Shown: positions 1 to 64,000 of the stretch, piece after piece
Position numbering within the stretch: the stretch's first letter is position 1
How the letters are laid out: each line of letters opens with the position of its first letter
Assembly: GCA_048941285.1 (NCBI GenBank)
Contig: JBHLNS010000005.1
Location: 66,169-130,168 of the forward strand
DNA from: Promethearchaeota archaeon
GTDB taxonomy: Archaea > Asgardarchaeota > Lokiarchaeia > Sigyniarchaeales > SOKP01
DNA: 64,000 nt
Reading direction: 5' to 3'
Position numbers and translations under genes: made by a program
Notes under the pieces: model-generated
Database searches by the model: none
What the model saw: the letters and a program-made list of their open reading frames with translations, nothing else
Told to the model about the DNA's origin: nothing

Positions 1-93
1 CCAAGCCGCAAAAATCAATACAAAAACGTTTAAAATAGCAATAGAAATATCTATATATTGAATAAAAGCTCTTCTTTTTATACCAGATGCCAA
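1..93 (-). CDS. 5' part of a putative membrane protein (runs off the window)
   Basis: TTG at 93-91, 7 nt after AGGTGA; reads MASGIKRRAFIQYIDISIAILNVFVLIFAAW (basic N-terminus then hydrophobic helix). Confidence 0.5.
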   Translation of the reverse strand, partial: MASGIKRRAFIQYIDISIAILNVFVLIFAAW

Positions 94-341
94 TTTTCAT
101 TCACCTACTATATACAATAAATTTCATAATAAAAATCTTTTGATTGAAATCCTAATTTTAAATACTTAAAAAAATATAAAATGTGTTTAAGTTTTTGAAA
201 GTTGTACTAATGAAAATAACTTTTGATAAAGAAATTGAGAAGATAGTTCGGGAGCTTGCTATATATACCCATTTAAAAACCTATATTTAAATTTGCCAAC
301 TCTATTAAATATTTATAATAACAATAACAGAGTTAAGGATT

Positions 342-571
342 ATGACAGAATATAAAAGAGCAAAATGTCCCCAATGTGGCAATGAGAACCCACGCAAGCT
401 TCATGAAGAACCGGATAAAAATAATGTGCTATACTACAGCATAGGTAAAGCTATTTCAGCATACCGCTGAGGCAGGGCACTCCGGTTTATGCAAAATTTA
501 AATTTACATAAAATTTAGAGGCAACATCCATGAAATGCGGGGATTGCGGGAGTCTGTTCAAGAAGAACTAA
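342..571 (+). CDS. Small zinc-ribbon protein (56 aa) split by two BHB introns; exons 342-442, 472-495, 526-571
   Basis: Spliced: MTEYKRAKCPQCGNENPRKLHEEPDKNNVLYYSMQGTPVYAKSMKCGDCGSLFKKN, with two CxxC knuckles. The unspliced frame stops at TGA 468-470. Confidence 0.85.
443..471 (+). other. 29-nt BHB intron 1 in the zinc-ribbon mRNA
   Basis: Central helix CAGC(437-440)/GCUG(466-469); bulges AU^A and AG^G; intron stem GGUA/UACC; exon stem GUGCU/GGCAC. Ligation creates AUG and restores the frame. Confidence 0.88.
496..525 (+). other. 30-nt BHB-like intron 2 in the zinc-ribbon mRNA
   Basis: Central helix UGCA(490-493)/GGCA(520-523), 3 of 4 paired; bulges AA^A and AC^A; 9-bp intron stem UUUAAAUUU/AAAUUUAGA; removes in-frame TAA 509-511. 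Confidence 0.78.
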
Positions 572-658
572 ATTGTAAAAGTTATAATTTAATTTTTTAT
601 TTTTATAATTTTTATGTTAGGTAGTTTCATTTATTATCCAATTTCATTATTTCTTATA

Positions 659-1885
659 TTAGATTAAAGATAAAACTATTTTATTTTGAGCTTTCAACAT
701 ATCTTCCATAATAAGTTCCATCGCATCTTTGATATCCGGATTATTATCAGGAATACTACGTTTAGCATTCACACTTGCCATAAGGACTTCATTTAGTCCA
801 CGTAAAATCATATCTGGGCTATACCAAGGTCTTTGTGAAGCCCACCATTGTTGACATGAGTGAATTCCGCGATCTAACAAATTTCTTGCGTTATCAAAGA
901 TCCTTTTCTTTTCATTATCCATTCCATCTCGATATTTTGATGCTAAATGAATTAAGGTGAGGGCATACATAAAAAATCTATGTTGTTCAATATGTATTTC
1001 ATTTTGCGGGTTGAACCATAATGGGAAAGGCACGTCAGTAGCAATGTCATATGGCATTGTTGACCAACTTGAATCACGTGGAATTTGAGTAAACCCTTTA
1101 GGAAATCTATCTACTATTTCTGATAAAGTAGATATTTTTATATCATGTCGATGAGGGAGTGCTTGAAACAATGGGATTAAAAAGTTACTTATTGCATGTT
1201 TAACATGGTGTCCAAAAGTTTCACCATCCATAGCTAGTATAACATAATAGTCTTGAGATGTTTGCTTGTAATATAGACGTTTAATAAATGAATCTATATT
1301 ATTAATTTTATCAAAAGCGCAGTCAATTGAAATATAATCATCCCTAAAAAGTAGCTTAAGTCCATTAGGATGGACTGATATATAATTCGTAGGAAATTCT
1401 GCGGATGTGTTAGCAATTCCACTCATAATTATCCAATCAAAACCAGCTTTTTTCACGATTTTGAATACTTCTTCAGATACAGCCATTTCAGGAGGAAAAA
1501 ATCCACGAGGATTATAAAGCTTCCCAAAGAAATGTCTATTAGTATCATTATTTAAAATTATTTGGCGCTTAACTTCGGGTTCTGGGATTAAAGGAAGCAG
1601 AGGATGAAACTTTCCAGACCCAGTAAATTCAATTTGTCCTTTAGAGGCTAAAGTAATAATTGCTCCAATTAAATCGTCATATCCAAAATCATGTAATTGT
1701 TCGGTTAATGTTCCATTAATGTTTAAAGTAATTTTCGCCAGAGGGTTATCCCTTAATGCATCGATTATTGGCTTATAGGATTCATTTACTATTTGTTTGA
1801 TTACTATTGGGATTTGAACTGGAGGTTGATAAATATGAAATAAAAAGGCAAAATAAACGACCATATAATAAATTAAAAAATCCAC
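659..1885 (-). CDS. Glycoside hydrolase family 57 protein
   Basis: HIYQP, FHPLLPLI, FFPPEMA and MDGETFGHH motifs; true start probably ATG at 1864. Confidence 0.85.
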   Translation of the reverse strand: MDFLIYYMVVYFAFLFHIYQPPVQIPIVIKQIVNESYKPIIDALRDNPLAKITLNINGTLTEQLHDFGYDDLIGAIITLASKGQIEFTGSGKFHPLLPLIPEPEVKRQIILNNDTNRHFFGKLYNPRGFFPPEMAVSEEVFKIVKKAGFDWIIMSGIANTSAEFPTNYISVHPNGLKLLFRDDYISIDCAFDKINNIDSFIKRLYYKQTSQDYYVILAMDGETFGHHVKHAISNFLIPLFQALPHRHDIKISTLSEIVDRFPKGFTQIPRDSSWSTMPYDIATDVPFPLWFNPQNEIHIEQHRFFMYALTLIHLASKYRDGMDNEKKRIFDNARNLLDRGIHSCQQWWASQRPWYSPDMILRGLNEVLMASVNAKRSIPDNNPDIKDAMELIMEDMLKAQNKIVLSLI

Positions 1886-1927
1886 TTTTTTTAATCTTCA
1901 TAATTCTTACGCGTAATGATCATAAAA

Positions 1928-2674
1928 TTATTTTAAAATTAGATCATAGATTTCTCTCATCCTTTCGACACTAATTTGCCCTTCTGCTGTCTTTTCTTCT
2001 AAGAAAGCATAAGTCAAATGAGAACCTACAATAATACAATTAATTCTAGAGAAAATCCCTAATTCTCCCATACAGAATGAGATAATTCTTTTATTAGAAC
2101 TAGAGAATTCTTTACATAGTCTCAAAGGAATTAGATTATCGTCAAAGGTTTGAGCCGTAAAAACAATTTTATAGATGCTGTCTCTAATTAAATTTAGATC
2201 TAGGTTTAACTCTTGAGTCAGCTTTTTATTGAAATTGTCTATATATTTTGTTGTTTCATCAAAGGATAATGTCCTTTCGAAATTGTGGTATGAAAAAATC
2301 AATTTAACTCCGTTTTGATAAGCCAAATTGATTATTTCAACTAAAAATTTGTCTTCAGTATTCATTTCAAAGTCAACATAATTAGGTCTAGCAAAAATAA
2401 ACATTTTATAAATTTTGAATCGATCGTCTTGTTTTAATTGAATTTGACCTCCTTCAGATATATTTCTGAGGGTAAAGATAACTGAAGCATGGGGGTGAAT
2501 TATAATCAATAAATTTCTTATGAACTCCATTGAAATGCTTTCAATATTTTGAATATAATCAAATCTCAATTCAATTAGATTAACTTTTGATTTTATTGCT
2601 TTATCAATTACTGGTTTCAGTTCTTTAATACTTGAATATCTAATTGGAATTGGAATACATAGATTATATTTCAT
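1928..2674 (-). CDS. aroD: Type I 3-dehydroquinate dehydratase
   Basis: IELRFD, IFTLRxxxEGG, SYHNF, FCMGELGIFSR, TAEGQ. Confidence 0.9.
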   Translation of the reverse strand: MKYNLCIPIPIRYSSIKELKPVIDKAIKSKVNLIELRFDYIQNIESISMEFIRNLLIIIHPHASVIFTLRNISEGGQIQLKQDDRFKIYKMFIFARPNYVDFEMNTEDKFLVEIINLAYQNGVKLIFSYHNFERTLSFDETTKYIDNFNKKLTQELNLDLNLIRDSIYKIVFTAQTFDDNLIPLRLCKEFSSSNKRIISFCMGELGIFSRINCIIVGSHLTYAFLEEKTAEGQISVERMREIYDLILK

Positions 2675-2700
2675 GATTTAGAATAAATAAAAAAGAAATT

Positions 2701-3345
2701 TTATATTCCTATTATTTTTTTTATATCATCATTTGTAAAACTCAATGTATCTTTAGCATCAACTTTTTTCAGTTTTCCTCTTTTTTTATAATATTTAATG
2801 ATTGGTTTGGCATTTTTTTCATAAGCGTCTAATCTACTTTTTAGTGTTTCTTCATTGTCATCACTTCTTTGTTCAAATTTAATCTCAGCACCACATTTAT
2901 CACAAATACCTTCAACTCTAGTGGGGAGAGTATATTTGTTATAGATTTCTCCACAGTTCTTACAGCTAAATCGACCTAAAATTCTTTTAAATATAATATC
3001 TCTAGACACATGTAATAATAGAAGCAAATCTATTTCTGTTATATCTGATAATGCTTCGGCTTGATGTAATGTTCGAGGAAATCCATCAAGGATAAATCCA
3101 TTTTTTTTAACATCTTCTTTATTCAATCTATCCCGTACCATTTCTATAGTTACGTCATCAGGGACTAATTCTCCCTTATCCATATAACTTTTTGCTTTCA
3201 TTCCCAAAGTCGTTTCGCTTTTTAAATTTTCTCGAAATATATCTCCAGTACTAATATGTACAATTTCTGGTACTACTTTTTTTATCTGCCCTGAAAAAGT
3301 GCCTTTTCCTGCTCCTGGTGGGCCAAATAAGATTAATTTTTTCAT
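2701..3345 (-). CDS. adk: Adenylate kinase, bacterial/eukaryote type with zinc-binding LID
   Basis: GPPGAGKGT, HISTGDIFR, LDGFPRT, CxxC...CxxC LID, RSDD. Confidence 0.95.
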   Translation of the reverse strand: MKKLILFGPPGAGKGTFSGQIKKVVPEIVHISTGDIFRENLKSETTLGMKAKSYMDKGELVPDDVTIEMVRDRLNKEDVKKNGFILDGFPRTLHQAEALSDITEIDLLLLLHVSRDIIFKRILGRFSCKNCGEIYNKYTLPTRVEGICDKCGAEIKFEQRSDDNEETLKSRLDAYEKNAKPIIKYYKKRGKLKKVDAKDTLSFTNDDIKKIIGI

Positions 3346-3428
3346 GATTATTCAAAGTTTTTTTTATTTGTAGATAAGTTAATAGGACATTAGTTAAAAT
3401 CATTTTGTCCCACAGTATTTTAATATTT

Positions 3429-4016
3429 CTATCCTGTAAAAAGTGAATATTCTATTTTTTTAGTTAAATAGTCAACTATTCTCTTTTCTCTTAAGCCAAA
3501 TACGTTGGAAAAATCGTTTTTTATAGAAGAACCATAGTAAGAATTACCAAAAAATGTTTTTGATCTCTTTATTGATTCTAATAGTAGTTTTTTATTTCCT
3601 ATGTGAAGATAAATTGATATATCATTAATAATTAAAATCTTTGTTGGATTTTCAGTAAAAATTTTTAATACTTTAAAAGTTTTTTTAAAATTATTACAAG
3701 CAATTTCATAAAGTTCTTTTTTATTTCGTGCTTTAAGTCGAGGGGGAATAATTCCTCCTTCAAGAGATATATTATTACAAATAATAGAATTTTCGTAGAA
3801 ATCTATTATCTTACCTCCAATTTTAACATTATTAATTAGTTCTTTTACAGGGGCAAAATCTAGAATACTTATTTCCTTTGGGTTGAATTTTTTTGTTTCT
3901 ATGAGAAATTGGACAAATTTAGCAGTATAATATGTCTTTTTTGTATCAGTTTCTCCATATAAGAGAGTCTTACTACCAATAAAATTTTCAAAGCTAAAAT
4001 TATTTTGAGATAACAT
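3429..4016 (-). CDS. Hypothetical P-loop-like protein with degenerate Walker A
   Basis: LLYGETDTKKT and LIINDISIYL Walker-like motifs. Confidence 0.55.
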   Translation of the reverse strand: MLSQNNFSFENFIGSKTLLYGETDTKKTYYTAKFVQFLIETKKFNPKEISILDFAPVKELINNVKIGGKIIDFYENSIICNNISLEGGIIPPRLKARNKKELYEIACNNFKKTFKVLKIFTENPTKILIINDISIYLHIGNKKLLLESIKRSKTFFGNSYYGSSIKNDFSNVFGLREKRIVDYLTKKIEYSLFTG

Positions 4017-4028
4017 AAGTTAATTAAA

Positions 4029-4598
4029 TTATTTTTGAAAGAAATCTTTCCATGAAATCCCTTGATGTTTCAATAATTTTAACATTAGAAATCCTAAAAT
4101 AGATCCAGGTATACTAGCAGCAGCGAATACTCCCCACCAGTAAAATAGAGTGACTGGTGAAATAAAATTGGCGATAGTTGCTGCGATAAATACAGTGCCT
4201 ATGGGATCTGTTAAGGCGGCATATTCCACGTATTGGGGCTTTTTTTTTCGCAAAATATAGGCTGTGATTCCAACGATAAAAGCACCTGAAATACCTCCAT
4301 GAAAAGCATGGATTGAGCCAATTCCTAGAGGATATCTAAAAATTGCGATACCTAGGGAAGTTGTGCAAGCAAATGATACCCCTATTAGAACTCCCGTCAT
4401 TCCATTAATAAAATGGGCCATGGGAAAAATTTTTGGACCTCCTAAAATCTCAACAAATGCAAAGGGATTGAAAAGGGCTAAAACAATGCCAATACATATA
4501 AAAATAGCACTTGTGGCTACCCTTTTCGTAAGGTTAGCTTGAATTAAATATTTCTCTTTTTCTTCACTAAGTTTTAAGTCAGAATTTGATTCATTCAT
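4029..4598 (-). CDS. thiW: ECF transporter S component, ThiW family
   Basis: FPMAHFIN, GSIHAFHGG, DPIGT; multi-pass membrane protein. Confidence 0.8.
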   Translation of the reverse strand: MNESNSDLKLSEEKEKYLIQANLTKRVATSAIFICIGIVLALFNPFAFVEILGGPKIFPMAHFINGMTGVLIGVSFACTTSLGIAIFRYPLGIGSIHAFHGGISGAFIVGITAYILRKKKPQYVEYAALTDPIGTVFIAATIANFISPVTLFYWWGVFAAASIPGSILGFLMLKLLKHQGISWKDFFQK

Positions 4599-4702
4599 TT
4601 TTTTAGATTCTTTAAGATATCTATTTTAATATTTAGGTTACAATAATCTGAAAGATAAATTTCTTTAAAGTTTAATCATATTTTAAATTAATTTATAAAT
4701 CA

Positions 4703-5395
4703 TTGATAAGAAAGATAAAGACTATGAAGCTTGGAGATAATAGTATAGAACCAACAAAAATTTTATGTTTAGGGCGTAATTATTTGGAACATGCAAAGGA
4801 AATGAAAGCAATGATTCCAAAGGAGCCAGTATTTTTTGTCAAAACGTTAAATACATTAGTAACTGATGGGAATCCGATAATATACCCGAAAATATTGTAC
4901 GAGAATCAAGAGTACAATCAAGTAGATCATGAAGTAGAATTGGCATTTATAATATCTCAGACTTGTAAAAATATTCAAGCTGAGAACGCCTATAAATATA
5001 TCGAAGGTTATACAATTTTTCTTGACATTACTGCTAGAAAAATGCAGATAAGTGATAGAAGTATTAATTTACCATGGTATAGAAGCAAAAATTTCGATAC
5101 TTTTGGACCTATTGGCCCAAGAATAACTCCTTGTGCCAACATAGTAGATCCTCATAATTTAGAAATTCAATTAATGATCAATGGAAATATTCGTCAAAAA
5201 TCAAATACAAAAAATATGATCTTCAAAATCCCTAAAATCTTAGCATTTCTATCTAAATTTATTACTTTGGTTCCCGGGGATATTATCGCAACAGGTACTC
5301 CAAGTGGAGTTGGACCTATCCAACCAGGAGATATTATTGAAGCTTCTATAGAAAAAATAGGAAAAATTATACATAGCGTTATTCTGGAAGAATAA
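4703..5395 (+). CDS. Fumarylacetoacetate hydrolase family protein
   Basis: LGRNYLEH, DHEVEL, SKNFDTFGPIGP, GDIIATGTPSGVG. Confidence 0.92.
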   Translation: MIRKIKTMKLGDNSIEPTKILCLGRNYLEHAKEMKAMIPKEPVFFVKTLNTLVTDGNPIIYPKILYENQEYNQVDHEVELAFIISQTCKNIQAENAYKYIEGYTIFLDITARKMQISDRSINLPWYRSKNFDTFGPIGPRITPCANIVDPHNLEIQLMINGNIRQKSNTKNMIFKIPKILAFLSKFITLVPGDIIATGTPSGVGPIQPGDIIEASIEKIGKIIHSVILEE

Positions 5396-5573
5396 TTTGA
5401 AGCACATATTGTTTAAATTAGTTTAATTCTAATTTGGCATTATTTTCTGTTGATAAAAATAAGAAAATAATACCAAAAAGTGCATTAATAGCTTCTGAAT
5501 CCTATAAAATTATTGATGAAATCATAAAATTCGCGACTTAAAATTTATTAAGAAAAATCAATACTAAAACATA

Positions 5574-5759
5574 ATGAATATAGAAGTTAGTGAAGATACT
5601 AAGAAAAAAATCTGTGAATTGATCTCGATACCTGGGATTGAAATCGAGGAAATTGTTAAAAAAGTAAATTTAGATTATGATACCATAATAGAGATTTTAT
5701 CTGAGGAGTATTTTAGATGTAATCTCGACCATGGACGCAGACTTTGTTGTAGATTTTAA
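5574..5759 (+). CDS. Small hypothetical helical (HTH-like) protein ending in CCRF
   Basis: 61-aa ATG ORF with protein-like composition. Confidence 0.55.
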   Translation: MNIEVSEDTKKKICELISIPGIEIEEIVKKVNLDYDTIIEILSEEYFRCNLDHGRRLCCRF

Positions 5760-5920
5760 AATCATCCTTTTTCTCCCACATGAACTTGGAGGAATGACAT
5801 AATTAGATTATCAAATAGTTTTAAACATATAAGGATATGATATTTTGTTTTAGATATTACATATGAATGATTTTAATAAAATTTTTTAATATTGTTATAT
5901 TCTAAATCACACTAAGTTTA

Positions 5921-6031
5921 AAATATATTTTTCTAAGAAACTTAGGACGCAAATTAAAGCGGTTTCAATATATAATAGATATTGAATAAGTAATTCACGA
6001 TAATTACGCGTTCTTGATCTTAGGAATATTT
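5921..6031 (+). promoter_or_regulatory. Putative structured 5' leader of the rpl11-rpl1-rpl10-rpl12 operon
   Basis: Closing stems UUCUAAGA/UCUUAGGA and AGGACGC/GCGUUCU; internal hairpins UUCAAUAU/AUAUUGAA and GUAAUU/AAUUAC. Confidence 0.45.
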
Positions 6032-6069
6032 TTTAAATTATAATGAGAAAAATAAAACGGTGAGTTTAT

Positions 6070-6600
6070 GTGAGTGAAAAAGGAAAAATAATTGTAAAGG
6101 CCCTTGTGACAGGTGGGAGAGTATAAATTATCAATCACATCGATTAAGCCCCGAATGCGTCAGGAGGACCTCCTATTGGCCCAGCTGTTGGCCCGACAGG
6201 GATAAATATTAAAGATGTAGTTGATGAGATCAACAAGCAAACTACTGTCTTTAAGGGACTAACGGTACCAGTTAGAATTGAATGTGACGCAGAAACAAAA
6301 CAGTTTGAAATTTTTATTGAAACACCATCTACAGCATCACTTTTACTTAAAGAAGTTGGTGCCGAAAAAGGAAGTTCTGCTGCTTCAGAACAAAAAATTG
6401 GTAATTTAACGCTTGAACAAATTCAAAACGTTGTTGATGGTAAAAAAGAGAAATTTTTAGAAAAGACTTATAAAGCTGCTATAAAATCAGTGTTAGGAAC
6501 AGCATTATCTGTAGGTTTAACAGTTGAAGGAGAAGATCCTAGAATCATCCAAAAAAGAATTGAAAATGGAGAATACGATGATAAAATAAGAGGTGAATAA
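6070..6600 (+). CDS. rpl11: 50S ribosomal protein uL11, interrupted by a 36-nt BHB intron; exons 6070-6119 and 6156-6600
   Basis: Spliced [46 protein letters not shown]...TPSTASLLLKE...GTALSVG (164 aa), in the canonical position before rpl1-rpl10-rpl12; unspliced frame has TAA at 6124 and 6145. Confidence 0.93.
6120..6155 (+). other. 36-nt BHB-type intron in rpl11 mRNA
   Basis: Central helix UGGG(6114-6117)/CCCG(6150-6153); bulges AG^A and AA^U; h' GU/GC; distal exon stem UGAC/GUCA. Boundaries could shift by 1-3 nt. Confidence 0.82.
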
Positions 6601-6606
6601 TAGAAT

Positions 6607-7335
6607 TTGAAAGTAGATGATAAATTGTTAAAAAAATCACTAAACGCTGCTATAGATTTTTCTATAGTCAAAAAAAAGGGTTTTAAAGATAAAATAAGAA
6701 AATTTGATGAATCTATTGATCTTATTATAAATATTAAAGATGTTAATTTAAATGATCCAAAAAACCGTATCGATAAGGAAATTATTTTATCGAATGAAAT
6801 CATTGCAAATGATAAACCGAATATATGTGTGATTGCTTCTGACGAAATATTATTAGAAGCAAAAAAATTAGGGCTTGAAACAATCGATTCAGATGGTTTG
6901 GTAAAATTAAATAATGAGGAGAAAAAATATAAGAAAAAATTTGCGAAGAAATATGATTATTTTGTTGTAGAAGATAAAATGATGAGAGATGTGGCTCGAT
7001 ATTTAGCAAGATTTCTTGGACCTGTTGGTAAAATGCCAAAACCTTTCCCTACAGGATATGGTATTATTTCTAGTACAGAAGATTTAAAAACTGCTTACGA
7101 ACGATATAAGAAAATTATTAGGATTCAAATGAAAAAACAACCTATTATCTTCGTTAAAATTGGGAAAAAATCGATGAACAAGGACAAATTGTTTGAAAAT
7201 ATGAAGACTGTAGTAAATTTTATAGCAGAACAAATGCCTCATAGGTTCAATAATTTTAAATCAATGTATCTTAAATCTACAATGGGGAAACCTGTTAAAG
7301 TAACAGAAGAATTCCTGAAAACTATTGAGGTGTGA
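6607..7335 (+). CDS. rpl1: 50S ribosomal protein uL1
   Basis: RKFDESIDL, LGPVGKMPKP, KSTMGKP; operon context. Confidence 0.95.
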   Translation: MKVDDKLLKKSLNAAIDFSIVKKKGFKDKIRKFDESIDLIINIKDVNLNDPKNRIDKEIILSNEIIANDKPNICVIASDEILLEAKKLGLETIDSDGLVKLNNEEKKYKKKFAKKYDYFVVEDKMMRDVARYLARFLGPVGKMPKPFPTGYGIISSTEDLKTAYERYKKIIRIQMKKQPIIFVKIGKKSMNKDKLFENMKTVVNFIAEQMPHRFNNFKSMYLKSTMGKPVKVTEEFLKTIEV

Positions 7336-7339
7336 AGTA

Positions 7340-8236
7340 ATGATCAAAAATAAACATATACCCAAATGGAAAATAAATGAAATTAATAAATTAGTTGATT
7401 TGTTTAGAAATTACAAAAATGTTGTTGTTATTGAAGTTGCTCATATTAATGATATGCAAATTCAGACTATGCGTAAAATATTAAGAGGAAAAGCCGTATT
7501 TAGAATGTCTAAAAAATCCCTTCAGGTCCGTGCTATAGATGAATATAAAAGTGAAACCAAAAAGAAAAATTTGGATCAATTAGCAGATCACATCCCCGGT
7601 CAATCAAGTCTAGTTTTTACTAATCTTGACATTTTTGAATTAAAAAATATATTTTTAGAAAACGAGTGGATGGTTCCTGCCAAACCTAATGAAATCACTC
7701 CAGTAGATATCTGGGTTCCTGCTGGAGACACTGGATTACCAACGGGACAAGTTATTAGTGAACTAAATATGACACTACGTTTACCTACTAGAATTATGAA
7801 TGATACTATATATATTCGAGAAGATACAAGAACACACAAAGCGGGTGATGTAGTGGATGTAAAGCAAGCAGCGGTGTTGAAAAAATTAGGAATTACACCA
7901 ATAGAATCTTTGATTAAAATCCATTTTGCCTGGAGTGATGGAGAAATTATCCCCGAGGAAATATTATACATGAATATAGATCAATTTAATCAAGATTTTG
8001 CAAAGGCTTATAGAGAATCACTTGCAATTTTATTCGAAATGCCGTTCCTCGTTGAAGAAATGACAGAAGATTATGTTCAAAAAGCGGCTTCTGAAGCTAA
8101 CATATTGAATTCTATCATTTTCGGGGAAGGACTTAAGGTACCAAAAAAAGAAGAACCCCTTAAAGAAGAAGAAAAAGAACCTGAAGAAAAAGAAGAAGAA
8201 TCAGAAAGTGTGGGGATTGGTGGATTATTTGGATAA
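7340..8236 (+). CDS. rpl10: 50S ribosomal protein uL10 (P0)
   Basis: IPKWK, VPAGDTG, acidic tail ending GIGGLFG; ATG at 7340 after GAGGTG. Confidence 0.95.
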   Translation: MIKNKHIPKWKINEINKLVDLFRNYKNVVVIEVAHINDMQIQTMRKILRGKAVFRMSKKSLQVRAIDEYKSETKKKNLDQLADHIPGQSSLVFTNLDIFELKNIFLENEWMVPAKPNEITPVDIWVPAGDTGLPTGQVISELNMTLRLPTRIMNDTIYIREDTRTHKAGDVVDVKQAAVLKKLGITPIESLIKIHFAWSDGEIIPEEILYMNIDQFNQDFAKAYRESLAILFEMPFLVEEMTEDYVQKAASEANILNSIIFGEGLKVPKKEEPLKEEEKEPEEKEEESESVGIGGLFG

Positions 8237-8305
8237 AAAATTAACAATTTTTTGAAATAAAAAAAAATTTATAAAAATAATGATTAAAAAAAGAGGTTAG
8301 ATAAA

Positions 8306-8596
8306 ATGGAAAGTATATATGCAGCTTTATTACTCCACAAAGCTGGAGGTAAAATTAACGAAGCAAATGTAGAAAAGGTATTGACAGCGGCAGGCGCTAA
8401 AGTTGATAAATCAGAAATCTCAAAGCTAATTGCTGGTTTAAAACAGACAAAGATTGAGGATATTATAAAATCTGCTAGCGCTATGCCCGCAATTGCTGCT
8501 CCAAAAGAAGCTCCAGCAGAGAAGAAAAAAGAGGAAAAGAAGAAAAAAGAAGAACCCGAGGAAGAAGAGCCCACAGGGATTGGAAGTTTGTTTTAG
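8306..8596 (+). CDS. rpl12: Ribosomal stalk protein P1/L12
   Basis: MESIYAALLLH, Ala-rich hinge, acidic tail GIGSLF. Confidence 0.95.
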   Translation: MESIYAALLLHKAGGKINEANVEKVLTAAGAKVDKSEISKLIAGLKQTKIEDIIKSASAMPAIAAPKEAPAEKKKEEKKKKEEPEEEEPTGIGSLF

Positions 8597-8922
8597 ATTA
8601 ATTTAATTCAGTAATTTATCCAAAAATTTAATGAATAGATTAAATAGAAGGAAAATTATTACGAATCAATTTCAAGATTAAATTAATCATATTAATTTCA
8701 ATTTTCACCCCAAAAAAGATATAATTTTTTTACACACTTTTTTTTATATTTTTTAACAAATTTACTAGTCTAAATCAATGTTAAATCAAATGCTTTTCCA
8801 AATAGCAAACTTTTTTTAAAATTCTTTTTTTTTTTAAATTACATGTCAAATTTTAGAATTTGAAAAAATTTCAAGAAGAGCTAAAATAAGACAATCGAAA
8901 ATATTAACAATTCTGATTAAAA

Positions 8923-10416
8923 ATGGCTGGAAAGTTCCTTAAATTCTTCACTCCATTTGTAAAAGTAATGCCGGAAATTAAACAGCCGCAACGCGAAGTC
9001 AGTTTTAAAGAGAAATTTATCTGGACTGCTATAGTCTTATTAATTTATTTGATAATGAGTAATGTTCCTCTATATGGGATAAAAATTGAAGAATCAACAG
9101 ATTATTTTTATTGGTTAAGAGTTATCCTGGCTAGTCAGAGGGGAATGTTAACAGAATTAGGTATTGGCCCAATAGTAACAGCTGGTCTTATTATGCAATT
9201 ACTTCTTGGTTCCCGAATAATTAATGTAAATATGGCAGATCCATATGATAGAGCAATGTTTAGTGGAGCCCAAAAAGTCCTTGCTATCTTTTTAACAATT
9301 TTCAATTCTGTTGCTTATATTTTCGGCGGAGCATTTGGTCAATTAGGAATTGCAGAAGGCTTTTTTGTTTTTTTCCAATTATTGTTTGCAGGAATAATTA
9401 TTATTTTACTTGATGAAGTCCTCCAGAAGGGTTGGGGGCTTGGAAGTGGCGTATCATTATTCATAGCTGCAGGTGTTGCTGGACAAATCTTTTGGAATTG
9501 TTTTAGTCTTATACCTACCCCCCCTCCGACTGATGGAGATGGGCTACCAAGAGGGATTGTTATAGCTTTCTTTTGGGCATTATTTGACAATAACCCTAGT
9601 ACTGATGTGGGAGCGATTTTTTTCCGAAGTATTGGTCAGGGTAGTTACCCATCACTTTTAGGAATAATTACTACAGTAAGTATATTCTTGATCGTAATTT
9701 GGTTCGAATCTACACGTGTTGAGATACCGTTAGCATATCGGGGTAGTCGAGGCTTTAAAAGTAAATATCCAATGAAATTACTTTATGTTTCCAACATTCC
9801 TGTTATTTTAGTCAATGCGTTATATGCAAATATTTTATTCTTTGGCCAATTATTTGCTGGACCTGACTCTTGGTTGCGTTCAAAAAATGGTGGGCCTATC
9901 CCCGATTTCTGGGTTAATATAATAGGAGTGTTTGATTCTGTTGAAGGTGGAGCAGTTCAAGGCACTCAACTCGTCCCAACTGGGGGCTTGATATACTTAC
10001 TCACCCCACCAACTTCTCTTGTACAATTGACATCAGATCCTCTCAGGGCAGTTATATATTTAGTGATATTTATATTTTTGTGCATATTGCTCGGCCGTGT
10101 CTGGGTCGAAGTCTCAGGTCTAGCGCCACGCGATATAGCTCAACAAATAATAGATTCAAAAATGCAAGTACCTGGATTTAGAAGCTCTGCAAAGATAATT
10201 GAAAGAATTCTTAAAAGATATATTCCAACCCTTGTTATATTAAACGGTTTTATCATAGCTTGCTTAAGTTTCGGAGCAGATACTTTAGGAGCGTTGACTT
10301 CAGGGACAGGTCTGCTTATAGCAATAGGCATTATCCACAACTATGCCGAAACTATTAGCAAAGAGCTAGCGGCATCACAATATCCCGGTTTAAGAGCAAT
10401 GCTTGGAATGGATTGA
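8923..10416 (+). CDS. secY: Preprotein translocase SecY/Sec61alpha
   Basis: ELGIGPIVTAG, GWGLGSGVSLFI, KLLYVSNIPVIL, SGTGLL. Confidence 0.97.
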   Translation: MAGKFLKFFTPFVKVMPEIKQPQREVSFKEKFIWTAIVLLIYLIMSNVPLYGIKIEESTDYFYWLRVILASQRGMLTELGIGPIVTAGLIMQLLLGSRIINVNMADPYDRAMFSGAQKVLAIFLTIFNSVAYIFGGAFGQLGIAEGFFVFFQLLFAGIIIILLDEVLQKGWGLGSGVSLFIAAGVAGQIFWNCFSLIPTPPPTDGDGLPRGIVIAFFWALFDNNPSTDVGAIFFRSIGQGSYPSLLGIITTVSIFLIVIWFESTRVEIPLAYRGSRGFKSKYPMKLLYVSNIPVILVNALYANILFFGQLFAGPDSWLRSKNGGPIPDFWVNIIGVFDSVEGGAVQGTQLVPTGGLIYLLTPPTSLVQLTSDPLRAVIYLVIFIFLCILLGRVWVEVSGLAPRDIAQQIIDSKMQVPGFRSSAKIIERILKRYIPTLVILNGFIIACLSFGADTLGALTSGTGLLIAIGIIHNYAETISKELAASQYPGLRAMLGMD

Positions 10417-10612
10417 TGGAAGTCCAGATTTTGAATAATCTTATAAATTTAACTGTAATTTATATATAATTTGAAAATTTCTATTTATCATAACACTTTT
10501 TATTTATCATATTATAATTTTTAATCCCATGGAATATATGACTTCGAAATTTAATTTTGACCGAATAGTATATGAAAACTTTATAAAAATTTTAATATAA
10601 ATAAATATAGAG

Positions 10613-11215
10613 ATGTTGTTATTAATCTTTCAAAATGCCTTTTTAGATTTTATTACTAGACCTCCTGGTTCAATGCTTTTTGTTATACTATTAGCCTTAA
10701 CCACAGCTTTAATTAGTGCAGGTTTAACTAAATTATTAGTAGACAGTGAGGAAATAAATCGTAAGCAAAAACAAATTAAATCACATGAAGAAGATAAAGA
10801 AAAGATAATAGCCTTAGCAGAGATTGACCCTGAACGTTATAGAAAGGCCCGAAAAAAATGGGAACGTAAAGATGCTATGTTTAAACAATCGCAACAAAGG
10901 ATGTCTTTGCAAAGGATGAAACCAACCTGTATAACATTTCTTCCGATGATTATTATCTTTGGTATCGTGAATACAATGTTTGCTGGCAAACCGGTAGCGA
11001 TGTCTCCTATGAACGCTAACGATGTTCCCTTAATTGGTGGCTTCATTGCAGCAGGTAATCTTTTCATAAATTTTACAGCATGGTATTTTCTTTGTTCATT
11101 GGGATTTAATACTCTTGTTCAAAGGATCCTTAAACTTCAAAGTCAAGCTTCGGGTGGTATGGGAGGTATGTTTGCGGGTCAAAAAGCAAAATCTTTAGAA
11201 TTTCCAGATGTATAG
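10613..11215 (+). CDS. DUF106 / EMC3-TMCO1 (Oxa1 superfamily) membrane insertase
   Basis: TM-coiled coil-TM layout, MKP...FLPMII, WYFLCS; canonical secY neighbour. Confidence 0.88.
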   Translation: MLLLIFQNAFLDFITRPPGSMLFVILLALTTALISAGLTKLLVDSEEINRKQKQIKSHEEDKEKIIALAEIDPERYRKARKKWERKDAMFKQSQQRMSLQRMKPTCITFLPMIIIFGIVNTMFAGKPVAMSPMNANDVPLIGGFIAAGNLFINFTAWYFLCSLGFNTLVQRILKLQSQASGGMGGMFAGQKAKSLEFPDV

Positions 11216-11242
11216 CAAACTTAGTTTGTTTTAAAGAAAATA

Positions 11243-11373
11243 CGCAACGGGAGGGATTTATTCTTATAAGAAGTATTTTCTTATACATTGAACCCCCGAG
11301 TGCATTCACACACCGGCTTTCTGGGATAGCATCCACTCCAAGCCGGCGCCGTACCGGGCTAGGCAACCGTTGC
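11243..11373 (-). tRNA. tRNA-Ser(GGA) with two BHB introns (17 nt at 37/38, 11335-11319; 30 nt at 58/59, 11287-11258)
   Basis: Acceptor GCAACGG/CCGUUGC, G73, long variable arm, anticodon stem CCGGC/GCCGG; central helices UUGG/CCAG and GUUC/GAAU; mature length 84 nt. Confidence 0.9.
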
Positions 11374-11426
11374 ATACAAAAAATTATAAAGAGTAAAAAG
11401 ATTATTTAAGATTTTACAGATATAAA

Positions 11427-11699
11427 CTATTTTATTGGAATTGACAGTATTTCTTTCATTTTTTTTTCTAATTTAGCTTTTTTAATTGCAGCTTCGACTT
11501 CTTCATGTTTAGCCCCTTTTTTAATTTCTATTGTTTCTGTGATTGGTTCTACATGCTTATAATTTACTCGCCTTCTACGAATTTTTAAACCATCGATAAG
11601 TAAGTAATTTTTATCAATTATATCAACTATAATACAATAATGTCCTGCTTCTCTTCCCATAGTTTTTACACATAATCTTCCAATATCATAAACGCTCAT
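11427..11699 (-). CDS. rpl14e: 50S ribosomal protein eL14
   Basis: IGRLCVKTMGREAG, RRRVNYKHVEP; ATG at 11699. Confidence 0.93.
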   Translation of the reverse strand: MSVYDIGRLCVKTMGREAGHYCIIVDIIDKNYLLIDGLKIRRRRVNYKHVEPITETIEIKKGAKHEEVEAAIKKAKLEKKMKEILSIPIK

Positions 11700-11838
11700 A
11701 TAATTTGTCACCAAATCATTTTTTATTATTTTATAATTACTGGTTGTTTCATATATCCAGTAACCATTTCTAATTTTTAGTAATTTTTAAAATCAATATA
11801 AGCATAAAATTTTTTCGATTTTATAGATATAAAATTAA

Positions 11839-12372
11839 TTATGGTTTATTTAGAAAAGAAATAATTTGTTCTAAAATTTCTTCAACTGTAAGATATTCTG
11901 TATTTATAATTAAGTCAAATATTTGATTTGATTGCTCTTGAACACTTAAATCAATATTATAAAGACGTTTAAACCGCTGTAATTCTGATTTTTCTCTCAA
12001 TAAAGTCTCCGTTAACTTCTCTTCATAGTCACTATCATCTCTTTCTAACATACGTTTTACTCGGGTTTCTAAAGAACAAGTTAATAATATATTGAAATCG
12101 GCTATAGTCTTGAGAAGATATCCACTTAGTTGACTATCGATAATAATATTTCCTTGTCGAGCAATTTCAATAATTTTATTATCTAATTTTTTATCAATTT
12201 CAGGGTTTTTTTCTACATATTTTGTAAATTCCTTAAGAGTCATATTCATTTCTGACGCTAGATCTCTAAAAATTTGGCCAGTACTATAATATTGAAGCTT
12301 AAGTTTTTCAGCAATTAATTTTGCAATGGTAGATTTGCCAGTTCCGTGGAGTCCTGAAATAGTTATAATCAT
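11839..12372 (-). CDS. cmk: Archaeal cytidylate kinase
   Basis: ITISGLHGTGKST, GQIFR, EIDKKLD; lies between rpl34e and rpl14e. Confidence 0.92.
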   Translation of the reverse strand: MIITISGLHGTGKSTIAKLIAEKLKLQYYSTGQIFRDLASEMNMTLKEFTKYVEKNPEIDKKLDNKIIEIARQGNIIIDSQLSGYLLKTIADFNILLTCSLETRVKRMLERDDSDYEEKLTETLLREKSELQRFKRLYNIDLSVQEQSNQIFDLIINTEYLTVEEILEQIISFLNKP

Positions 12373-12463
12373 TTTATATTAATATTTTAAAGTGTAATAA
12401 TTCAATTAAGATTTGATGTATTTATGATTATTACTTTTAGAAACAAATAATTATAGTAATATT

Positions 12464-12742
12464 CTATGATGTCTTTTGACTCCAAACACTCTCTTTTATT
12501 AAAGTTTGAAGACATTTCGCACAATATCTCCCACTTTCCACTCTATTTGCCCTTCTTGATGTAATATGAGTTTTAGTCATTTTAGAAGGTCTTAATCTTG
12601 GAATAGACTGAAGAGGTTTTTTACATATTGCACAGTTTGCTCTCTTAGGTTTTTTTCTCCAATAGTGGGTAACATTTCTGTTCCCTGGTGTGCTGACAGA
12701 TTTTCTTGCTTGAGTTTTAGAACGTAAACCTGGTCGTGGAAT
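12464..12742 (-). CDS. rpl34e: 50S ribosomal protein eL34 with a non-canonical ATT/ATA start (absent from the ORF track)
   Basis: (M)PRPGLRSKTQARKSVSTPGNRNVTHY...CAIC...RYCAKC; in-frame TAA five codons upstream and no ATG/GTG/TTG in between. Confidence 0.9.
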   Translation of the reverse strand: MPRPGLRSKTQARKSVSTPGNRNVTHYWRKKPKRANCAICKKPLQSIPRLRPSKMTKTHITSRRANRVESGRYCAKCLQTLIKESVWSQKTS

Positions 12743-12832
12743 TATAATTACCTTTTATATTATTGTTTGAGAGAATATTATTAATTTATATTAATTTAAA
12801 TTACTGAAAAAATATTAATTTTATTATTTTGT

Positions 12833-13453
12833 TTAAGGTTTAAGATTTAATTTGTTTTGAAATTCTTTAAACATTTGATATAAATCTTCTATTAATTTTT
12901 CTCTGAATTTTGCATTTGAAAACAATTGATCAGTTTGATTTAGAGCATTTGTTTGAATTGATTTAACCTTGGATAAGATGTTATCTAATCCTGGAAACTT
13001 ATCCAAATTATTGGTTAACTCTTCAAATAGATTAAAAATCAGGTCATTTTTTGTTAAACCATTCAAAGTTAAAGCATCCATAAGTGTTATAAACGAAGTG
13101 GTTATTTCAGAAGTAATTCCAGGCAATTCTAAAAATGTGCGATTTTTTGTTGCTATGCTATTATCTGATAAATTTAAGGATGAAACTCGATTAATGATGT
13201 CTATAGCAGAGTTATAATCATGAGTCAAATCCATTCTATTCAGAAGATCTGAAAGTTGAAGTTTATTTTCTTTCAAAGTAAAATTTAATTTCAATAAGTT
13301 ATTCATAGTTGTTTTTAATGCCTTTTTAAAGAAATTTTGATTTACTATCCCTTTTTGATACTTAATGTTCAAATTTGTTATTGATTTTACCAATGCAAAT
13401 AATTCAGATTCAATTTTGGATTCAATGTCAGGATTATTATAATCTTCTGTCAT
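12833..13453 (-). CDS. Vps28-like ESCRT-I protein
   Basis: ELFALVKSI...Y.KG N-terminal hairpin and ITTSFITLMDALTL C-terminal motif resemble Vps28. Confidence 0.7.
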   Translation of the reverse strand: MTEDYNNPDIESKIESELFALVKSITNLNIKYQKGIVNQNFFKKALKTTMNNLLKLNFTLKENKLQLSDLLNRMDLTHDYNSAIDIINRVSSLNLSDNSIATKNRTFLELPGITSEITTSFITLMDALTLNGLTKNDLIFNLFEELTNNLDKFPGLDNILSKVKSIQTNALNQTDQLFSNAKFREKLIEDLYQMFKEFQNKLNLKP

Positions 13454-13518
13454 ATCGCGCTTTATTAAATAAAAATTTCAGAATTTTTATATAACGTTGG
13501 GATTGAGAGCTAATAAAT

Positions 13519-14421
13519 TTAACCAAATAATGTTGGGCGTAGGAAATAGAATAATATAGCGACTACTATACCAATAATAATATTAGGTATTAATACTCGG
13601 GTTGTTGAAGAATTACTTAATTCTCTAATAGCGAGAGTCATTAAAATAGGTACCCATGTGGCTAGGGTTATTGCATCGATTATATCTAAAGTAGCCCAAG
13701 TTGGTGCATCAAATATTTGATCTATATTAATTACATCTACAGTTGGAAACCCAAAGACTACAATAAAGATCTTGATAGCATTTATTATTAGAAATGGAGT
13801 AAACGCACATAACATCATTCTGAATTTATATGCGCCTTCTAATTGTAGCATTGTACCGCCTTTATATATACTAAATGGACTTACATCAGTTTCCTTATAT
13901 TTTTCTCTTTGTTCTTTAAGTCCTCCAAAACGTGTTTCCAACTTTTCTGTAAACCCTACAGCATAATTAGCTCCCTTACTAAATAACCATATTAAGAACC
14001 AAAACAAAAGTAATTGAAAACAAAATCCAAATAGAAAAAATGTGCTAAAAAAACTTAAACCATATAAAAAGTGACCAAGTGAATATGGTGGAAGACCGGG
14101 AAAATTGAAATGTGAAAAGAATGCTAAGCCCATTAATCCATATAATAAAGAACAAAATAGTAAAATTAACCATCCAGGAGCCTTACTTCTTTTATGATTA
14201 ATATCGTGAAAAGCCTTTGGAGCATTTACAAAAAGATAAAAGATCTTCATATACCATCGATATGGGCTCGTCCATTCTGCCTCATATCTCCTAAAAAACC
14301 TAATATTTTCAATTCTTTCTATTTTTAATCTAAAACCACAGAAATTACAAGCATAACTATCAGCTGTATTCTCATTTCCACACCTAGGACACCGCTGAAA
14401 TGCGGCAACTGTCTGAGACAT
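13519..14421 (-). CDS. Zinc-ribbon plus Yip1-like multi-pass membrane protein
   Basis: CPRC...CNFC, then about five TM helices with an F.NAPKAF motif. Confidence 0.6.
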   Translation of the reverse strand: MSQTVAAFQRCPRCGNENTADSYACNFCGFRLKIERIENIRFFRRYEAEWTSPYRWYMKIFYLFVNAPKAFHDINHKRSKAPGWLILLFCSLLYGLMGLAFFSHFNFPGLPPYSLGHFLYGLSFFSTFFLFGFCFQLLLFWFLIWLFSKGANYAVGFTEKLETRFGGLKEQREKYKETDVSPFSIYKGGTMLQLEGAYKFRMMLCAFTPFLIINAIKIFIVVFGFPTVDVINIDQIFDAPTWATLDIIDAITLATWVPILMTLAIRELSNSSTTRVLIPNIIIGIVVAILFYFLRPTLFG

Positions 14422-14545
14422 TATTATATGAATATTTTAATAATTTTTATAATAAACATATAATAAAATAATCTTATAAAAATTTCTTCTAATCTTCACA
14501 TGAATTCTTAATGAATTCTTCCTTTATATAAGAGATTTTTATTAA

Positions 14546-15589
14546 CTATATAAATTCAATTATAGAATGTGATTTCTTATTTTCGACTTGATAGTCTCTT
14601 TCTAAAAATAATTTAATCAATTCAAGATTAGTTTTAGTGTGATTTGTTATTTCAAGTACTTTTATTCTTGAAGGCTTTTTAATATAAGCCATGAAAGGAA
14701 TTAATTGATCACTTAAATAATTATCAACGGGAATTTGTTTTTTAATATAGGTTATAAGTTTATTAGCTGCTATAATTCCTAAATCTTCGGAAGTAATATT
14801 TCTCTCACCTAATATTGTTCCAGAAGAAATTATAGCTCCTGTATCTGAATTTGCCCATAAACAAAGCCCTACTCCTGGACTTAGGGATTGTACATACTTA
14901 TAAGTAATATTAGCTTCAATTCTTAAGCTTCTTTTTATTTGAAGAATTACCGTTTTTTTTATTCTTTCACATACTTTTTTATTAATTAGATGATTAGTAC
15001 AGATAATTTCACCTTGAATTAAATCAATATCTCCTAATTCTGTTAAATTAAGTGATTTAAGCTTATTTTTAGGAGGATGTATAATACATTTTGTGACAGC
15101 CCCGCCTTTAGGATAAAAACCATGTTTTAAAATATTTAAGTCAATATCAAAACCATGAGTTCTAAATATATTATATGTTACATGTTGAAGATAGTTAAGA
15201 CCTGGGGCATATTTACCAAATGTCCCCCCACCATTTACGAGAATTTCAATTTTTTCTACTCTATTAAAACCCAGACTTGCGATCTGAATGGGTTGGATTA
15301 ATAACCCTATATTTCCTGCAGTTCCAACATCTACTTCAATTCTAGTTTTTATTTTTTCTTTAGGGTATAATGTGATTTCTTTGGTCCCAACTTGACAATC
15401 AGATAATGAACTATCTGTCAGGATAGCCAAGGTCTCCAAGCCTTTTAGGTGTTGTAGACGTAAACCGGGCTTAGACCTATTTGCTCTTATATTCTTTATT
15501 CTAATTGGGCGTTTGCATAATATTGAAAATCCTGCTCCTATTCGAACTATAGCACCTCCACCTTCACCAAAAGCTCCATCTATTTCCAA
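14546..15589 (-). CDS. rtcA: RNA 3'-terminal phosphate cyclase
   Basis: EIDGAFGEGGG, IRANRSKPGLRLQHL, GFYPKGG, YLSDQL, TNHTKTN. Confidence 0.93.
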   Translation of the reverse strand: MEIDGAFGEGGGAIVRIGAGFSILCKRPIRIKNIRANRSKPGLRLQHLKGLETLAILTDSSLSDCQVGTKEITLYPKEKIKTRIEVDVGTAGNIGLLIQPIQIASLGFNRVEKIEILVNGGGTFGKYAPGLNYLQHVTYNIFRTHGFDIDLNILKHGFYPKGGAVTKCIIHPPKNKLKSLNLTELGDIDLIQGEIICTNHLINKKVCERIKKTVILQIKRSLRIEANITYKYVQSLSPGVGLCLWANSDTGAIISSGTILGERNITSEDLGIIAANKLITYIKKQIPVDNYLSDQLIPFMAYIKKPSRIKVLEITNHTKTNLELIKLFLERDYQVENKKSHSIIEFI

Positions 15590-15618
15590 GATTTTATCTG
15601 AGGTGATGAATTATCCCC

Positions 15619-16734
15619 TTATTTTATTGTTTTTATTCTATTTACTCCATTGAATTCTTCCATAAGGTTAATAACTTCATTAGGTACTAAATTTTTCCAC
15701 TTTTTATCATTCCTTAGAATTAAATTTCTAATATTATTTCCATTGAATTTTTTTTTAAAAATGGTTATTTTCTTTTCAACTTTAATTCCTTTATTAGTAA
15801 ATAATTCTCTTACCCAATCACTATTTGAATAGACTGAATCAAGTTCCCCTACTTTTGAGAGTACGTGATCTACCCATTCATTTGCATTAAAAATATCAGG
15901 GATATTATAAATTTGATATACCTTTGAGGAGATGCCTCTTTTTTCTAAAGCAGCGATTATAAATTTTTTTCTTTCATCACTCGTAAATGGATCATTTATA
16001 GTATGTGATAATTGAGAACTTCCTATAGCAATTTTAATTTTTTTATAAGATTTTAAGATTTGTTTAATAACATATATATGACCATGATGAAGAGGTTGAA
16101 ATCTTCCAATAAATAGAGCAGTCTCGTTTTCACGTTCAATTGATTGTTCTATTTTTTTCTCGAAGATTGAATAAACGTTTGTATTTAAAAGTTTTTCCCA
16201 AATCTTTTTAGAATAATCTATATATTTTTCATTTTCTAACAATTTTTCAAGTTCAGCTTTATTATAGAATCTACTATATCTAGGGTCTAATTCATTTAAA
16301 TTTGGAATTAACGCAACTGAATATTCTACGCATCCGATAAAAATATATGCTATTTCATTGCCTTCTGAATTTAAATCATAAAATCGGACTTTTTTAACTT
16401 TATTTCGAGGAATCCCAAATTCTTCTTCAAGTTCTCTCAAAGCATTATTCTTAATTTTATTTAGATTTAATTTTTTTTCCCAATTTATATGTCCTGAAGA
16501 TGAATCTGTAAAATAATCTGGGAATGCTTTTTTATTTTTTCCACGTTTTTGGACTAAAAATAATGTAGAGCCATCTGGAGCTACTGATAGTATAAAAAGT
16601 CGCGTAATTAGATGACTAATATTTTTCTTGTGGGCTTCAATTCTTTCCATTGGAAAAATATATTTAGAAATCTGCCCCGATTGTAAATATTTTTTATTTT
16701 TTTTATCAATACAAGCTAAAATTTCTCTTTCCAT
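15619..16734 (-). CDS. NUDIX (IDI-like) plus nicotinamide-nucleotide adenylyltransferase fusion
   Basis: N-terminal ALRELEEEFG NUDIX box; C-terminal FIGRFQPLHHGH and IGSSQ...DPFT..ER. Confidence 0.88.
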   Translation of the reverse strand: MEREILACIDKKNKKYLQSGQISKYIFPMERIEAHKKNISHLITRLFILSVAPDGSTLFLVQKRGKNKKAFPDYFTDSSSGHINWEKKLNLNKIKNNALRELEEEFGIPRNKVKKVRFYDLNSEGNEIAYIFIGCVEYSVALIPNLNELDPRYSRFYNKAELEKLLENEKYIDYSKKIWEKLLNTNVYSIFEKKIEQSIERENETALFIGRFQPLHHGHIYVIKQILKSYKKIKIAIGSSQLSHTINDPFTSDERKKFIIAALEKRGISSKVYQIYNIPDIFNANEWVDHVLSKVGELDSVYSNSDWVRELFTNKGIKVEKKITIFKKKFNGNNIRNLILRNDKKWKNLVPNEVINLMEEFNGVNRIKTIK

Positions 16735-16750
16735 ATCTACGCACTTTTTT

Positions 16751-17593
16751 CTATAATTCTATAGTTATAGTATCCCCTATTTTAAATCCCAATTCCTTAG
16801 ATGCATTTCCTTGATTGATTGATAACTCAAGAAAACCAGTTGAACCAACAAGAAACAAAATTGATCCAATAGGGAGACTTGAGAAGCTTAATGTAAAAAA
16901 AATTTTATATTTTTTATCGTTTATCTTGACTAAAATTTCTGAATCTTCGTTTATGATAATGTCACTATTCTTAATTATATTACCTACCATTTTTATATTA
17001 GTTGTTCCATTTCCAAAAGAATCTATATACTGAATTGAACATTGGACAACTTTTTTTTCAAAATCAATATCATAAATAATCTGGGATTCTTTTAAATTAT
17101 TAAGGTTAAACTTAGGTCCAAAACTCCTTAATGGAATACCAGATACTAAGTGTGCCGCAACTGGTGCCATAATATCCCTTCCATGAAATGTATTTGAAAT
17201 AGGTATATTAAAGAATTCATTGTTTTGTATTTCAAAACATTCTTCTATATTAATAGTAGAAATTCCAGAAAAGATTCCATTATTAGGCCCAATAAAATAA
17301 TGGTTTGATTTAGTTTTTAATAATAAAATTTCTCGAGAGCCTCCAACACCAGGATCTACTACGATTATAAAAGTTGTTCCTTTAGGAAAGTATATATATG
17401 TGGTTTCTAATATATATGATGCTTCAATTATAGAAAAAGGGGTAATGTTATGGGTGATATCTATTATTCTTATATTAGGGTTAATCTTTAAAATTACACC
17501 TTTCATACTAGCTACATAATGTTGACCTTTTAAGCCAAAATCAGTAAGTAAGCATATTAATTTTTGATTAAAATCCGCCATTTCAGAAAGCAA
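16751..17593 (-). CDS. SAM-dependent halogenase / SAM hydroxide adenosyltransferase (DUF62)
   Basis: LLTDFG, VVDPGVG, TFHGRDI, IDSFGN. Confidence 0.92.
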   Translation of the reverse strand: MLSEMADFNQKLICLLTDFGLKGQHYVASMKGVILKINPNIRIIDITHNITPFSIIEASYILETTYIYFPKGTTFIIVVDPGVGGSREILLLKTKSNHYFIGPNNGIFSGISTINIEECFEIQNNEFFNIPISNTFHGRDIMAPVAAHLVSGIPLRSFGPKFNLNNLKESQIIYDIDFEKKVVQCSIQYIDSFGNGTTNIKMVGNIIKNSDIIINEDSEILVKINDKKYKIFFTLSFSSLPIGSILFLVGSTGFLELSINQGNASKELGFKIGDTITIEL

Positions 17594-17641
17594 ACAAGTA
17601 ATTTAATGGATAATATTTATGAAAAATAAAGCAAGAGATGT

Positions 17642-18547
17642 TTATTTATTTTTTCTATATTTTTCATCGATTTTATAAAAATCTTCCAAAGCTTTTGATT
17701 TTAGCCTATATTCCTCTTCTTTATCAAATTGAACTAATTTTTTAGAAATCTCACTTGCTCTTCTATATGAGGTGTAAGCTGTATGGAAATCCTCATTTCT
17801 AAGTGCATTTCTAGCTTCTTGTACAATTTTATCTCTCTCTCTTGATAGTTCGGGAATTTGCTCAGAGAAATTTCCCTTTTCTTTAAGAGAAGCCGCTATA
17901 TCCATTATATATAGACCTTCTGCGATTTCTGCTGCTTTAGTATAAAATTTTGCTGCTTTCTCATAGTCTAAAGATTTCATTGCGCTTTCAGCGGTATTAT
18001 AATATTCTGATATTTTATCATGTTCTCCGTTTTCGACTTTTTCTAAAAGATCCTGAGCAATTTTTCTTTCTTTTTTTCCGCCGCTAAGCATAAATTTAGT
18101 AATGTTAATAATACTACTTTTCAATGCTTCAGGCTGAAGTATATCAATTAAAGGCTCTAGATGTTCTAAATATATATCCTTTAATAATACTTCAAATTCT
18201 TCCTTCGTTTTCTTAAGAATGTTAAGGCTTGGAATCTCAAAGGCTTCTGCTGCTTCTTTTAGGGATGAGCGAAATTTCTCTGGTTTGTCATTCTCATTTA
18301 ATAACATACCTATTATTATCCCCGATGCGTTTCGAATAAGCTTTCCTGTAAATTTATGAATATATGAAAAAATTTGAAGATTTTTAACTTTTAATAAATT
18401 ATACTCATTTCTGGAGTGGTCAAGATTTAATCTTAGAAATAAATCATTTGTAATATCAAAAACAGCTGTACCCTCTTTAAAATAATATCCCAAAATCTTG
18501 TAATCTGAATCTGTAGGAAGTAATATAACAAAACAGCCTTCTGGCAT
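17642..18547 (-). CDS. Hypothetical protein with a longin-like N-terminus and TPR-like helical repeats
   Basis: Beta/alpha N-domain; repeated AxxxYxxAxE helical hairpins. Confidence 0.5.
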   Translation of the reverse strand: MPEGCFVILLPTDSDYKILGYYFKEGTAVFDITNDLFLRLNLDHSRNEYNLLKVKNLQIFSYIHKFTGKLIRNASGIIIGMLLNENDKPEKFRSSLKEAAEAFEIPSLNILKKTKEEFEVLLKDIYLEHLEPLIDILQPEALKSSIINITKFMLSGGKKERKIAQDLLEKVENGEHDKISEYYNTAESAMKSLDYEKAAKFYTKAAEIAEGLYIMDIAASLKEKGNFSEQIPELSRERDKIVQEARNALRNEDFHTAYTSYRRASEISKKLVQFDKEEEYRLKSKALEDFYKIDEKYRKNK

Positions 18548-18620
18548 TTAAGTTTTTACACCTTTTAGATAAATATTTTTAAGCTAAATTAAGACTAAAT
18601 TCAATTAGACTAAAAATTTT

Positions 18621-19040
18621 TTATTGACTAGCACTAATGATTCTATTTGTCTCTTCTCTTATACTTTGGATTATATTCAGTAATTGTGCAAAATAGAGAT
18701 TGTCAGTTACCGCCTTAGATGCTTTTTTTATTATGTCAATTGCTTTCTTTTCTTCTTCTGTTATCGCTTCAATAGATTTCTTATCCCATAGTTCTTTTAG
18801 TTTTTGATTAAAATCATCAGACAAGTCTGTAAGACTTTTTGTTGACTGCACCCTGAATTGCTTTAAAACTTCTACTATTAATCTAATATTTTCTGTCATA
18901 GCTACTGTTTGTTCAGAAAAATTTTGACTCATTTGATTTATTGCACCCCTCATTTGATTAATCTGAGCTATCGTTCCATCTAAAGAAGCCATAATTTGAT
19001 TTATTTTTTGAATCATCTCATCCAATAACTTCTCTGCCAT
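18621..19040 (-). CDS. Coiled-coil hypothetical protein
   Basis: Heptad pattern; overlaps the upstream partner by 1 nt (TAATG). Confidence 0.7.
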   Translation of the reverse strand: MAEKLLDEMIQKINQIMASLDGTIAQINQMRGAINQMSQNFSEQTVAMTENIRLIVEVLKQFRVQSTKSLTDLSDDFNQKLKELWDKKSIEAITEEEKKAIDIIKKASKAVTDNLYFAQLLNIIQSIREETNRIISASQ

Positions 19041-19453
19041 TATTCTAATACCTCTTCTTCTTTAATAGATTTTTTAAGAATTTTAACAGAATCAATTGCT
19101 TCTGATAACAATAAATTTACAGTATCCTGATTGAGAACTCCTTCTGAAAGCTTAGAGAAATCTTCAAGTTTCTTTATAAGATTTTTAAGCGCATCTAAAC
19201 CTAAACCTTCTTGAATTACTTTTAATTCGGTTGTTGTTCCTGCTCCAATTTCCTTAACAACATCGATATGTTTAGTTTGAGTGACATTTATTTCATTTGA
19301 GAATTCCTCTAATTTTGCAGTTAAATTTGAAATCTTATTTTCAATATTTTGATTAAGGCTATCGATAGAAGTCTTTAGCTCTTGTATAGCTTGACCTAGT
19401 TGTGCTATTCTTTTATAAATATTCTGAAGGAGATCTGTTAACATTTCAGCCAT
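19040..19453 (-). CDS. Coiled-coil hypothetical protein
   Basis: Heptad pattern; N-terminus (MAEML..L...I..I) similar to the neighbour's. Confidence 0.7.
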   Translation of the reverse strand: MAEMLTDLLQNIYKRIAQLGQAIQELKTSIDSLNQNIENKISNLTAKLEEFSNEINVTQTKHIDVVKEIGAGTTTELKVIQEGLGLDALKNLIKKLEDFSKLSEGVLNQDTVNLLLSEAIDSVKILKKSIKEEEVLE

Positions 19454-19595
19454 TGCATATCAACTTATTCAATAATTTTTTATTAATTAACTAAAGTCTC
19501 TTTTTATTATTTCAATTATAAATTAAAAAGATAAAAATTTTTATCTTTTTTCTGATTTAATTAGTTTATAATAATTAATCATTTTCAATTTACTT

Positions 19596-19741
19596 GGGCC
19601 ATTAGCTCAGATTGGTTAACAAGTTTTTATATGCTTGGTCAACAAGCGCAGGTCTTATAAATGACTATCGGACATACAGTAAATAGAACTGTCCGATAAA
19701 GTAAAAACCTGAGATCCGGGGTTCAAATCCCCGATGGCCCA
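19596..19741 (+). tRNA. tRNA-Ile(UAU) with two BHB introns (25 nt at 21/22, 19619-19643; 46 nt at 38/39, 19661-19706)
   Basis: Acceptor GGGCCAU/AUGGCCC, A73, anticodon arm CAGGU-CUUAUAA-ACCUG, T-arm CGGGG-UUCAAAU-CCCCG; central helices UGGU/GUCA and UUAU/GUAA; mature length 75 nt. Confidence 0.88.
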
Positions 19742-19898
19742 TTTTCAATAGATTTTTTAAGAAATAATTTTGATATTTAGACTAATATTCGTGAAACATC
19801 TATTTTACGCTTATTCATATATACCTTAAGGATATGTCTAGATATATTTGCATAATATTATTGATTAAAATTAGGAGTAAAAATATTAGAAAGAAGTT

Positions 19899-20591
19899 TT
19901 ATTTATCTAAATTTGAACTGATTAAATCAAGAAGCCATTTTTTTATTTGTGTAAGATTTTTAAGAATTCCAGGTACAAGATTATCAGGAAAAGTGTGTTC
20001 TTGTTCCAATCTTTGAGCAGTTTCCATCCACTTATTTAGAGCTAATTGTACTAAGCTAGCACCCTCAGCTTCCATAAATATTGGGACAACAGCTGCAGAT
20101 TCTCTAGCATCACCTATAGCAAAATAAATTTTTCTATTTATTCCTTTTAACATCACTAAGTTAGCACATTCATCAAGTTTTCTTTCAACTAATATGCTTT
20201 TTAAAATCTGATTTTTTAATTGAGTGTCCTTCTTAGTGAATAGATTTTTGCGCTTTTTTAGTAACGGTTGAATTTCTGATATTACTTTATCACCAGTGGT
20301 TCCCTCACTAAAATATTTAGTGATTTTTAAAGATTTATCTAAAGCTTCTATAGAAATGAATTTTTTGCTATTTGAATAAAATACTGCTTTAGATCCACCC
20401 TCATCTTCACTTGAAGATAGTTTTATATAGATATTTCTCATAGTTACTGAATTACATGTATGATAGGCTAATTCAAATAACTCTCGAGGAATTAGAGCCT
20501 CATATTCTTCTTCTATTTTTTTAGAAAGCCATTGAGAAGTAATAACATTATTAAATTGGGTTAAAAGCCTGTTTTCCATTACAAACCCCAA
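19899..20591 (-). CDS. Hypothetical protein downstream of SepSecS
   Basis: 230-aa ORF with no recognised motif. Confidence 0.7.
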   Translation of the reverse strand: MGFVMENRLLTQFNNVITSQWLSKKIEEEYEALIPRELFELAYHTCNSVTMRNIYIKLSSSEDEGGSKAVFYSNSKKFISIEALDKSLKITKYFSEGTTGDKVISEIQPLLKKRKNLFTKKDTQLKNQILKSILVERKLDECANLVMLKGINRKIYFAIGDARESAAVVPIFMEAEGASLVQLALNKWMETAQRLEQEHTFPDNLVPGILKNLTQIKKWLLDLISSNLDK

Positions 20592-20698
20592 CGCACGATT
20601 TTGAATCCTTCAAATAATTTTTATTTAAATATAATACTTCTAGTTTTTATTTATTTTTATTTCTGTTCAAATAGAATATTGAAAAATGTGAAATATTT

Positions 20699-22075
20699 TT
20701 ATTTTTTGACTATTTGATTATAAGCTTTTTCAAATCTCTCCACGGCAGAAACGATATTTTTTTCAGTTGCTCCAATTGCAGCGTTCATTACAATATAAGG
20801 GGTTGGATAATTTTTACAACATGTCCCAAATACATTTTCTTTTGGATTGTATACTCTTGGTCCGGTGACTCGTAAATTATATAATGCTCCGCCAAGAGCG
20901 TATAATTGTTCTTTTTTCAAATTATTTAATGATAATGCTACAGCTACTGGATTATAAATATCAAGAACTTTTTCATTTATTTTTTCAGCAACTTCTCTGA
21001 GTTTCACATCTAAAATTTTCCGGTTTTTCTGTTGTTCTACAATTAATTTTTGATAACCAGAAATACCCAAAGACAACATTGAAATTAAAAAGTTCACAAC
21101 TGGTGTAGCTGAGGCACGACCGGCATATGCTTGGCTGATTTTTTTTATATTTTCTTTTAAAGGGGATGCTATAACTGCCCCGCCGACAGGTGTAAGAAAA
21201 TTCTTATCTGTCGATTGAATAATAGCATCTATTCTTCCTGCATCAATTCCAGATCGAATTATTTTCATCCATTCTGGACTTTGGACGCCATATGCGTTTA
21301 TAACGATGTGAACGAGGTTATTCTCTTTTGCAAATTTACTTATTTCTTTAATATTATCATGTTCTCGTGGTGGAAAAAAGCTAGTAATTGAAATTATGCC
21401 AAAACAATCACTATCCAAAGTATTTTTTATATCCTCAATCGGTATTCTAACGGCGTCTCCAAAAATCTGTCCTGGAACAATTTTAGCATTAAATCCCATG
21501 AGAGCAATTGATTTTAAAAGAGATTTATGATCAATCTGAGGAACTAAGACTGTTCGTTTATCAGTCGAATTCTTCTCACTCTGATTTGGCCTTAACGCGC
21601 CTAATGCTAAGGATAATGACATTCCTGTGCATAATGGGACTACAATTGCATCCTCTATGTTAGGTAACCCAGCATTTCTTAAGATACTTCGAGCTAAATA
21701 GTTGGATATTTCATACATTATAGATCCTCCTGGTGCTTTTGGTTGAGGAGCTGTTAAAAAGCCGCTTCTTCCAACACCATGACAAAACCCGGCAGAAGTC
21801 TTTAAATGTAGTTTTGATGCGATTCTCGCTTCTCTTTCGCCTACTCTAGCGGCATTATAATCTTTATCCGTATCCATATTCGAAAGGGTTTGAAGCAGAA
21901 ACTCAATTTGTTCATCAGTCCAAGGTTCAATAGGTACAGATCTTTGCTCAAAAAGGATTTTAATAGGTTTCAAGAACTCATTTAAAACAAGTTGACCCCT
22001 ATTCAGCATATTTTCAGGAATATTTGAATTTTCAAAAAAATCTATAATTTTGTTAAAATCAACCATTAAAAACAC
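20699..22075 (-). CDS. spcS: O-phosphoseryl-tRNA(Sec) selenium transferase (SepSecS)
   Basis: VGEREAR, HGVGRSG, QPKAPG, IDHKS, NAYG, QSTDKNFLTPVGG, YAGRAS; adjacent to tRNA-Sec. Confidence 0.95.
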   Translation of the reverse strand: MFLMVDFNKIIDFFENSNIPENMLNRGQLVLNEFLKPIKILFEQRSVPIEPWTDEQIEFLLQTLSNMDTDKDYNAARVGEREARIASKLHLKTSAGFCHGVGRSGFLTAPQPKAPGGSIMYEISNYLARSILRNAGLPNIEDAIVVPLCTGMSLSLALGALRPNQSEKNSTDKRTVLVPQIDHKSLLKSIALMGFNAKIVPGQIFGDAVRIPIEDIKNTLDSDCFGIISITSFFPPREHDNIKEISKFAKENNLVHIVINAYGVQSPEWMKIIRSGIDAGRIDAIIQSTDKNFLTPVGGAVIASPLKENIKKISQAYAGRASATPVVNFLISMLSLGISGYQKLIVEQQKNRKILDVKLREVAEKINEKVLDIYNPVAVALSLNNLKKEQLYALGGALYNLRVTGPRVYNPKENVFGTCCKNYPTPYIVMNAAIGATEKNIVSAVERFEKAYNQIVKK

Positions 22076-22088
22076 TTTATCTATAATT

Positions 22089-22181
22089 TGGCGGCCCTCG
22101 AGGGGAATCGAACCCCTACCCCTCCGCAGGATAACTGGGTTTGAAGCCCAGCGTCAGAGACCACTCCAACCGTCAAGGGCC
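22089..22181 (-). tRNA. selC: tRNA-Sec(UCA), 9/4 archaeal/eukaryotic fold, CCA encoded, intron-less
   Basis: 9-bp acceptor GGCCCUUGA/UCGAGGGCC, 7-bp D stem, UCA anticodon, long variable arm, 4-bp T stem, G73. Confidence 0.95.
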
Positions 22182-22254
22182 ATAAAAACTTCTTGCTGCT
22201 AATTCAATTTATTTATCTTTTTAAAATAAGTTTTTGGTTATATATAATCATAAT

Positions 22255-23469
22255 TTAAAAAAATTCTGAGATATCTTTTCCTTCTTCAAAGATAGCATTA
22301 ATTTTCTCCATAAAATTAGGAATGTCTATTTGTTGAGGACATTTATCGAGACATTCACCACATTTTGTACATAAATTAGCAGCTCCATCTGCTTCATCTC
22401 CATCAGACAACATTGTTTCCAAATCTTCTGAGGTTTTTGCCATCCTATTGTAAAAGAACATAAGTCTCTCTTTACGCTCATTACCCCAATAACCTATTTC
22501 ATTTAGTAATCTGAACACCCATGGAATTGAAACCCCATTTGGACAGGGTATACAATATTTGCACCCAGTACAAGGTACAAGGTTGTATTTTCTATATGCT
22601 TTACGTAATTCAGTAATTGTTTTTAATTCTTTTTCAGTTAAATGTTTTATCCCTGATCGATCTGCCGATTCTATATTTTCTTTTACCTGTTGCATTTTAC
22701 TCATGCCACTTAGGACAACTGAAACTTCAGGATGACTCCAAACGAATTGTAAGGCTAATTCAGCCATTGTTCTCTCAGTTTTATTCTTTTTTAGAATTTC
22801 GTTAATTTCAGGTTTTGAATCTAATTTTTCTACAGGAATAGCTAACTGGCCTCCTCGAATCGGCTCCATAATAATTAATGCTATATTCTTTTCACCAGCA
22901 TATTTTACTCCTTTTATTCCTGCTTGATATTCAACATCTAAATAATTAAATTGGATTTGACAGCAGTCCCATTTATAAAAATCAATAGCCTCTTTGAACA
23001 CTTCAAATGTATCATGAAATGAAAAACCTACATACTTAATCAATCCACTATTCCTTGCTTCTTCCATTTTCTCGATTAATTTGAATTTTTTGATCTTTTC
23101 TAATCGTTCTTTATTTAACCCATGGAATAGATATATATCAGGTTTGGATTGTAATCTTTCAATTTGTTCATGTAAGAATTCATCAAAATCCTCTCTTTTT
23201 TTAACTAACCACAAAGGTAATTTTGTTGTAAGATGAACTTTCTCACGATACCCCTCTTGGAGTGCTTTTCCCACAATTACTTCACTCTGCCCATTGTGGT
23301 AAGGATATGCTGTGTCGATATAATTTATCCCATTATCAATAGCGTAACGAAGCATTTTAATTGCCTGTTCTTCATCAACAGTCTTTTGATCCACTATAGG
23401 AAATCTCATTGCTCCGAATCCAAGAACAGATACATCCCAGTTAAGAGAACCCATTCTTCTATATTTCAT
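22255..23469 (-). CDS. Aldo/keto reductase with C-terminal 4Fe-4S domain
   Basis: LGFGAMR, IDTAYPY, MEPIRGG, CTGCKYCIPCP, CTKCGECLDKCPQ. Confidence 0.92.
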   Translation of the reverse strand: MKYRRMGSLNWDVSVLGFGAMRFPIVDQKTVDEEQAIKMLRYAIDNGINYIDTAYPYHNGQSEVIVGKALQEGYREKVHLTTKLPLWLVKKREDFDEFLHEQIERLQSKPDIYLFHGLNKERLEKIKKFKLIEKMEEARNSGLIKYVGFSFHDTFEVFKEAIDFYKWDCCQIQFNYLDVEYQAGIKGVKYAGEKNIALIIMEPIRGGQLAIPVEKLDSKPEINEILKKNKTERTMAELALQFVWSHPEVSVVLSGMSKMQQVKENIESADRSGIKHLTEKELKTITELRKAYRKYNLVPCTGCKYCIPCPNGVSIPWVFRLLNEIGYWGNERKERLMFFYNRMAKTSEDLETMLSDGDEADGAANLCTKCGECLDKCPQQIDIPNFMEKINAIFEEGKDISEFF

Positions 23470-23725
23470 ATTAATCCTATAATTTTTATGATAGATATTC
23501 TAAAGTAAAAATAATAATTGAAATTTTTTATTATTTTCAATCTAGAATCAAATTTTCATGTTTATTGAGAAAATTAGATCATATAGATAAAAGAAATTTT
23601 ATTGAAATAACTATTTCAAAAGTCAAGTTTTTTTAATAATGAATTAGTAAATTTTGACTGTTTTTCTCTTTATAAATATGTAACTGTTATCTATTTAAAA
23701 GAAAGTTATAAAAAAGTGAAATTTT

Positions 23726-23881
23726 ATGAGTAGCGAAGGAGAATTCTTAATCAAATTACAATTAATCGAATGCCCTTTTTTTCCATCATGTAGACTTCCA
23801 AAAATACAATTTTTATGTAAAATCCCAGAATGTAAAAACTGTCCTGATTATATTTCTAAACTACAAAAAATTAGGACATAA
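23726..23881 (+). CDS. Small cysteine-rich hypothetical protein (51 aa)
   Basis: MSSEGEFLIKLQLIECPFFPSCRLPKIQFLCKIPECKNCPDYISKLQKIRT; five Cys. Confidence 0.55.
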   Translation: MSSEGEFLIKLQLIECPFFPSCRLPKIQFLCKIPECKNCPDYISKLQKIRT

Positions 23882-23885
23882 AAAA

Positions 23886-24608
23886 CTAAAATTTACTAGT
23901 AATTTGGTTTCTATATTTAATATATTCCTTCAGATGTTTAATTTTTTCAAGTTTAAAGCGTTTTATTCCCAATTCTGACATTGTAATATCATAAATCTTT
24001 TCAATAAAAGTAACAATTAGGAATGCTGTAGCACCCCATACAGTGTATTTCTGAGTATTTTCATTGTCTATGTAATTAAAATAAAAAATTGGAAACTTCC
24101 TGTTTTCTATATCTACAGCTTGTTCTCTAAAATTAATTTTACTTGTGAAAAAGTTAATTGGAATTTTTAAGATTCTCTGAACTTCTCTGTCATCTTTTAC
24201 TAAAACTTGATCTTTATCAATAACTCCTAAAAATGGGGTTATAATATATCGTGTCATTGTGGGAAAATCATCTAAGCATCCCAAAATACTAATATTTTTC
24301 CTATGTACTCCAATTTCTTCTTCTGTTTCCCTTAATACGGTATCTTTTAAATGTTTATCAAGCTTAGGGTCAAATTTTCCTCCAGGAAATGACATTTCCC
24401 CACTATGCCTTGTTCCTTTTTCTGAACGATGAATTAAAACTAATTCATACGGTTTATCTCGATAGGGAATTATTGTAAAAAGAACAGCAGAACTAGTAAA
24501 AAAAGCATCTTTAATAGAGACTCTTAATGGAGAATCACAAGGATATAGAGCTTTTCTAATTAAATCTCTATCAAAAATAAAGGTTGCTGTATCCATTTCT
24601 TTTAGCAA
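23886..24608 (-). CDS. NUDIX hydrolase, CoA pyrophosphatase type
   Basis: HSGEMSFPGG, RETEEEIG, VWGATA. Confidence 0.9.
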   Translation of the reverse strand: MLKEMDTATFIFDRDLIRKALYPCDSPLRVSIKDAFFTSSAVLFTIIPYRDKPYELVLIHRSEKGTRHSGEMSFPGGKFDPKLDKHLKDTVLRETEEEIGVHRKNISILGCLDDFPTMTRYIITPFLGVIDKDQVLVKDDREVQRILKIPINFFTSKINFREQAVDIENRKFPIFYFNYIDNENTQKYTVWGATAFLIVTFIEKIYDITMSELGIKRFKLEKIKHLKEYIKYRNQITSKF

Positions 24609-24679
24609 AAATTTTAAGATATTATGTATTTAAAAAACATAATATTCTATTCTAATAAAGTTTTTACAAGTGTTTAGCT

Positions 24680-24979
24680 ATGAAACTTCCGAAGGAGATT
24701 AAAGATAAAAAAGAATTAACTAGATTAACTAAAAGTAAAAAGTGCTCTATAAAAGGTTGCGGAGAAATTGCCATACGTTCACTTTCAGAAAATACTTGGA
24801 AAAATTACATTGAAAAAGCAGGTCTACAATTTAATAACAATTCTTTTCATAAGATTTATTTATGTAAAGCCCATTATAATCAATCCAATAAATATAGGAA
24901 ATCACAAGAAAAGATTTTTCAGAAAAAAGGATTTTTAGATAATTCAGAAGCAGCAAAAAAAGGAAAATGGGATTATTAA
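24680..24979 (+). CDS. Small archaeal zinc-binding hypothetical protein
   Basis: CSIKGC...AIRSLS...YLCKAHY. Confidence 0.7.
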   Translation: MKLPKEIKDKKELTRLTKSKKCSIKGCGEIAIRSLSENTWKNYIEKAGLQFNNNSFHKIYLCKAHYNQSNKYRKSQEKIFQKKGFLDNSEAAKKGKWDY

Positions 24980-25101
24980 GGAATTAATGCCATTTCTTCA
25001 TAAATAGAATTTAACAATAGATGTTGTCCTTGAATTATTCCTATCACCAAAAGTGATAATGCAACTAGAAAGATTATAATTGCAATTAGTTTATTTCTCA
25101 T
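24976..25101 (-). CDS. Small single-TM protein (41 aa)
   Basis: MRNKLIAIIIFLVALSLLVIGIIQGQHLLLNSIYEEMALIP. Confidence 0.5.
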   Translation of the reverse strand: MRNKLIAIIIFLVALSLLVIGIIQGQHLLLNSIYEEMALIP

Positions 25102-25151
25102 CTTTATCAAGTTTTAAAATATTTGATAATAAAATATTTTTACGAAAAAAC

Positions 25152-26021
25152 TTACTTTGTCAAATCTTCTAAAGTTTTAATTTTGGTTTCAATTTTTTTT
25201 AATCTTAAATCAAATTCTTTATCCTTTTCTTCGTATTCATCTTCGCTTATTTCTTTTGCGTGAAATCTCCCTTTACTAAGTTTTCGTTCACTGTTGACCT
25301 CAGCTTTTTCCAATTTTAAATCTTGAATCCAAAGTTTCATTCCAGCTATTAAATCATCTTTTTCTTTTTCTAAATCAGATTTTTCTTGTTTATATTTATC
25401 TCTTAGTTTTTCAAAAGTTTCATCATCAACTTTGTGCAATTTATGTTCTTTTGATAGATTTTCTAGTTGAAATACTTTAGTCTCAATATCACTTGTGATC
25501 CTTTGAACTATAAAAGGTTCCTCTAAATTTTGCTTAATAACACTCTCCTTTTGTTTCAATTCGTTTATAAGAGTTTTTAAAGCTTCCAATTTTAGAGTTA
25601 TTTCTTTTTTAAAATTAGGGTCGTATTCATATTTAGGATCTTTCGTAGATTTAGAAAGTTCAGTTAATTTCTCAATAAGAACTTTTTTATTTAGTTGAAT
25701 GTCATTGTATTCAATGTAATAAACCATTTGTTCCTTCACTTCTTCTGGTAGTGGTTTAAAATCTCCAGTTTCTTTTGATTTCGTGAATAATTTTTTCTTT
25801 ATATATTTTGGTTCTTCATCAAAACCTTCTTCAATCCTTTCTTCTTTTACTTCTTCAGCTTTCTTTTCAACTTGTTTAACTTTTTCTTCTTTAACAGGTT
25901 CTGGACGTTTTGGTTTTACTTCTCTCTTAGAAATATCAGTGAGTAGGGGCTTTCCACAAATTATGCAGTATTTATCATTCTCTTTTACAGGATTCCCACA
26001 ATAGGGACAAAATTTACTCAT
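25152..26021 (-). CDS. Zinc-ribbon plus long coiled-coil protein (CdvA-like C-terminal coils)
   Basis: CPYC..CIIC N-terminus; repeated G/K-E/V-I/D-S/D-x-D-E-Y/F helical turns. Confidence 0.65.
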   Translation of the reverse strand: MSKFCPYCGNPVKENDKYCIICGKPLLTDISKREVKPKRPEPVKEEKVKQVEKKAEEVKEERIEEGFDEEPKYIKKKLFTKSKETGDFKPLPEEVKEQMVYYIEYNDIQLNKKVLIEKLTELSKSTKDPKYEYDPNFKKEITLKLEALKTLINELKQKESVIKQNLEEPFIVQRITSDIETKVFQLENLSKEHKLHKVDDETFEKLRDKYKQEKSDLEKEKDDLIAGMKLWIQDLKLEKAEVNSERKLSKGRFHAKEISEDEYEEKDKEFDLRLKKIETKIKTLEDLTK

Positions 26022-26264
26022 AAGTTCATCAATTTATAGATGTTTTAATATCCTTTAACTAAAATAAATGAAACTTTAATTATAAGTCTATTAGAGTCCA
26101 ATATTTAAAAGAATTATTATGTTAATCCTTATGTTGCTTTCTTTTTAGATTGTTAAAAAAGCTAGAAAAGCCATAAAAAGTAAATAATCTCTTGAAAAAA
26201 GTAAAATTATTTATTATATTCAATAAAAATGTATAAATTTTGTAGATTTTTTTAGATATTAGAT

Positions 26265-27683
26265 ATGGAAATTGAAAAGAAAATCCCAATTCACATTGGT
26301 TTATTTGGACATATTGACTCTGGGAAGACAAAAATAGCAGAAGGACTCAGTCAAATCATTTCCACTGCAGGTATTGACGCACATCCTCAAAGCAAAGAAC
26401 GAGGTATTACAATTGATTTAGGTTTTACTAGTTTTTTACTTGATAAATACCTGGTAACATTAGTTGATGGCCCAGGTCATGCTGATTTAATAAAGATCAG
26501 TGCTTCCTCTGTAGAAATAATAGATTGTGGTTTAATTGTTATCGATATTAATAAAGGTCCTCAAGTTCAAACTGGAGAACATCTAATTATGATTGAATCT
26601 CTCAAGATAAATAAACTCATTGTAGTTCTCAATAAAATTGATCTATATAGTGGTAGCATTGAAGAAGAAATAAAAAAAACAAGAGAATTTTTTAACTCAA
26701 CCTCTTTTGGCTATGATGTGCCTATTTTTGCTGTTTCTGCTAAAAAAAAGATCGGATTTGAAGAATTGAAAGAAGGAATTCTAAAAACTATAGATTCATT
26801 AAAAATTGAGAGAAATATAGAAGGAGATCTCATTATTCCAGTTGATCACCATTTTCCTATTAGAGGTATGGGTGTGATATTAACTGGCACTATACTGAAT
26901 GGCTCTCTGAAAAGGAATCAAAATTTAGATATATTACCGATAAAAGTCTCAGGTAGAGTTAAAAATATTCAGATTTTTCACCAAGATGTTCATTCAGCAA
27001 AAGCAGGTGATAGGGTTGGGATTAATCTAAGGGGAATTGATTGGAAAAAAATTTTTCGGGGATGTTATGTTACTTCTAATCCTAAAACTTTTGAAAATTG
27101 TAATATAATCGAAGTTAAAGTAAATAATAATCCATTATTTAAACCTAAAACAAGTTTCGGAACTCAAATGCACATTACTATTGGAATGTTTACTTCTACC
27201 GGAAATATTTATCCTTATTATGAATTGGATGGAAAACGGATACAAACAACAGTATCCAACAAAGATCAAGGGTTTAAAGCAATAATCTTATTCAAAGAAA
27301 AAGTCTTAATCAGGAAAAAGAATTTGATTATGTTACTCAGCCGATTGGATTTACCTCCAACTACTTTAAGAATATTGGGATCAGCAGAATTATTAAAAAT
27401 ATATGATGAACCACCAATATTTTATAAATATAAAACCAAAAAAGGAATTATTAAAAATCCAGATCACCCCGAAGGAATTATATGTACTGGTTTAGCACAA
27501 AGTGCTATTGGCGCAAAAAAACTCATTGGGAAAGTTTTAGAACCACCGTTTACAAAAATTTTAAATACTTTTGGGACCAAAGGTGCTGTGATAATTGGTT
27601 CTAAAGAACAAAAAAAAAGGGCAAAGAGAGGAGATTCAGTATATCTCAAAGAATTAAGAAGTTTTAAACTAAAAAACATTTAA
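26265..27683 (+). CDS. selB: Selenocysteine-specific elongation factor SelB
   Basis: GHIDSGKT, ERGITIDLGF, DGPGH, QTGEH, NKID; near tRNA-Sec and SepSecS. Confidence 0.92.
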   Translation: MEIEKKIPIHIGLFGHIDSGKTKIAEGLSQIISTAGIDAHPQSKERGITIDLGFTSFLLDKYLVTLVDGPGHADLIKISASSVEIIDCGLIVIDINKGPQVQTGEHLIMIESLKINKLIVVLNKIDLYSGSIEEEIKKTREFFNSTSFGYDVPIFAVSAKKKIGFEELKEGILKTIDSLKIERNIEGDLIIPVDHHFPIRGMGVILTGTILNGSLKRNQNLDILPIKVSGRVKNIQIFHQDVHSAKAGDRVGINLRGIDWKKIFRGCYVTSNPKTFENCNIIEVKVNNNPLFKPKTSFGTQMHITIGMFTSTGNIYPYYELDGKRIQTTVSNKDQGFKAIILFKEKVLIRKKNLIMLLSRLDLPPTTLRILGSAELLKIYDEPPIFYKYKTKKGIIKNPDHPEGIICTGLAQSAIGAKKLIGKVLEPPFTKILNTFGTKGAVIIGSKEQKKRAKRGDSVYLKELRSFKLKNI

Positions 27684-27723
27684 ATTTTTGAAAATTAATA
27701 TTATCTTAAGTGAGGTGTTTAAA

Positions 27724-28158
27724 TTGGAAAAAGCAAAAGAATCTGAAATTAATATCAGCCAAGAAATACTAGATGAGTTGATGCGGAGTCTAGAAAATTT
27801 AGAAGCATCAACAGACTTAGAAGGAACCGCAGTAGTTTCAAAAACCGGGTTACGTATTGCAAGTTCTGAAACTGCTGATGTTGTATGGGATATTTATAGC
27901 GCCAGTCCAGCTACATTAATCTCTTTAGGAGAGAAGATTAGTCAAGGGTTAGAACAAGGAGAGTTAAGAGATATTGTAATTAGAGGAACTAAAGGCTACA
28001 CTATTATTCTGGTTGGATCTGCTGATAATAATTTCATGTTATTTACAAATTGCAAAAAAGGGTATAAACTAGGTTATTATTTTCATAAAATTAGGAAAGC
28101 CTTTAGAGAAATGGAATCTGTTCTGAAAAAAATTGAAACAAAAGAATTGAGATATTAA
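27724..28158 (+). CDS. Roadblock/LC7 domain protein
   Basis: EGTAVVSKTGLRIAS, GELRDIVIRGTKGY; TTG start after GAGGTG. Confidence 0.85.
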   Translation: MEKAKESEINISQEILDELMRSLENLEASTDLEGTAVVSKTGLRIASSETADVVWDIYSASPATLISLGEKISQGLEQGELRDIVIRGTKGYTIILVGSADNNFMLFTNCKKGYKLGYYFHKIRKAFREMESVLKKIETKELRY

Positions 28159-28214
28159 AATTAATTATTATGTTTCATACTAAAATTCATGAAGGGTAAA
28201 GAAAAACATTTTCT

Positions 28215-30014
28215 TTATCCATAAATCCATTTTACTATATCTTGATTTTGTAAATTATATTTATTAGCTGAAACACCGGGAAATTTTGCGTTGATTGAAT
28301 AACGCCAATTTCCTACTATATTATCAACAGATTCTACTAGGACTCCCATATCTCCATAATCAGTATATTCTATATTACACCACCTTTGTAAAGCATCAAA
28401 AGCAGTAGTATTATAGTTGCTCAATTCAAAGTTTTCCCACGTTCTTATTGTACCATTTCCATAGTCAACAATTAATGAAATATCTTGAACATTTCTCAAA
28501 GGATCATTTATTTCTCCTATTTCAATACTAAATGTAAAGACCAATAATGAAGTAAAGCTAGCACCTGCCAATATTGCGATCAAGGCAAATTTATTAAATT
28601 TCTTGAATTTTGTATTTACCCTTGAAATAATTATTGATGTTGCCATTAAGATCATGCTAATTGAAGAGATAATTATGTAGGGAATAGCCTTTAACAGGAG
28701 ATTATTTGGAGCTCCATTATTTTCTCCTTCAGACTCCCAAGGTGTATAATCACCAATAGCCATCTCTATTAGATAGCTCCCCACAAATGTTTCTACCCAG
28801 AGTAAAATTCCTGTTCTTTTTTCATAAATAATATAAGTACCTTGACCTCCTCCATTTTGATCAAATGTAATTTTAATAGTTAATTCTGTTTCTTCAACTG
28901 TAACTAATCCATTAACGAATCCTGATGCTTCTTCTAAGGCTAATTTCTTTACTCGAGTCAAGTTATTAATGATATGAAGGAGAAAACCTGGTTGAAAATT
29001 GTTATAACCAAGAGTAAGAGCCCAACTTAACTCACTATTTGATCTATTGCTAAGTGTAAAATTTGTTAATAAGATACTGGAAATGTTTTCAACTATTTCA
29101 ATATCAAACCATGGAATGGGATCATCAATAATATTACCCCAATCGTTCGGATCTTTGTTGTAATAACCTGTAAATTTCACAATTATTTGTCCTCCGGAAT
29201 TAGTTTTCCAATCACCTTCATATGAATTTCCTGGCCATTGTGTAAAATTATACCATCCAACTGCTCCACCAAAATTATCTACATTATAAATGAAGCTTGA
29301 CGTATAATCACTGGTAAAGTTTAAGGATTGAATTTCAAGTAAGTATCCAAAAATACTCGTTTTTGCCCAGACTAACAGCCCAGAGCTTTTATCATATATT
29401 AAATCAGTCTGTTGACCATCACCTATTTGGCTAAAACCAATATATAGGAAATTGTAAGTTTCTTCTATTTCAATTTCACCAACAATATCATATAATCCCC
29501 CTGGATCGGCTTGCTGTGTTGCCAATTCTTTAATTTGTGTGAGGTTCTCATTTGGGATTAAAAAACCCGATTGAAAACTATTAAAACCAAGAGTTAATGC
29601 GCGTGCGACTTCACTATTGGATCTATTATTTAAAGTGAAGTTTAAATTAAGAATGCCTAGGTTGTTTTCTAATATACAAATATCGTACCAAGGGATAGGA
29701 TCTTCAAACACACTCCCCCAGTCATTTAAATCCTTTTCATAAAATCCAGTTAGATTAATCCGTATTTGACCATCAATATTAGACTTCCAGTTTCCTTCAT
29801 AGGAATTACTAGGCCAGGGGGTGAAGTTGTACCACCCCACTGAATCTCCGAATTGTGATACTTTATATACGTATGTACGATTAAAATCAAGATTTTGATT
29901 GTATGATTCTACGATAATATCATCAGCTTTAACAATTGGGACGGACGCTGAAAAGATTAATTGAATCAAAACTAATGTGGCAATTAAACATATAATTTTT
30001 CTTAAATTCTTCAT
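28215..30014 (-). CDS. Secreted membrane-anchored protein with two ~190-aa tandem repeats, two TM helices and a C-terminal DUF4430/transcobalamin-like domain
   Basis: Signal peptide; duplicated GWYNFT.WP.NSYEG.WK...DPIPW; C-terminal TAFDAL...GVLVESV...WRYSIN...SANKY. Confidence 0.7.
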   Translation of the reverse strand: MKNLRKIICLIATLVLIQLIFSASVPIVKADDIIVESYNQNLDFNRTYVYKVSQFGDSVGWYNFTPWPSNSYEGNWKSNIDGQIRINLTGFYEKDLNDWGSVFEDPIPWYDICILENNLGILNLNFTLNNRSNSEVARALTLGFNSFQSGFLIPNENLTQIKELATQQADPGGLYDIVGEIEIEETYNFLYIGFSQIGDGQQTDLIYDKSSGLLVWAKTSIFGYLLEIQSLNFTSDYTSSFIYNVDNFGGAVGWYNFTQWPGNSYEGDWKTNSGGQIIVKFTGYYNKDPNDWGNIIDDPIPWFDIEIVENISSILLTNFTLSNRSNSELSWALTLGYNNFQPGFLLHIINNLTRVKKLALEEASGFVNGLVTVEETELTIKITFDQNGGGQGTYIIYEKRTGILLWVETFVGSYLIEMAIGDYTPWESEGENNGAPNNLLLKAIPYIIISSISMILMATSIIISRVNTKFKKFNKFALIAILAGASFTSLLVFTFSIEIGEINDPLRNVQDISLIVDYGNGTIRTWENFELSNYNTTAFDALQRWCNIEYTDYGDMGVLVESVDNIVGNWRYSINAKFPGVSANKYNLQNQDIVKWIYG

Positions 30015-30060
30015 AGTTTTAGAGTCATTTAGAGTATTATTTTTAATATTAAAGTTGTGT

Positions 30061-30077
30061 TAGGATAAATTACCTTA
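30061..30077. promoter_or_regulatory. Palindromic operator copy (TAGG-N9-CCTA type)
   Basis: TAGGATAAATTACCTTA, upstream of the DUF4430 gene. Confidence 0.55.
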
Positions 30078-30121
30078 TTATCCTAGATATAGATTTGTGA
30101 AGGAAACACATTATTTAAAGA

Positions 30122-30138
30122 TATGGTAAATTATCCTA
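30122..30138. promoter_or_regulatory. Palindromic operator copy (TAGG-N9-CCTA type)
   Basis: TATGGTAAATTATCCTA. Confidence 0.5.
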
Positions 30139-30267
30139 TGGAGTTCCAACCTTCTACTTATAAAAAAATGAGTCTAGGAGTGATGAGAATCTTCATGAGT
30201 TAAAATTAGAAATGAGTGATAAATCGACCCAATAATAAAAAATAAGAAAATGAAAAATATGAAATTA

Positions 30268-30729
30268 TTATTGTATGGTATTTTTAACTTTTTGTTTTAA
30301 CCCTTGTAAAGCTTTAGACCAAGCGTTTTCAAAATAGCTACGTGCTTCTTGCCAATCATCATTATTTCTCCAACCTGTATGGAATAAATGTATTATAGTT
30401 TTTGTTAGATCATTATTTTTTCTAGAAAAAAATACAATTATGTGAGTAAGAGGATCAGCTGTATTCATAAAGTGTTGAAATTCAACTGGACCTTTCCAGT
30501 CAAATGAAATAAATCTATTTCTCTCAATTCCAGTAATTTTGCACCCAATTGTGCTGTTTATTTGTTTATTCTCTGGATCCCAAAAAAGTTCAAATTTACC
30601 TCCAAGTTTAGGATCCACATTAGCTTCTTCAGTTAACCATTTTTCTAATGAAGTGTTAACCGTAAACATTTTATAGGCGATGTCAACACCACATTCTAAT
30701 TCTTCTTTAATTAAAATTATGTTTTCCAT
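30268..30729 (-). CDS. SRPBCC/AHSA1 domain protein
   Basis: DPKLGGKFEL.W, ISFDWKG, LFHTGW, W...L..L. Confidence 0.85.
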   Translation of the reverse strand: MENIILIKEELECGVDIAYKMFTVNTSLEKWLTEEANVDPKLGGKFELFWDPENKQINSTIGCKITGIERNRFISFDWKGPVEFQHFMNTADPLTHIIVFFSRKNNDLTKTIIHLFHTGWRNNDDWQEARSYFENAWSKALQGLKQKVKNTIQ

Positions 30730-30761
30730 TTTAAATTACCGGTTAAGCAATTATTTGATTC

Positions 30762-30778
30762 TATAACATTATGTTATA
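30762..30778. promoter_or_regulatory. Perfect palindrome between the divergent SRPBCC and HxlR genes
   Basis: TATAACAT-T-ATGTTATA. Confidence 0.45.
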
Positions 30779-30841
30779 AAGTATTAAAAAGTAACAAATA
30801 TTTATAATATTTAAACTAAATAGTAACCAATTTGTAATATT

Positions 30842-31249
30842 GTGAGGAAATTGGAAGTCTGGGAAGATCTGAGTAATATGAAAAGTTGCCCGATTGAAAT
30901 AGCACTAAATTATTTAGGCAAGAAATGGACGATGCAAATAATAAGAGATTTTTTTAAAGGGAAAAAAAGGTTTTCAGAATTTTTAAAATCAAATCCTCAA
31001 ATTAGTACTAAGATGTTATCACTACGTTTAAAAGAATTACTTGAATCAGATCTGATTGAAAAGAAGGTAATTTCAACTACACCTGTGAGAGTTGAGTATT
31101 GCTTAACTACGAAAGGAAGAGCTCTTAATAAAGTTCTCTTCCAATTAGCTGAATTTTCTCTTAGAAATTACCCAAATGAGGTTTACTTTAACAAACCTAA
31201 ATCATTAAACTCAGATATCTCAAATCTAAAAGATTTCTTTTCAATTTAA
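30842..31249 (+). CDS. HxlR-family winged-helix regulator
   Basis: CPIEIAL..LGKKW, RFSEF, LSLRLKEL, VEYCLT.KG. Confidence 0.9.
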   Translation: MRKLEVWEDLSNMKSCPIEIALNYLGKKWTMQIIRDFFKGKKRFSEFLKSNPQISTKMLSLRLKELLESDLIEKKVISTTPVRVEYCLTTKGRALNKVLFQLAEFSLRNYPNEVYFNKPKSLNSDISNLKDFFSI

Positions 31250-31269
31250 TATTTTGGACAAATTTGTCA

Positions 31270-31286
31270 TAGGATAAGTTATCCTA
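31270..31286. promoter_or_regulatory. Perfect palindromic operator upstream of the ECF S component
   Basis: TAGGATAA-G-TTATCCTA. Confidence 0.65.
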
Positions 31287-31351
31287 CATATTTTTATATC
31301 CCCTATCATTTATAATCATAATTAGTATTCAAATATTTTAAATGAAGAATA

Positions 31352-31999
31352 TTGGAGTTAGAATCTGAGATAAAAAAAGCTAGTGAAACAGTTGAAATAA
31401 TAAAGACTGAACAAGAGAAGGTGAATCATTCAATATGGTTGGAAAGAAGTTCTTTTCGAATTGTTCTAATTAGTATTTTCACGGCATTAGCCATAAATTT
31501 GGGTTATTTATTAATACACTTTACTAATATAGAGTTATTTACTCTCACGATTTTCTTATCGGGTTTTACATTAGGTAAAAGAGATGGGATGATAGTAGGA
31601 TTTCTAAGTTCATTAATATTTTGTTTTTTCAACCCATATGGCGCTTACTTACCTTTATTAGCATTTCAATTAATACATTATACATTAACAGGATTATTAG
31701 GAGCACTTACTAAGCAACTTTTAAGAGATCGAAAGGTGATAAGAGATAAAAAGGAATTCTATACAGTTTCAATGATGATCCTTTTCGGTGCTCTGGGTGC
31801 TATCATAACTATTAACTTTCAAGTTTTTGCATCTTTAGTGGATGTTCTAATTAAATATGGGACAATTGAAGCATTTGTACCTTATTTTTTTAATCCTTCT
31901 GCATTCCCATTTACAATAATCCATATTATAGGTAACACACTTGGATTTATATTTATATTACCTGGTTTAATACAGCTAATAAATAAATTGCTTGATTAG
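31352..31999 (+). CDS. ECF transporter S component (possibly cobalamin-specific)
   Basis: NIELFT, FNPYG, HIIGN; multi-TM. Confidence 0.75.
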   Translation: MELESEIKKASETVEIIKTEQEKVNHSIWLERSSFRIVLISIFTALAINLGYLLIHFTNIELFTLTIFLSGFTLGKRDGMIVGFLSSLIFCFFNPYGAYLPLLAFQLIHYTLTGLLGALTKQLLRDRKVIRDKKEFYTVSMMILFGALGAIITINFQVFASLVDVLIKYGTIEAFVPYFFNPSAFPFTIIHIIGNTLGFIFILPGLIQLINKLLD

Positions 32000-32014
32000 G
32001 AGCAGCTTTAAGTA

Positions 32015-32158
32015 TTAAAAAATAGATAGAAATGCTAATGTAGAAGGGACCATCAATACAATAATCAAAATAATACTAATTATTAAACAAACATTTTTCT
32101 TTTTTCTCTGAGTATCAGAGTCTTCATTATCATTGTCATCGATATTTACTCCTTCCAT
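32015..32158 (-). CDS. Small tail-anchored membrane protein (47 aa)
   Basis: AAGGAG SD; MEGVNIDDNDNEDSDTQRKKKNVCLIISIILIIVLMVPSTLAFLSIF. Confidence 0.6.
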   Translation of the reverse strand: MEGVNIDDNDNEDSDTQRKKKNVCLIISIILIIVLMVPSTLAFLSIF

Positions 32159-32219
32159 TTTATATTCTCCTTAGGAGTAACTAAAAAATTTGAAGAAAGA
32201 ATAAGAAAAAATTTTATGT

Positions 32220-32702
32220 TTATTCTACTTGTGTTAATAAAGTTATTTTACCACCAGCAGCTTGAACTTTTTCAATCGCTTTTTTAGAAGCTTTATTCAC
32301 AGATATATTGATGACTTTATTTATTTCTCCTCGTCCAAGTACTTTTTGAATGTTTATTTCATTCAGATTAATACTGTAGGAGTTTCCAGATTTATTAGCT
32401 TTTTTTTCCAATACTAAATTATCAATTTTGTTATCTAACTCTTTAATATTAATTGTATTAATCTTATAGATTCTGGTAATATCTTGAGGTCTCTTAAAAC
32501 CTTTCTTCCCTAAATCCCAATCTGGATCTGGAAATCCGAGTTCTTTCTGTTTTAAGTAGTAACTCTTTTTACTTTTTTTCCATTGAGTAGTTTTTCCCCT
32601 ACCAGCTCTTTGTCCCGTTTTTCTGTGCTGACCTACTCTCCCATACCCATGTGTACGTCTACCTCTCATTTTTCGGACTTTTTTAGGAAATTTTCTGGTA
32701 AT
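32220..32702 (-). CDS. rpl15: 50S ribosomal protein uL15 (probable ATT start)
   Basis: RGRRTHGYGRVGQHR, KVLGRG, AAGG; the annotated GTG lies inside the SD AGGTGA. Confidence 0.92.
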   Translation of the reverse strand: MTRKFPKKVRKMRGRRTHGYGRVGQHRKTGQRAGRGKTTQWKKSKKSYYLKQKELGFPDPDWDLGKKGFKRPQDITRIYKINTINIKELDNKIDNLVLEKKANKSGNSYSINLNEINIQKVLGRGEINKVINISVNKASKKAIEKVQAAGGKITLLTQVE

Positions 32703-32718
32703 ATTAATCACCTTATAA

Positions 32719-33243
32719 TTATAACATTTTATGAATTAATTCATTAATGTAAATACCAACATTACCTAATGACCCCCCTTCATTGTAATGTTTCTTTATT
32801 GTCCCTCGGTGTCCTTTTCTAGGAGGATGCAATCGGAAAACTGGTTTAATCTTAAGAATATCTTTTTCTCGATATTGGATTTCTCCATTCAATAAAGCTT
32901 TTGCTAATTCTCTAAAATTTTTATATTTAGTGAGATTTTTAATATATTCCTCAGTTAAAGTATGATTACCTTCTATTTTTCCTCTTACTCTTAGTAATCT
33001 AATCAATGTCTTTTCATCGATTTCTCCATATGAAATATAATCTTTACATTTTAAAAGCATGCCTTCAAATGATGGGGTCCCCCAAATAAGTACACCATGA
33101 TTTAATTTATGCATTCTCAGCATTTTTAATGTATCTGACACCTTACTCCTCATCCCTGGAGCCCCTCGGATACGCACTGCAAAATATAATTTCGAAGTTG
33201 AATCCGCTTTATTTATTCTTGGATTTTTTTTTGCCATAGCCAT
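32719..33243 (-). CDS. rpl30: 50S ribosomal protein uL30
   Basis: AVRIRG, YISYGE, KPVFRLHPPRKG. Confidence 0.95.
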   Translation of the reverse strand: MAMAKKNPRINKADSTSKLYFAVRIRGAPGMRSKVSDTLKMLRMHKLNHGVLIWGTPSFEGMLLKCKDYISYGEIDEKTLIRLLRVRGKIEGNHTLTEEYIKNLTKYKNFRELAKALLNGEIQYREKDILKIKPVFRLHPPRKGHRGTIKKHYNEGGSLGNVGIYINELIHKML

Positions 33244-33260
33244 ATATACACCACTTTTCT

Positions 33261-33875
33261 TTATAAATTAAAGTTATATTTATGTGCATTTTTTAGAGCA
33301 TCAAATGTAGCTTTCACTAAATTTTCGCTTGTTCTTGTATCACCAAATGTTTTACTCCAAATATCTTCAATTCCGCATAATTTTAATACTTGTTTTACTT
33401 TATCTGCGGATGCCAATCCTACCCCTGCTGGAGCAGGAATTAATCGAATCTTCACTGAACCACATTTTCCTTCTACTTTGAATGGAATACTATGTGTCCC
33501 TCCACATCCACATTCTCCACTTCCACAACCTCTCATAATAGGAACTACAGATAATTTTGCTTTGTCAATTGCCTTTCTAATAGCTGGCCCAACTTCCTTA
33601 CTTTTTGAGGCCCCAACACCTAAAAATCCGTCTGCTCCTACAATTACAACTGCTTTAAATCGACTTCTTTGACCACTAGCGGTCATTTTTTGAACCATTT
33701 TAATAGTGATTACATCTTCACGTAATTGTGGTAATAGAATATCTATTATCTCTTTTTCCTTAACCACAAGATTATTTTGAAAGATTTTATCAAGAGTGAT
33801 AAGTCCTTGTTTTACAAGTTCACCCAATTTGGTTTTGGGAAACCATTCTTCTTCAATGCTCCTTAATCGACTCAT
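33261..33875 (-). CDS. rps5: 30S ribosomal protein uS5
   Basis: WFPKTKLG, GCGSGECGCG, PAPAGVGL. Confidence 0.96.
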   Translation of the reverse strand: MSRLRSIEEEWFPKTKLGELVKQGLITLDKIFQNNLVVKEKEIIDILLPQLREDVITIKMVQKMTASGQRSRFKAVVIVGADGFLGVGASKSKEVGPAIRKAIDKAKLSVVPIMRGCGSGECGCGGTHSIPFKVEGKCGSVKIRLIPAPAGVGLASADKVKQVLKLCGIEDIWSKTFGDTRTSENLVKATFDALKNAHKYNFNL

Positions 33876-33889
33876 TCTTTTACACTTTT

Positions 33890-34483
33890 TTAAGATTTGT
33901 TTTCAATTAATTTTAATGAATTGGAAAATATTTGGCCAATTTTCAGGGGATTAACCTTTTTCTTATTTAAATAGCCAGAGAATATCTGATCATACTTTTC
34001 TGGCTCATTTGATTTTAAAATTTTTGCGTAATCTTCAATATGTATACCTTTAATTCTATCTTCTAATTCTTCTGGAAAAAATTCTTCCCGGTAAGGAATT
34101 TTTATTCCTGAATCTATTACACCTTTACATGCTGCTAGTACTCGATTTCTATGGTAGAAAATTCCTAAATCAAAAATTGCTTCTTGAATATTTTTTGTTT
34201 TTGCTCTTCTTCCAGCTAAATAACCTGTTAAGTACGCTGCTGGGATATTTCCTGTATTTGCATTCCAGTTGTACTTTAAAGGTAATTCCTTGGAAAACGC
34301 AGATACTAAAATTTTATCTCCTCCTAATTTTGATTGAATTATTTGAACTCTCATATGATTATTTGTTGCTCGAATCGTAACTCTCAATTTTCTAGATTTA
34401 AGTAATTTTAGCCTTTTATGATAATCTGTTTTACCTTCATCGCGGCGTCTTAATGCCTTTTTATACTTTGGACCTCTTGCCAT
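33890..34483 (-). CDS. rpl18: 50S ribosomal protein uL18
   Basis: RRRDEGKTDY, NIPAAYLTG. Confidence 0.96.
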   Translation of the reverse strand: MARGPKYKKALRRRDEGKTDYHKRLKLLKSRKLRVTIRATNNHMRVQIIQSKLGGDKILVSAFSKELPLKYNWNANTGNIPAAYLTGYLAGRRAKTKNIQEAIFDLGIFYHRNRVLAACKGVIDSGIKIPYREEFFPEELEDRIKGIHIEDYAKILKSNEPEKYDQIFSGYLNKKKVNPLKIGQIFSNSLKLIENKS

Positions 34484-34485
34484 TC

Positions 34486-34947
34486 TTATCTACCTCTTCC
34501 CCGTCTTATTAATTCTTTCTCTTTAATATATCTATTCAATTGCGCTACACTGGTGAACATTCCACCTTTAGCATTCTTATATAGTTTGCGATAATTAGCA
34601 GGAGTAATTAGTTTTCTATCTCTAAGTTTTTTCAACTCTCTTCGAATGGGGCGTATACGTCTAATCCATGTTCTTTTCTTAGGCGTTCTTGCATATTTTG
34701 TCCCCTTTCTTTTACCTAATCCTCTCGCTCTTCCTCTCTTCTTTCTTTCATGTCTAAGATTTTTTCTGTATTTAGAGATACCTTGTTTGTACTTTTTCTG
34801 AATTGCTCCTTGCTTTATTAAATTACGAACATCCTCACGGGTGATAGCTAACGAGATATCTTCAATTAGATATGGATCAAAATAAACTCGATTCTCACCA
34901 CATTTGAGAATATCAGCAGCCATCCTTTTTTGTGGTTTTAAATTCAT
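34486..34947 (-). CDS. rpl19e: 50S ribosomal protein eL19
   Basis: QKRMAADILKCG, AITREDVR, AKGG.F. Confidence 0.96.
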   Translation of the reverse strand: MNLKPQKRMAADILKCGENRVYFDPYLIEDISLAITREDVRNLIKQGAIQKKYKQGISKYRKNLRHERKKRGRARGLGKRKGTKYARTPKKRTWIRRIRPIRRELKKLRDRKLITPANYRKLYKNAKGGMFTSVAQLNRYIKEKELIRRGRGR

Positions 34948-34948
34948 A

Positions 34949-35440
34949 TCATTCTCCCTCTAAGGCATCCTCTAATTCATCAATATCTAAAAATTCTTCA
35001 TCTTCTATATCTGCCAACGAAGATTCCGCTATTGCTTCTAACCTTTCAAGCTCTTTTTGTGAAATTCCAAGGTTTAATATTTTAAAACCTCTTTTTTGAC
35101 AATAATCAATAAGAGCAACACGTTTTTTAGACCCTAGCTTGCTAGAAATTTTGATTGCTTGACGGTTTTTATTTATATTCTTTAAATCTTGAATTGTAGT
35201 TACACGAACTTCTTCATAACCAGAAGGGTGTAAACCCCGTACTTTTTTTGGATTTCTATATCCTACAGTGGGAGATTTAACACCTGATTTCTTCTTTTTC
35301 CTAGTCTGGGAATCAATACCTCTAGCTTTTCTCCATGAATCTGAAACTCTTTTATACCTCCAAGATTCAACCCTTCTAAATGAAGGTCTTTTTTTATTTA
35401 TCTTATTTCGAAGTTCTATCAATCTTTTATCTTGTTTCAT
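34949..35440 (-). CDS. rpl32e: 50S ribosomal protein eL32 with acidic C-terminal extension
   Basis: SWRKARGID, RGLHPSG. Confidence 0.95.
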   Translation of the reverse strand: MKQDKRLIELRNKINKKRPSFRRVESWRYKRVSDSWRKARGIDSQTRKKKKSGVKSPTVGYRNPKKVRGLHPSGYEEVRVTTIQDLKNINKNRQAIKISSKLGSKKRVALIDYCQKRGFKILNLGISQKELERLEAIAESSLADIEDEEFLDIDELEDALEGE

Positions 35441-35455
35441 AGTAATAACCTCAAT

Positions 35456-36034
35456 CTAGTGTATTTCCCAGATTACTTCCTCTCCCAGCATTTTCTTATA
35501 TAAATAAACTCCATCTTGAAAAACACGTGGGTCCTTTTTTCTAATACGGCAAGCTCTTTTAACATTTGCAGCAGCTTGCCCCAATAATTCTCTATCCGGC
35601 CCGATAAAATACACGTCTTCTCCTTTTACTTCAACTTCTACACTTTCTGGATAACTTGCCTTTCTTGGAGCTCTTTCACCTAAGAAGTTAATTATATGAA
35701 TCTCCCTTTTATCTGTTTTCACTTCACAATTACAAGGGAAATGTGAATAACAAATTTTTGATACATATTTATAATTAGTTTGAACACCAACGATTAGATT
35801 ATTAACAATACTAACGACAGTTTTAATTAAAGCGACAGTTCCACTTTTTGGAAAGTTAGTTGTAAAAATTATTTTATTCCCTTCGATGGAGACTTTAATA
35901 CCTCTTACGTGCGAAAAGTCTTTCATGATATCTCCATTGGGCCCTTTTACTCGGATATGATGCCCTCCTTCAAGAGAAACTTTTACTCCCTTAGGAATTT
36001 CCAATTCTTCTTTGAAAAATGCTATTTTAACCAT
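35456..36034 (-). CDS. rpl6: 50S ribosomal protein uL6
   Basis: YSHFP, NFLGE, KDPRVFQDG. Confidence 0.96.
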   Translation of the reverse strand: MVKIAFFKEELEIPKGVKVSLEGGHHIRVKGPNGDIMKDFSHVRGIKVSIEGNKIIFTTNFPKSGTVALIKTVVSIVNNLIVGVQTNYKYVSKICYSHFPCNCEVKTDKREIHIINFLGERAPRKASYPESVEVEVKGEDVYFIGPDRELLGQAAANVKRACRIRKKDPRVFQDGVYLYKKMLGEEVIWEIH

Positions 36035-36056
36035 TTGATATTCACTTCATACAAAA

Positions 36057-36443
36057 TCAATAGATATAACATAATGTGTGACCACCTATATTCTTTTCTT
36101 CTGCCTCACTCATAGTCATAATTCCTTGATTTGTGGTCAATATTATTAATCCTAATCCAGGTGCCGGTAGTAATTTTCTTTCCAATAACTCAAATTGAGA
36201 AATTTTATAATTTAACCTTATCAATCCCGCACACTCATTAATTTTACCTAAAAGGGCAATTTTGAATTTTCCCTGTCGTCCATCATCATACCTTTCGAAT
36301 TCTCCAATATAGGCATGTCTCTGAAATATTCGAAATATTTGCTGTAAAACTTTAGACGCTGGGCTAATAACCACTTCTTTTTTACGTGCTTTTTCAGCGT
36401 TTTTAAGAGCACAGCATGCATCTGCTATCGTATTTGTCATCAA
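36057..36443 (-). CDS. rps8: 30S ribosomal protein uS8
   Basis: YIGEFE..DDGR, LLP...G..ILTT.QG. Confidence 0.95.
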   Translation of the reverse strand: MMTNTIADACCALKNAEKARKKEVVISPASKVLQQIFRIFQRHAYIGEFERYDDGRQGKFKIALLGKINECAGLIRLNYKISQFELLERKLLPAPGLGLIILTTNQGIMTMSEAEEKNIGGHTLCYIY

Positions 36444-36476
36444 TTCTCACTTTTTTTAATATAATTTATATAATAT

Positions 36477-36626
36477 TCATTCAAATCTTTTAAATCCAAT
36501 ATCTTTTCCTATTTCATAGAAGCATCTTCGGCATATATATAGACCATAACGTCTAATTATACCTCTATGAGTATGACAACGTCTACACTCACGAACTCCT
36601 TTCCCATAATGCTTTCCTTGTGGTAT
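36477..36626 (-). CDS. rps14: 30S ribosomal protein uS14, zinc type, ATA start (absent from the ORF track)
   Basis: (M)[16 protein letters not shown]...[15 protein letters not shown]...IGFKRFE; SD AGGTGA; in-frame TGA three codons upstream. Confidence 0.93.
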
Positions 36627-36645
36627 TTTATTTCACCTTAATTAA

Positions 36646-37239
36646 TCATATATATTCCAAATCTAACTTTTGTACGATTTCAACACCAAAATTTTGTTTT
36701 AAAAAATATTGGGTCTCCTCTCGGGATACATAATGATGATTTGGTACCTTAGTGCGTGATTTTCTTCTACTCTTAATTCTCATTCCTGGTTTTATTACTC
36801 TACCTGCACAATCTAATCCCCATATTCCAATTCTATTGTCATATTCAATACCGGGAATAGATATATGTTCAGTAATTCCAAAACCAAAATTTCCATAATT
36901 ATCAAAACTTCTATTAAGTATTTTATTATTATTTACAATTAATAATTTTTTAAGCAATTTTTCAGCATTTTGGCCCCTGACAGTTACTTTTGCTCCAATT
37001 GGGCGCCCTTTTCTTAGATTAAACTCTTTTACATTTGTTTTAGAGAGTGTTTTAATTGCCTTTTGATCTGCGATTGTTTCTAAAACAGCTACTGCTTTCT
37101 CTAGCTCCTCACCTCCCGCTCCAACACCAATATTTAAAACTATCTTTTCTAAGTATGGCTTTTTCATAGGATTCTTCCAATTCTCTTCAAAATGCTTAGA
37201 AAGATTCTCTTTTAATTTTATTTTTGTTTTACTTGACAA
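36646..37239 (-). CDS. rpl5: 50S ribosomal protein uL5
   Basis: NPMKKP, NIGVG, IGAKVTVRG, GNFGFGI.EH. Confidence 0.96.
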   Translation of the reverse strand: MSSKTKIKLKENLSKHFEENWKNPMKKPYLEKIVLNIGVGAGGEELEKAVAVLETIADQKAIKTLSKTNVKEFNLRKGRPIGAKVTVRGQNAEKLLKKLLIVNNNKILNRSFDNYGNFGFGITEHISIPGIEYDNRIGIWGLDCAGRVIKPGMRIKSRRKSRTKVPNHHYVSREETQYFLKQNFGVEIVQKLDLEYI

Positions 37240-37264
37240 ATTTTTCTCACTCGTGTTATTCTAA

Positions 37265-38020
37265 TTAATTTCCTATTTTAGGCAAATTGATTTCAGAATT
37301 TTCTTCTCCTATAATAAATGTATAATCATATAATGTTTCTGTATGTTCACCATTATGCTGAATTGACACTGTACTTGCTTTGGGACCATATCTTTTCAAT
37401 ATACTGATAATTTTTCCAACTTGTCCAATATTTTTTCCAGAAATAATGATGGCAATGTTATTTTCTTTAAATTTTAATATTTTTTGAATTTCTTGATCAG
37501 GAATAGAAATTTTCAAAACATCCATTCTCTTAAATTTATCTTCTTTAGGTTTTCTCGGATCTTGAACTTTAACTAATATATTTCTCCCATCATGAAGATT
37601 TAATTGAACGTGACCTCCTTTGGTGGTAATTTTATTGTTTATTCTGCATAATTTGAAATTGCTTTCTCCTTCAGTTATTTCATGAAGAATTAAACCATGA
37701 TGCGAATCTGGTAAAATTCTATAATATTTATTCATCTTTTCAATTGATAATACATCCATAAGTCCTATAGGGTAAGATTTATCCCTAATTACTTTTCCAT
37801 CGACTTTAAAATATCCTAATCCAATTAATTTTTTAGCTTCCTTATGTGTATTAACAATCGTGAGTAGATCTCTTACAATATGAAGAAGCGGTAAACAGAA
37901 TCTGCTAGGATGAGGTCCTGGAGTCGGATTTACAAAAAACGTCCCTTGTTTCCTTTTAATTTGTAGATGAGCAGGAGTATTAAGTCTTTTTAATGTCTTT
38001 TGACCACCATGCCGAGTCAT
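37265..38020 (-). CDS. rps4e: 30S ribosomal protein eS4
   Basis: PGPH, PIGLMDV, LHDGRN. Confidence 0.96.
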   Translation of the reverse strand: MTRHGGQKTLKRLNTPAHLQIKRKQGTFFVNPTPGPHPSRFCLPLLHIVRDLLTIVNTHKEAKKLIGLGYFKVDGKVIRDKSYPIGLMDVLSIEKMNKYYRILPDSHHGLILHEITEGESNFKLCRINNKITTKGGHVQLNLHDGRNILVKVQDPRKPKEDKFKRMDVLKISIPDQEIQKILKFKENNIAIIISGKNIGQVGKIISILKRYGPKASTVSIQHNGEHTETLYDYTFIIGEENSEINLPKIGN

Positions 38021-38023
38021 ATT

Positions 38024-38452
38024 TTATTTTTCCACCTCTTTCCCTTTTTTTGGGCCTTTTAATTCTTCATCATAAAAGCCATATAAAGCCTTTCTTTCAA
38101 TCATACTTGCTCGCCAGGGATCCATTTTCTTCTCTTTAGTTAATTTCGTTATGAGTAGATTCGATATATGAATCGGAGGGTTAAATTGTGTACCATCAGT
38201 CTTCTCGAATTGAGCTTCTTTAATCTTAGCTCGCTGATTTTTAGTAATTTCAATAACTTCTCCTTCAAAATCAGTAAATTCTCCACTAATTATTCTTACA
38301 TGGTCCCCAACTCTAAGGGGGAGTCTCTTAATGCCATATTCATCACGGAGAAAATCAGCTACCCTTGTACTAAGCAATTTGGAACGTTGATGATTGCTAT
38401 AATTGTACAAAGCTTTTCTTTGTTTTCTTGCTTTTTGTGATTTTACTTTCAT
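38024..38452 (-). CDS. rpl24: 50S ribosomal protein uL24
   Basis: SQKARKQRK, LRVGDHV, IHISN. Confidence 0.94.
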   Translation of the reverse strand: MKVKSQKARKQRKALYNYSNHQRSKLLSTRVADFLRDEYGIKRLPLRVGDHVRIISGEFTDFEGEVIEITKNQRAKIKEAQFEKTDGTQFNPPIHISNLLITKLTKEKKMDPWRASMIERKALYGFYDEELKGPKKGKEVEK

Positions 38453-38466
38453 TTTGAATCTTCCTT

Positions 38467-38892
38467 TTATATTATTAATGATGAAATTGAAGCTAATCTC
38501 GGGAACAATTCTGCTGCTTCTCTTGCGATGGGCCCTCTTATTTCTGTTGCTTTTGGTTCTCCTTCTTTCGTCACAATCACTCCCGCATTATCTTCAAAAC
38601 AAAGTCTAGTTCCGTCTAATCGTCTGAAAATCATTTTTTGTCTAACAATAACGGCTTTTACTATATTTCCTCTTAATTCAGGTTTACCCTTTTTTATTGT
38701 GACGGTGCAAACACTTCCAACTGATGCTTTTGGTAATCTTCTTAATCTGGTTTTAAAACCATCTACGTTAATAATTTGAGCTATTTTCGCTCCTGAATTA
38801 TCTGTTATGAGAATCCTGGATCCATTACATAAACCATAACTTGTTCGAGTTTTAGTATAGGTTTTCCTTCCCAGTTTTCTTCTAGTGCCCAT
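38467..38892 (-). CDS. rpl14: 50S ribosomal protein uL14
   Basis: DNSGAK, KGKPELR, FEDNA. Confidence 0.96.
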   Translation of the reverse strand: MGTRRKLGRKTYTKTRTSYGLCNGSRILITDNSGAKIAQIINVDGFKTRLRRLPKASVGSVCTVTIKKGKPELRGNIVKAVIVRQKMIFRRLDGTRLCFEDNAGVIVTKEGEPKATEIRGPIAREAAELFPRLASISSLII

Positions 38893-39246
38893 TTATACCA
38901 CTCTCCCTGCGATTTTTCCTAGTACTATAAATGCTTTTGTTTTAGAAACTTTTCTCGATTCTCCTACTCTTACTAAATCTCCTATTTCAATCTCATGAAC
39001 TAAACAATCTGGTAAATGACAAGCCAACCTCGTATTTCGGCGTTCATATCTTTGATATTTTTTAATAAATTGGACATAATCACGTCTAATAATTATAGTG
39101 TTTTTTGATTTTTTACTTACTACAACTCCTTTTGTAATTTTCCCTCTTATTCTCGTAGTCCCATGAAAGGGGCAAGACTGATCTTTACAATCTTCAGCTT
39201 TGCTTTTAGGAGGAACTACACCAGGAATTCCAATATTTCTACTCAT
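38893..39246 (-). CDS. rps17: 30S ribosomal protein uS17
   Basis: CPFHG, KYQRYERR, SKTKAF. Confidence 0.96.
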   Translation of the reverse strand: MSRNIGIPGVVPPKSKAEDCKDQSCPFHGTTRIRGKITKGVVVSKKSKNTIIIRRDYVQFIKKYQRYERRNTRLACHLPDCLVHEIEIGDLVRVGESRKVSKTKAFIVLGKIAGRVV

Positions 39247-39557
39247 TTTTTAAACCTTCTTTTTTTCTTTAAACTCCTTAATCTATTTACAGGAAGCCCA
39301 ATAATCTTATTCCCTTGTACTTCTAAATAATAATCCTCTTTTTCATTCCTAACGTTTGGAATTTCAAACCTAAATATATAATCTTTTTTGACATATTTCT
39401 TTAATTCATCATTTTTTTCTGTAATTAGCATATCTCTTGTTTCATCAATCACAACTCCTATTGATGAGAAATTTTTTTCACTTAATCTTGATATGGGTTT
39501 AGCAAAAGCATAAAACCCAATTAAATCATGGTATATTAAAAATTTTGGATCTATCAT
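39243..39557 (-). CDS. rnp1: Ribonuclease P protein component 1 (Rpp29)
   Basis: HDLIG, GVVIDETRDML; canonical position between rpl29 and rps17. Confidence 0.85.
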   Translation of the reverse strand: MIDPKFLIYHDLIGFYAFAKPISRLSEKNFSSIGVVIDETRDMLITEKNDELKKYVKKDYIFRFEIPNVRNEKEDYYLEVQGNKIIGLPVNRLRSLKKKRRFKK

Positions 39558-39754
39558 AATTTTTCTTCATTCATCACGGTAAGTAATCTGGCAATTTGCT
39601 TTCTTAATAATTTTGCTTTAGCAGGGTTATCCGATAGCCCTCCACCAGTTTGCATTGAATATAAAACCATTAACTCTTCTCTCAAATTAATTAAAGCTCT
39701 TTTCCTTTCTCTATCATCCATTTCGCGTATTCTCTTGGCTGTTAAGATATCCAT
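39554..39754 (-). CDS. rpl29: 50S ribosomal protein uL29
   Basis: IREM, NP...LRKQIARLLT. Confidence 0.93.
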   Translation of the reverse strand: MDILTAKRIREMDDRERKRALINLREELMVLYSMQTGGGLSDNPAKAKLLRKQIARLLTVMNEEKL

Positions 39755-39781
39755 ATACCACACATCTTTATTATTATATTA

Positions 39782-40573
39782 TTATTTCTTTTCTGATTTC
39801 TGCTTTTTATTTTCTTTATCAGGAGTCAAAGATATTTCTGAAATTTCTTTTTCATCTACTTCATCAAGAAGTTTTTTATCATCAGCATCTATAACTCCTT
39901 CTTCCGCCTCAATTACATATTCTGCTCGTGTTTTCGTTAATTTTTTTTCCTTTTCTGCTTGAGCTTTTATTAAAAGATTATCCTTGATAATAATATCATC
40001 CCCCATTTTCGTATTTGCTCGCATAATTTTTACAATTACTCCTAAAACCCCTGACTTCTGAATACACTGAGCAACACCCTTATCTACTCCTTCTTGGGCA
40101 GGTTGGCCACTTTTAGACATAGTACCCGCACGAAAGATTTGTGTTCTTGCTCTTTGAGACGTAACTTTTCCTGAGATGATAATCTCAACTCCTCGTGCAC
40201 CAGCATCCATTACCTTTCTCAAAATATAATAACCCGCTCTTCTATAGTGCCTTCCCCTATCTAAACTATATGCTAATCTTTCTGCCATAATTTGGGCATC
40301 AAGATCAGGTTCTGCAACCTCCTCAACTTCAATCTGAGGCATCTCAAGCCCAAATTGATCTTGAAGTACGTCTGTTATTTCTTGAATACGTTTACCACCT
40401 TTACCAATTACTAGCCCTGGACGTGAAGTCTTTAATGTTATTCTTACTCCAAGTGGTGTACGCTGTAGCTCTACTCCTGCAAATCCTGCACGAATTAACT
40501 CTGAACGCAAATACTCATTTATTTGCATCAACTTAATTCCTTGTTCAATAAAATTTTTTACTAATGGGCTCAT
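39782..40573 (-). CDS. rps3: 30S ribosomal protein uS3
   Basis: RPGLVIGKGG, GARGVEIIISGK. Confidence 0.96.
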   Translation of the reverse strand: MSPLVKNFIEQGIKLMQINEYLRSELIRAGFAGVELQRTPLGVRITLKTSRPGLVIGKGGKRIQEITDVLQDQFGLEMPQIEVEEVAEPDLDAQIMAERLAYSLDRGRHYRRAGYYILRKVMDAGARGVEIIISGKVTSQRARTQIFRAGTMSKSGQPAQEGVDKGVAQCIQKSGVLGVIVKIMRANTKMGDDIIIKDNLLIKAQAEKEKKLTKTRAEYVIEAEEGVIDADDKKLLDEVDEKEISEISLTPDKENKKQKSEKK

Positions 40574-40623
40574 ATCTTCTCAATTATTTTCAATTTTACA
40601 TGTTATTCTTATAATTAATTCAT

Positions 40624-41103
40624 TTAACTTGGGAATTCATAAATGACAATTTCTACATGGGATAAATGTTTAAATTTTGCAGTACTACGTCCGTGAGCAC
40701 GTGGAATGTATCTTTTTATTATTCTTCCCCTATGGGTTGCAGCATGAATAATTCTGCAGAGATCGATGTCTAAACCTTTATATTCTGCATTTGATTCTAC
40801 AGATGTGAGAATTTCATATATTCTAGCTGCTGCTTTTTGAGGATAGCGCCCAGCATACCATTTAAACTGCTTTAAGTCAGCTTTATGAGCTACTTTTTTT
40901 TTATGTCGTCTAAATGGGACTGATTGTTCTAAACGAATAACTTTTTCTAAATAAGTTTTTGCTTGATCTACTTTCATTCCTTTTATTACAGCACAAATTT
41001 CCCTTGCTTGTTTTGGTTTAATTCTAATATCCCGTCCTGCTGCTTTTGCTATTCTATCTGCATCATATTTCTGTTCTGTAAATGAATAACCCCAAGTTGG
41101 CAC
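40624..41103 (-). CDS. rpl22: 50S ribosomal protein uL22
   Basis: GRYPQKAA, NAEYKGL, PRAHGR. Confidence 0.96.
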   Translation of the reverse strand: MPTWGYSFTEQKYDADRIAKAAGRDIRIKPKQAREICAVIKGMKVDQAKTYLEKVIRLEQSVPFRRHKKKVAHKADLKQFKWYAGRYPQKAAARIYEILTSVESNAEYKGLDIDLCRIIHAATHRGRIIKRYIPRAHGRSTAKFKHLSHVEIVIYEFPS

Positions 41104-41129
41104 GATTTATCATCTCTATTTTTTTGATT

Positions 41130-41705
41130 TTATTTCAATGGAACATATTTTGAACTCCTTGTGGCTCCTATACCAGGTGAGCCATGCTGTACTCGTTTTC
41201 TAGTTAATGAAAACTCTCCGAGATAATGCCCCACCATTTCTGGCTTTATTTCGACAACTTCAAAAATTCGACCATTATACACACCGATTTTAAGGCCAAC
41301 CATTTCGGGAAAAATTATCATATCCCTTACATGAGTTCTTGTAAGAAGATCCTTACCCCTTTTTTTAGCTCGATATGCACGTCTCAACCTCTCGAGTAAT
41401 TTCTTTTGTCTAGGAGGTAATCCTCGTTTTAATGATCGTCTTGCTCTAGCTGGTAATAATTGTATAAATTGATCCATATTCATTTTCTTTAATTCTTCAA
41501 GAGTAAATCCTCTATATTTGAATCTTAATCGATCCAACTCTGCTTCAGTGTCTAATTCTCCTTTCTTTGGGAAATCTTCTTCAAACTCATCCTCAGTTTC
41601 ATTTTCAGCCTCTTTCTCTGAATCTGAGTCATTTTCTAATTCATTCTGAAGCTCTTCATCCATTTCTTCTGATCTATTTTCATCAGAATTTTCATCTGGA
41701 GCCAT
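41130..41705 (-). CDS. rps19: 30S ribosomal protein uS19 with long acidic N-terminal extension
   Basis: [34 protein letters not shown]. Confidence 0.96.
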
Positions 41706-41932
41706 TTTATAACCAATCTGTTTGTTCCATTTATATTATTCTGTTATTTTTTCTTTTATATTATATTACGGTAAGGTTTTAAGTGTATAATAGAATTTTA
41801 ACTTTTAGGTTAAGCTAGTAAAAATCATAAAACTTATAAGTGTAGGTTGAATTTTTGAAGAGAATCTCAGTTGCCTTTCTGTTATAATTTATGGAGAGTT
41901 TATTGTCTACTTTTTGTAAGATTAAAAAAAAG

Positions 41933-42625
41933 TTATAGGTAATGATTTGGATTAAAAACTCTCTCTATGTCATTCTCATCAAATTTTCCTTCCCATCTTT
42001 CTATGATAATAGCAAACTCATCTACTCCTTTATTAGGATTAATAATGGAATGATACGTATTTACTGGGCTATTAAAAATTGTATTATTCTCTACAAAATA
42101 ATGTACTTTATTGTTATTGATAATTATTGGCTTTCCTTTAAGGATTTCCCAATTTTCATTTCTGTATTTGTGAGTTTGAATTGAAAGTCCAAATTCAGGT
42201 CTAACAAAAATTAAATTATACTCTAGATAGCTAAATTTAAAACTATACCATTTAGGAAGCGTGTCAATATACCCTTCAGGGATATTATAAATTTTTTTTA
42301 AGAGTTCGGGGTTAAGTTTAACCTTCTTAGACAACTCAAATTTATAAGGATCATAAATAACTTCATGGTTGGAAATATCTTGATTATATTTAAGATTTAA
42401 AACTTTATTTCCTTTATTTATTACCATATAATAAGAATCCGGAGCGATTAATAAATCTGAATATGATATTCCCTTAACTTTAAAGGAATTTCCATTGATA
42501 AGATAAATATCTTTTAATTTACTCTTATTTATCTTAATCATCAATTTCTGAGAACTATTTTTTCTTAATAATGTGCCTTTTTGACTAGGAATGTTTTCTT
42601 GATACAAATTAGTAACTCCTTTCAA
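41933..42625 (-). CDS. Protein with C-terminal cupin (mannose-6-phosphate isomerase type II-like) domain
   Basis: LSIQTHKYRNENW, HSIIN, FDENDIER. Confidence 0.7.
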   Translation of the reverse strand: MKGVTNLYQENIPSQKGTLLRKNSSQKLMIKINKSKLKDIYLINGNSFKVKGISYSDLLIAPDSYYMVINKGNKVLNLKYNQDISNHEVIYDPYKFELSKKVKLNPELLKKIYNIPEGYIDTLPKWYSFKFSYLEYNLIFVRPEFGLSIQTHKYRNENWEILKGKPIIINNNKVHYFVENNTIFNSPVNTYHSIINPNKGVDEFAIIIERWEGKFDENDIERVFNPNHYL

Positions 42626-42630
42626 ACACC

Positions 42631-43590
42631 TTACTCATATAACTGTTTAAATTTTTCTTGAATTTCGTTTAGAAAAGGCATTGATTCTTGCGGTCCTTTT
42701 CTGGTAACTGCAATTGAAGCCGCTATAGTTGCAAACTTAACTGCAGTTAAAATTTTTTCACCTCTAGTTAACATACTTGCTAATACTCCTATAAAACAAT
42801 CTCCTGCTCCAACAGTATCAATAGGTTGAACTTCGGGGGGAGAAATTTCGAAAATTTCATTTTCTTTCCCCTGGAATAGTGCGCAACCTTTTTTTCCCAA
42901 TGTAGTGATAATATATCTTACACCTAAACTTGAAATGTCTTTTGCTGCTTGCATAATCTTTTGCATCCCTTGTCTATTTATTTTTTTAAAATCTAAAAGT
43001 GAATGTAATCTATAGAGTTCACCTTCATTGGGAATAATTATATCTACATTCTTAAAAATATCTATAGGAATTTGTTTCAAAGGAGCTGGATTTAAAATTT
43101 TAATAGCTTTTCCTTTAGAAGCTATTTTAAATATTTGCTGGATAGTATCAATCGGAATCTCCATCTGGACAACAATTGTTTTTGCGTTTTTAATTATCTC
43201 ATGTCTATCATCAATATCTTTAGAACTTAATTTTGAGTTAGCACCTGGCGCTACACTTATCATATTTTCTCCGTTTTGATCAATTAATATAAAGGCTACT
43301 CCACTAGGATTCTGAGGATCTCTAACGACAAAATCCATATTAATACCTTCATCTTTTAGTCGAGAAACCATCTGATCGCCAAATAAATCATTTCCAATCT
43401 TTCCTATAAAAATAGTTTTAGCTCCCGATCGTACCGAAGCAACTGCTTGGTTGGCTCCTTTTCCTCCTAAAAATTGTTTAAACTTTCCCCCTGTAACCGT
43501 TTCTCCGGGATTAGGAAAACGTTGAGAATAAATATTTAAGTCCATATTACTAGACCCAATTATTAATACATATTCAGCTTGCAGAGTCAT
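42631..43590 (-). CDS. rbsK: Ribokinase
   Basis: GSSNMD, GGKGANQAVA, LNPAP, DTVGAGDCF. Confidence 0.93.
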   Translation of the reverse strand: MTLQAEYVLIIGSSNMDLNIYSQRFPNPGETVTGGKFKQFLGGKGANQAVASVRSGAKTIFIGKIGNDLFGDQMVSRLKDEGINMDFVVRDPQNPSGVAFILIDQNGENMISVAPGANSKLSSKDIDDRHEIIKNAKTIVVQMEIPIDTIQQIFKIASKGKAIKILNPAPLKQIPIDIFKNVDIIIPNEGELYRLHSLLDFKKINRQGMQKIMQAAKDISSLGVRYIITTLGKKGCALFQGKENEIFEISPPEVQPIDTVGAGDCFIGVLASMLTRGEKILTAVKFATIAASIAVTRKGPQESMPFLNEIQEKFKQLYE

Positions 43591-43673
43591 AGAAATTTCA
43601 CAACGTTTTGAATATCTTTATAGTTATTTTTGTTTATATATGTTCTATTTATGGATCCTCATAAAATTTTATT

Positions 43674-43697
43674 TTCGATCAACTGTCTTTGATCGAA
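43674..43697. promoter_or_regulatory. 9-bp inverted repeat in a divergent promoter region
   Basis: TTCGATCAA-CTGTCT-TTGATCGAA. Confidence 0.4.
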
Positions 43698-43813
43698 TGG
43701 TTTTAATTGAATAATTTTTTAAAGATTATATTAATAAAAAATATTAATCAACTATATATTTAATTTGAATTAAGTAACTCAAAACTTAAATAAAATTAAG
43801 GAGTTGAACCACA

Positions 43814-44128
43814 ATAGCGAAAGATAAGATAATAGGGGCTATTGTCATGATTGTAGGAATTTTAATTGCTATAATCTATACAATGGGCTCTATCCTAGAT
43901 TTATTATTTAATACAATTTGGGCTCCGGCTACAGGTGAGTGGGATTCATGGCTGCATCTTTTTGGCGTTGATTGGCTTGACTGGAGACTTTTTGTTGTTG
44001 CCCCTATGTGGCTATTAGTAATACTCATCTCGATAATTGCTATCTGGATAGGATATAGCATGTTAACCACCCCAGCCCCTGTTCCACTCGAGGAATTGGA
44101 AGAGGAGCTAGCTTCTGAAGAAGAATAA
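43814..44128 (+). CDS. Two-TM membrane protein, DPM2-like; probable ATA start at 43814
   Basis: (M)AKDKIIG...YT...P...IGYSMLTT and acidic tail; AAGGAG upstream; in-frame TGA at 43805. Confidence 0.65.
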   Translation: MAKDKIIGAIVMIVGILIAIIYTMGSILDLLFNTIWAPATGEWDSWLHLFGVDWLDWRLFVVAPMWLLVILISIIAIWIGYSMLTTPAPVPLEELEEELASEEE

Positions 44129-44172
44129 TCAAATAAATTTTTTATTTTTTTTTTCCATTTTAAAAATGATTT

Positions 44173-45285
44173 TTAATTTTCTATTTCCTCAAATTTATAT
44201 GAAATAATAGTACCATCGTCATAACCGCAAAATAGCATTTTTTTTTCTGTAGAAAATTGAATGGAATTTAAACAAGAATTATAAATTTCTTTGAATAGGA
44301 TTCTTCCTGTTTTTTCTTCAAATATAATAAGCTCTCCTTTAGTAGTACCCCCACAAATAAGAAATTTATCATGAATTTCTATAATATTCAAACACTCAAT
44401 GTTAAATCCTTTTACTTCCCATTTTACTTCCATAGCTTCATTTAAACAGATAATTTTTGATGAAAAATCTCTATTTTCAAGAGCTATTGAATTATCAAAA
44501 TAATCAAATGAATAAGAACTAATAATAGCATTATTTAGTATTGGATGTGGATAAGAAAAGCATTTCCATATATAATCTTCAAATTCTATTGTTTTAAATT
44601 CAGTCTGAGTCTCTTTATTTATAAAATGTAATTTCTTATCATCACCACCACATAATACCACCAATCCTTTAATTGAGTTTAAATAAGAAACACATCGAAT
44701 TTTATTAGAAAATCCTTTAAACCACAGCAAATTTCCATCCATACCATTAAAGGTTCGTATTGTACCATCATTTCCCCCAGCTAATATAATTTTTTTGTCG
44801 TTTGAAAAAATAGTTGCATCTCCAATCCCATCTTCAAAAACTTGGCCCCAAATTAAACTTCCATCTAATGAATTTAAAACTCTTATTGTTTTATCAAGTG
44901 AGTATACAATTAATTCACTCAAGTTATCATTATTAATGTCCTCTATAAGGAACCCACTAATAGAACTGTTAAACTTATGATTCCATAATTTTTTTAAATT
45001 ATAGACTAAATTACACTTAAATATCCTTAATATTCCATCCATTCCGCCAAGAATTAATTCATTGTTTCTATCATTATTGATATCATAAATCCTTAAATGC
45101 CAGATTGGTACATCTTTTGAAATCAGTTCTTGATGTATTACCTCACCTTTTTGAGATAAAATCACTAATGTTCCAGTACGACTAATCGCAACTATTTCAA
45201 AATCTCCATTATTATTAATGTCTCCTAATTCAATATCCAGTAAAGACTCCTTATATCTAAAATTCCAAAATTCTTTAATTTGCAC
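44173..45285 (-). CDS. WD40/FG-GAP-like beta-propeller protein
   Basis: Repeated DINND motifs and GGxDG.IR / G.L.W blades. Confidence 0.8.
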   Translation of the reverse strand: MQIKEFWNFRYKESLLDIELGDINNNGDFEIVAISRTGTLVILSQKGEVIHQELISKDVPIWHLRIYDINNDRNNELILGGMDGILRIFKCNLVYNLKKLWNHKFNSSISGFLIEDINNDNLSELIVYSLDKTIRVLNSLDGSLIWGQVFEDGIGDATIFSNDKKIILAGGNDGTIRTFNGMDGNLLWFKGFSNKIRCVSYLNSIKGLVVLCGGDDKKLHFINKETQTEFKTIEFEDYIWKCFSYPHPILNNAIISSYSFDYFDNSIALENRDFSSKIICLNEAMEVKWEVKGFNIECLNIIEIHDKFLICGGTTKGELIIFEEKTGRILFKEIYNSCLNSIQFSTEKKMLFCGYDDGTIISYKFEEIEN

Positions 45286-45464
45286 AGTGAAATGATCAAA
45301 TATTGTTAAAAAGTTACAGTTTAAACTTAAAAAATAATAAATAATTGATAACTTTTCCCAATAAAAACGAAATTTATATTTTTTATATTATTATCTAAGT
45401 TAGGATTATTATAAAATAATCATAATATGGAAATTAAGAAATAACAGAAAGGAGTCAGAAAATA

Positions 45465-45662
45465 ATGTCCTTTGATATAAAAATAGATAAAGATGCTTGC
45501 ACCGGTTGCGGTACATGTTATGAAGTATGCCCTTCTGAATGCTTTGGTGAACCTGAAGGAGGAAAGGTAAACATCCTGGAAGAAAATAGAGAAGATTGCG
45601 TTGGTTGTAGGGCATGTGAAACTCAGTGTCCTGAAGAGGCAATAGAGATTATAGAAAACTAA
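45465..45662 (+). CDS. 2x[4Fe-4S] ferredoxin
   Basis: CTGCGTCYEVCP and CVGCRACETQCP. Confidence 0.95.
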   Translation: MSFDIKIDKDACTGCGTCYEVCPSECFGEPEGGKVNILEENREDCVGCRACETQCPEEAIEIIEN

Positions 45663-45733
45663 CTTTAAGAAAAAGTAATTATATATTCTTTTTTTTATCT
45701 TTTATTTGCTGCTTTTTTTTTTTAAATCATTAT

Positions 45734-46864
45734 CTACCATAATAGTATTCTACCACATTTTTTGCAGATACCCTCAGTAACTTGTGTGTTGATACAATTT
45801 TCATGGTAAGGAGCCTTACATGCTTGACATAGATAAATTTTTCCTTTATATTCTGTAAAGTCGTACCCACAATAAACACACTTACTTGCATAAGAGAAGT
45901 CAGTACTGTTGATATTCGCTTCCATAATCTGAGAAGTTTCTGTTAAACCACTCTCTCCAAGAGAAGGTGTCAAATAATTTTCTTGTGAGTTTGGTGAAAT
46001 CCATTGTTCTTCTAAAGGTGTTTGATAATGTTGTTGAGGTTGAGCCTGATTTGTTTGCCAATCAGAAACATATCCTGGTGTTGGTTTTTTTGAAATGCCC
46101 ATTTTTTGTGATACCTTCTCATCTAGAATATTGGTAAGAATTAGAGCAGAGGCATATTTACCTTTAGCGCCTCCTTTTTGTAAATGAGTATGGCTAATCA
46201 TATGAATAACTCGGCCTCCCATCTTCCCATAGTCAAACTCTACAAGTACAGGTGATTCACCCCATTTATTTTGAATCTCCCAAGAGCCAATTAGCACTCT
46301 AACAGCTTGTGGGTTTATAATTTGTATAGGAAAAGATCTAGTCTCTAACCACCAGCGAAATTCACTTTTTTTAGTGTTTTTGATAGCTTGTTTTTGCCAT
46401 TTGCTTTGCTGGATTTCACTTAAAACACCATCTAAAAAGGGATGATTGGGGTTAATAATTTGACACGCAACTACAGCATCGGCTGTTCTTGCACGGTTCC
46501 ATCGAATAAATCCAGGGAATATATTTTCAATAATGCTTTGTATCGCCCAATCAGTTGTGATTAACCATCCACCATTCATTACAAAATCTTTCACTTTTGG
46601 ATAAGCTGCATGTGGTATATCGCTTCCAGGACATCCAATTAGTACAACATCATATTGAGATAATTTTTCTTTCATAATGTCTTTTTCTCTAATTACATTT
46701 TTTAATGATGCGTACATATGCTCTATCACTTTTTTAGGTTTTTCATATCTTCCATTAACTGCTAAAATTTTCCCATGTTTTTCAACGGCTTGCACAACAT
46801 CCTTTTTATCAAGGGCTTCCATTTTACGTTTCTTTACTTCCGAATAAAGGTCCTTCCAACTCAT
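45734..46864 (-). CDS. GATase-like domain protein with C-terminal C4HC3 (PHD/RING-like) zinc finger
   Basis: FV.NGG.LITTDWA; Q/P linker; CVYC..CQAC....H..C..CKKC. Confidence 0.65.
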   Translation of the reverse strand: MSWKDLYSEVKKRKMEALDKKDVVQAVEKHGKILAVNGRYEKPKKVIEHMYASLKNVIREKDIMKEKLSQYDVVLIGCPGSDIPHAAYPKVKDFVMNGGWLITTDWAIQSIIENIFPGFIRWNRARTADAVVACQIINPNHPFLDGVLSEIQQSKWQKQAIKNTKKSEFRWWLETRSFPIQIINPQAVRVLIGSWEIQNKWGESPVLVEFDYGKMGGRVIHMISHTHLQKGGAKGKYASALILTNILDEKVSQKMGISKKPTPGYVSDWQTNQAQPQQHYQTPLEEQWISPNSQENYLTPSLGESGLTETSQIMEANINSTDFSYASKCVYCGYDFTEYKGKIYLCQACKAPYHENCINTQVTEGICKKCGRILLW

Positions 46865-46960
46865 TTGATCAGCCTTTAAATAAAGTTATAAGGAATTTAG
46901 TGTTATTTTATAATTATTATAAATGAATTAATATATATATTTTGATTAAAGGGGATAATT

Positions 46961-48457
46961 TTGATAAATTTAAAAGATTTAGGACAACCTTTTGAATTTT
47001 GGGAATATTTCGAAAAAGTTTCTAAAATACCTCGATGCTCTGAGCATGAAGATAAAATTAGAGCCTTTATAAAAGAAGAATCAGAGAAAATGGGTTTTAA
47101 AAACAAGGTTGATTCCGTTGGAAATCTTTTAATCCGTATTCCTGCTAAAGTAAAAGAAACAAAAAAATGTGTCCTGCAATGTCATATGGACATGGTTTGC
47201 GAAAAAAATGAGTCTGTAACTCATGATTTTTCAAAAGATCCATTAAAGTTAAGAATTGAACAACTAAATGATGAAAAATGGATCACAGCTGAAGGTACTA
47301 CTTTAGGTGCAGATAATGGAGTAGGAATTTGCTATATATTAACTCTAATGAAAAAAATTCAGAGAGGAGAATTAATTTTTGACACATTAGGATTTGATTT
47401 ATTATTTACAATAGATGAAGAACAAGGCTTAAGAGGCGCTTTTGCGGTTGAAAAAGATTTCATTGAAGGTTCTTTTCTTATTAATCTTGATTCTGAAGAG
47501 GATAACTCTGTAACCATAGGATGTGCAGGTGGTCTTGTTCACATAATAGAAATAAAAAAAGAATTAGAAAACATTAATGTTCAAGATAATAAGTATATAC
47601 CAATAACACTTTTTATCTCTGGGTTATTAGGAGGGCATTCTGGTGTAGATATTCATTTAGGAAGAGGAAATGCTTTAAAAATAATAGCACAAATTCTCTG
47701 GGAATTAAATGACAAATATTCGATTCACATTTGTTCAATTGATGGAGGTAATCGAACTAATGCAATCCCTAGAGAAGCAAGTTCTATCTTTTATATTGAA
47801 AAAAGTAAATTATCAGAGATTATTAGTTTTATAAATGAAATTTTTAATGAAATAAAATTACTATTCGATGATATTGAACCAGATTTAGGATTAACCATCA
47901 AAGAATTAGAAAACTACACTAATTCAACTATTTTGTTAAAAGATGTCCAAGATAATTTATTAAATATTATACACCTAATACATAACGGCCCCTTCTCAAT
48001 GCACCCTCGAATAAAGGATTTAGTTTTTACATCATCTAATTTTGGTGTTATATCAACTAGAGATGAATATATAGTAATCAAATTAAGCCAAAGAAGTTTA
48101 AGTGAATATTTTAAATATGTAATCTGGGAAAAGACTAGGGTTTTGCTGGAGTTGAGCGATTTAAAAATTAACATAAAAAAAGATGCTGATTATCCTGGTT
48201 GGACCCCAAATTTTCAGTCAAGACTGTTATCAATATATAAACAAGTATATAAAGAAATGTTTAAAGAAGATATAAAAATTAAAGCTATTCATGCTGGTTT
48301 AGAATGTGGAATTCTAAAACAAAAGTTTCCTCAAATGGAAATGATTTCGATTGGACCTATGAATGAAGGAGCTCATTCTCCAGAAGAAAAAGTAAGTATT
48401 AAATCTGTTGAAAAGGTTTGGAAACTATTACTTAATTTACTCAAAAAATTAAGTTAG
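46961..48457 (+). CDS. pepD: Aminoacyl-histidine dipeptidase (M20)
   Basis: QCHMDMV, TLGADNG, DEEQG, NLDSE, IHAGLECG, HSPEE. Confidence 0.93.
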   Translation: MINLKDLGQPFEFWEYFEKVSKIPRCSEHEDKIRAFIKEESEKMGFKNKVDSVGNLLIRIPAKVKETKKCVLQCHMDMVCEKNESVTHDFSKDPLKLRIEQLNDEKWITAEGTTLGADNGVGICYILTLMKKIQRGELIFDTLGFDLLFTIDEEQGLRGAFAVEKDFIEGSFLINLDSEEDNSVTIGCAGGLVHIIEIKKELENINVQDNKYIPITLFISGLLGGHSGVDIHLGRGNALKIIAQILWELNDKYSIHICSIDGGNRTNAIPREASSIFYIEKSKLSEIISFINEIFNEIKLLFDDIEPDLGLTIKELENYTNSTILLKDVQDNLLNIIHLIHNGPFSMHPRIKDLVFTSSNFGVISTRDEYIVIKLSQRSLSEYFKYVIWEKTRVLLELSDLKINIKKDADYPGWTPNFQSRLLSIYKQVYKEMFKEDIKIKAIHAGLECGILKQKFPQMEMISIGPMNEGAHSPEEKVSIKSVEKVWKLLLNLLKKLS

Positions 48458-48526
48458 AAAATTATATTTTGTCAAAATTTAATTAAAAAAATTAATAAAT
48501 CTAATTTAATAATTAATTCATAATTT

Positions 48527-49027
48527 ATGCAAAAAAACACATCAAAGAAAGAGGAAATTATTGGTTCTGAAACAGTTATAGAAAAAATCAGAACTAAAAC
48601 TCCTTGGATTTTTGGCAATTCACTAAGAAAACCTAAAATTAGTTTTCCAGAAATGAAATCCCCAAGAATTTCCCTTCCAATGCCATCAAGATCATTAAGT
48701 ATTGTTGCCATCCTTATAATTTTATTTATTCTTCAGATGGGGGTAGTTTATTTATTAGTAAGAAGACCAGCAGCACTTGGGGCGACTCAACAAGGAGATC
48801 CTATATTCATATATGTTGATGTTAATGAAAGCTTTATTATTGAGAGCATGACTGCATCTATATTAATTTTCTTTTGTTCAACAGGATTTATATTATTATA
48901 TCAAGCATCTAAATATGTATATAATAAAAAAATGGCTGTCTGGATTTTGGTAATTGGGCTTTTAATGATAATTACTACGTTTATATTGCTTCAATATATG
49001 ATTGGAGTTAAAGCAGGAACGATTTAA
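48527..49027 (+). CDS. OST3/OST6-OSTC-like oligosaccharyltransferase accessory subunit
   Basis: Three TMs with G.VY.LV.RP..LG, P.F...VN..FI.E....S and G.ILL pattern. Confidence 0.65.
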   Translation: MQKNTSKKEEIIGSETVIEKIRTKTPWIFGNSLRKPKISFPEMKSPRISLPMPSRSLSIVAILIILFILQMGVVYLLVRRPAALGATQQGDPIFIYVDVNESFIIESMTASILIFFCSTGFILLYQASKYVYNKKMAVWILVIGLLMIITTFILLQYMIGVKAGTI

Positions 49028-49127
49028 TAATCTTATTTATTAATGCATCTGTTTAACTTAACTTGTTTGTTGTGAACAAAAAAAAGAAAAATTATATTTA
49101 AAAAATTTAAAGTTAAATATTTTAATA

Positions 49128-49520
49128 TTACCCTATAAATGCTTTATAACCTGATTCATCTAATAGATTAGTCTTTTCTGCATCCCAATTTGATGGTTCA
49201 ATTTTATAAAGCCAGGCTCCAAATGCATCTTCATTAATTTTTTCTGGTTCGTCCATTAAATCTGAATTAATTGCAGTGACAGTGCCGCTTACGGGTGAAT
49301 AAATATCACCAACTGCTTTACTTGATTCAACCGTACAATCAATTGGATCACTTGAAGGCTCGTCTCCATCCATTTTTACTTGTTCAAGCTCAGCCCCTTC
49401 AAGACCTTCCACATCAATAAAACTTATTTCTCCAAGTTGTTCTGCAGCATAAGGGGTAATTCCAACCATTTTGGTTCCATCGTCAAACCATTGATGAGTT
49501 TTTGTAAACCATTTAGTCAT
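49128..49520 (-). CDS. gcvH: Glycine cleavage system H protein
   Basis: VGIT.YA...LG, VESSKAV lipoyl site, SPVSG, PEKINED. Confidence 0.9.
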   Translation of the reverse strand: MTKWFTKTHQWFDDGTKMVGITPYAAEQLGEISFIDVEGLEGAELEQVKMDGDEPSSDPIDCTVESSKAVGDIYSPVSGTVTAINSDLMDEPEKINEDAFGAWLYKIEPSNWDAEKTNLLDESGYKAFIG

Positions 49521-49647
49521 TTTTATCTAACTCTTTTTTACTTAATTATGAATTCTAATAATATTGAATTAAATAGTATGTTTTTATTAATTAAGGTAAT
49601 AATTTAAAATTTTATTATTGAGATTTTTATTTAAATGATCTAAAAAG

Positions 49648-50475
49648 ATGGATTCTAAATTAAAGGATCTATTAGATTTTTACAGTGAATTTGAAAATTG
49701 GTATTTTCAAATAATAGATGACTTTAAATTTAGTCATCAAAAGGACTGTGAAGCTCGAGATTATTTATCATTTTTATTATCTAAAAAGAACCAGAATTGG
49801 AATTTAAACAAAGTTATAAATTTATTTAGAGAAAAATTATCATCTAAAAAGATTATATTAGTCTATGGATGTGGTCCTTCATTAGAACCAACCATTGATA
49901 TTATTTTGAAAAGAAAAGGGTTAAAATATTTCAGCAGATTTATGAATTTAACTGCAGATGGTGCTTCAGTTCTATTAAGAGAAAAAGGGATTAAAATTGA
50001 TGCGATTTTTACTGATCTGGATGGCATAACAAAAAATGAATTCCACTTTAGTATTTTTAATATAGTACATGCACATGGAGATAATATTAATAGATTAAAA
50101 TTCTTTGAGAATGAAATCATCAAATTTGAAAACATCATAGGAACTACCCAAGTAAAACCAGTAGCAAATCTAATAAATACTGGAGGATTTACTGATGGGG
50201 ACCGAATTCTTTTTTTTTTACGTCCCTTATTATCTGCATTTCATAAAATTTTTCTTATTGGGATGGATTTTGGAGCGAGGGTTGGCAGATATTCAAAATT
50301 GGGCATAAATGAAAGCCAAATGGGAAACCCTGAAAAGATTAAAAAACTCAATTATGCTATTCAATTAATAAAATGGTTAAAAAATAAGATTAAAAATGAA
50401 ATTTATTTTGTAAACTCTGAGTACAAATCTAAAGATTTTATAAATCTTTCTATTGAAGAGTTTTTAAAATTCTAA
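49648..50475 (+). CDS. mptE: 6-hydroxymethyl-7,8-dihydropterin pyrophosphokinase (DUF115)
   Basis: GCGPSL, ADGA, TDLDG, HAHGDN, GGFTDGDR. Confidence 0.88.
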   Translation: MDSKLKDLLDFYSEFENWYFQIIDDFKFSHQKDCEARDYLSFLLSKKNQNWNLNKVINLFREKLSSKKIILVYGCGPSLEPTIDIILKRKGLKYFSRFMNLTADGASVLLREKGIKIDAIFTDLDGITKNEFHFSIFNIVHAHGDNINRLKFFENEIIKFENIIGTTQVKPVANLINTGGFTDGDRILFFLRPLLSAFHKIFLIGMDFGARVGRYSKLGINESQMGNPEKIKKLNYAIQLIKWLKNKIKNEIYFVNSEYKSKDFINLSIEEFLKF

Positions 50476-50479
50476 TAAA

Positions 50480-51307
50480 TTAAATTTTATAATCTTGAAT
50501 TCCTTTTGATGTAATTTTATAGAGCAATCTTTTTTCAGGTAATCTTAAGGAATTTACTAATTGAACATACCTTTTATCTTGTTCTTTAATGTCCAAATAT
50601 ATATATTCCGAGAAGTATTGATTCAATAATAGATTCCCAACTGGTAAAGCTCGAACTGAGGTTTCTTGATTTATATTTGATGTTACTTGAGCTGTTGTTA
50701 TAGTAATTAAATTATAATCTTTAGTAACTTGATTGAGCTTATCAAGAACCTTCAGAAAAGTTGTTTTAGTTCTATTTATAGAAATTGTTTTATTTGCTAA
50801 TTCCGAATTATAATGGTTGTTTATTGTATCTATAATTAAGACAGAAGTGTAATTCATTTCCAAGTATTTCTCGAGCTCATTTAATGATAAAAGTAAAGCA
50901 GAATTACTCATAACTTTTGATACAAGAATATTTCTAAGTAATTCATTATAATTGAGGTCATTATTTAGGGCTATTTGCTTTATTCGTTCAGGGCGAAAGG
51001 TATTTTCTGTGTCAAAATAAAATATGAATTGACGTTTTTTTGGTTTATAAGTTTTGAAAATCTCCGAGAATTGGAGATATGCTTGGACACATAATTGATG
51101 ACATAACTGGGTTTTTCCAGTGTTATTTGCTCCAAAAATCAAATATTTCGTTTGTGAATGAAAACCACCTCCCAAAGTTTCATCATAATTTTTCGCTCCT
51201 GTACGTAAAGTATATTTTTGTTTACCTAATCTTTCAAATTCATCAATAATTTCTTTTTTTTTAATTATTTGTAGATTTTTAATAGATAATATTTCACTAA
51301 TCGTCAT
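50480..51307 (-). CDS. RadA/Rad51 paralog
   Basis: LGGG, GANNTGKTQLCHQL, DTENTFRPERI. Confidence 0.85.
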   Translation of the reverse strand: MTISEILSIKNLQIIKKKEIIDEFERLGKQKYTLRTGAKNYDETLGGGFHSQTKYLIFGANNTGKTQLCHQLCVQAYLQFSEIFKTYKPKKRQFIFYFDTENTFRPERIKQIALNNDLNYNELLRNILVSKVMSNSALLLSLNELEKYLEMNYTSVLIIDTINNHYNSELANKTISINRTKTTFLKVLDKLNQVTKDYNLITITTAQVTSNINQETSVRALPVGNLLLNQYFSEYIYLDIKEQDKRYVQLVNSLRLPEKRLLYKITSKGIQDYKI

Positions 51308-51500
51308 AATTATTTATTATTGAAATCTAGAGTATAAAAAAACTTTGATTTTCCTAATGTAAGGAAAGCTAAAGACATATAAGAAATTTGAAAAAATCGA
51401 AAGATTAATTTTAAAATATTCATAAACATTATATCATAGTTCTTTTAATTATATTAATTTGCAATTAAATATCAGAAAATTACGTCATTTTTAAATAGAT

Positions 51501-52112
51501 ATGGCAAAGAAGAAAAAAGAAACATGTCCTTATTGTGGAAAGAGTTTTGCTTATTTATCTCGTCACAAATGTAAAATTAAAGAGCGTGTTGAGGGACCTT
51601 TAGAAGAGAAATCGGATGTTGAAAGAAGAATTGAAAGAATAGAAGAAAAGAAGAAGGAATTCAACCGAAATTTACGTAAAGATGAAAAAGCAATTCTTAC
51701 TATAATAAATCGAGAAAGAGATATATTATTTGATAGGCTAATGGAGCTAAGTAATAAAAAACGAAATGATCTTGAAGAGATATTAGAATTTTTAGCATTA
51801 CAATCAAAAATAAAAATGAAACGGGAGCTAGTTGATGCTTCATGGACAAAACATATCTATGCTCTTGAGGAAATTGAGGTTAAAGTTCAAGATCTGAAAA
51901 TCAATATAAAAAGAAAAGATTTTATTTGGGATATGTTTTCAAAACAACCATGTTTTATTTGCCCTTTTCGGGATAAATGCAATGATACTAACTTAGACCA
52001 ATTTAATCCTCAACACTGTCCATGGTTAACCGAATGGATTGAAATTGCTTCAAAAGGAGAAGATTATAAGATTAATTTTGATGAGATTGAGTCGCGTATG
52101 CAAAATATATAA
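51501..52112 (+). CDS. TFE-beta / RPC34-like protein with N-terminal zinc finger and C-terminal 4Fe-4S motif
   Basis: CPYCGKSF...H.C; winged-helix-like middle; PCFICP..C...P..C.WLTEW. Confidence 0.7.
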   Translation: MAKKKKETCPYCGKSFAYLSRHKCKIKERVEGPLEEKSDVERRIERIEEKKKEFNRNLRKDEKAILTIINRERDILFDRLMELSNKKRNDLEEILEFLALQSKIKMKRELVDASWTKHIYALEEIEVKVQDLKINIKRKDFIWDMFSKQPCFICPFRDKCNDTNLDQFNPQHCPWLTEWIEIASKGEDYKINFDEIESRMQNI

Positions 52113-52730
52113 TTATTTTTTGTTTAAACCTATTAGAAAAATTTCATTACTTTTTTTTTTAGAGGATTTTGGTTTATAAGATTTTAAAAATCTGAACATA
52201 TGTTTTACTTTTATAGTAAAGTTTTCAAAATCAGAACCTTGAAAAGCTTTAATAACTAAATTACCATTAAATTTAAGGTGCCTTTCTACTATTTTTAATA
52301 TTTCAGTACAGAGTCTTATTTGCTTAATATGATCTGTGAATTTATTACCTGTTTTTTTTATTGATGCATCTGATATGATTAAATCTATTTCATTTTTAAA
52401 GAAAGCATCAATTTTTTCATCATTTCCGATTTTGGTTAGATCGGCATTAACAATTTTTATATTTTCAATTGGAGATACTTTTTTTATATCAATCCCCATA
52501 ATTTTATAATGATCTCGATGATAAAATTGATCTTTATACTTTTCTAAATTTTCTTCAGCAAATTTTTTAGCTACTTGTAACCATGAACCAGGAGCGCATC
52601 CTAAATCTAAAATATAAAATGCTCTTTTAAAGACATTAAATCTTTTTTGAATATCTAATAATTTATATGCAGATCTTGCCCGATAACCTTCTTTTTTTGC
52701 TTTTCTGTAAAATGATTCTTGATTATGCAA
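52113..52730 (-). CDS. rlmE: 23S rRNA 2'-O-methyltransferase RlmE/FtsJ
   Basis: GYRARSAYKL, DLGCAPGSWLQ, K.FQG, KP.SS. Confidence 0.93.
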   Translation of the reverse strand: MHNQESFYRKAKKEGYRARSAYKLLDIQKRFNVFKRAFYILDLGCAPGSWLQVAKKFAEENLEKYKDQFYHRDHYKIMGIDIKKVSPIENIKIVNADLTKIGNDEKIDAFFKNEIDLIISDASIKKTGNKFTDHIKQIRLCTEILKIVERHLKFNGNLVIKAFQGSDFENFTIKVKHMFRFLKSYKPKSSKKKSNEIFLIGLNKK

Positions 52731-52763
52731 ATCTCTACTATTTAGTTGTTTAAAATTGTATAT

Positions 52764-53972
52764 TTAATTTTGTATTTCAAACAAAATATTTTTTATTTTA
52801 GGTAAATCTAAATCACTTTTTATTGATAAAAAATCAAAATGTGTTCTTGAAGCTTTATATCCCAATTTTTTAATTTCCTTAATAATTTCATTAATTTTTG
52901 GAACAGATTGCAGTTTTAATTTTTGACAAAGCTTATGTATATTATAATAAGAAATTGGCATATCATTTTCTTCAAGAATATAATTTAAGAGTTTTTCTAT
53001 TCGTTTCTTATTGGAGGATTGAGATCTGTTATTTAAAGAAAATATTTTATTTACCAAATTTACATCATGAAGTTTCCCATTCCATAAAGGCCCAGCATAA
53101 TCAAGGGTTCCTATGTTATCACATACCGGGCAATCTTTAGGCAAATTTAAGATATTATTACTATAGGCAGATCTATATCCACAAATTTTACAATGTATAA
53201 TAAATCCAAATTTATCATAAAATTTTGAAATATCCTTCTTATTTTTAAATGATAAACAGAATAATCTAATAAAATGGCTAGAATAGAAAGTTAAGAGGGG
53301 AATTATTCCTAGATTGTTTATATTTGCTATTCGAGAAGCGAAGTATATTAAAATACGTGCACCGATTTCTTTGCAATACTCAGTATGAAGGGGTTTAGAT
53401 AAATATTTCCTTATACAAGCATCTGGTCTTACTCCAAATAAAACTGCCGTATCAGTAGCTGTAACGCACATCAAGCCATTGTCTTTTTGTAATGTTTTAA
53501 AGGCAGAATCTAAGTAAAGATTAGGTGTTCCAAATGGATCAATTGAAATAATATTTGGTTTTTTTTCTCCTAAACTAGCAATCTCAGAAAAAAGGAGATT
53601 TGCATCCTTGTGTGTAACTACAGATTGAATAAAATGTTTATCTAAATTATTTAAAACCATATTTTTCTTAATAAGTTCAACAGCTTCGGGATTAATATCA
53701 TTGATATAAATCTTTTTTATGCTAGCACACTCTTTTATCATTCTAATAGCACTTACACCTGATGCCGCCATAGAATCTACAATGATTAATTCTTCTTGAT
53801 TAAATAAATCCTTATAAGCATTTATACATAAATTTGAAATATCACGATTAATCTCCATACTTCTATTATAAAAAACATTCATTGATTTCGAAGGTGTTGA
53901 TTCCTTATCAACTTTATATATGTAAAATTCTGCCGAGCCTTCTCTAATTAAAGTTAAATCTTTTTGGACCAT
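52764..53972 (-). CDS. trm1: tRNA (guanine26-N2)-dimethyltransferase
   Basis: VFYN, NRD, IDPFGTP, VTATD, AGPLW, SRTHF. Confidence 0.94.
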   Translation of the reverse strand: MVQKDLTLIREGSAEFYIYKVDKESTPSKSMNVFYNRSMEINRDISNLCINAYKDLFNQEELIIVDSMAASGVSAIRMIKECASIKKIYINDINPEAVELIKKNMVLNNLDKHFIQSVVTHKDANLLFSEIASLGEKKPNIISIDPFGTPNLYLDSAFKTLQKDNGLMCVTATDTAVLFGVRPDACIRKYLSKPLHTEYCKEIGARILIYFASRIANINNLGIIPLLTFYSSHFIRLFCLSFKNKKDISKFYDKFGFIIHCKICGYRSAYSNNILNLPKDCPVCDNIGTLDYAGPLWNGKLHDVNLVNKIFSLNNRSQSSNKKRIEKLLNYILEENDMPISYYNIHKLCQKLKLQSVPKINEIIKEIKKLGYKASRTHFDFLSIKSDLDLPKIKNILFEIQN

Positions 53973-54078
53973 TATATTATATTAAATAAATATATTGAAA
54001 AGATTAAACTTTGTATACTTTTTAGAATTAGTTCAAAAAAATCTAAAAGATATAATACAATTTTTATGATACTTTACA

Positions 54079-54768
54079 TCATACAAATCCTTTTTCTGTC
54101 AAACTAGATATGAATTCAAAAGTATAGTTTTCAGGAATATTTGTAAAATAAAATTTTCTCTCATTTAATTTATTAGTCTTTTTAATTTTTAAATTGAAAT
54201 TTATCCAAAATTTCATAACATTTCCCCCACTTTGAGTTTCGATTATTTGATCATCAAGCTTTTTTTTGCTTATTTCATTTATTACTAAAATTTCAATATC
54301 ATAATTTTGATTTAGATAAGTTAAATTAGCCAGCATTTGATTCAACTGGTAATTTAGATTATAATTTTTCTCTTTCTTCTCTTTATTTAATTCTATTCGA
54401 TATAAATTAGTTATTGAATCTAGTATTATTAGTTCCAATTTGGGCTTATTATTTTTTAGATAATTTAAAATCAAAAATTCAAGATTGAAAATGAGTGTAT
54501 TTAATTCATAAAAGCTGGTAGTTTGAATAAATAAGATATTATCCAGATTATCATTAGAATCCTTATTAATAATTACTACTTTTTCAGAGGGAAATTTGGG
54601 TTTGGTATATATATATATTATGAATTTTTTATATTTTGCAGAATTGATTGCTGTTTGGAGTGCAAAGGTTGTTTTTCCAACTCCAAAATCTCCAAATACA
54701 GAAAAAATTCCCTTTAAAGTATTAAAAGAATTAAAATATTTATTTAATTCTAAGGTTGGAAATTTCAT
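54079..54768 (-). CDS. RadB-like ATPase
   Basis: GDFGVGKTT, LDSITNLYR, GGNVMKFW. Confidence 0.78.
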   Translation of the reverse strand: MKFPTLELNKYFNSFNTLKGIFSVFGDFGVGKTTFALQTAINSAKYKKFIIYIYTKPKFPSEKVVIINKDSNDNLDNILFIQTTSFYELNTLIFNLEFLILNYLKNNKPKLELIILDSITNLYRIELNKEKKEKNYNLNYQLNQMLANLTYLNQNYDIEILVINEISKKKLDDQIIETQSGGNVMKFWINFNLKIKKTNKLNERKFYFTNIPENYTFEFISSLTEKGFV

Positions 54769-54812
54769 ATAATTAAAAATTATTAATTTTATCTAATATT
54801 AATAATTATAAT

Positions 54813-55667
54813 TTGAGAAATAAAATTTTATATATTAGAACAGAAAATTTAAATTTCTTTTATAGGATAAATAGGGAACTTACACGATTAAATATTAAGT
54901 TCGAAGTTCTAAATATAAGAGATAAATTACCAAACGTCCCTTCTATAATTCTAACAACTGTAGGAGAAATTCACAAATTTAAAAATTCTTATGAAAATTT
55001 AATAATTCTTAGTTATTCTTACGAAGAAAATTTCCAACATTATGTTCTAAAAGTATTAGCTGCATATAAAATAGAATACAAGGATTTTTATTCAGATTTA
55101 ATGTTTTCTATAGACCCAGGAACCAAACAAATTGGAATTGCCATATTTTTAGACGATCTATTTTTAATTTCTCATACTATTTATGATAAGAGAGAATTCA
55201 TTGAATTTATCGACGATAAAGTGAATTGTTTCCAAGAAAATAATCCATTTTTGATGAAACTAGAATTTAAATTCGGAAGTGGTGTTTTACCTTTAACAAT
55301 TGAGCTTTTAAAAGAGGTTTATGATCATTTTGGAATGAATAAAAACAAAAAAATATTTTTAATTGATGAGTCTAAATCATCAAAGACTAAAATTAAAGAT
55401 AAGAAAAAAAGAGTAAGAACTAAACATGAAATTTCAGCTTTAATTTTAGCCTTGCGAAGGGGGAAGGAAATAACTCAATTTAATTATACTAAAATTTTCA
55501 AACAGATTAAATTACAGGAGCAAAATCTTAACAAAGACTCCAATAAGAATATTGTAGAACTTGATGAATCATTGGATAATTTAAAACAATTAATAGATAA
55601 AATATTAAATAATGAAATATCTCTAAGTCTTTCCTCTAAAATTCTATATGGAAATATCACAGAATAA
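54813..55667 (+). CDS. RNase H-like (YqgF/resolvase-like) domain protein
   Basis: SIDPGTKQIGIAI, G.G, IDE..SS, H..SA..LA.R. Confidence 0.65.
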   Translation: MRNKILYIRTENLNFFYRINRELTRLNIKFEVLNIRDKLPNVPSIILTTVGEIHKFKNSYENLIILSYSYEENFQHYVLKVLAAYKIEYKDFYSDLMFSIDPGTKQIGIAIFLDDLFLISHTIYDKREFIEFIDDKVNCFQENNPFLMKLEFKFGSGVLPLTIELLKEVYDHFGMNKNKKIFLIDESKSSKTKIKDKKKRVRTKHEISALILALRRGKEITQFNYTKIFKQIKLQEQNLNKDSNKNIVELDESLDNLKQLIDKILNNEISLSLSSKILYGNITE

Positions 55668-55713
55668 TATTGAATAATTTAGTATTATAACCCTTGATTT
55701 TACAAATTAAGTT

Positions 55714-56844
55714 TTGAAAATAGACCTAATTGAGAAATTTATGAAGAGAATAAAGAGCATCGACATTTTTAGGGGATTAGGGATGGTTTATATCATGGTA
55801 GGACACATGATTGATTGGTGGTCTCGTCCTATAGATGATTGGTTATTTTATGTGTATGTGTCTCTTTTTTCAGCAATAGGTGCTGCTGGTTTTGTTTTTA
55901 TATCTGGTGTAAGCACGATGATTTCTTATAGAAACAGAATTGAAAAAGCTAAAAATTCCAAAGATTATGATATAAAAACTGTTAGAAAAGAATATTATAT
56001 TCGGGCAATATTGATATTCGGTCTTGCATTGGTTTACAATTTGATTGTAGCGCTTGAATTTTTTGATCCATCTATAATTTGGAAATGGTTTATTATTCTA
56101 ACAGTCGCAGGGTGTCTATTATTAGCTTGGCCATTGTTGAGAACCTCAAAATTAGTAAGAATTTTTATTGGAATATTAATATGGTTTGTTAATCAGATTT
56201 TACTATTTATTTTATTGCCATTTGAAGCACAAGGTAATTTACAAGGAATCATTTTCTATATTTTTTATAATTCTTTAGATCAAAATCCCATTTTATCATT
56301 TTTTACATTTTTTCTAATTGGGACAGTCTTAGGGGATATTATTTATGATTTTTCGTTAATAGAAAATGAGAGCGAAAGAAAAAGTTTTTTTAAAAAAAAA
56401 ATATTGTTTCCAATTTTACTAATTAGTTTAATTCTAATTTTTATTAGTATTTGGTTTCTATATCCAAATTTGTTTTCGGAAAGAATTTTGACAATAAATA
56501 CGAATTTATGGTGGTTAATTTATACTTTAGGTTTAGACCTGATAATACTATTACTGTTTTTATTTTTTGAAGTACATGGATTTATGAATACCAAGAAAAG
56601 CTATAGGTTTCTATTCTACTTTTCATACTATTCACTGAGTCTCTTTATTTTACAAAATATAAATTTCTTTTTATTCTATGATTTATTGAATAGGTATAAC
56701 ATTTGGTTATTTATCATTTTAACAGTGATTCTATATGGACTATTATTAAGATTTTTATATATGAGATTAGAGCGAAAATTTTCACTAAAAATTCAAATTG
56801 GCAGATTAGCTGTATCATTCGCTAAAAAAAATAAAAGACATTGA
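55714..56844 (+). CDS. HGSNAT/DUF1624-like membrane acyltransferase
   Basis: RIKSIDIFRGL, M..H, F.FISG; multi-TM. Confidence 0.82.
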   Translation: MKIDLIEKFMKRIKSIDIFRGLGMVYIMVGHMIDWWSRPIDDWLFYVYVSLFSAIGAAGFVFISGVSTMISYRNRIEKAKNSKDYDIKTVRKEYYIRAILIFGLALVYNLIVALEFFDPSIIWKWFIILTVAGCLLLAWPLLRTSKLVRIFIGILIWFVNQILLFILLPFEAQGNLQGIIFYIFYNSLDQNPILSFFTFFLIGTVLGDIIYDFSLIENESERKSFFKKKILFPILLISLILIFISIWFLYPNLFSERILTINTNLWWLIYTLGLDLIILLLFLFFEVHGFMNTKKSYRFLFYFSYYSLSLFILQNINFFLFYDLLNRYNIWLFIILTVILYGLLLRFLYMRLERKFSLKIQIGRLAVSFAKKNKRH

Positions 56845-56903
56845 TAAAAATTGGACAAAATAATGATATAAGAATTTTATAGTAAATAAAAACTGATTTT
56901 AAA

Positions 56904-58016
56904 ATGAAACTTCAAAGAATTAAAAGCATTGACATTTTTCGTGGATTATGCATGGCTTGGATGGTCTTAAACCATTTAATCGATTGGTGGTTGTCAAGCG
57001 ATTTTACTTGGTTGCATAATCTTACTATAATGATTTTAGATCCAATTGGAGCATCTGGATTTTTATTTATATCTGGTGTAAGTATTTCTATGTCTTATAG
57101 GAGGAGACAGATTCAAGCAAAGAAATCGGAAGAAATGAATATGAGAGTAGTTAAGTATTCATATTTTTTTCGATCTCTTTTTATTTTCACTATAGCGTTA
57201 TTTTACAACATTCCTATTGCAATAGTTTTAAGCAATCCTTCTTATATATGGACTTGGTTTGTTCTATTAACAGCAGCAGTATCCATGTTTATAGTGTGGC
57301 CTCTTTTATATTGTACAAAAATTATTAGAAGCATTATTGGAATAATCATAATAATTGCTAATCAATACTTGTTGATTATCTTATTGCCTTATCAGGGTGA
57401 ATTCAGTATAAATGGAATTCTGTATCATATTTTTTATCATAATATTTTTCAAGATCCGATATTATCTTTTTTCCCATTTTTTTTATTAGGAACCGTTTTT
57501 GGGGATATTCTGTTTGATGCATATTTAAATAATAAATCTAAGAATAAAAAAGTAGATTTAAAGAATAGGCTCTTATTTCCTTCAATTATAACAGGGATTA
57601 TATTAATTAGTATTGGAATTCTAACTAAATTTCCTGAATTTTTGACTAGACAGAGTTTTTCATGGATTATATATTCCATAGGTTTAGATACTTTCTTGCT
57701 TTCAGTATTTTTATTTTTTGAAAAGTTTATAGTAAAACCACTAAAAAAAAGTTATAAGTTATTGTTTTATTATTCCTATTATTCTCTTACTGTTTATTTA
57801 AGCCATTATCTATTATATTTTATATTTTTAGAAAGCCTAAATCCCTATAATATTTGGTTTTTTATATTGGCCACATTCATCCTCTTAGGTTTATTACTCA
57901 GATTAATTTATAAAAAATTTCAAAGTAATGCATCTATAAAAATACAAATTAGTAGACTAAGTCTAAGAATTGCATTCAAAATTGAAGAAAGAAAGCAAAA
58001 AAAAGTAATACAATGA
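56904..58016 (+). CDS. HGSNAT/DUF1624-like membrane acyltransferase (tandem paralog)
   Basis: Same motifs as the upstream gene. Confidence 0.82.
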   Translation: MKLQRIKSIDIFRGLCMAWMVLNHLIDWWLSSDFTWLHNLTIMILDPIGASGFLFISGVSISMSYRRRQIQAKKSEEMNMRVVKYSYFFRSLFIFTIALFYNIPIAIVLSNPSYIWTWFVLLTAAVSMFIVWPLLYCTKIIRSIIGIIIIIANQYLLIILLPYQGEFSINGILYHIFYHNIFQDPILSFFPFFLLGTVFGDILFDAYLNNKSKNKKVDLKNRLLFPSIITGIILISIGILTKFPEFLTRQSFSWIIYSIGLDTFLLSVFLFFEKFIVKPLKKSYKLLFYYSYYSLTVYLSHYLLYFIFLESLNPYNIWFFILATFILLGLLLRLIYKKFQSNASIKIQISRLSLRIAFKIEERKQKKVIQ

Positions 58017-58795
58017 AAGAAAGAATAGATATTCTATTAGTAGAAAGAAAGTTAGCTGAAAGTAGAGTTAAAGCGCAATGGCTCATTAAGAATGGTTATG
58101 TTTTTGTTAATGAAAGAAAGATTATAAAACCGAGTAAAACAATTGATAAAACACTTGATATCAATCTAATAAAAGAATTCCCTTATGTCGGCAGGGGTGG
58201 GATTAAATTAGAAGCCGCAATAAAAGAATTTTCAATTTCAGTTAAGGGGAAGATTTGTGTTGATATTGGGGCATCTATAGGGGGATTTACAGATTGTTTA
58301 ATAAAACATGGAGCTTCAAAAGTGTATGCAATCGATACTGCTACTAATTTACTTCACCCTTCACTGATAAGCGAAGAAATGAAAGAAAAAGTAATTCCAA
58401 TGTTAGGTGTTGATGCTCGGAAATATATATCTCTTGAAAAAATAATTGACATCTGCACTATAGATGTAACCTTCACGTCATTGTCAGCAGTTTTACCAAA
58501 TGTTAAAAAATATCTAAAAAAAGATGGAGATATTATTGCATTGGTAAAACCCATTTTTGAAACCGAATTTCATAAAGTACCTAAGTTTGAAATAGTACAA
58601 GATAGAGCCCAACTTTTCGAAATTATTAATAAATTGATACAATGGAACAAAGAAAATCAAATTTTCACTTTTGGGATAATTAAATCACCAATATCATGCA
58701 AAGAAGGTTCTAAAGAATTTTTTATTCACTTAAAATTGAAAAAAAATAATTTAAATATAGATTACAATGAAATCATTTATGACATTTTAAGATAA
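58013..58795 (+). CDS. tlyA: TlyA-family rRNA methyltransferase
   Basis: S4 domain, YVGRGGIKL, DIGASIGGFTD, LVKP.FE. Confidence 0.9.
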   Translation: MKERIDILLVERKLAESRVKAQWLIKNGYVFVNERKIIKPSKTIDKTLDINLIKEFPYVGRGGIKLEAAIKEFSISVKGKICVDIGASIGGFTDCLIKHGASKVYAIDTATNLLHPSLISEEMKEKVIPMLGVDARKYISLEKIIDICTIDVTFTSLSAVLPNVKKYLKKDGDIIALVKPIFETEFHKVPKFEIVQDRAQLFEIINKLIQWNKENQIFTFGIIKSPISCKEGSKEFFIHLKLKKNNLNIDYNEIIYDILR

Positions 58796-58837
58796 ATTGT
58801 TTTAATTTAATAAGATACTAATTGCATAAAAATAACA

Positions 58838-60010
58838 TTATTTTTTTGGGTAATTATTGAATACCTTACCCCATTCTGTATGGTAGAATTCTTTAATTCT
58901 ACGTTTTCCAATAGTAGGATACCAAAACATATCATGATATATCATAGAAGCATAGGTTGGTCCTAGAAAGAAGAGTTCGCTTTTAAATAATGGATAGAGA
59001 AATTGCAAAGGTCCTTTCCGCACCATTTGGTCTCCCCAAATCACTATGCTGCGCTTAACCTTAAAATTCCAGTTTATTTGGGATATATCTTCGCCAATAA
59101 TTTCAATTTGATCAAAATCTCCACACCCTAAGCCTTCTTCATGAGCTAATTTTATCGCGGGTAATTTTAAAGGTTCAAATCCCATCATTTTAGCAACAAT
59201 TGCATCCACAGCAACTTGATCATATCCTGCTAAAATATAATTTTTAATGCGAGGGATCATTGTTCTTGGTCCAGCCCCATCACCACATACAGTTCCATCC
59301 ACAATTGCTAAAATATTAGGGTGAATTTGTTTTTGAATAATTAGTAAATCCACTAATACTTCAGACATATATTGATGTGAAAAATGTCTTCTTTTTGTTA
59401 AAAGCCCTCCAAAAGCATTTTTCATAGCACAGGTTATACCACCATGCTTCATTTCTCCTTCTGTTTTTTTTAATGAGCCGCCAATAGCTCCTGTATGCCC
59501 ATGGGTTTTCATGGTTGGGAGGTGTATTATGGGTTTTCCTACATAGAATTTTGGAATAAGAAATCCCTCTGGAAAAATTTTTGAATCTAAAACGTGTAAA
59601 GTTTTACTTTTTAGCTTTAAAAATTGAGATCTTAAAGATTCATACGGAACAAAGGGGATTCGAGTTAGAGGTACAAACCATACTCCATATTTCTTGAAAA
59701 TTGGACCCCATTTGTTCCCCTTTAAACCTTTTTCTATATTTGTAACTACAGTTCTATTTTCGGCAGTAAATAACTTTTTAGGATTATAACCATCTTCAAT
59801 CATAGTTTTTAAAATTCCTTCTAATTGCCAAGGAGGGCTAGAACAGGCTGGAAAGAATTTTGACCAACTAAGATTTAATTTAAGAATGATTTTTTGATTT
59901 TTTTTAAAATATTTTAGATATTCAGCCAAATGCATTAATTTTTGATAATCTTCAATTATAGTGTGAGGTTTAGTCTTGAGTATAAAAACTTGGGTATTTT
60001 TAGATATCAT
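58838..60010 (-). CDS. DUF362 domain protein
   Basis: LKLNLSW, LPTMKTH, AMKNAFGG, DQVAVDA. Confidence 0.85.
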   Translation of the reverse strand: MISKNTQVFILKTKPHTIIEDYQKLMHLAEYLKYFKKNQKIILKLNLSWSKFFPACSSPPWQLEGILKTMIEDGYNPKKLFTAENRTVVTNIEKGLKGNKWGPIFKKYGVWFVPLTRIPFVPYESLRSQFLKLKSKTLHVLDSKIFPEGFLIPKFYVGKPIIHLPTMKTHGHTGAIGGSLKKTEGEMKHGGITCAMKNAFGGLLTKRRHFSHQYMSEVLVDLLIIQKQIHPNILAIVDGTVCGDGAGPRTMIPRIKNYILAGYDQVAVDAIVAKMMGFEPLKLPAIKLAHEEGLGCGDFDQIEIIGEDISQINWNFKVKRSIVIWGDQMVRKGPLQFLYPLFKSELFFLGPTYASMIYHDMFWYPTIGKRRIKEFYHTEWGKVFNNYPKK

Positions 60011-60129
60011 TATATGGGAAAAATCATATTCGTTTAACTTAATTTCTAAAAATTAATAAATTAATTACTTTAGATAAAAAGATTGGTTTAAAAAAAATAG
60101 AATAGAAAAAATTTTAGTATAAAATATTT

Positions 60130-61389
60130 TTAGTCAGAGACAAATTCCATTCCTTTATAGGATTTTTCCTCTTTTTTAAATGGCAAGCACATCATATAAT
60201 GGGTTCCTCCAAGTGGAATTTTTGTTGGATTGTCAATACCACACCCTACGTGTTCACCTTTTTCTTGACATCTAGGGTGAAATGCACATCCCGCTGGTGG
60301 ATTAATAGGACTTGGCACATCCCCTTCAAGAATAATTCTATTCCGCCTTGAACTAGGATCAAAGGTGGGACGAGCTGACAACAATGCTTTAGAATATGGA
60401 TGTGTAGGATTATAAAAAACTTCATCAATAGTACCACCTTCAACAAATTTTCCTAAATACATAACTCGAATATCATCAGCAATGTGTTGTACTACACTTA
60501 AATCATGTGTTATAAAGAGATAAGATAGACCAAATTTTTGTTGTAATTCCTTTAACAAATTTAAAATCTGAGCTTGAACAGATACATCGAGAGCGGAAGT
60601 AGGTTCATCTAGTACAATAATTTCTGGATTACATGCTAAAGCTCTTGCTATAACTATTCTTTGCTTCTGTCCACCAGAAAATTCATGAGGGTATCTATCT
60701 AAATGTTCCGCTTTCATGGAAACCGTTTCTAGAAGCTCAAGAACACGTTGTCTAACTTGAGATTTTTTACCTATACCTTCTAAAATACGGAGGGGTTCAC
60801 CTATAATATTAACTATCCTCCAACGAGGATTTAAAGATGAATCTGGGTCTTGAAAAACCATTTGTACTTTCTTTCTAAAAAACTGGTTCAAGGTGAAATC
60901 CTTAAAGATTTCTCTTCCTCTTCGTATTGCTCTTTTATAAAGTTTCCTTGTCCATCGGGGTGTTCTAGCCATAAAGTTGTCAACTTTTCTTTTTCTCTGT
61001 TTGAATATGTTTGTTACACCTGCAAGATATAATCTTTGTACCTTTTTGATAAGGGTTTCCCATAATCCTCGAATTCTTCCTACATCAACTCGTCTATTTC
61101 CATAATATATTTCACCTTCAGTATTTGGAACAAGATTTAAGATTGTATTGCCAATTGTTGTTTTCCCGCAACCGCTTTCTCCTACCAAGCCTAGGGTTTT
61201 TCTTTTGTATAGTTTAAATGATACCCCATCAACAGCTTTGACTTCTCCAATTTTTCGTTTAAATAATCCTCCCACAATTGGGTAATATGTCTTAAGATTT
61301 TTTACCTCTAATATTGGTATTTCTTCTTTTTTGGATCTCCTACCGCTTCCTGTTTTAAAACTTTTAATTTCTTCTTCTCCAATTGTCAT
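60130..61389 (-). CDS. Oligopeptide ABC transporter ATP-binding protein (OppF/DppF)
   Basis: GESGCGKT, FSGGQKQR, DEPTSALD, C-terminal PAGCAFHPRC. Confidence 0.93.
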   Translation of the reverse strand: MTIGEEEIKSFKTGSGRRSKKEEIPILEVKNLKTYYPIVGGLFKRKIGEVKAVDGVSFKLYKRKTLGLVGESGCGKTTIGNTILNLVPNTEGEIYYGNRRVDVGRIRGLWETLIKKVQRLYLAGVTNIFKQRKRKVDNFMARTPRWTRKLYKRAIRRGREIFKDFTLNQFFRKKVQMVFQDPDSSLNPRWRIVNIIGEPLRILEGIGKKSQVRQRVLELLETVSMKAEHLDRYPHEFSGGQKQRIVIARALACNPEIIVLDEPTSALDVSVQAQILNLLKELQQKFGLSYLFITHDLSVVQHIADDIRVMYLGKFVEGGTIDEVFYNPTHPYSKALLSARPTFDPSSRRNRIILEGDVPSPINPPAGCAFHPRCQEKGEHVGCGIDNPTKIPLGGTHYMMCLPFKKEEKSYKGMEFVSD

Positions 61390-61421
61390 TTTTTATACAC
61401 ACCTTTAAAATTTTGATATTG

Positions 61422-62699
61422 TTATATTTTATAGGATTCATCCTCTATATGAGCCCAATCAAATTTTGGTGAATCTTTATATTTAGGATCGAAAAGATGA
61501 CAGGCAACATAATATTTATCTCCTATCTCCGTTAATATTGGCTTTATTTTATCACAAATTTCTAATCTATAATCGCATCTTGGATGAAATCTACATCCAG
61601 AGGGAGGATATATTAAATTAGGAACCATTCCTCGGATAGTTTCTAATTCTTGGTCTCTTTTTTCAATACTCGGAATAGCACCAATTAAGCCTTTTGTGTA
61701 TGGATGACGAGGATTTTTAAACAAATCTATAGCTGTAGCATATTCGACAATATTTCCACTGTACATAACCGCAATTCTGTCACATAATTCTGCTATTATC
61801 CCTAAATCATGAGTTATTAAAAGAATTGAAGTTTTAAACCTCACTTTTAAATCTTTCATTAAATCGAGAATTTGAGCCTGAATTGTAACATCCAATGCAG
61901 TTGTTGGTTCATCAGCAATTAATAATGCAGGATTGCACGAGAGTGCCATTGCAATCATTACTCTTTGCCTCATACCACCACTCAATTCATGTGGATATCT
62001 TTTTAAAATATCTTCCGCATCTGCAATTCCTACTTCTTTTATAATTCGACTTGCCTTTTGTAATGCAACATCCTTTATTGTTGGAATATGTGCTGTTCCT
62101 TTTTTAAATTCTACAATTTCTTTGTGAATTTGTTCTGTTTCTTCTTCTGACAGTGTTATTTCTTTATTATTTAGCTTATTTTTGAGTTCTGTTATTTTCT
62201 CTAAGTTCTTTTTCCTTTCTAAAATTTTTTTATCGAGGATTTGTTTCATTTCCTCTTTTTGATGTAGAAAGAATACTTCTGAGATTTGCTTGCCGACAGA
62301 CATAACGGGATTAAGTGAATTTAGTGGATCTTGAAAAATCATAGTAATTTCTTTTCCCCGAAAACTCCTCATATCTTTTTCAGTTAAATCTAAAAGATCT
62401 CTCATTTTAAATTTAACTGAACCCTCAAGTATTTTACCTGGTACTCTTACCAAGCGTAATATTGAAAGTGCTGTAACAGATTTGCCACAACCCGTTTCAC
62501 CAACAAGTCCAAGAGTTTCATCTTCATACATATCAAATGATACGCCATCAACGGCCTTAACTACACCTTCTTCAGTATAAAAATATGTTTTAAGATTTTT
62601 AATTTGAAGTAACGGCTTACTTCCTCCTTTTAAATCTTTCTGTCCAGAATCTACTTCTTGCATATAACTAAAAGTTTCGGTATCTTTTACTTGTTTCAT
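61422..62699 (-). CDS. Oligopeptide ABC transporter ATP-binding protein (OppD/DppD)
   Basis: GETGCGKS, LSGGMRQR, DEPTTALD. Confidence 0.93.
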   Translation of the reverse strand: MKQVKDTETFSYMQEVDSGQKDLKGGSKPLLQIKNLKTYFYTEEGVVKAVDGVSFDMYEDETLGLVGETGCGKSVTALSILRLVRVPGKILEGSVKFKMRDLLDLTEKDMRSFRGKEITMIFQDPLNSLNPVMSVGKQISEVFFLHQKEEMKQILDKKILERKKNLEKITELKNKLNNKEITLSEEETEQIHKEIVEFKKGTAHIPTIKDVALQKASRIIKEVGIADAEDILKRYPHELSGGMRQRVMIAMALSCNPALLIADEPTTALDVTIQAQILDLMKDLKVRFKTSILLITHDLGIIAELCDRIAVMYSGNIVEYATAIDLFKNPRHPYTKGLIGAIPSIEKRDQELETIRGMVPNLIYPPSGCRFHPRCDYRLEICDKIKPILTEIGDKYYVACHLFDPKYKDSPKFDWAHIEDESYKI

Positions 62700-62745
62700 T
62701 TTTCTTACTGTTAAAGTTAATTAATCTAATTTTAATTCAAAAGTT

Positions 62746-63756
62746 TCATAAGTTTTTTAATCTAGGGTCTAACGCATCTCTTAACCCATCACCGAGGAGC
62801 ATGAACCCTAATACTGTGATTAGGATCATAAACCCAGGCCACAATGATGCCCATGGTGCGGAATAGAGATTGGTTCGTGCAAAGTTGATGTCATTTCCCC
62901 ATTCTATCATGTTGGGGTCGCTAAAACCTAAATACGAGAGCGCTGCTAAACCTAAGACCCAGGAGCCAACGTCAAACGTAAATGAAATGATAATTGGTTG
63001 GATGACATTTGGTAGTATATGTCGAAACATTATTCTCCAATTTCCCGCACCAGACACCCTTGCTGCTTGAATATAAGGCAATTCTCGTGCTTGTAGGACA
63101 TTTCCTCTAATTAATCGTGAATAATATGGTATTCCTAAAATTCCCCATACAATCATGATATATTGAATTTGTTGTCCTACAATAGAAATCACTACTAAAG
63201 CAAGAATCAGTCCTGGAAAAGCTAGTAGAATATCACAAATTCTCATTAATAATGAATCAATCCATCCTCTATAATACGCTGCTATCACACCAATTGCTAT
63301 CCCACCAATAACACTCAACATTATTGCAGGTAAAGCAACAGATAATGAAGAAAATGCTCCAAATATTAACCTTGCTAACACATCTCTTCCTAATTCTGTT
63401 TGGCCTAGAGGATGAACCGGAGAAGGTTGGTTCCATGCACCAGGAAATATCCCTCTAGCATGTTCAAAGGTATATGGAGAAATCCAATGGCAGAACACTG
63501 CAAAAGAAATTACTGTAAATACGATTAATATTCCAGTGATGGTTAATACAGATTTAAACCTTCGAATGAATTTTCTCTTGCCTCGTACTCTTTCAAATTC
63601 GATTTCCCGTTGTGTTAAATCTTCTAATCTAGATCCAGGCAGTAAAAGAAATTTATAATTCTTAAATACCCATGAAATTACGTTTTTTGAAACTCTCTCT
63701 TCTTCCTTTACTTCTTCAGGTTCTAGTGCTAATTCCATTTCATAAGTTTTTTCCAT
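62746..63756 (-). CDS. Oligopeptide ABC transporter permease (OppC/DppC)
   Basis: HPLG...GRD, EAA-like loop, HILPN, GDGLRDALDP. Confidence 0.93.
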   Translation of the reverse strand: MEKTYEMELALEPEEVKEEERVSKNVISWVFKNYKFLLLPGSRLEDLTQREIEFERVRGKRKFIRRFKSVLTITGILIVFTVISFAVFCHWISPYTFEHARGIFPGAWNQPSPVHPLGQTELGRDVLARLIFGAFSSLSVALPAIMLSVIGGIAIGVIAAYYRGWIDSLLMRICDILLAFPGLILALVVISIVGQQIQYIMIVWGILGIPYYSRLIRGNVLQARELPYIQAARVSGAGNWRIMFRHILPNVIQPIIISFTFDVGSWVLGLAALSYLGFSDPNMIEWGNDINFARTNLYSAPWASLWPGFMILITVLGFMLLGDGLRDALDPRLKNL

Positions 63757-63793
63757 TTTTTTTTATCACATCAAAATTTTTTTTTATTAAATA

Positions 63794-64000
63794 TTAAAAT
63801 CTTATTCGTGGATCTAATATTCCATATAATAGATCTGTAATTAATGTAGCCATAACAAATATAATTGTTACTACAAACACTACTGCGTTGATTAACCAGT
63901 AATCTACAAGTCCAATTGCTTCAACGAGTAATGAGCCCATACCATTTAAGCCAAAAGTGGTTTCAGTAAGGACTGCCCCTGCTAATAACCCCGCTACATT
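63794..64000 (-). CDS. Oligopeptide ABC transporter permease (OppB/DppB), C-terminal part
   Basis: LLAGAVLTETTF...GMG...DLLYGILDPRIRF*. Confidence 0.9.
   Translation of the reverse strand, partial: NVAGLLAGAVLTETTFGLNGMGSLLVEAIGLVDYWLINAVVFVVTIIFVMATLITDLLYGILDPRIRF

What the first reader, a model, noticed from the sequence alone, without database searches (positions are those of the whole stretch)
342..6600. tRNA-type (BHB) introns in protein-coding genes: a candidate mRNA-splicing system in an Asgard-like archaeon
Seen: three short insertions (29, 30 and 36 nt) break two protein-coding genes. Each folds into the same bulge-helix-bulge layout as the four tRNA introns in this window: a 4-nt exon helix, a 3-nt bulge, an intron hairpin, the 4-nt complement and a second 3-nt bulge. 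Cutting after the second nucleotide of each bulge restores an uninterrupted ORF every time. All seven introns end with the helix complement followed by A-N. Established: archaeal EndA cuts BHB motifs and RtcB ligates the exons; the well-documented archaeal mRNA case is cbf5 in some Crenarchaeota; eukaryotic HAC1/XBP1 use a related non-spliceosomal cut-and-ligate route. Inference: this lineage routinely splices mRNAs with its tRNA machinery, including an essential ribosomal protein gene and a multi-intron gene. That bears on intron origins in eukaryotes and means ORF callers silently miss genes here. I cannot check the literature for prior description.
Basis: partly seen in the sequence, partly recalled or inferred. 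Interest (0 to 1): 0.95.

Follow-up and report, generated by a model that had tools for sequence, protein, structure and literature searches.

The report
tRNA-type introns inside Asgard protein genes
Short introns of the kind normally cut out of tRNAs interrupt the genes for ribosomal protein L11, a small zinc-ribbon protein and other proteins in this Asgard archaeon and its relatives, so gene finders will miss or truncate these genes.

Summary
Three inserts break two genes: 443-471 and 496-525 in a zinc-ribbon gene (342-571), and 6120-6155 in the only rpl11 (6070-6600). Cutting after the second base of each bulge gives products that match intron-free orthologues in the same genus, down to codons rebuilt across the joint. 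The organism is a Promethearchaeota (Lokiarchaeia-type) MAG.

The phenomenon is wider than reported.
- rpl11 carries inserts at three sites; 12 of 24 same-genus loci have at least one, and one locus has all three.
- rpoA1 is interrupted in 9 of 51 genomes, at four places.
- In this genome rpoA1 and a GH57 gene each carry a 30-nt insert.

Base-pair covariation supports the bulge-helix-bulge fold in all four families tested. The genome has two EndA paralogues and one RtcB, and cbf5 is uninterrupted.

Limits:
- No RNA data could be obtained, so splicing is inferred.
- Such introns are few: a whole-genome comparison with one relative found four interrupted genes here, counting the zinc-ribbon gene, which that comparison could not test, and one in the relative.
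- The motif plus ORF repair alone is not above chance genome-wide.

My six full-text searches found only the crenarchaeal cbf5 case and Asgard tRNA introns.

The parts
342..442 (+). Zinc-ribbon gene, exon 1 (CPQCG motif)
   Evidence: Translation. The 33-aa exon is conserved in 53 of 54 genomes of the genus.
443..471 (+). Intron 1 of the zinc-ribbon gene, 29 nt. Central helix 437-440 CAGC with 466-469 GCUG; bulges AUA and AGG; inner hairpin GGUA/UACC.
   Evidence: Present at the same site in 26 of 30 loci and absent in 4. In the four loci without the intron the coding sequence reads YYSMQGTPVY, the product predicted for the spliced gene here. The Met codon is rebuilt as AT|G. Covariation: 97.2% of cells paired, 7 pairs with a change on both sides, 0 of 500 shuffles as high. 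The minimum-energy fold draws the helices.
472..495 (+). Zinc-ribbon gene, exon 2 (8 codons)
   Evidence: Aligns to QGTPVYAK of intron-free orthologues.
496..525 (+). Intron 2 of the zinc-ribbon gene, 30 nt, seen only in this genome. A 9-bp AU hairpin at 497-505/511-519; central helix UGCA/GGCA with an A.G mismatch. Cuts at 497-526 or 498-527 give the same product.
   Evidence: A 26-nt gap against G015 and G006 in blastn and a 30-nt in-HSP insert with a stop. Removing it restores the orthologue length, AK.MKCG. The exact cut sites are the least certain of the three.
526..571 (+). Zinc-ribbon gene, exon 3 (KCGDCG motif, stop at 569-571)
6070..6119 (+). rpl11 exon 1 (GTG start, 16 codons plus 2 nt)
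   Evidence: It aligns to the N-terminus of intron-free orthologues. Exon 2 starts at Pfam Ribosomal_L11_N profile position 10 of 58.
6120..6155 (+). rpl11 intron at site A, 36 nt. Central helix 6114-6117 UGGG with 6150-6153 CCCG; bulges AGA and AAU; inner hairpin AAUC/GAUU; outer helix UGAC/GUCA.
   Evidence: A 36-nt gap against G006. The joint AG|U gives Ser, as in GGSASGG of 12 intron-free loci. The same site is occupied in 10 distinct sequences. Covariation: 92.9% paired, 4 pairs with a change on both sides, 0 of 500 shuffles as high, including U-A to A-U in the central helix.
6156..6600 (+). rpl11 exon 2
   Evidence: Pfam Ribosomal_L11_N and Ribosomal_L11. It is the only rpl11 match in the genome.
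19595..19742 (+). tRNA gene with intervening sequences, for comparison. The D-loop intron at 19618-19642 (25 nt) has helix UGGU/GUCA and ends in AC. A further insert of about 46 nt lies next to the anticodon loop.
   Evidence: A 25-nt gap against G015 at 19619-19643. The motif placement is my reading of the sequence.
11243..11373 (-). Second intron-bearing tRNA gene, for comparison. The T-loop intron at 11258-11287 (30 nt) has helix GUUC/GAAU and ends in AA. There is also an anticodon-loop insert.
   Evidence: Neither ARAGORN nor Rfam finds it in the window. The G022 orthologue without the T-loop insert scores 43.1 bits to Rfam tRNA. A 30-nt gap against G022 and G006.

Best explanation
These are archaeal bulge-helix-bulge (BHB) introns in pre-mRNAs. 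The likely sequence of events is as follows.
- The transcript folds so that four exon bases pair with four bases near the 3' end of the intron.
- Each strand carries a bulge just 3' of this helix.
- The tRNA-splicing endonuclease cuts after the second bulge base on each side. The genome has two EndA paralogues, read as a heteromeric enzyme that tolerates relaxed motifs.
- RtcB joins the exons and probably circularises the intron.
- Only the spliced mRNA encodes full-length L11, the zinc-ribbon protein, RNA polymerase subunit A' and the GH57 enzyme. Unspliced RNA meets a stop codon within or just after the insert.

Shown here: the inserts, their fold with covariation, the exact match of the predicted joints to intron-free orthologues, and the presence of the enzymes.

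Inferred: cleavage by EndA, ligation by RtcB, the subunit make-up of EndA, and the timing relative to translation.
For: 1. Exact joints. In rpl11 the joint AG|U restores the Ser of GGSASGG found in 12 intron-free same-genus loci. In the zinc-ribbon gene AU|G restores the Met of YYSMQG found in 4 intron-free loci. In rpoA1 the two exons cover Pfam RNA_pol_Rpb1_1 profile positions 2-73 and 74-312. In GH57 the bulge base (A or G) plus the first exon-2 bases give Ile or Val, as in the orthologues.

2. Presence or absence across species.
- rpl11 has three sites. Site A is in 3 loci, B in 3 and C in 8 of 24 same-genus loci; 12 have none and L024 has all three.
- Zinc-ribbon intron 1 is in 26 of 30 loci.
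- rpoA1 is interrupted in 9 of 51 matched genomes at four places.
- The GH57 frame is cut at 556 aa in 5 of 51 matched genomes, and the insert was seen in 4 of 30 loci read.

3. Covariation.

| Intron family | Cells paired | Pairs changed on both sides | Shuffles as high (of 500) |
|---|---|---|---|
| Zinc-ribbon intron 1 | 97.2% | 7 | 0 |
| rpl11 site C | 96.7% | 2 | 53 |
| rpl11 site B | 94.0% | 4 | 26 |
| rpl11 site A | 92.9% | 4 | 0 |

Versions of the structures slid by 1-3 columns pair only 17-64% of cells.

4. There is one rpl11 only, in a genome estimated 94% complete.

5. There are two EndA homologues, each with the N-terminal and catalytic domains, and one RtcB. Kaneta 2018 (PMC5829648, passages read) reports that Asgard archaea have (alpha-beta)2 EndA with the loop linked to broad specificity.

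6. The tRNA introns resolved in the same window follow the same cut rule.
Against: - There is no transcript evidence. No RNA run was listed as holding this DNA, and nothing was laid from three metatranscriptomes of the same study.
- Several motifs are not canonical. Zinc-ribbon intron 2 and the G022 intron have an A.G mismatch in the central helix. GH57 has only two Watson-Crick pairs flanked by A.G and G.A. rpl11 site B has U.U in 7 of 13 sequences. Where an outer helix can be drawn, the 3' bulge region is 5 nt, not 3.
- Fold stability is unremarkable for four of five regions (z-scores +0.53 to -1.52). Only rpoA1 stands out, at -3.53.
- The structures scored for covariation were derived from these same sequences, and the species are related, so the shuffle counts overstate the support.
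- A genome-wide scan for motif plus ORF repair shows no excess over cuts moved out of frame.
Confidence: 0.85

Rival explanations
1. Translational bypassing. The ribosome takes off before the insert and lands after it, as in phage T4 gene 60 or the yeast mitochondrial byp elements (both recalled from memory), so no RNA splicing is needed.
For: The inserts are short (28-37 nt), contain a hairpin and carry a stop codon soon after their start. In GH57 the insert is flanked by a direct repeat, ACGGAA, which could be read as matching take-off and landing sites.
Against: Conserved residues at the joints are encoded by codons split across the insert: AT|G Met in the zinc-ribbon gene, AG|T Ser at rpl11 site A, A|AC Asn at rpl11 site C. 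A hop between whole codons cannot produce these. No matching take-off and landing codons exist at rpl11 site A or zinc-ribbon intron 1. Covariation conserves the pairing between exon and intron 3' end, which bypassing does not need. tRNA genes in the same window carry the same kind of insert.
Confidence: 0.03
2. The interrupted genes are pseudogenes or decaying copies, and the inserts are junk.
For: Each insert brings in a stop codon or a frameshift. ORF repair by deleting an in-frame stretch is easy to get by chance: 28 of 32 deletion starts tried keep the frame open.
Against: rpl11 is single-copy. The rpoA1 query found a single place in this genome. Outside the inserts the exons stay open and are 74-100% identical to intron-free orthologues. 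The same inserts persist across many species with compensatory changes. No other lesions occur in these genes.
Confidence: 0.03
3. The inserts are removed from the RNA, but by something other than EndA and RtcB: an unknown nuclease and ligase pair, or self-cleavage.
For: Several motifs depart from the canonical bulge-helix-bulge form, with purine-purine mismatches in the central helix and 5-nt 3' bulges. No enzyme assay exists for this lineage.
Against: The cut rule is the same as for the tRNA introns in the window. No Rfam ribozyme or group I or II intron model matched the window. At 28-85 nt the inserts are too short for known self-splicing introns. EndA and RtcB are present.
Confidence: 0.07
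4. The inserts are assembly or binning artefacts.
For: The genome is a 101-contig MAG, and I could not inspect the raw DNA reads.
Against: The same inserts, at the same sites and with sequence divergence, appear in MAGs with many different isolate names and in two single-contig chromosomes.
Confidence: 0.01

Closest known systems
cbf5 pre-mRNA intron of Crenarchaeota (Watanabe 2002; Yoshinari 2006; Yokobori 2009, PMC2738675). I saw only the start of the 2009 abstract in search listings and the three citations in reference lists.
   Same: [quoted passage not shown] It is present or absent among related species, and it is linked to a hetero-oligomeric EndA.
   Different: The phylum differs (Promethearchaeota, an Asgard lineage). 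The genes differ: rpl11, rpoA1, a GH57 enzyme, a zinc-ribbon protein and an MBL-fold gene in a relative. The cbf5 gene of this genome is uninterrupted. Several sites occur per gene, up to three introns in one rpl11 and two in a 56-codon gene. One intron has a paralogous copy in the same gene.
Archaeal tRNA introns at canonical and non-canonical positions, including the heavily interrupted Asgard tRNA genes (bioRxiv 10.64898/2026.10.13.758758; abstract and one passage read)
   Same: Same motif and the same cut rule. Sizes are similar: the tRNA introns resolved here are 25-30 nt and the mRNA introns 28-37 nt. Repeated gains at different positions appear in related genomes. The tRNA genes of this window carry two inserts each.
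   Different: The host RNA is an mRNA, so the helix partners are coding sequence. The joint must keep a reading frame, and splicing must precede or compete with translation. That preprint does not use the word mRNA and mentions protein-coding genes only as neighbours.
HAC1 / XBP1 unconventional mRNA splicing in eukaryotes (recalled from memory, not checked here)
   Same: An mRNA is cut at two sites by a protein endonuclease and rejoined by a tRNA ligase (RtcB in animals), without a spliceosome.
   Different: The nuclease there is IRE1, which recognises stem-loops rather than EndA recognising a bulge-helix-bulge. That splicing is a regulated stress switch. Here splicing appears to be constitutively required.

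Membership tests
Archaeal BHB (EndA/RtcB) introns | A 4-bp central helix flanked on each strand by a 3-nt bulge on its 3' side | tested here: met
   Exact for zinc-ribbon intron 1, rpl11 sites A and C, and rpoA1. Relaxed for zinc-ribbon intron 2 and the G022 intron (3 bp plus A.G), GH57 (2 bp plus two G.A) and rpl11 site B (U.U in 7 of 13 sequences).
Archaeal BHB (EndA/RtcB) introns | Cuts at symmetric bulge positions give a functional joined RNA | tested here: met
   Cutting after the second bulge base reproduces the orthologue sequence at every resolved site, including split codons.
Archaeal BHB (EndA/RtcB) introns | The structure is conserved through compensatory changes | tested here: met
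   Support is weaker for rpl11 site C (2 pairs with a change on both sides, 53 of 500 shuffles as high).
Archaeal BHB (EndA/RtcB) introns | The organism encodes the splicing endonuclease and the RtcB ligase | tested here: met
   Two EndA homologues (104 and 67.5 bits to PF01974) and one RtcB (567.7 bits). The alpha/beta assignment is inferred, not tested.
Archaeal BHB (EndA/RtcB) introns | Spliced RNA and excised (circular) intron are observed; EndA cleaves in vitro | not testable with these tools
   No RNA run holds this DNA.
cbf5-type archaeal pre-mRNA intron | The intron lies in the cbf5 (TruB-family) gene | tested here: not met
   The TruB_N matches lie in one 337-aa open frame without stops.
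Programmed translational bypass elements | Matching take-off and landing codons, with the joint falling between whole codons | tested here: not met
   The joints split codons at zinc-ribbon intron 1 and rpl11 sites A and C. Only GH57 has a flanking repeat.
Group I / group II self-splicing introns | A ribozyme core of hundreds of nucleotides | tested here: not met
   The inserts are 28-85 nt. No Rfam intron family matched the window.

The most novel reading that the evidence does not exclude
BHB introns may be actively spreading in this Asgard genus. They would enter mRNAs as well as tRNAs wherever a 4-6-nt exon word can pair with the intron's 3' end. The route could be reverse splicing followed by copying into DNA, or local duplication.

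Three observations point this way:
- Four separate sites lie in the first 250 nt of rpoA1 and three in the first 100 nt of rpl11.
- One species (L049) has a second intron in the zinc-ribbon gene that is a sequence paralogue of intron 1. It sits behind the same CAGUAU exon word.
- Zinc-ribbon intron 2 here and the G022 MBL-fold-gene intron share the same 30-nt build behind a UGCA word.

If this is right, the closest prokaryotic relatives of eukaryotes would have a working route by which protein genes gain protein-spliced introns.
Probability: 0.3. Interest if true: 0.9.

Novelty: new variant of a known kind. Interest (0 to 1): 0.8.

Why it matters
- **Annotation.** Standard gene callers will report rpl11, rpoA1 and other genes of these Asgard genomes as missing, truncated or pseudogenes. 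That distorts completeness estimates, marker-gene trees and metabolic reconstructions.
- **Biology.** Expression of a ribosomal protein and of the catalytic subunit of RNA polymerase would depend on the tRNA-splicing enzymes. This poses the problem of how splicing is ordered relative to coupled translation in a cell without a nucleus.
- **Evolution.** The genus offers many natural pairs of genomes with and without an intron at the same site, plus at least one copied intron. That makes gain and loss of protein-spliced introns in mRNAs directly testable in the lineage nearest to eukaryotes.

Tried and rejected
- **RNA evidence.** The look-up of sequencing runs listed no RNA holder. Read laying on three metatranscriptomes of the same study laid nothing. 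This says nothing for or against expression.
- **Genome-wide scan for motif plus ORF repair**. There were about 2 million motif hits. After ORF filters the counts at the true cut equal those with the cut moved by 1-3 nt, so the scan has no power and I dropped it. The parallel-pairing decoy gave 4-5 times fewer loci once I required at least two G-C pairs. I read that as hairpins being common at gene ends, not as a sign of introns.
- **Intron families by sequence.** blastn-short of six introns against the genome gave only the query loci and chance words in the part of the output I saw, which was cut at 5000 characters and covered only the two zinc-ribbon introns.
- **Candidates rejected after inspection.**
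  - Window 5760-5868 (about 100 nt) lies after the stop codon of a small gene, so it is intergenic.
  - C30:106648-106699 is an in-frame indel in a 449-aa membrane protein that is open on the other strand.
  - C92, C32, C41, C69 and C89 in this genome, and most G022 candidates, lie upstream of start codons, in repeats or in shadow frames.
- **Left unresolved.**
  - I did not place a bulge-helix-bulge motif for the 65-nt and 85-nt rpoA1 inserts, or for the anticodon-side inserts of the two tRNAs.
  - A 33-nt difference in L254 rpoA1 was not examined.
  - The zinc-ribbon protein reached no Pfam or NCBIfam cut-off.
- **Other limits.** I did not ask for any paper's supplements. The supplements of the 2026 Asgard tRNA preprint could hold relevant loci.
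- **Literature.** Six full-text searches found no description of BHB introns in Asgard protein genes. Subscription-only papers are not covered.

Full report
**What is in the window.**

- **rpl11.** Frame 6070-6600 encodes ribosomal protein L11 but holds two in-frame TAA codons. The part after them matches Pfam Ribosomal_L11_N from profile position 10 and all of Ribosomal_L11.
- **Zinc-ribbon gene.** Frame 342 onwards starts a CPQCG zinc ribbon and stops after 42 codons. The matching KCGDCG half lies downstream in another frame.

**The three inserts and their joints.** That places the inserts at 443-471 (29 nt), 496-525 (30 nt) and 6120-6155 (36 nt).

Joining the exons in a script gives two clean products:
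- A 56-aa zinc-ribbon protein, 49 of 56 residues identical to an intron-free 57-aa orthologue.
- A 164-aa L11, 147 residues identical to an intron-free orthologue, with no gap.

The joints rebuild codons. AT|G gives the Met of YYSMQG, and AG|T gives the Ser of GGSASGG. Intron-free orthologues have exactly these residues. A ribosome hopping between whole codons could not produce this.

**Relatives.**
- *rpl11.* Among 24 same-genus rpl11 loci (L001-L024, one of them from this genome), 12 have no insert. Three carry site A, the site found in this genome. Three carry site B, after PPI. Eight carry site C, inside GIN|IK. One locus (L024) carries all three. A second collection adds more cases, including a 28-nt variant at site A. 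Six loci from other families of the order have no inserts at these three sites.
- *Zinc-ribbon gene.* The gene is found in 53 of 54 genomes of the genus. Intron 1 is present in 26 of 30 loci read and absent in 4. Intron 2 was seen only in this genome. One locus (L049) has a different second intron that is a sequence paralogue of intron 1. It sits behind the same CAGTAT exon word.
- *Copy number.* There is only one rpl11 match in this genome.

**Structure.** Minimum-energy folds draw the central helix for zinc-ribbon intron 1, rpl11 site A and rpoA1, but not for zinc-ribbon intron 2. Only rpoA1 is clearly more stable than shuffled sequence, with a z-score of -3.53.

Covariation is the stronger test:

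| Intron family | Distinct sequences | Cells paired | Pairs changed on both sides | Shuffles as high (of 500) |
|---|---|---|---|---|
| Zinc-ribbon intron 1 | 26 | 97.2% | 7 | 0 |
| rpl11 site A | 10 | 92.9% | 4 | 0 |
| rpl11 site B | 13 | 94.0% | 4 | 26 |
| rpl11 site C | 11 | 96.7% | 2 | 53 |

At rpl11 site A one of these double changes is a U-A to A-U swap in the central helix. Structures slid by 1-3 columns pair 17-64% of cells. The structures were drawn from these same sequences and the species are related, so the shuffle figures are generous.

**How common are such introns?** I made two motif-free comparisons.

1. *The 64-kb window against syntenic DNA of six relatives.* The relatives cover 14-58 kb of the window. 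This found only the three inserts in this genome and site C in G006.
2. *This genome against the whole 2.27-Mb contig of G022, by tblastn in both directions*.
   - In this genome it recovered rpl11 and two further cases. One is rpoA1 at C1:98368-98397 (30 nt, helix GGGC/GCCU, 7-bp hairpin), whose exons cover Pfam Rpb1 domain 1 positions 2-73 and 74-312. The other is a GH57 branching-enzyme-like gene at C70:13814-13843 (30 nt).
   - The unspliced frames stop at codons 80 and 24. The spliced frames run 987 and 571 codons.
   - G022 has one case, a 30-nt insert in an MBL-fold gene.

So four protein genes with five introns are known in this genome. This is a lower bound, because introns shared by both genomes, very short exons and genes without an orthologue are missed.

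In the genus, rpoA1 is interrupted in 9 of 51 matched genomes, at about nt 129, 233, 236 and 241-246, by inserts of 30-85 nt. The GH57 frame is cut short at the same length (556 aa) in 5 of 51 matched genomes, and I saw the insert in 4 of the 30 loci read.

**Departures from the textbook motif.**
- The GH57 central helix is ACGG against ACGG, two Watson-Crick pairs between A.G and G.A. One species has CCGA, which gives three pairs. Its hairpin shows compensatory changes: GCGA/UCGC, GUGA/UCAC and AUGA/UCAU.
- Zinc-ribbon intron 2, the G022 intron and the rpoA1 nt-129 intron each have a purine-purine mismatch at the inner end of the central helix.
- Where an outer exon-exon helix can be drawn (rpl11 site A, rpoA1, GH57), the 3' bulge region is 5 nt.
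- The cut rule still gives the right product in every resolved case.

**Enzymes.** The genome has two EndA homologues, each with the N-terminal and catalytic domains, and one RtcB. Kaneta 2018 (PMC5829648, passages read) reports (alpha-beta)2 EndA with the L1 loop in Asgard archaea and links that loop to relaxed motifs. The cbf5 gene of this genome is uninterrupted.

**tRNA genes in the window.** ARAGORN's default run and Rfam find only tRNA-Sec.
- With introns allowed, ARAGORN reports a gene at 19595-19742. I read it as carrying a 25-nt D-loop intron (19618-19642) and an insert of about 46 nt next to the anticodon loop.
- A second gene lies on the minus strand at 11243-11373. It has a 30-nt T-loop intron (11258-11287) and an anticodon-loop insert. 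Its G022 orthologue scores 43.1 bits to Rfam tRNA.
I placed the motif for two of them.

**Rivals.**
- *Bypassing* fails on the split codons.
- *Pseudogenes* fail on single copy, conserved exons and conserved inserts.
- *Artefacts* fail because the inserts recur in many MAGs.
- *Another nuclease* cannot be excluded without an assay.

**Literature.** Six full-text searches returned four relevant items:
- The cbf5 papers.
- EndA structure papers. The reference list of one from 2025 (PMC12397907, passages read) cites Watanabe 2002, Yoshinari 2006 and Yokobori 2009 on introns in archaeal protein-coding genes and archaeal pre-mRNA splicing.
- A 2020 Haloferax substrate survey (listing only).
- A 2026 preprint on Asgard tRNA introns, which does not mention mRNA.

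I found no description of these mRNA introns. Journals outside the library are not covered.

**Verdict.** This is a real feature and a new variant of a known kind. Splicing is inferred with about 0.85 confidence, and no RNA data were available.

Noticed in passing
G000:C1:98368-98397 (outside the window; L249:1369-1398): A 30-nt BHB intron in rpoA1 (RNA polymerase subunit A'), right after the GHFGH motif. The genus has at least four insert places in the first 250 nt of this gene.
   Followed up: yes
G000:C70:13814-13843 (outside the window; L250:815-844): A 30-nt insert in a GH57 / branching-enzyme-like gene, flanked by the direct repeat ACGGAA. Its central helix has two G.A-type mismatches. 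The same truncated open-frame length appears in G055, G042, G014 and G024, and I read the insert in the first three.
   Followed up: yes
L049 (G016), zinc-ribbon gene: A second intron about 24 nt downstream of intron 1. It is a close sequence copy of intron 1 and follows the same CAGTAT exon word. This hints at intron duplication or homing.
   Followed up: partly
window 11243-11373 (- strand): A tRNA gene with a long variable arm, a 30-nt T-loop intron and an anticodon-loop insert. ARAGORN and Rfam both miss it.
   Followed up: partly
window 19595-19742 (+ strand): ARAGORN calls this tRNA-Asp with one 58-nt intron. By eye it has a D-loop intron plus a separate insert next to the anticodon loop, and the loop reads CUUAUAA (anticodon UAU). 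Relatives carry further 30-31-nt inserts near 19713-19724.
   Followed up: partly
window 22089-22181 (- strand): A tRNA-Sec gene (Rfam 59.4 bits), so this Asgard genome probably uses selenocysteine. G006 has a 32-nt insert inside its copy.
   Followed up: no
window 5885-5990: An intergenic block upstream of rpl11 (CACTAAGTT ... CTTAGGACGC ... GCGGTTTCAATAT ... GATATTGAA) is conserved in all six genomes aligned. It may be a promoter or a leader regulatory element of the L11-L1-L10-L12 cluster.
   Followed up: no
window 5760-5868: An AT-rich insert of about 100 nt, unique to this genome, lies just after the stop codon of a conserved 61-aa gene (5574-5759). It is intergenic, not an intron.
   Followed up: yes
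G022:335853-335883 (- strand): A 30-nt insert in an MBL-fold (HxHxDH) gene of the relative G022. It has the same build as zinc-ribbon intron 2 of this window: UGCA word, 9-bp AU hairpin, GGCA, then A-N.
   Followed up: partly

Follow-up and report, generated by a model that had tools for sequence, protein, structure and literature searches.

The pre-mRNA of cbf5, which encodes a pseudouridine synthase, contains a bulge-helix-bulge (BHB) intron in Desulfurococcales and Sulfolobales, and the accessible text of that report places the cuts between the second and third letters of the bulges (Yokobori 2009, PMC2738675). A further messenger substrate of the archaeal splicing endonuclease is the HVO_1309 mRNA of Haloferax volcanii, where the BHB intron lies in the 5′ UTR; in the available portion of the paper describing it, cbf5 is called "only one example" of a BHB intron in archaeal mRNA besides this 5′-UTR case (PMC7714728). 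Protein-coding genes appear only as neighbors of tRNA loci in the accessible part of a preprint on Asgard tRNA introns (bioRxiv 10.64898/2026.10.13.758758). We found no report of EndA-type introns in Asgard protein genes in the main texts of the searchable open literature, and supplements may hold more.

Here, a gene for a small zinc-ribbon protein from an Asgard archaeon was examined near the start of a 64-kb stretch of DNA (hereafter, the window). With a probability of roughly 85%, the pre-mRNA of this gene would carry BHB mini-introns that are excised by EndA and joined by RtcB, with the result that a Met codon is made and a second CxxC knuckle is read. The mRNA would very probably be spliced before the full protein is made, a reading drawn from comparison of gene sequences across the genus.

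The interrupted gene and its orthologs

The unspliced ORF at 342–470 comprises 42 codons, contains the first CxxC (CPQC), and ends at TGA 468–470. The second CxxC (KCGDCG, 533–550) lies downstream of this ORF in a different frame. Once both inserts are removed, the predicted product is 56 aa, encoded by a coding sequence of 168 nt that ends at the stop codon TAA 569–571. The predicted arrangement is as follows.

342–571, + strand: the whole small zinc-ribbon protein gene, from the ORF list, its translation, and orthologs
342–442, + strand: predicted exon 1, with the first CxxC knuckle; its 3′ end is AT, the first two letters of the Met codon
443–471, + strand: predicted intron 1 (site A), 29 nt, holding the in-frame TGA 468–470, with comparative and covariation evidence
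472–495, + strand: predicted exon 2, which opens with the last letter (G) of the Met codon and continues through QGTPVYA into two letters of a Lys codon
496–525, + strand: probable intron 2 (site D), of 30 nt, which includes the in-frame stop TAA 509–511; its boundaries are ambiguous by about 3–4 nt
526–571, + strand: predicted exon 3, which runs through the second CxxC knuckle (KCGDCG) and the C-terminus to the stop codon

In the proposed mechanism, the transcript would fold so that exon letters 437–440 pair with intron letters 466–469, leaving two 3-nt bulges, and a heteromeric (alpha-beta)2 EndA would cut each bulge between its second and third letters. RtcB, which commonly circularises excised introns of this type as well, would then ligate the exons, and the join would both complete the Met codon of the invariant LYYSMQGTPVY sequence and shift the frame so that the second CxxC can be read. 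The second 30-nt insert, for which 496–525 is the best assignment, would be removed likewise, and with it the in-frame TAA. Unspliced RNA would yield only a 42-aa one-knuckle fragment, and without the second splice the window copy would end at TAA 509–511, with no second CxxC.

The 56-aa zinc-ribbon protein is restricted to the Promethearchaeota (Asgard) lineage of the window. No Pfam family matched it above cut-off (best matches of 16–19 bits versus cut-offs of 23–34), nor did any NCBIfam family (best 12–20 bits versus cut-offs of 20–90), and a search of the Atlas returned unnamed clusters only. The database name of two clusters, "ribosomal protein S27AE," was discarded as unsupported; the S27e and S27ae scores were far below cut-off. 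A weak likeness was seen between the zinc ribbon and the ribbon at the C-terminus of proteins with gelsolin repeats in the same genome. One of these (L003; contig C72, ORF 1429–2439, minus strand) is a protein of 336 aa with gelsolin repeats (PF00626, E = 4.9e-28) and a C-terminal zinc ribbon weakly like the small protein (E = 5.5e-4), and proteins like it, about 338 aa long, occur repeatedly in the genus.

The window was compared with DNA contigs of four runs. Contigs of run X1 matched it over 250–494 and 468–700 with 0 differences, the second insert being covered, and contigs of X7/X8 covered 401–491. Two joints in DNA contigs, 483>656 and 494>663, were set aside as belonging to other organisms, with five other letters each and unknown letters between.

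Searches with exon 1 as query (33 aa) returned one ortholog each from 49 of the 54 genomes of the genus (E <= 1e-8), and these loci were compared together with one from another genus of the same order, for a set of 50. The 29-nt insert was present at the identical site in 35 of the 50 orthologs, all within the genus, and its length was invariant. The remaining 15 contained uninterrupted ORFs of 56–58 aa that read ...VLYYSMQG(T/N)PVY...KCGxCG...; LYYSMQG and the P, V, and Y were invariant in 14 aligned uninterrupted proteins, and an ATG spanned the site in all 15. Deletion of the 29 nt in silico produced a two-CxxC ORF in 32 of the 35 insert-bearing loci, mostly of 56 aa. The three misses were the window and G016, with a second insert each, and G010, for which the extraction fell two codons before its ATG. 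The downstream neighbor was found in the short flanks of 18/35 insert-bearing and 5/15 uninterrupted loci, and synteny was dropped as proof of orthology on account of these low counts.

The preliminary description of this locus had proposed that splicing makes a Met codon, and the AT|G junction indeed reproduces the motif of the 15 uninterrupted orthologs. Homologs with a contiguous YYSMQGTPVY-like sequence, which it had suggested looking for, were found in every insert-free ortholog as YYSMQG(T/N)PVY (14 with T and 1 with N). Its further claim, that removal of the insert repairs a frameshift, holds for the frame of the second CxxC, which is restored, but not for the product of the window copy, where that frame still encounters TAA 509–511 before the second CxxC. 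A single splice at site A is thus insufficient for a full-length product in the window's genome, and the second insert had been overlooked.

Variable sites were also counted by codon position. When the downstream exon was read in the spliced frame, 6 first, 8 second, and 21 third codon positions were variable (22 codons, 29 sequences); the corresponding counts for exon 1 were 10, 12, and 32. The third-position bias of the downstream exon, like that of exon 1, points to purifying selection on a frame that is readable only once the insert is gone.

The second insert and inserts at other sites

Between the PVYAK codons and MKCG, the window gene is about 30 letters longer than that of its closest relative (G019, with an exon 1 that is 94% identical). 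Among 263 deletions that restored a two-CxxC product of 50–62 aa, removal of 496–525 gave the best BHB, with a central helix of TGCA/GGCA (3/4 pairs), bulges AAA and ACA, and a 9-bp A/U-rich inner stem; two other 30-nt registers, located 3–4 nt upstream, also fit. The deletion leaves a product of the 56-aa ortholog length and keeps the conserved Lys. The site-D insert was found in 1 of the 50 orthologs, that of the window's genome, and a blastn-short search with it against the same genome returned only short A/T-rich matches and no relatives. We hold 496–525 to be a probable, not an established, BHB intron, which would be removed by the same route as the first.

Inserts at neighboring positions in other lineages support this reading. 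G057 (locus L054) contained a 32-nt BHB insert with 4/4 central pairs and an 8-bp inner stem, and two metagenome loci, L072 and L121, contained 30-nt BHB inserts at the same place, two letters into the Lys codon downstream of PVY and one codon (3 nt) upstream of site D. These three copies are without the site-A insert. The metagenome loci were collected with a search pattern biased toward uninterrupted forms; inserts of at least 10 nt occurred in 8 of 80 such loci and were internal in two (L072 and L121), the rest being alignment-end artefacts. In G016 (locus L021; G016:C20, about 12485–12522, minus strand), a second insert of 31 nt was located in the Tyr codon of PVY; no other deletion that restores the frame at this locus has 4/4 central pairs. 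Four insertion sites were identified in this small gene across lineages. Three database homologs (P0034, P0037, and P0025) read across YYSMQG(T/N)PVY and stop soon after, at 44, 53, and 48 aa, respectively; judged from these proteins, further lineages may have downstream inserts.

These inserts bear on an alternative in which the site-A intron is real and the window copy is a young pseudogene, with the region around 496–525 left unspliced and the protein truncated at TAA 509–511. The occurrence of the second insert in a single ortholog, the mismatch in its central helix, the fit of several registers, and its lack of relatives elsewhere in the genome all accord with decay. Against this, the insert shares its length of exactly 30 nt with the other mini-inserts in the genome, and it folds into a 9-bp hairpin with a 3-nt bulge on either side. 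Deleting it returns the ortholog length with the conserved Lys, the exon that follows is intact, and G057, L072, and L121 carry clean BHB inserts of 30–32 nt only one codon upstream. We therefore regard a pseudogene as unlikely.

The history of the site-A intron was addressed with a gene tree built from 141 columns of coding letters and rooted on the sequence from the other genus; the tree is short and weakly resolved. On this tree the intron state must change twice, with a single gain within the genus followed by a single precise loss. The uninterrupted loci L044 (G064) and L046 (G059) were nested within the insert-bearing (starred) clade, a placement that suggests precise loss of the intron.

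A covariance model of the intron core (R1) was then considered across the 54 genomes of the genus. It matched the 35 training sites and also the second insert of G016, on which it had not been trained (E = 2.7e-5). A match in G063 (E = 0.002) was rejected as chance, being inside an intact 163-aa ORF. Within the window's genome, R1 found no further copy, and its matches below E = 1 were partial. The second insert of G016 is a diverged copy of the first, with a global alignment score of 16 that 0 of 2000 shuffles reached. It lies 17 coding nt downstream of the first, and both are preceded by the exon hexamer CAGTAT, whose letters supply the exon strand of the central helix and the two exon letters of bulge 1. 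The presence of a copy behind the same hexamer hints that the intron moved and is the trace expected from reverse splicing, in which the EndA/RtcB chemistry would run backwards on an RNA that completes the BHB, with subsequent copying back into DNA. It is possible, although we hold the idea only tentatively, that BHB mini-introns form a mobile, genome-wide class of mRNA introns in the genus that spread in this way. If true, this would provide a concrete route for introns spliced by protein enzymes to spread among the coding genes of the archaea most closely related to eukaryotes.

Fold and covariation of the site-A insert

The elements of the motif at site A are listed below.

437–472, + strand: BHB motif core, comprising the central helix, two bulges, and the inner hairpin 444–465
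437–440 (CAGC) and 466–469 (GCTG), + strand: central helix, 4 bp
441–443 (ATA) and 470–472 (AGG), + strand: 3-nt bulges
444–447 (GGTA) with 462–465 (TACC), and 450–452 (GCT) with 458–460 (AGC), + strand: inner stem
426–480, + strand: outer exon helix, interrupted, with pairs 434–435/474–475 and 426–430/476–480
426–430 (GTGCT) and 476–480 (GGCAC), + strand: distal exon stem

Near the site, a BHB scan gave only one solution that combines 4/4 central pairs with 3 bp or more in the inner helix, namely 442|443 and 471|472. The letters, the coordinates, and all of the helices that the preliminary description had listed for 443–471 were exactly as written there. Its term "textbook" was an overstatement, since the exon helix does not abut the bulge; an invariant A–C mismatch (436/473), 2 bp, and a 3-nt bulge stand between bulge 2 and the 5-bp stem. 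The site-A motif is a relaxed BHB, not a canonical or textbook one. Measured against the features that define BHB introns, it has the central helix, the bulges, and an intron helix (h′) of 8 pairs, but only part of the exon helix (h) of the canonical hBHBh′ form; cuts between the second and third bulge letters would give AT|G and the sequence read in the 15 uninterrupted orthologs.

The BHB shape by itself is no more than chance would supply, and the weight of the case lies in the comparative evidence. When the criteria were a central helix of 4 bp, a pair of 3-nt bulges, and 4 bp or more of inner helix, 578 chance look-alikes of 27–33 nt were counted on the two strands of the 64-kb window, and BHB-shaped sites of 14–70 nt in the window numbered 4717. 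The minimum-energy fold recovers the stems, with a non-significant MFE z of −1.32, and 19 of 200 shuffles fold equally well.

The structure was tested with a gap-free alignment of the 35 insert-bearing sequences, comprising 58 columns and 19 pairs. Standard pairs occupied 94.3% of 646 cells, and both-sided changes were found in 10 of the 19 pairs. The covariation score was 0.239 against a shuffled mean of 0.143, with none of 500 shuffles as high, and sliding the partners by 1–3 columns reduced pairing to 22–50%. The central helix was paired in 99.3% of cells, and compensatory changes were seen in 7 of the 8 pairs of the inner helix. The outer exon helices 434–435/474–475 and 426–430/476–480 had 98.5% and 94.1% of their cells paired, respectively, and contained a single covarying pair apiece; their support is weaker because the same letters serve as codon third positions. 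The geometry of 3-nt bulge, 4-bp helix, and 3-nt bulge was kept in 35/35 orthologs. The letters that form the ATG were invariant in the 35 sequences (columns 16, 17, and 47), and the intronic bulge letters vary; invariance of the exon bulge letters (A and T; G) is expected if the splice creates an ATG.

This pattern also weighs on translational recoding, in which the ribosome would shift frame at, or hop over, the 29 nt with the hairpin as the recoding signal. Ribosome hopping is known from phage T4 gene 60 and from the byp elements of yeast mitochondria, and bypass elements are generally built with a hairpin and a stop codon immediately beyond the take-off region, an arrangement that the hairpin and stop at site A resemble. 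A single frameshift would have to occur after the last stop of the downstream frame and before the first stop of the upstream frame. No such position is common to the 35 sequences, as some need the shift after offset 122 and others before offset 105, and the permitted interval in G023 and G062 is about 1 nucleotide. A single frameshift thus cannot be a mechanism that all of them share. A hop would not create the Met codon, for which ATG is present in 15/15 uninterrupted orthologs and the AT...G letters are invariant in the interrupted ones, and no matching take-off and landing codons were seen by eye. The conserved bulge and helix geometry is a requirement of EndA and is unneeded by a ribosome. 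Recoding is accordingly very improbable as the source of the full-length protein. A selenocysteine tRNA gene is present in the window at 22089–22181 on the minus strand (ARAGORN; Rfam RF01852, 59.4 bits), so some UGA codons would be read as Sec by this organism; Sec decoding does not explain TGA 468–470, because the downstream frame differs.

There is scarcely any likelihood that the true product is the 42-aa single-knuckle protein, with the hairpin acting in termination or regulation and the second CxxC left as a relic: public annotation does contain matching ORFs of 42–44 aa (P0035, P0036, and P0038–P0040), which end inside the insert and are the only form in which we encountered the homologs ending after the first CxxC that the preliminary description had named as counterevidence, but their lineages keep the downstream exon conserved in the shifted frame, with both Cys, the length, and the third-position bias retained, and the insert-encoded tail is unconserved, changing where the stem covaries and stopping early (at 35 or 38 aa in total) in 8 of 34 scorable sequences through a TAA or TGA in the hairpin.

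Splicing machinery, other interrupted genes, and comparison with known systems

Excision by EndA and joining by RtcB would require both proteins, and genes for both were found in the genome. Two EndA-family genes scored 104 and 69 bits to PF01974; the two subunit genes lie on contigs C70 (198 aa) and C68 (201 aa). For one of them, the product could be aligned over its full length with chain 3p1z_B of the solved Aeropyrum pernix endonuclease, and it retains the Tyr, His, and Lys that we take to be the catalytic triad; in the other, Ser stands in place of the His. This arrangement fits one catalytic and one non-catalytic subunit of an (alpha-beta)2-type enzyme. The RtcB gene was identified with PF01139 (568 bits), and aragorn predicted 31 tRNA genes, calling an intron in 19. 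The accessible text of one report describes Asgard EndA as (alpha-beta)2 with a broad-specificity L1 loop, and relaxed BHB forms as being cleaved only by broad-specificity EndA types (PMC5829648).

A genome-wide scan was performed for BHB shapes whose removal joins two open frames of at least 60 codons. It returned 856 raw candidates, of which 133 passed shape filters; 10 were inspected and two were kept, in the genes for RNA polymerase subunit A′ (rpoA1) and aEF-2.

Contig C1, 98368–98397 (locus L065, 241–270): rpoA1 insert
Contig C1, 142733–142762 (locus L066, 211–240): aEF-2 insert

The rpoA1 insert is BHB-shaped, 30 nt long, contains two stops, and lies between GHFGH and IELA; the match to the Pfam Rpb1 domain-1 profile resumes after it without a gap (positions 2–73 and 74–312). 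Interruption of rpoA1 appears sporadic, with a short open frame after exon 1 in 7 of 51 matched genomes of the genus, among which the insert itself was inspected in the window's genome. The aEF-2 insert, likewise BHB-shaped and of 30 nt, places a stop codon in the GTPase domain; its central helix is 4/4 paired and its inner stem is 9 bp long. Matches to the Pfam GTP_EFTU profile cover positions 2–35 before it and 49–187 after it. That essential genes are interrupted alike argues that the organism splices mRNAs. Candidates C10, C36, and C35 were rejected since the downstream frame resembles a separate gene start, and C50 since its unspliced reading is a normal enoyl-CoA hydratase C-terminus; C29, C64, C30, and C88 were inspected and neither kept nor rejected.

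Collectively, the conserved, covarying intron and the inserts in rpoA1 and aEF-2 indicate that splicing of mRNA by the tRNA-splicing enzymes is routine in the gene expression of this lineage. Gene callers truncate such genes, so that a 42-aa ORF is called and not the 56-aa protein. The findings raise the questions of how splicing is reconciled with coupled transcription and translation and of how introns entered the genes of the closest prokaryotic relatives of eukaryotes.

Among eukaryotes, XBP1/HAC1 mRNA contains a short non-spliceosomal intron for which a protein endonuclease cuts two small RNA structures, the exons are joined by an RtcB-type ligase, and removal of the intron shifts the reading frame. 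The endonuclease in that system is IRE1, not EndA/Sen, and the reaction is a regulated stress switch. The HVO_1309 mRNA resembles the present case as a messenger substrate outside tRNA and rRNA; it differs in that its intron is in the untranslated leader and interrupts no reading frame. The EndA of Haloferax volcanii is also of a different type. In Asgard archaea and Thermoproteales, tRNA introns that are non-canonical or multiple share the motif, the length of about 30 nt, and the presumed enzymes, as far as the accessible texts describe them, whereas the host here is a messenger, the cuts must preserve a reading frame, and splicing would have to compete with translation (bioRxiv 10.64898/2026.10.13.758758; PMC5829648).

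The closest parallel is with cbf5, where a short intron also lies within the coding sequence, with a relaxed BHB, the same predicted cuts, and a host with a hetero-oligomeric EndA. In both cases related species vary in whether the intron is present, a pattern that points to gain and loss. Watanabe 2002 and Yoshinari 2006 reportedly also dealt with the cbf5 intron. The splicing of cbf5 was shown experimentally, whereas splicing here is inferred from sequence. The gene here encodes a 56-aa zinc ribbon, the host belongs to the Asgard archaea (Promethearchaeota) and not to the Crenarchaeota, up to two introns are predicted per 168-nt coding sequence, and four insertion sites are used across lineages. 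Both the gene and the phylum are new for coding-sequence BHB introns, and the kind of motif is already known from cbf5.

Follow-up and report, generated by a model that had tools for sequence, protein, structure and literature searches.

The 64,000-nt window analysed here (contig JBHLNS010000005.1, positions 66,169-130,168, assembly GCA_048941285.1) belongs to a 3.55-Mb genome bin with 29.7% GC, hereafter G000, and carries on its plus strand a tiny gene whose close homologs bear the label Promethearchaeota (Asgard archaea). The frame read from the ATG at 342 includes a CPQC knuckle and runs into a TGA stop (468-470) after 42 codons; further downstream, a different frame contains a second knuckle, KCGDCG, and ends with the TAA at 569-571. 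We parse this region into a 101-nt exon 1 (342-442), which contains the start codon and the first CxxC (CPQC) and ends in phase 2 (AT/) at a boundary set by the intronless orthologs L018 and L019; a predicted 29-nt intron 1 (443-471) with a canonical bulge-helix-bulge (BHB) motif; a 24-nt micro-exon (472-495) that finishes the Met codon of exon 1, encodes QGTPVYA and begins a Lys codon; a putative 30-nt BHB-type intron 2 (496-525) with an in-frame TAA at 509-511; and a 46-nt exon 3 (526-571) with the second CxxC (CGDC) and the stop codon at 569-571. The initial annotation had described a 24-nt micro-exon within a 171-nt coding sequence for 56 amino acids, and had held that both removals are needed to join the CxxC knuckles. 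Its arithmetic is correct, the exons totalling 171 nt or 56 aa, and the reading frames agree, with both knuckles sharing one frame only once introns 1 and 2 have both been removed. Upstream of the gene, the stretch at window positions 300-340 (CTCTAYTAAATATTTA..., then ACAGAGTTAAGG) is conserved over 19 aligned loci and probably comprises the promoter and ribosome-binding region. Elsewhere in the window, a tRNA-Sec gene on the minus strand (22089-22181; Rfam 59.4 bits; ARAGORN anticodon TCA) was alone in matching Rfam at gathering thresholds across the whole window, and the organism is predicted to use selenocysteine.

The protein predicted from the joined exons has four cysteines, C10, C13, C47 and C50, that are invariant in 35 aligned homologs, and its linker LYYSMQGTPVY is invariant or nearly so in the same set. 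An AlphaFold2 model (mean pLDDT 81.5) places two long strands at residues 21-33 and 39-47. Searches with the zinc-ribbon models of Pfam and with NCBIfam gave matches that all fell under the curated cut-offs (for example Zn_ribbon_8, 19.5 versus 34.4 bits), and no PDB structure was matched by Foldseek at E <= 0.001; zinc ribbons such as MqsA, Rpb9/TFIIS and Rpp21 are among the weak top-ranking rows. A paralogous zinc-ribbon copy with 39% identity sits at the end of a 336-aa ORF on another contig of G000 (C72; L067, 1486-2496, minus strand), in which gelsolin-type repeats are apparent by eye and which has look-alikes of ~335 aa in many genomes of the genus. The best weak matches in five g22 genomes (G105, G107, G110, G122, G130) were likewise set aside as paralogs, not split orthologs.

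Archaeal BHB motifs have a 4-bp central helix, either strand of which is followed on its 3' side by a 3-nt bulge, and cleavage takes place between the second and third base of each bulge. The motif is described in a preprint on Asgard tRNA genes (bioRxiv 10.64898/2026.10.13.758758). In intron 1 it consists of a central helix H (437-440/466-469), bulges at 441-443 and 470-472, and an intron hairpin h' (444-447/462-465). The region was matched in 24/41 related genomes and in 49/54 genomes of the genus; we classified 44 orthologous loci of the genus, leaving out L020 (contig end) and L046 (masked bases). Intron 1 is present at 29 nt in 35/44 of these and exactly absent from the other 9/44, which have continuous ORFs of 56-57 aa. 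Across the 35 loci with the intron, 97.8% of cells are paired and 8/13 pairs have changed on both sides, a level of covariation reached by 0/500 shuffles, with slid controls at 15-57% paired. By this comparative evidence, intron 1 appears to be a textbook, well-supported BHB intron. We also considered an exon-exon helix (426-430/476-480) as evidence for the intron and rejected it, since it pairs equally in loci with the intron (4.65/5 pairs, n=40, a number that counts L065 = L001 and L048 = L047 twice) and in loci without it (4.70, n=10).

For intron 2, the initial annotation had quoted the 30 bases at 496-525 and read from them a 9-bp AU-rich stem, a UGCA/GGCA helix that includes a single A.G mismatch, bulges AAA and ACA, and an in-frame TAA, and each of these elements is found where it had been placed. 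The 5' strand of the central helix H, UGCA on the exon side (490-493), pairs with GGCA on the intron side (520-523), giving three pairs and the mismatch A493.G520 in G000. Bulge 1 (494-496, AA/A) and bulge 2 (524-526, AC/A) would be cut between 495 and 496 and between 525 and 526, respectively, the former equal to the comparative indel boundary described below, and the intron hairpin h' (497-519) has 9 bp (497-505/511-519), one of them a G.U (498.518), around a loop at 506-510. The TAA (509-511) is in frame with the micro-exon. The outer exon-exon helix h is weak: A489 pairs with U527, followed by three unpaired U and then by G484G485/C528C529. Judged against a yardstick of at least about 2 bp, the modelled intron 2 is of a relaxed BHB form in this outer helix. 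The minimum-free-energy fold of 484-532 gives the same arrangement of H, bulges and h' (-6.3 kcal/mol, 41% of the ensemble), with a stability not significantly greater than that of shuffled sequences (z = -1.48). When the longer segment 425-545 is folded, H is lost from the minimum-energy structure and 486-491 are paired with 529-534 instead. For any one fixed position, the frequency by chance of a length-30 geometry with at least 3 of 4 pairs in H and at least 9 bp in h' is 4.9e-5, against 4.6e-3 under a lax definition (H at least 3, h' at least 4 bp), both counted across the two strands of the G000 genome (7,096,802 positions).

The imperfect helix and the competing fold bear on the notion that intron 2 is a genuine BHB intron that is removed only partly or conditionally, such that its retention yields a truncated isoform and skipping of the micro-exon a product without QGTPVYAK. 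The A.G mismatch in H together with the alternative longer structure could indeed reduce the efficiency of splicing in G000, and the 24 nt of the micro-exon are a multiple of 3, the skipped product remaining in frame because 101 + 46 nt keeps the frame. Against a functional skipped form stands the fact that MQGTPVY is the most conserved motif of the gene, with little or no variation among 35 homologs, and we consider such regulated or partial removal unlikely. We favour instead regular excision of intron 2, a reading that draws on the comparative evidence below.

The 30-nt insert is absent from 43/44 classified loci of the genus and, in an alignment of 19 loci, occurs in G000 alone; in five additional genomes of the genus, a six-frame search found uninterrupted matches. 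Metagenome contigs of insert-free relatives cease to match exactly at 496 (X3 record 4, X9 record 12). When 495 is joined to 526, the junction recreates a Lys codon (AA/A) and reads ...PVYAKSMKCG..., ten residues that are the same as in the intronless ortholog L018. We scanned metagenome contigs by pattern for genes in which additional bases separate the PVY codons from the KCG codons and recovered four loci, among them L047 and L048, which are identical in sequence and carry a 30-nt insert at the site used in G000 with 7/30 bases different. In L047, 520 G>U creates a perfect UGCA/UGCA helix H, 498 U>C turns the G.U pair into G-C, 517 A>G turns U-A into U.G, 502 A>U leaves an inner U.U and breaks one pair of the stem, and the three other changes fall in the loop (506-508); the centroid fold of this allele is the canonical H-bulge-h' arrangement with 4/4 pairs in H, and the insert retains an in-frame TAA. 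A third allele, found in X3, X7 and X9, which come from three different studies, aligns without gaps across the insert and differs by 498 T>C, 507 C>T (loop) and 520 G>T, the last of these again bringing H to 4/4 pairs. Both further alleles preserve the in-frame stop inside the insert. Three alleles are too few for formal covariation statistics on intron 2.

These copies also bear on whether the insert could be an assembly or sequencing artefact of the G000 bin. Contigs from other studies contain a near-identical G000 allele (X5 record 9 and X9 record 13, each with one letter different), in addition to the diverged alleles in X3, X7, X9 and L047/L048. The insert has been seen in independent contigs and is therefore no assembly artefact, having been inherited through appreciable divergence; we regard the artefact explanation as having a negligible probability. 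A search of G000 for other copies of either intron gave only short AT-rich chance matches, and because the genome holds no other copy, the insert is not a repeat element.

Our comparison of the coding sequences on either side of the insert speaks to whether the 30 nt are actually removed. In the doubly spliced frame, 18 codons differ between G000 and L047, 14 of them synonymously and 4 non-synonymously, and their micro-exons are identical. Of these differing codons, exon 3 contains 6 of the synonymous and 2 of the non-synonymous ones, with the KCGDCG knuckle unchanged. In the X3/X7/X9 allele, a reading of the codons by eye gives 4 synonymous substitutions in exon 3 and a single Ser>Asn. Exon 3 thus differs mostly synonymously between carriers and is therefore still translated, and it can be read in its frame only if both intron 1, which shifts the frame, and intron 2, which contains the stop, are bypassed. 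This apparent purifying selection on exon 3 is, at the level of sequence comparison, the strongest indirect evidence for removal of the 30 nt. It weighs directly on the proposal that 496-525 is simply an unspliced insertion, in which case intron 1 would be removed, translation would stop at the TAA (509-511), and the gene would be disabled or truncated to a one-knuckle product of 49 aa. The imperfect central helix and the weak outer helix of G000 lend that proposal some plausibility. Opposed to it are the intact and mostly synonymously changing exon 3 in three carrier lineages, the divergence of these carriers by ~13% in exon bases (23/171) and by 7/30 in the insert, the coincidence of the insert ends with the BHB cut sites, and the fact that the variants improve the motif; we hold an unspliced insertion to be quite improbable. 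Relative to L002, the nearest relative in the genus, exon 3 of G000 (526-571) has GC-richer synonymous codons and is much less similar, unlike the first 197 nt, which are ~90% identical; this divergence may reflect recombination or a separate history of the 3' end.

On these grounds, we posit that 496-525 is likely a second archaeal BHB intron, carried by the pre-mRNA for a putative zinc-ribbon protein of 56 aa with two knuckles. According to the mechanism that we propose, the transcript would form a helix between 490-493 in the exon and 520-523 in the intron, flanked by the 3-nt bulges at 494-496 and 524-526 and by the 9-bp intron hairpin. The tRNA-splicing endonuclease EndA would then cut between 495 and 496 and between 525 and 526, that is, between the second and third base of each bulge, and RtcB would ligate the exons, thereby eliminating the in-frame TAA and recreating the Lys codon. 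Removal of the 29-nt intron 1 would correct the frame and, together with removal of intron 2, link both CxxC knuckles. The BHB motifs of introns 1 and 2 occupy separate bases (434-475 and 484-529), and the sequence therefore imposes no order on the two splicing events.

We infer the roles of EndA in cleavage and of RtcB in ligation at intron 2, and G000 encodes both proteins. It has two paralogs with an EndA domain (PF01974, 104 and 69 bits, in ORFs of 205 and 203 aa) and one RtcB match (PF01139, 568 bits), all exceeding the Pfam cut-offs. Two EndA paralogues are reported in most Asgard genomes and are taken to form a two-subunit enzyme (bioRxiv 10.64898/2026.10.13.758758), a type of EndA reported to cut non-canonical introns (PMC5829648). 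ARAGORN called introns at several positions in 19/31 tRNA genes of G000, raw calls of which some are probably wrong; many tRNA introns would fit a heavy use of the splicing machinery in this organism. A genome-wide census of BHB-interrupted ORFs in G000 yielded 25,769 raw and 1,584 filtered candidates, which are mostly ordinary gene junctions in AT-rich spacers and are not informative.

The presence of two introns in so short a gene had led to the suggestion of ordered or alternative splicing or of an insertion hotspot, the last of which our survey bears out: three second-intron sites lie inside 7 nt, in the short segment from the PVY to the KCG codons, in G000, G016, G057, G114 and G115 as well as in metagenome contigs, and at least seven lineages carry a second intron at one of them. 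Site a (cut GTA T/AY) is used in G016 (31 nt; L009 around 1589-1640, minus strand) and in the metagenome loci L049 (37 nt) and L050 (42 nt), and by eye its introns have just 2 bp in h'. Site b (cut TAT AA/A), 3 nt upstream of the G000 site, is used in two genera, namely in G057 (32 nt; L045, 436-486), which lacks intron 1, and in G114 (L054) and G115 (L055) (30 nt each), which belong to another genus. G114 and G115 both score 4/4 pairs in H, with 9 and 3 bp in h', respectively, and the site-b insert is absent from 6/8 aligned loci of their genus, an alignment that leaves out two more loci missed by the motif search. Site c (cut GCA AA/A) is the site of G000, of L047/L048 and of the X3/X7/X9 allele. 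Every second-site insert parses as a BHB, and its removal would restore the reading frame.

This variety of insert lengths is also informative about translational bypass, in which a ribosome would take off at the GCA at 491-493, hop over 30 nt and land on the GCA at 521-523. Gene 60 of phage T4 is a translational bypass system and offers an analog for such ribosome hopping. The locus does present matched GCA codons that are spaced by 30 nt and enclose a hairpin, a configuration that is kept in L047. Yet the repeated GCA follows from the palindromic UGCA/UGCA helix, the take-off codon has no stop after it, and hopping can account neither for the 29-nt intron 1 nor for the second-site inserts of 31, 32, 37 and 42 nt, all of which the BHB geometry fits. 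We therefore deem bypass very improbable and retain splicing of BHB introns as the reading for both interruptions.

As to the origin of these introns, the second intron of G016 is close to a copy of that genome's own intron 1, with 24/29 aligned bases identical (0/2000 interior shuffles as high), and is preceded by a second CAGUAU, the exon half of the intron 1 motif. This arrangement suggests that an intron was copied into a mimic site, i.e. an intragenic intron duplication. For the metagenome loci, the similarity of the second intron to intron 1 was matched or exceeded by 31/2000 shuffles in L049 and was not significant in L050. We put forward tentatively, as a possibility rather than as an expectation, that BHB introns of Asgard archaea repeatedly land in this very small gene and that such an intron spreads by inserting copies of itself at exon sites resembling the exon half of its motif. 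If true, self-copying BHB introns would yield multi-intron mRNAs with micro-exons. The same interruptions seem to have left their mark on public records: the database proteins P0039, P0040, P0042 and P0043 are 42-aa stumps in which exon 1 is read into intron 1, and P0033 (with a 12-aa insert), P0038, P0041 and P0024 change or end at the hotspot. All eight records likely reflect unrecognised introns and consequent mis-annotation, a concrete annotation failure in which public databases contain 42-aa stumps of this protein.

With two predicted introns, a micro-exon and three second-intron sites in 171 nt, the gene represents a compact natural system for intron gain, copying and loss, in which protein-spliced introns could be studied in the lineage nearest to eukaryotes. 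A eukaryotic parallel is found in the HAC1/XBP1 mRNAs, where the endonuclease IRE1 acts on twin stem-loops in a stress-regulated switch. Like the splicing proposed here, that system achieves the protein-only, spliceosome-independent removal of a very short, structure-defined intron from an mRNA; it differs in employing IRE1 in place of EndA and twin stem-loops in place of a BHB. This unconventional splicing by IRE1/RtcB is named in PMC13149111.

Closer in both motif and enzyme are the multiple BHB introns of Asgard tRNA genes (bioRxiv 10.64898/2026.10.13.758758), which share with the present introns the repeated, apparently independent gains and the background of two EndA paralogues. The hosts in that preprint are tRNA genes; in its text the term 'mRNA' occurs 0 times and 'protein-coding' receives one passing mention. 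Here, in contrast, the host is an mRNA, and removal must also restore a reading frame. A full-text literature search of main texts turned up no description of BHB introns in the mRNAs of Asgard archaea, and in the literature found, protein-coding BHB introns amount to the single case of cbf5 (PMC2738675). For that gene, a BHB intron in the pre-mRNA and its splicing have been reported in Crenarchaeota of the Desulfurococcales and Sulfolobales (Yokobori et al. 2009, PMC2738675). The cbf5 gene and the gene described here have in common a short tRNA-type intron in an archaeal coding sequence, its lineage-specific presence and loss, and the mis-annotation that it causes. They differ in that cbf5 is one conserved gene with one intron and reported splicing (PMC2738675), whereas splicing here is predicted from DNA; and, compared with cbf5, the Asgard gene brings together two introns in a 171-nt coding sequence, a 24-nt micro-exon and three alternative sites for its second intron.

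Follow-up and report, generated by a model that had tools for sequence, protein, structure and literature searches.

A predicted BHB-type mini-intron in the rpl11 gene of a Promethearchaeota archaeon

The rpl11 locus and its interrupted frame

The window, that is, the whole stretch of 64,000 nucleotides analysed here, comes from an archaeon of the Promethearchaeota, a phylum within the kingdom Promethearchaeati (NCBI) that corresponds to Loki-type Asgard archaea. The host genome is a metagenome-type assembly of 101 contigs (3.55 Mb, 94% complete, 3.4% contamination). The G+C content of the window is 29.6%, and the rpl11-rpl1-rplP0-rpl12 cluster occupies positions 6070–8596. The rpl11 gene, encoding ribosomal protein uL11, has the following features.

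6059..6063, + strand: GGTGA, a putative Shine-Dalgarno-like site, 6 nt 5' of the rpl11 GTG start, its function suggested by the sequence
6070–6600, + strand: rpl11 (uL11), whole gene, GTG start at 6070, TAA stop at 6598–6600
6070..6119, + strand: exon 1, 16 codons plus 2 nt (AG); the peptide agrees with the N-termini of uninterrupted orthologs
6120..6155, + strand: predicted BHB-type intron at position A, 36 nt, with two in-frame TAA codons; also found by motif-free alignment
6156..6600, + strand: exon 2, a single nucleotide followed by 147 codons and the TAA stop

The frame opened by the GTG codon is interrupted by two TAA codons, at 6124–6126 and 6145–6147, both within an insertion of 36 nt situated in the conserved GG..GPP motif of the translated frame, exactly as the preliminary description had it. 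Beyond the second TAA, the frame stays open for 147 codons until the terminal TAA. Exon 2 matches the Pfam families Ribosomal_L11_N (E-value 3.4e-17, profile positions 10–58 of 58) and Ribosomal_L11 (3.8e-17), both above the cut-offs. Since the former match begins at profile position 10, positions 1–9 are encoded upstream of the insert, in exon 1. The region of the insert has 55% G+C, compared with 32.5% in the rest of the gene and about 30% in the window.

Two in-frame stops in an essential gene, found in a fragmented and slightly contaminated metagenome-type assembly, could indicate a pseudogene or a dead allele with a small insertion, or else an assembly artefact. However, rpl11 is present in a single copy in this almost complete genome, and exon 2 has zero internal stops and is 74–91% identical to the orthologs from the same genus. 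The operon context is normal, with rpl1, rplP0 and rpl12 situated downstream; the earlier statement that the remainder of uL11 is undecayed and lies in its usual operon thus stands. Moreover, the same insert occurs at the same site in ten distinct sequences from several assemblies, always between intact exons. A dead gene or an artefact is the least probable of the explanations considered here.

We also checked whether uL11 might start 3' of the stops, the case that the preliminary description had named as refuting. The first ATG, GTG or TTG codon in the rpl11 frame after the stops is at 6490, the first 111 codons of exon 2 being free of start codons, and hence exon 2 cannot be translated separately.

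Another explanation, requiring no RNA processing, is programmed translational bypass or stop-codon read-through. In gene 60 of phage T4, ribosomes bypass a short untranslated gap inside the coding sequence, with a stop at the start of the gap. The rpl11 gene resembles it in having a short gap with an early stop; moreover, the insert in this genome is a multiple of three, and having the conserved GG shortly before the stop is superficially reminiscent of a take-off site. However, the T4 bypass, a ribosomal event, needs matched take-off and landing codons, whereas inspection by eye of the region around 6118–6160 of rpl11 reveals no such match, and the length of the gap is not fixed. Inserts of 28, 29, 31, 35 and 37 nt in relatives shift the frame, and homologous gaps ranging from 28 to 37 nt at three sites are unlike a single hop. 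Read-through would add 12 residues to the conserved GG..GPP loop; besides, TAA terminates 32 of the 46 long frames in the window, and hence is an ordinary stop here. Finally, BHB geometry predicts the ortholog junction in all 35 insert copies (see below). Bypass or read-through is thus very improbable, being only slightly more credible than a dead gene.

A self-splicing group I or group II intron was rejected based on size, as the insert has 36 nt and the ribozyme core of such introns, hundreds. The only Rfam match at the gathering thresholds in the whole window was tRNA-Sec.

Splice register, predicted structure and splicing machinery

In a BHB motif, according to the rule derived from tRNA numbering, the central helix forms between the exon bases at −6 to −3 and the intron bases at −6 to −3, while cleavage on each strand follows the second of the three bases of the bulge. 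All 36-nt deletions with a start at 6108–6127 were scored by this rule. Sixteen of these deletions restore an open frame. The deletion of 6120–6155 is the only one of the sixteen with four of four central pairs (UGGG/CCCG), the next best having three, and the only one to yield GGSAS, as in uninterrupted orthologs. The predicted motif consists of the following elements.

6114..6117, + strand: UGGG, 5' strand of the central helix, made up of the exon bases immediately preceding the 5' bulge, four of four paired
6118..6120, + strand: 5' bulge, A G/A, predicted cut after 6119, the sole ortholog-consistent junction
6121..6149, + strand: intron-side helix h', G6121-C6149 and U6122-G6148, plus the distal hairpin
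6133–6136 and 6142–6145, + strand: distal hairpin of h', AAUC/GAUU with the loop ACAUC, also seen by RNAalifold
6150..6153, + strand: 3' strand of the central helix, CCCG, internal to the intron, from the register test, covariation and RNAalifold
6154..6156, + strand: 3' bulge, A A/U, predicted cut after 6155, junction codon AG+U (Ser)
6102..6167, + strand: offset exon–exon pairing, CCUU 6102–6105 with GAGG 6164–6167 and UGAC 6107–6110 with GUCA 6159–6162

On the intron side, 2 bp abut the 5' bulge and are followed by the 4-bp hairpin. The canonical hBHBh' structure has both 3-nt bulges closed by flanking helices. This is not the case for intron A: the exon-side helix h1 has zero pairs, and the offset exon–exon pairing closes the motif across an internal loop and does not abut the 3' bulge. 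Hence the motif is relaxed (HBh'). The preliminary description had predicted this class from an imperfect proximal exon helix, together with the unique fully paired UGGG/CCCG register, the intron at 6120–6155 and the junction GGG AG^U GCG (Gly-Ser-Ala). The register survives comparison with the other frame-restoring deletions, the junction agrees also with the ortholog sequences, and the class is retained, as the exon-side helix is missing while the intron-side and central helices are kept and covary.

The folding energy of the region 6095–6180 as a single sequence is −18.6 kcal/mol against the mean of −19.2 for shuffled sequences (z 0.19), and 113 of the 200 shuffles fold at least as stably. 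Thus, the structure is supported by geometry and comparison rather than by folding energy.

Comparison was made in an alignment of the ten distinct copies of intron A. The central helix (columns 17–20 with 54–57) is paired in all 40 cells, in ten copies out of ten, with the variants UA (8), UG (1) and AU (1) at one pair and GC (9) and GU (1) at another. Over all helix cells, 94.4% are paired, compared to 31–57% when the partners are slid. Four pairs are changed on both sides, and the observed values are reached by none of the 500 shuffles, although such controls overstate the significance, as the sequences are kin, and the structure was named by the analyst. On the intron side, the paired fraction is 95% in helix 3 and 97.5% in helix 4, with three pairs changed on both sides. 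The pairs of the exon helix never vary and hence are uninformative; the pair 6110:6159 forms in only two copies of the ten. RNAalifold, applied to the same copies, independently recovered the central helix and the distal hairpin. Near the 5' bulge it favours G6119:C6149 over G6121:C6149, which would leave a 1-nt bulge; in alignment columns, these are the pairs 22:53 and 23:52 versus 24:53 and 25:52 of the rule-based reading. The pair 25:52 can form in nine copies out of ten, and 23:52 in seven.

The genome encodes two EndA paralogs, on contigs C70 and C68, both above the Pfam cut-off. The 198-aa protein (alpha) aligns end to end with PDB entries 3p1z_B and 3ajv_B, has the Tyr/His/Lys pattern, judging by sequence reading, and keeps the K-P-R loop. 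In the EndA of Aeropyrum, the loop residues K44 and R46 confer broad substrate specificity, according to the available part of PMC3241643. The 201-aa paralog, again from reading the sequence, has no His where the alpha subunit has the catalytic one, and it matches the N-terminal half of the fused EndA models, as expected of a structural subunit. For the Asgard archaea, the (alpha-beta)2 type of EndA with a broad-specificity loop has been described (PMC5829648, accessible text). RtcB is also present (E-value 1.6e-170). The host therefore appears equipped with both an endonuclease for relaxed motifs and an RNA ligase, and its EndA may be expected to cleave a relaxed motif by analogy with the crenarchaeal enzymes.

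Transcript data were sought in 24 sampled sequencing runs. Only one RNA run contained as much as 7% of the words sampled, and three RNA runs and one DNA run were compared. The three RNA runs produced one contig, covering part of rpl1 (6718–6919), two of the runs having yielded none; thus no RNA contig from them covers 6070–6600. In the DNA run, a contig ending at 6110 continues into the sequence of an intron-less relative, and is uninformative on splicing.

Taken together, these observations lead us to infer splicing of the rpl11 transcript, and we consider it highly probable that 6120–6155 is a spliced relaxed BHB intron of the rpl11 pre-mRNA, carried as a tolerated passenger. In the transcript, UGGG (6114–6117) would pair with CCCG (6150–6153) and place the splice sites in bulges on opposite strands; a two-subunit, (alpha-beta)2-type EndA would cut after 6119 and after 6155, and RtcB would join the exons, creating the codon AGU and an mRNA for normal uL11. 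The unspliced RNA would yield only an 18-residue peptide. The intron lies in what is the gene's sole G+C-rich stretch, where Gly and Pro codons could supply the strands of stable helices. It would be a passenger like those filling the tRNA genes of this lineage, and not a conserved regulator.

Inserts in the rpl11 genes of the genus and their turnover

Exon 2 was used to search 41 genomes, the present one and 40 relatives, of which 39 matched; contigs of one genome per species added a set of 54 loci. Six loci from other genera, all uninterrupted at the relevant sites, were left out, and the resulting 78 loci comprise 18 duplicates, six partial sequences and 54 distinct ones. Among the latter, 26 have no interruption, and the other 28 have inserts, which occupy three positions. 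The numbers of state changes given below refer to a tree constructed for 51 of the 54 sequences from the 1750 nt that follow the intron region, the remaining three having been dropped for having less than 900 nt available.

Insert A: site GG^SAS, 36 or 37 nt (28 nt in L059), 10 carriers; at least 8 state changes on the tree, with 9 carriers
Insert B: site PPI^GP, 35 or 36 nt (31 nt in L058), 13 carriers; at least 10 state changes on the tree, with 12 carriers
Insert C: site GIN^IKD, 28 nt, frame-shifting, 12 carriers; at least 9 state changes on the tree, with 10 carriers

Five sequences have A alone, eight B alone, ten C alone, three A and B, and two all three. In the latter two, L024 (from genome G005) and L079, the introns of 37, 36 and 28 nt are situated within the first ~105 coding nucleotides. 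As most insert lengths shift the frame, coding insertions are ruled out.

The preliminary description had proposed comparing the junction residue with orthologs. Out of 21 same-genus sequences lacking insert A, 20 match the predicted junction peptide and one reads GGAAS. Further, 19 registers were tried on each of the 35 insert copies, and every time the highest count of central pairs was reached by a register, alone or tied, that is consistent with the orthologs, a result to be read with regard to ties and to the fact that the anchors were set after the motif had been seen.

The C introns are canonical (hBHBh'), with the GCAU/AUGY central helix and an intron helix of up to 8 bp. In 11 distinct copies, pairing amounts to 100% in the central helix and to 95.5% in the 8-bp intron helix; the shuffles provide a weaker control here, as 4 of 500 reach the percentage of paired cells and 32 of 500 the number of doubly changed pairs. 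The B introns have an exon helix of 5–6 bp in 12 copies out of 13, plus three or four central pairs. This exon helix, GGNCC/GGNCC, is supplied by two Gly-Pro codon pairs. The B copy in L058 is fully canonical, and the A copy in L059 is canonical or nearly so.

Sister sequences only about 0.03 substitutions per site apart differ in their intron content. At that, homologous inserts have the mean column identity of 89%, flanks included, and hence are too alike for independent invention. Together with the patchy distribution on the tree, this implies either frequent precise loss or allele exchange by recombination, and the tree fits either. Loss mediated by reverse transcription finds no support in this genome, where no RVT_1 match was found at 94% completeness.

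These data bear on a further explanation, in which the spliced intron is a regulatory gate, so that the rate of EndA and RtcB would set the supply of uL11 and couple ribosome production to tRNA processing. It has some attraction: with stops at 6124 and 6145 and no downstream start, uL11 cannot be made from unspliced RNA; across the genus, three different introns are crowded into the first ~105 nt of rpl11; and negative regulation was proposed earlier for the cbf5 intron (PMC2738675, available part). On the other hand, each of the three introns has changed state repeatedly, even between close sisters, and 26 of the 54 sequences have no intron at all; such fast turnover, with half of the sequences intronless, argues against a conserved regulatory role. 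Moreover, the A introns of L001 and L006 differ at 9 of 36 positions (hand count), suggesting little constraint beyond the helices, and the 55% G+C of the stretch also fits the clustering. The preliminary description had suggested that splicing could gate translation of the operon's first gene. This finds no support: even very close relatives differ in whether they have the intron, and rpl1 is preceded by a separate GAGGTGA and starts at a TTG of its own. A tolerated passenger fits these facts better than a conserved switch, and we regard the gate as unlikely, if appreciably less so than bypass or a dead gene.

Other interrupted genes and relation to known systems

A motif-free comparison of the window with syntenic stretches of about 80 kb from five relatives recovered 6120–6155 exactly and led to a second interrupted gene, encoding a protein with a zinc ribbon.

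342..571, + strand: gene of the zinc-ribbon protein (56 aa) with two candidate mini-introns; the ortholog in G002 is one uninterrupted ORF of 57 codons
443–471, + strand: intron Z1, 29 nt, perfect CAGC/GCUG central helix
496–525, + strand: intron Z2, 30 nt, three central pairs plus A.G, 9-bp hairpin

Removal of both restores an ORF of 56 residues; the protein matches no Pfam family above the cut-off. Z1 is present in 14 of the 30 loci fetched and absent from G002, G018, G004 and G012. Its central helix varies as GGUA/UACC, AGUA/UACU and GAUA/UAUC, that is, by compensatory changes. In G016, the Z2 site is occupied by a different insert, of 31 nt.

A wider census was based on the relative G022, from which 24 regions of 20 kb (about 480 kb in total) were compared with the present genome, yielding 549 DNA alignments and 582 local protein comparisons. 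Besides rpl11, no convincing protein-gene intron was seen among the inspected indels, in a census that has little sensitivity where exons are short and does not register introns common to G022. Further candidates from these comparisons include the indels C94:65394, C65:24841 and C69:95826, the G022 inserts of 137, 92 and 25 nt, and the weak protein-comparison matches C13:7884 and C81:51859. Of those inspected, the candidates C35:30199, C33:34276, C101:4104 and C1:17349 proved to be gene ends or intergenic spacers, and C30:106699, an ordinary in-frame indel of 17 residues in a membrane protein on the other strand. Two of the G022 inserts, of 137 nt at L113 (~15730, − strand) and of 92 nt at L116 (~9935, + strand), lie within conserved protein alignments and could be larger introns or small mobile elements.

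Other ways of counting were less useful. A structure-plus-frame scan of the contigs up to C66 for intron lengths of 12–150 nt found BHB registers no commoner than shifted decoys (for example, 366 versus 387–403 and 1358 versus 1242–1277), and hence cannot count introns; it would miss the rpl11 intron itself. The HSP-pair census missed rpl11 because exon 1 is too short, and the end-extension census of inserts was rejected as too noisy. Overall, mini-introns in protein genes look rare rather than pervasive.

The tRNA genes of this genome are a different case. ARAGORN finds only 13 of them in 3.55 Mb, seven with introns, which suggests that standard detection misses most of the tRNA genes because of their interruptions. 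Three tRNA loci were considered in the window.

~11150–11400, − strand: tRNA-Ser(GGA), called by ARAGORN only when the 30-nt T-loop insert at 11260–11289 is removed
19560–19760, − strand: probable interrupted tRNA, with extra 25 nt at 19620–19644 in the window
22089–22181, − strand: tRNA-Sec, found by ARAGORN; Rfam score 59.4 bits

The tRNA-Ser gene also has a 17-nt intron in the anticodon loop, and its T-loop insert is absent from four of five relatives. For the region 19500–19800, ARAGORN produces conflicting tRNA calls with and without 19620–19644; at this locus, three relatives have inserts of 30–31 nt near 19713–19728. The tRNA-Sec genes of G006 and G023 have inserts of 30–34 nt at positions matching ~22106 and ~22165 of the window.

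Turning to known systems, cbf5 is, according to PMC2738675, the only archaeal gene with confirmed splicing, a few others being predicted, and in the searchable literature it is the only archaeal protein gene with a confirmed intron of the endonuclease type. The cbf5 intron of the Desulfurococcales and Sulfolobales resembles that of rpl11 in being short, of the BHB type, situated in a protein gene and hosted by genomes with a heteromeric EndA; the presence or absence of both is lineage-specific, and both cause errors of gene prediction (PMC2738675 and PMC5829648, as far as their accessible text goes). Unlike the crenarchaeal cbf5, the host gene here encodes a ribosomal protein and the lineage is Promethearchaeota (Asgard). 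Also unlike cbf5, rpl11 may have up to three introns in about 105 nt, and their turnover among close relatives is much faster. Splicing of cbf5 has been shown experimentally, whereas for rpl11 we infer it. The rpl11 intron is not an ortholog of the cbf5 one, since its host gene is rpl11 by the Pfam matches. It is a real feature and, judging from the genomic data, very probably a spliced BHB mini-intron like that of cbf5, in a gene and a lineage that are new for this kind.

The non-canonical tRNA introns of the Asgard archaea have the same size range, BHB or relaxed-BHB boundaries and the same presumed enzyme, and follow the same pattern of repeated gain and loss as the rpl11 introns, according to the available parts of bioRxiv 10.64898/2026.10.13.758758 and PMC11291895. 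In contrast to tRNA introns, the host of the rpl11 introns is an mRNA, and hence excision must preserve the reading frame. Both sources deal with tRNA genes, and their available parts report no introns in protein genes. More generally, the searchable full-text literature, which excludes subscription journals and supplements, yielded no account of BHB introns in protein-coding genes of the Asgard archaea.

In eukaryotes, the HAC1/XBP1 mRNAs are cut independently of the spliceosome at sites defined by stem-loops and sealed by a tRNA-type ligase, RtcB in animals. The rpl11 case would be similar in the stem-loop-defined cuts in an mRNA and the type of ligase. However, the HAC1/XBP1 endonuclease is Ire1 and not EndA/Sen, and this splicing is a demonstrated stress-regulated switch, whereas regulation by the rpl11 intron would be hypothetical. 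Splicing of this type is touched on in the accessible text of PMC13149111 and PMC8718801.

If the rpl11 intron is spliced as predicted, the cases of the cbf5 type are joined by the gene of a universally conserved ribosomal protein and by one or more other genes, all from Asgard archaea. The gene structure of the Asgard archaea bears on ideas of how eukaryotic genes became interrupted, and three introns precisely present or absent in near-identical relatives form a natural series for studying intron arrival and departure. There is also a practical side. Standard gene callers would report such an rpl11 as truncated or as a pseudogene. This gene is a common phylogenomic and completeness marker, and the interruption can thus distort completeness values derived from markers, as well as alignments, for these genomes.

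As a more speculative generalisation, which we put forward tentatively and as having a minor though real chance of being correct, the genus may host a small population of EndA-dependent mini-introns in active turnover, which colonise both mRNAs and tRNAs, are gained repeatedly and lost precisely, and land where the coding sequence supplies the BHB motif, for example in G+C-rich Gly and Pro codons. On this view, protein-dependent splicing of mRNA would belong to normal gene expression in prokaryotes closely related to eukaryotes, and splicing of ribosomal-protein mRNAs may be coupled to tRNA maturation.

Finally, introns A and C of rpl11 share the 9-mer ATTTCGATT and the hairpin loop AUUUC (L024:1332–1526 and other loci), and Z1 of the zinc-ribbon gene has the same AUUUC loop. 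These similarities could mean either that the introns share an ancestor or that a loop of this kind is favoured.
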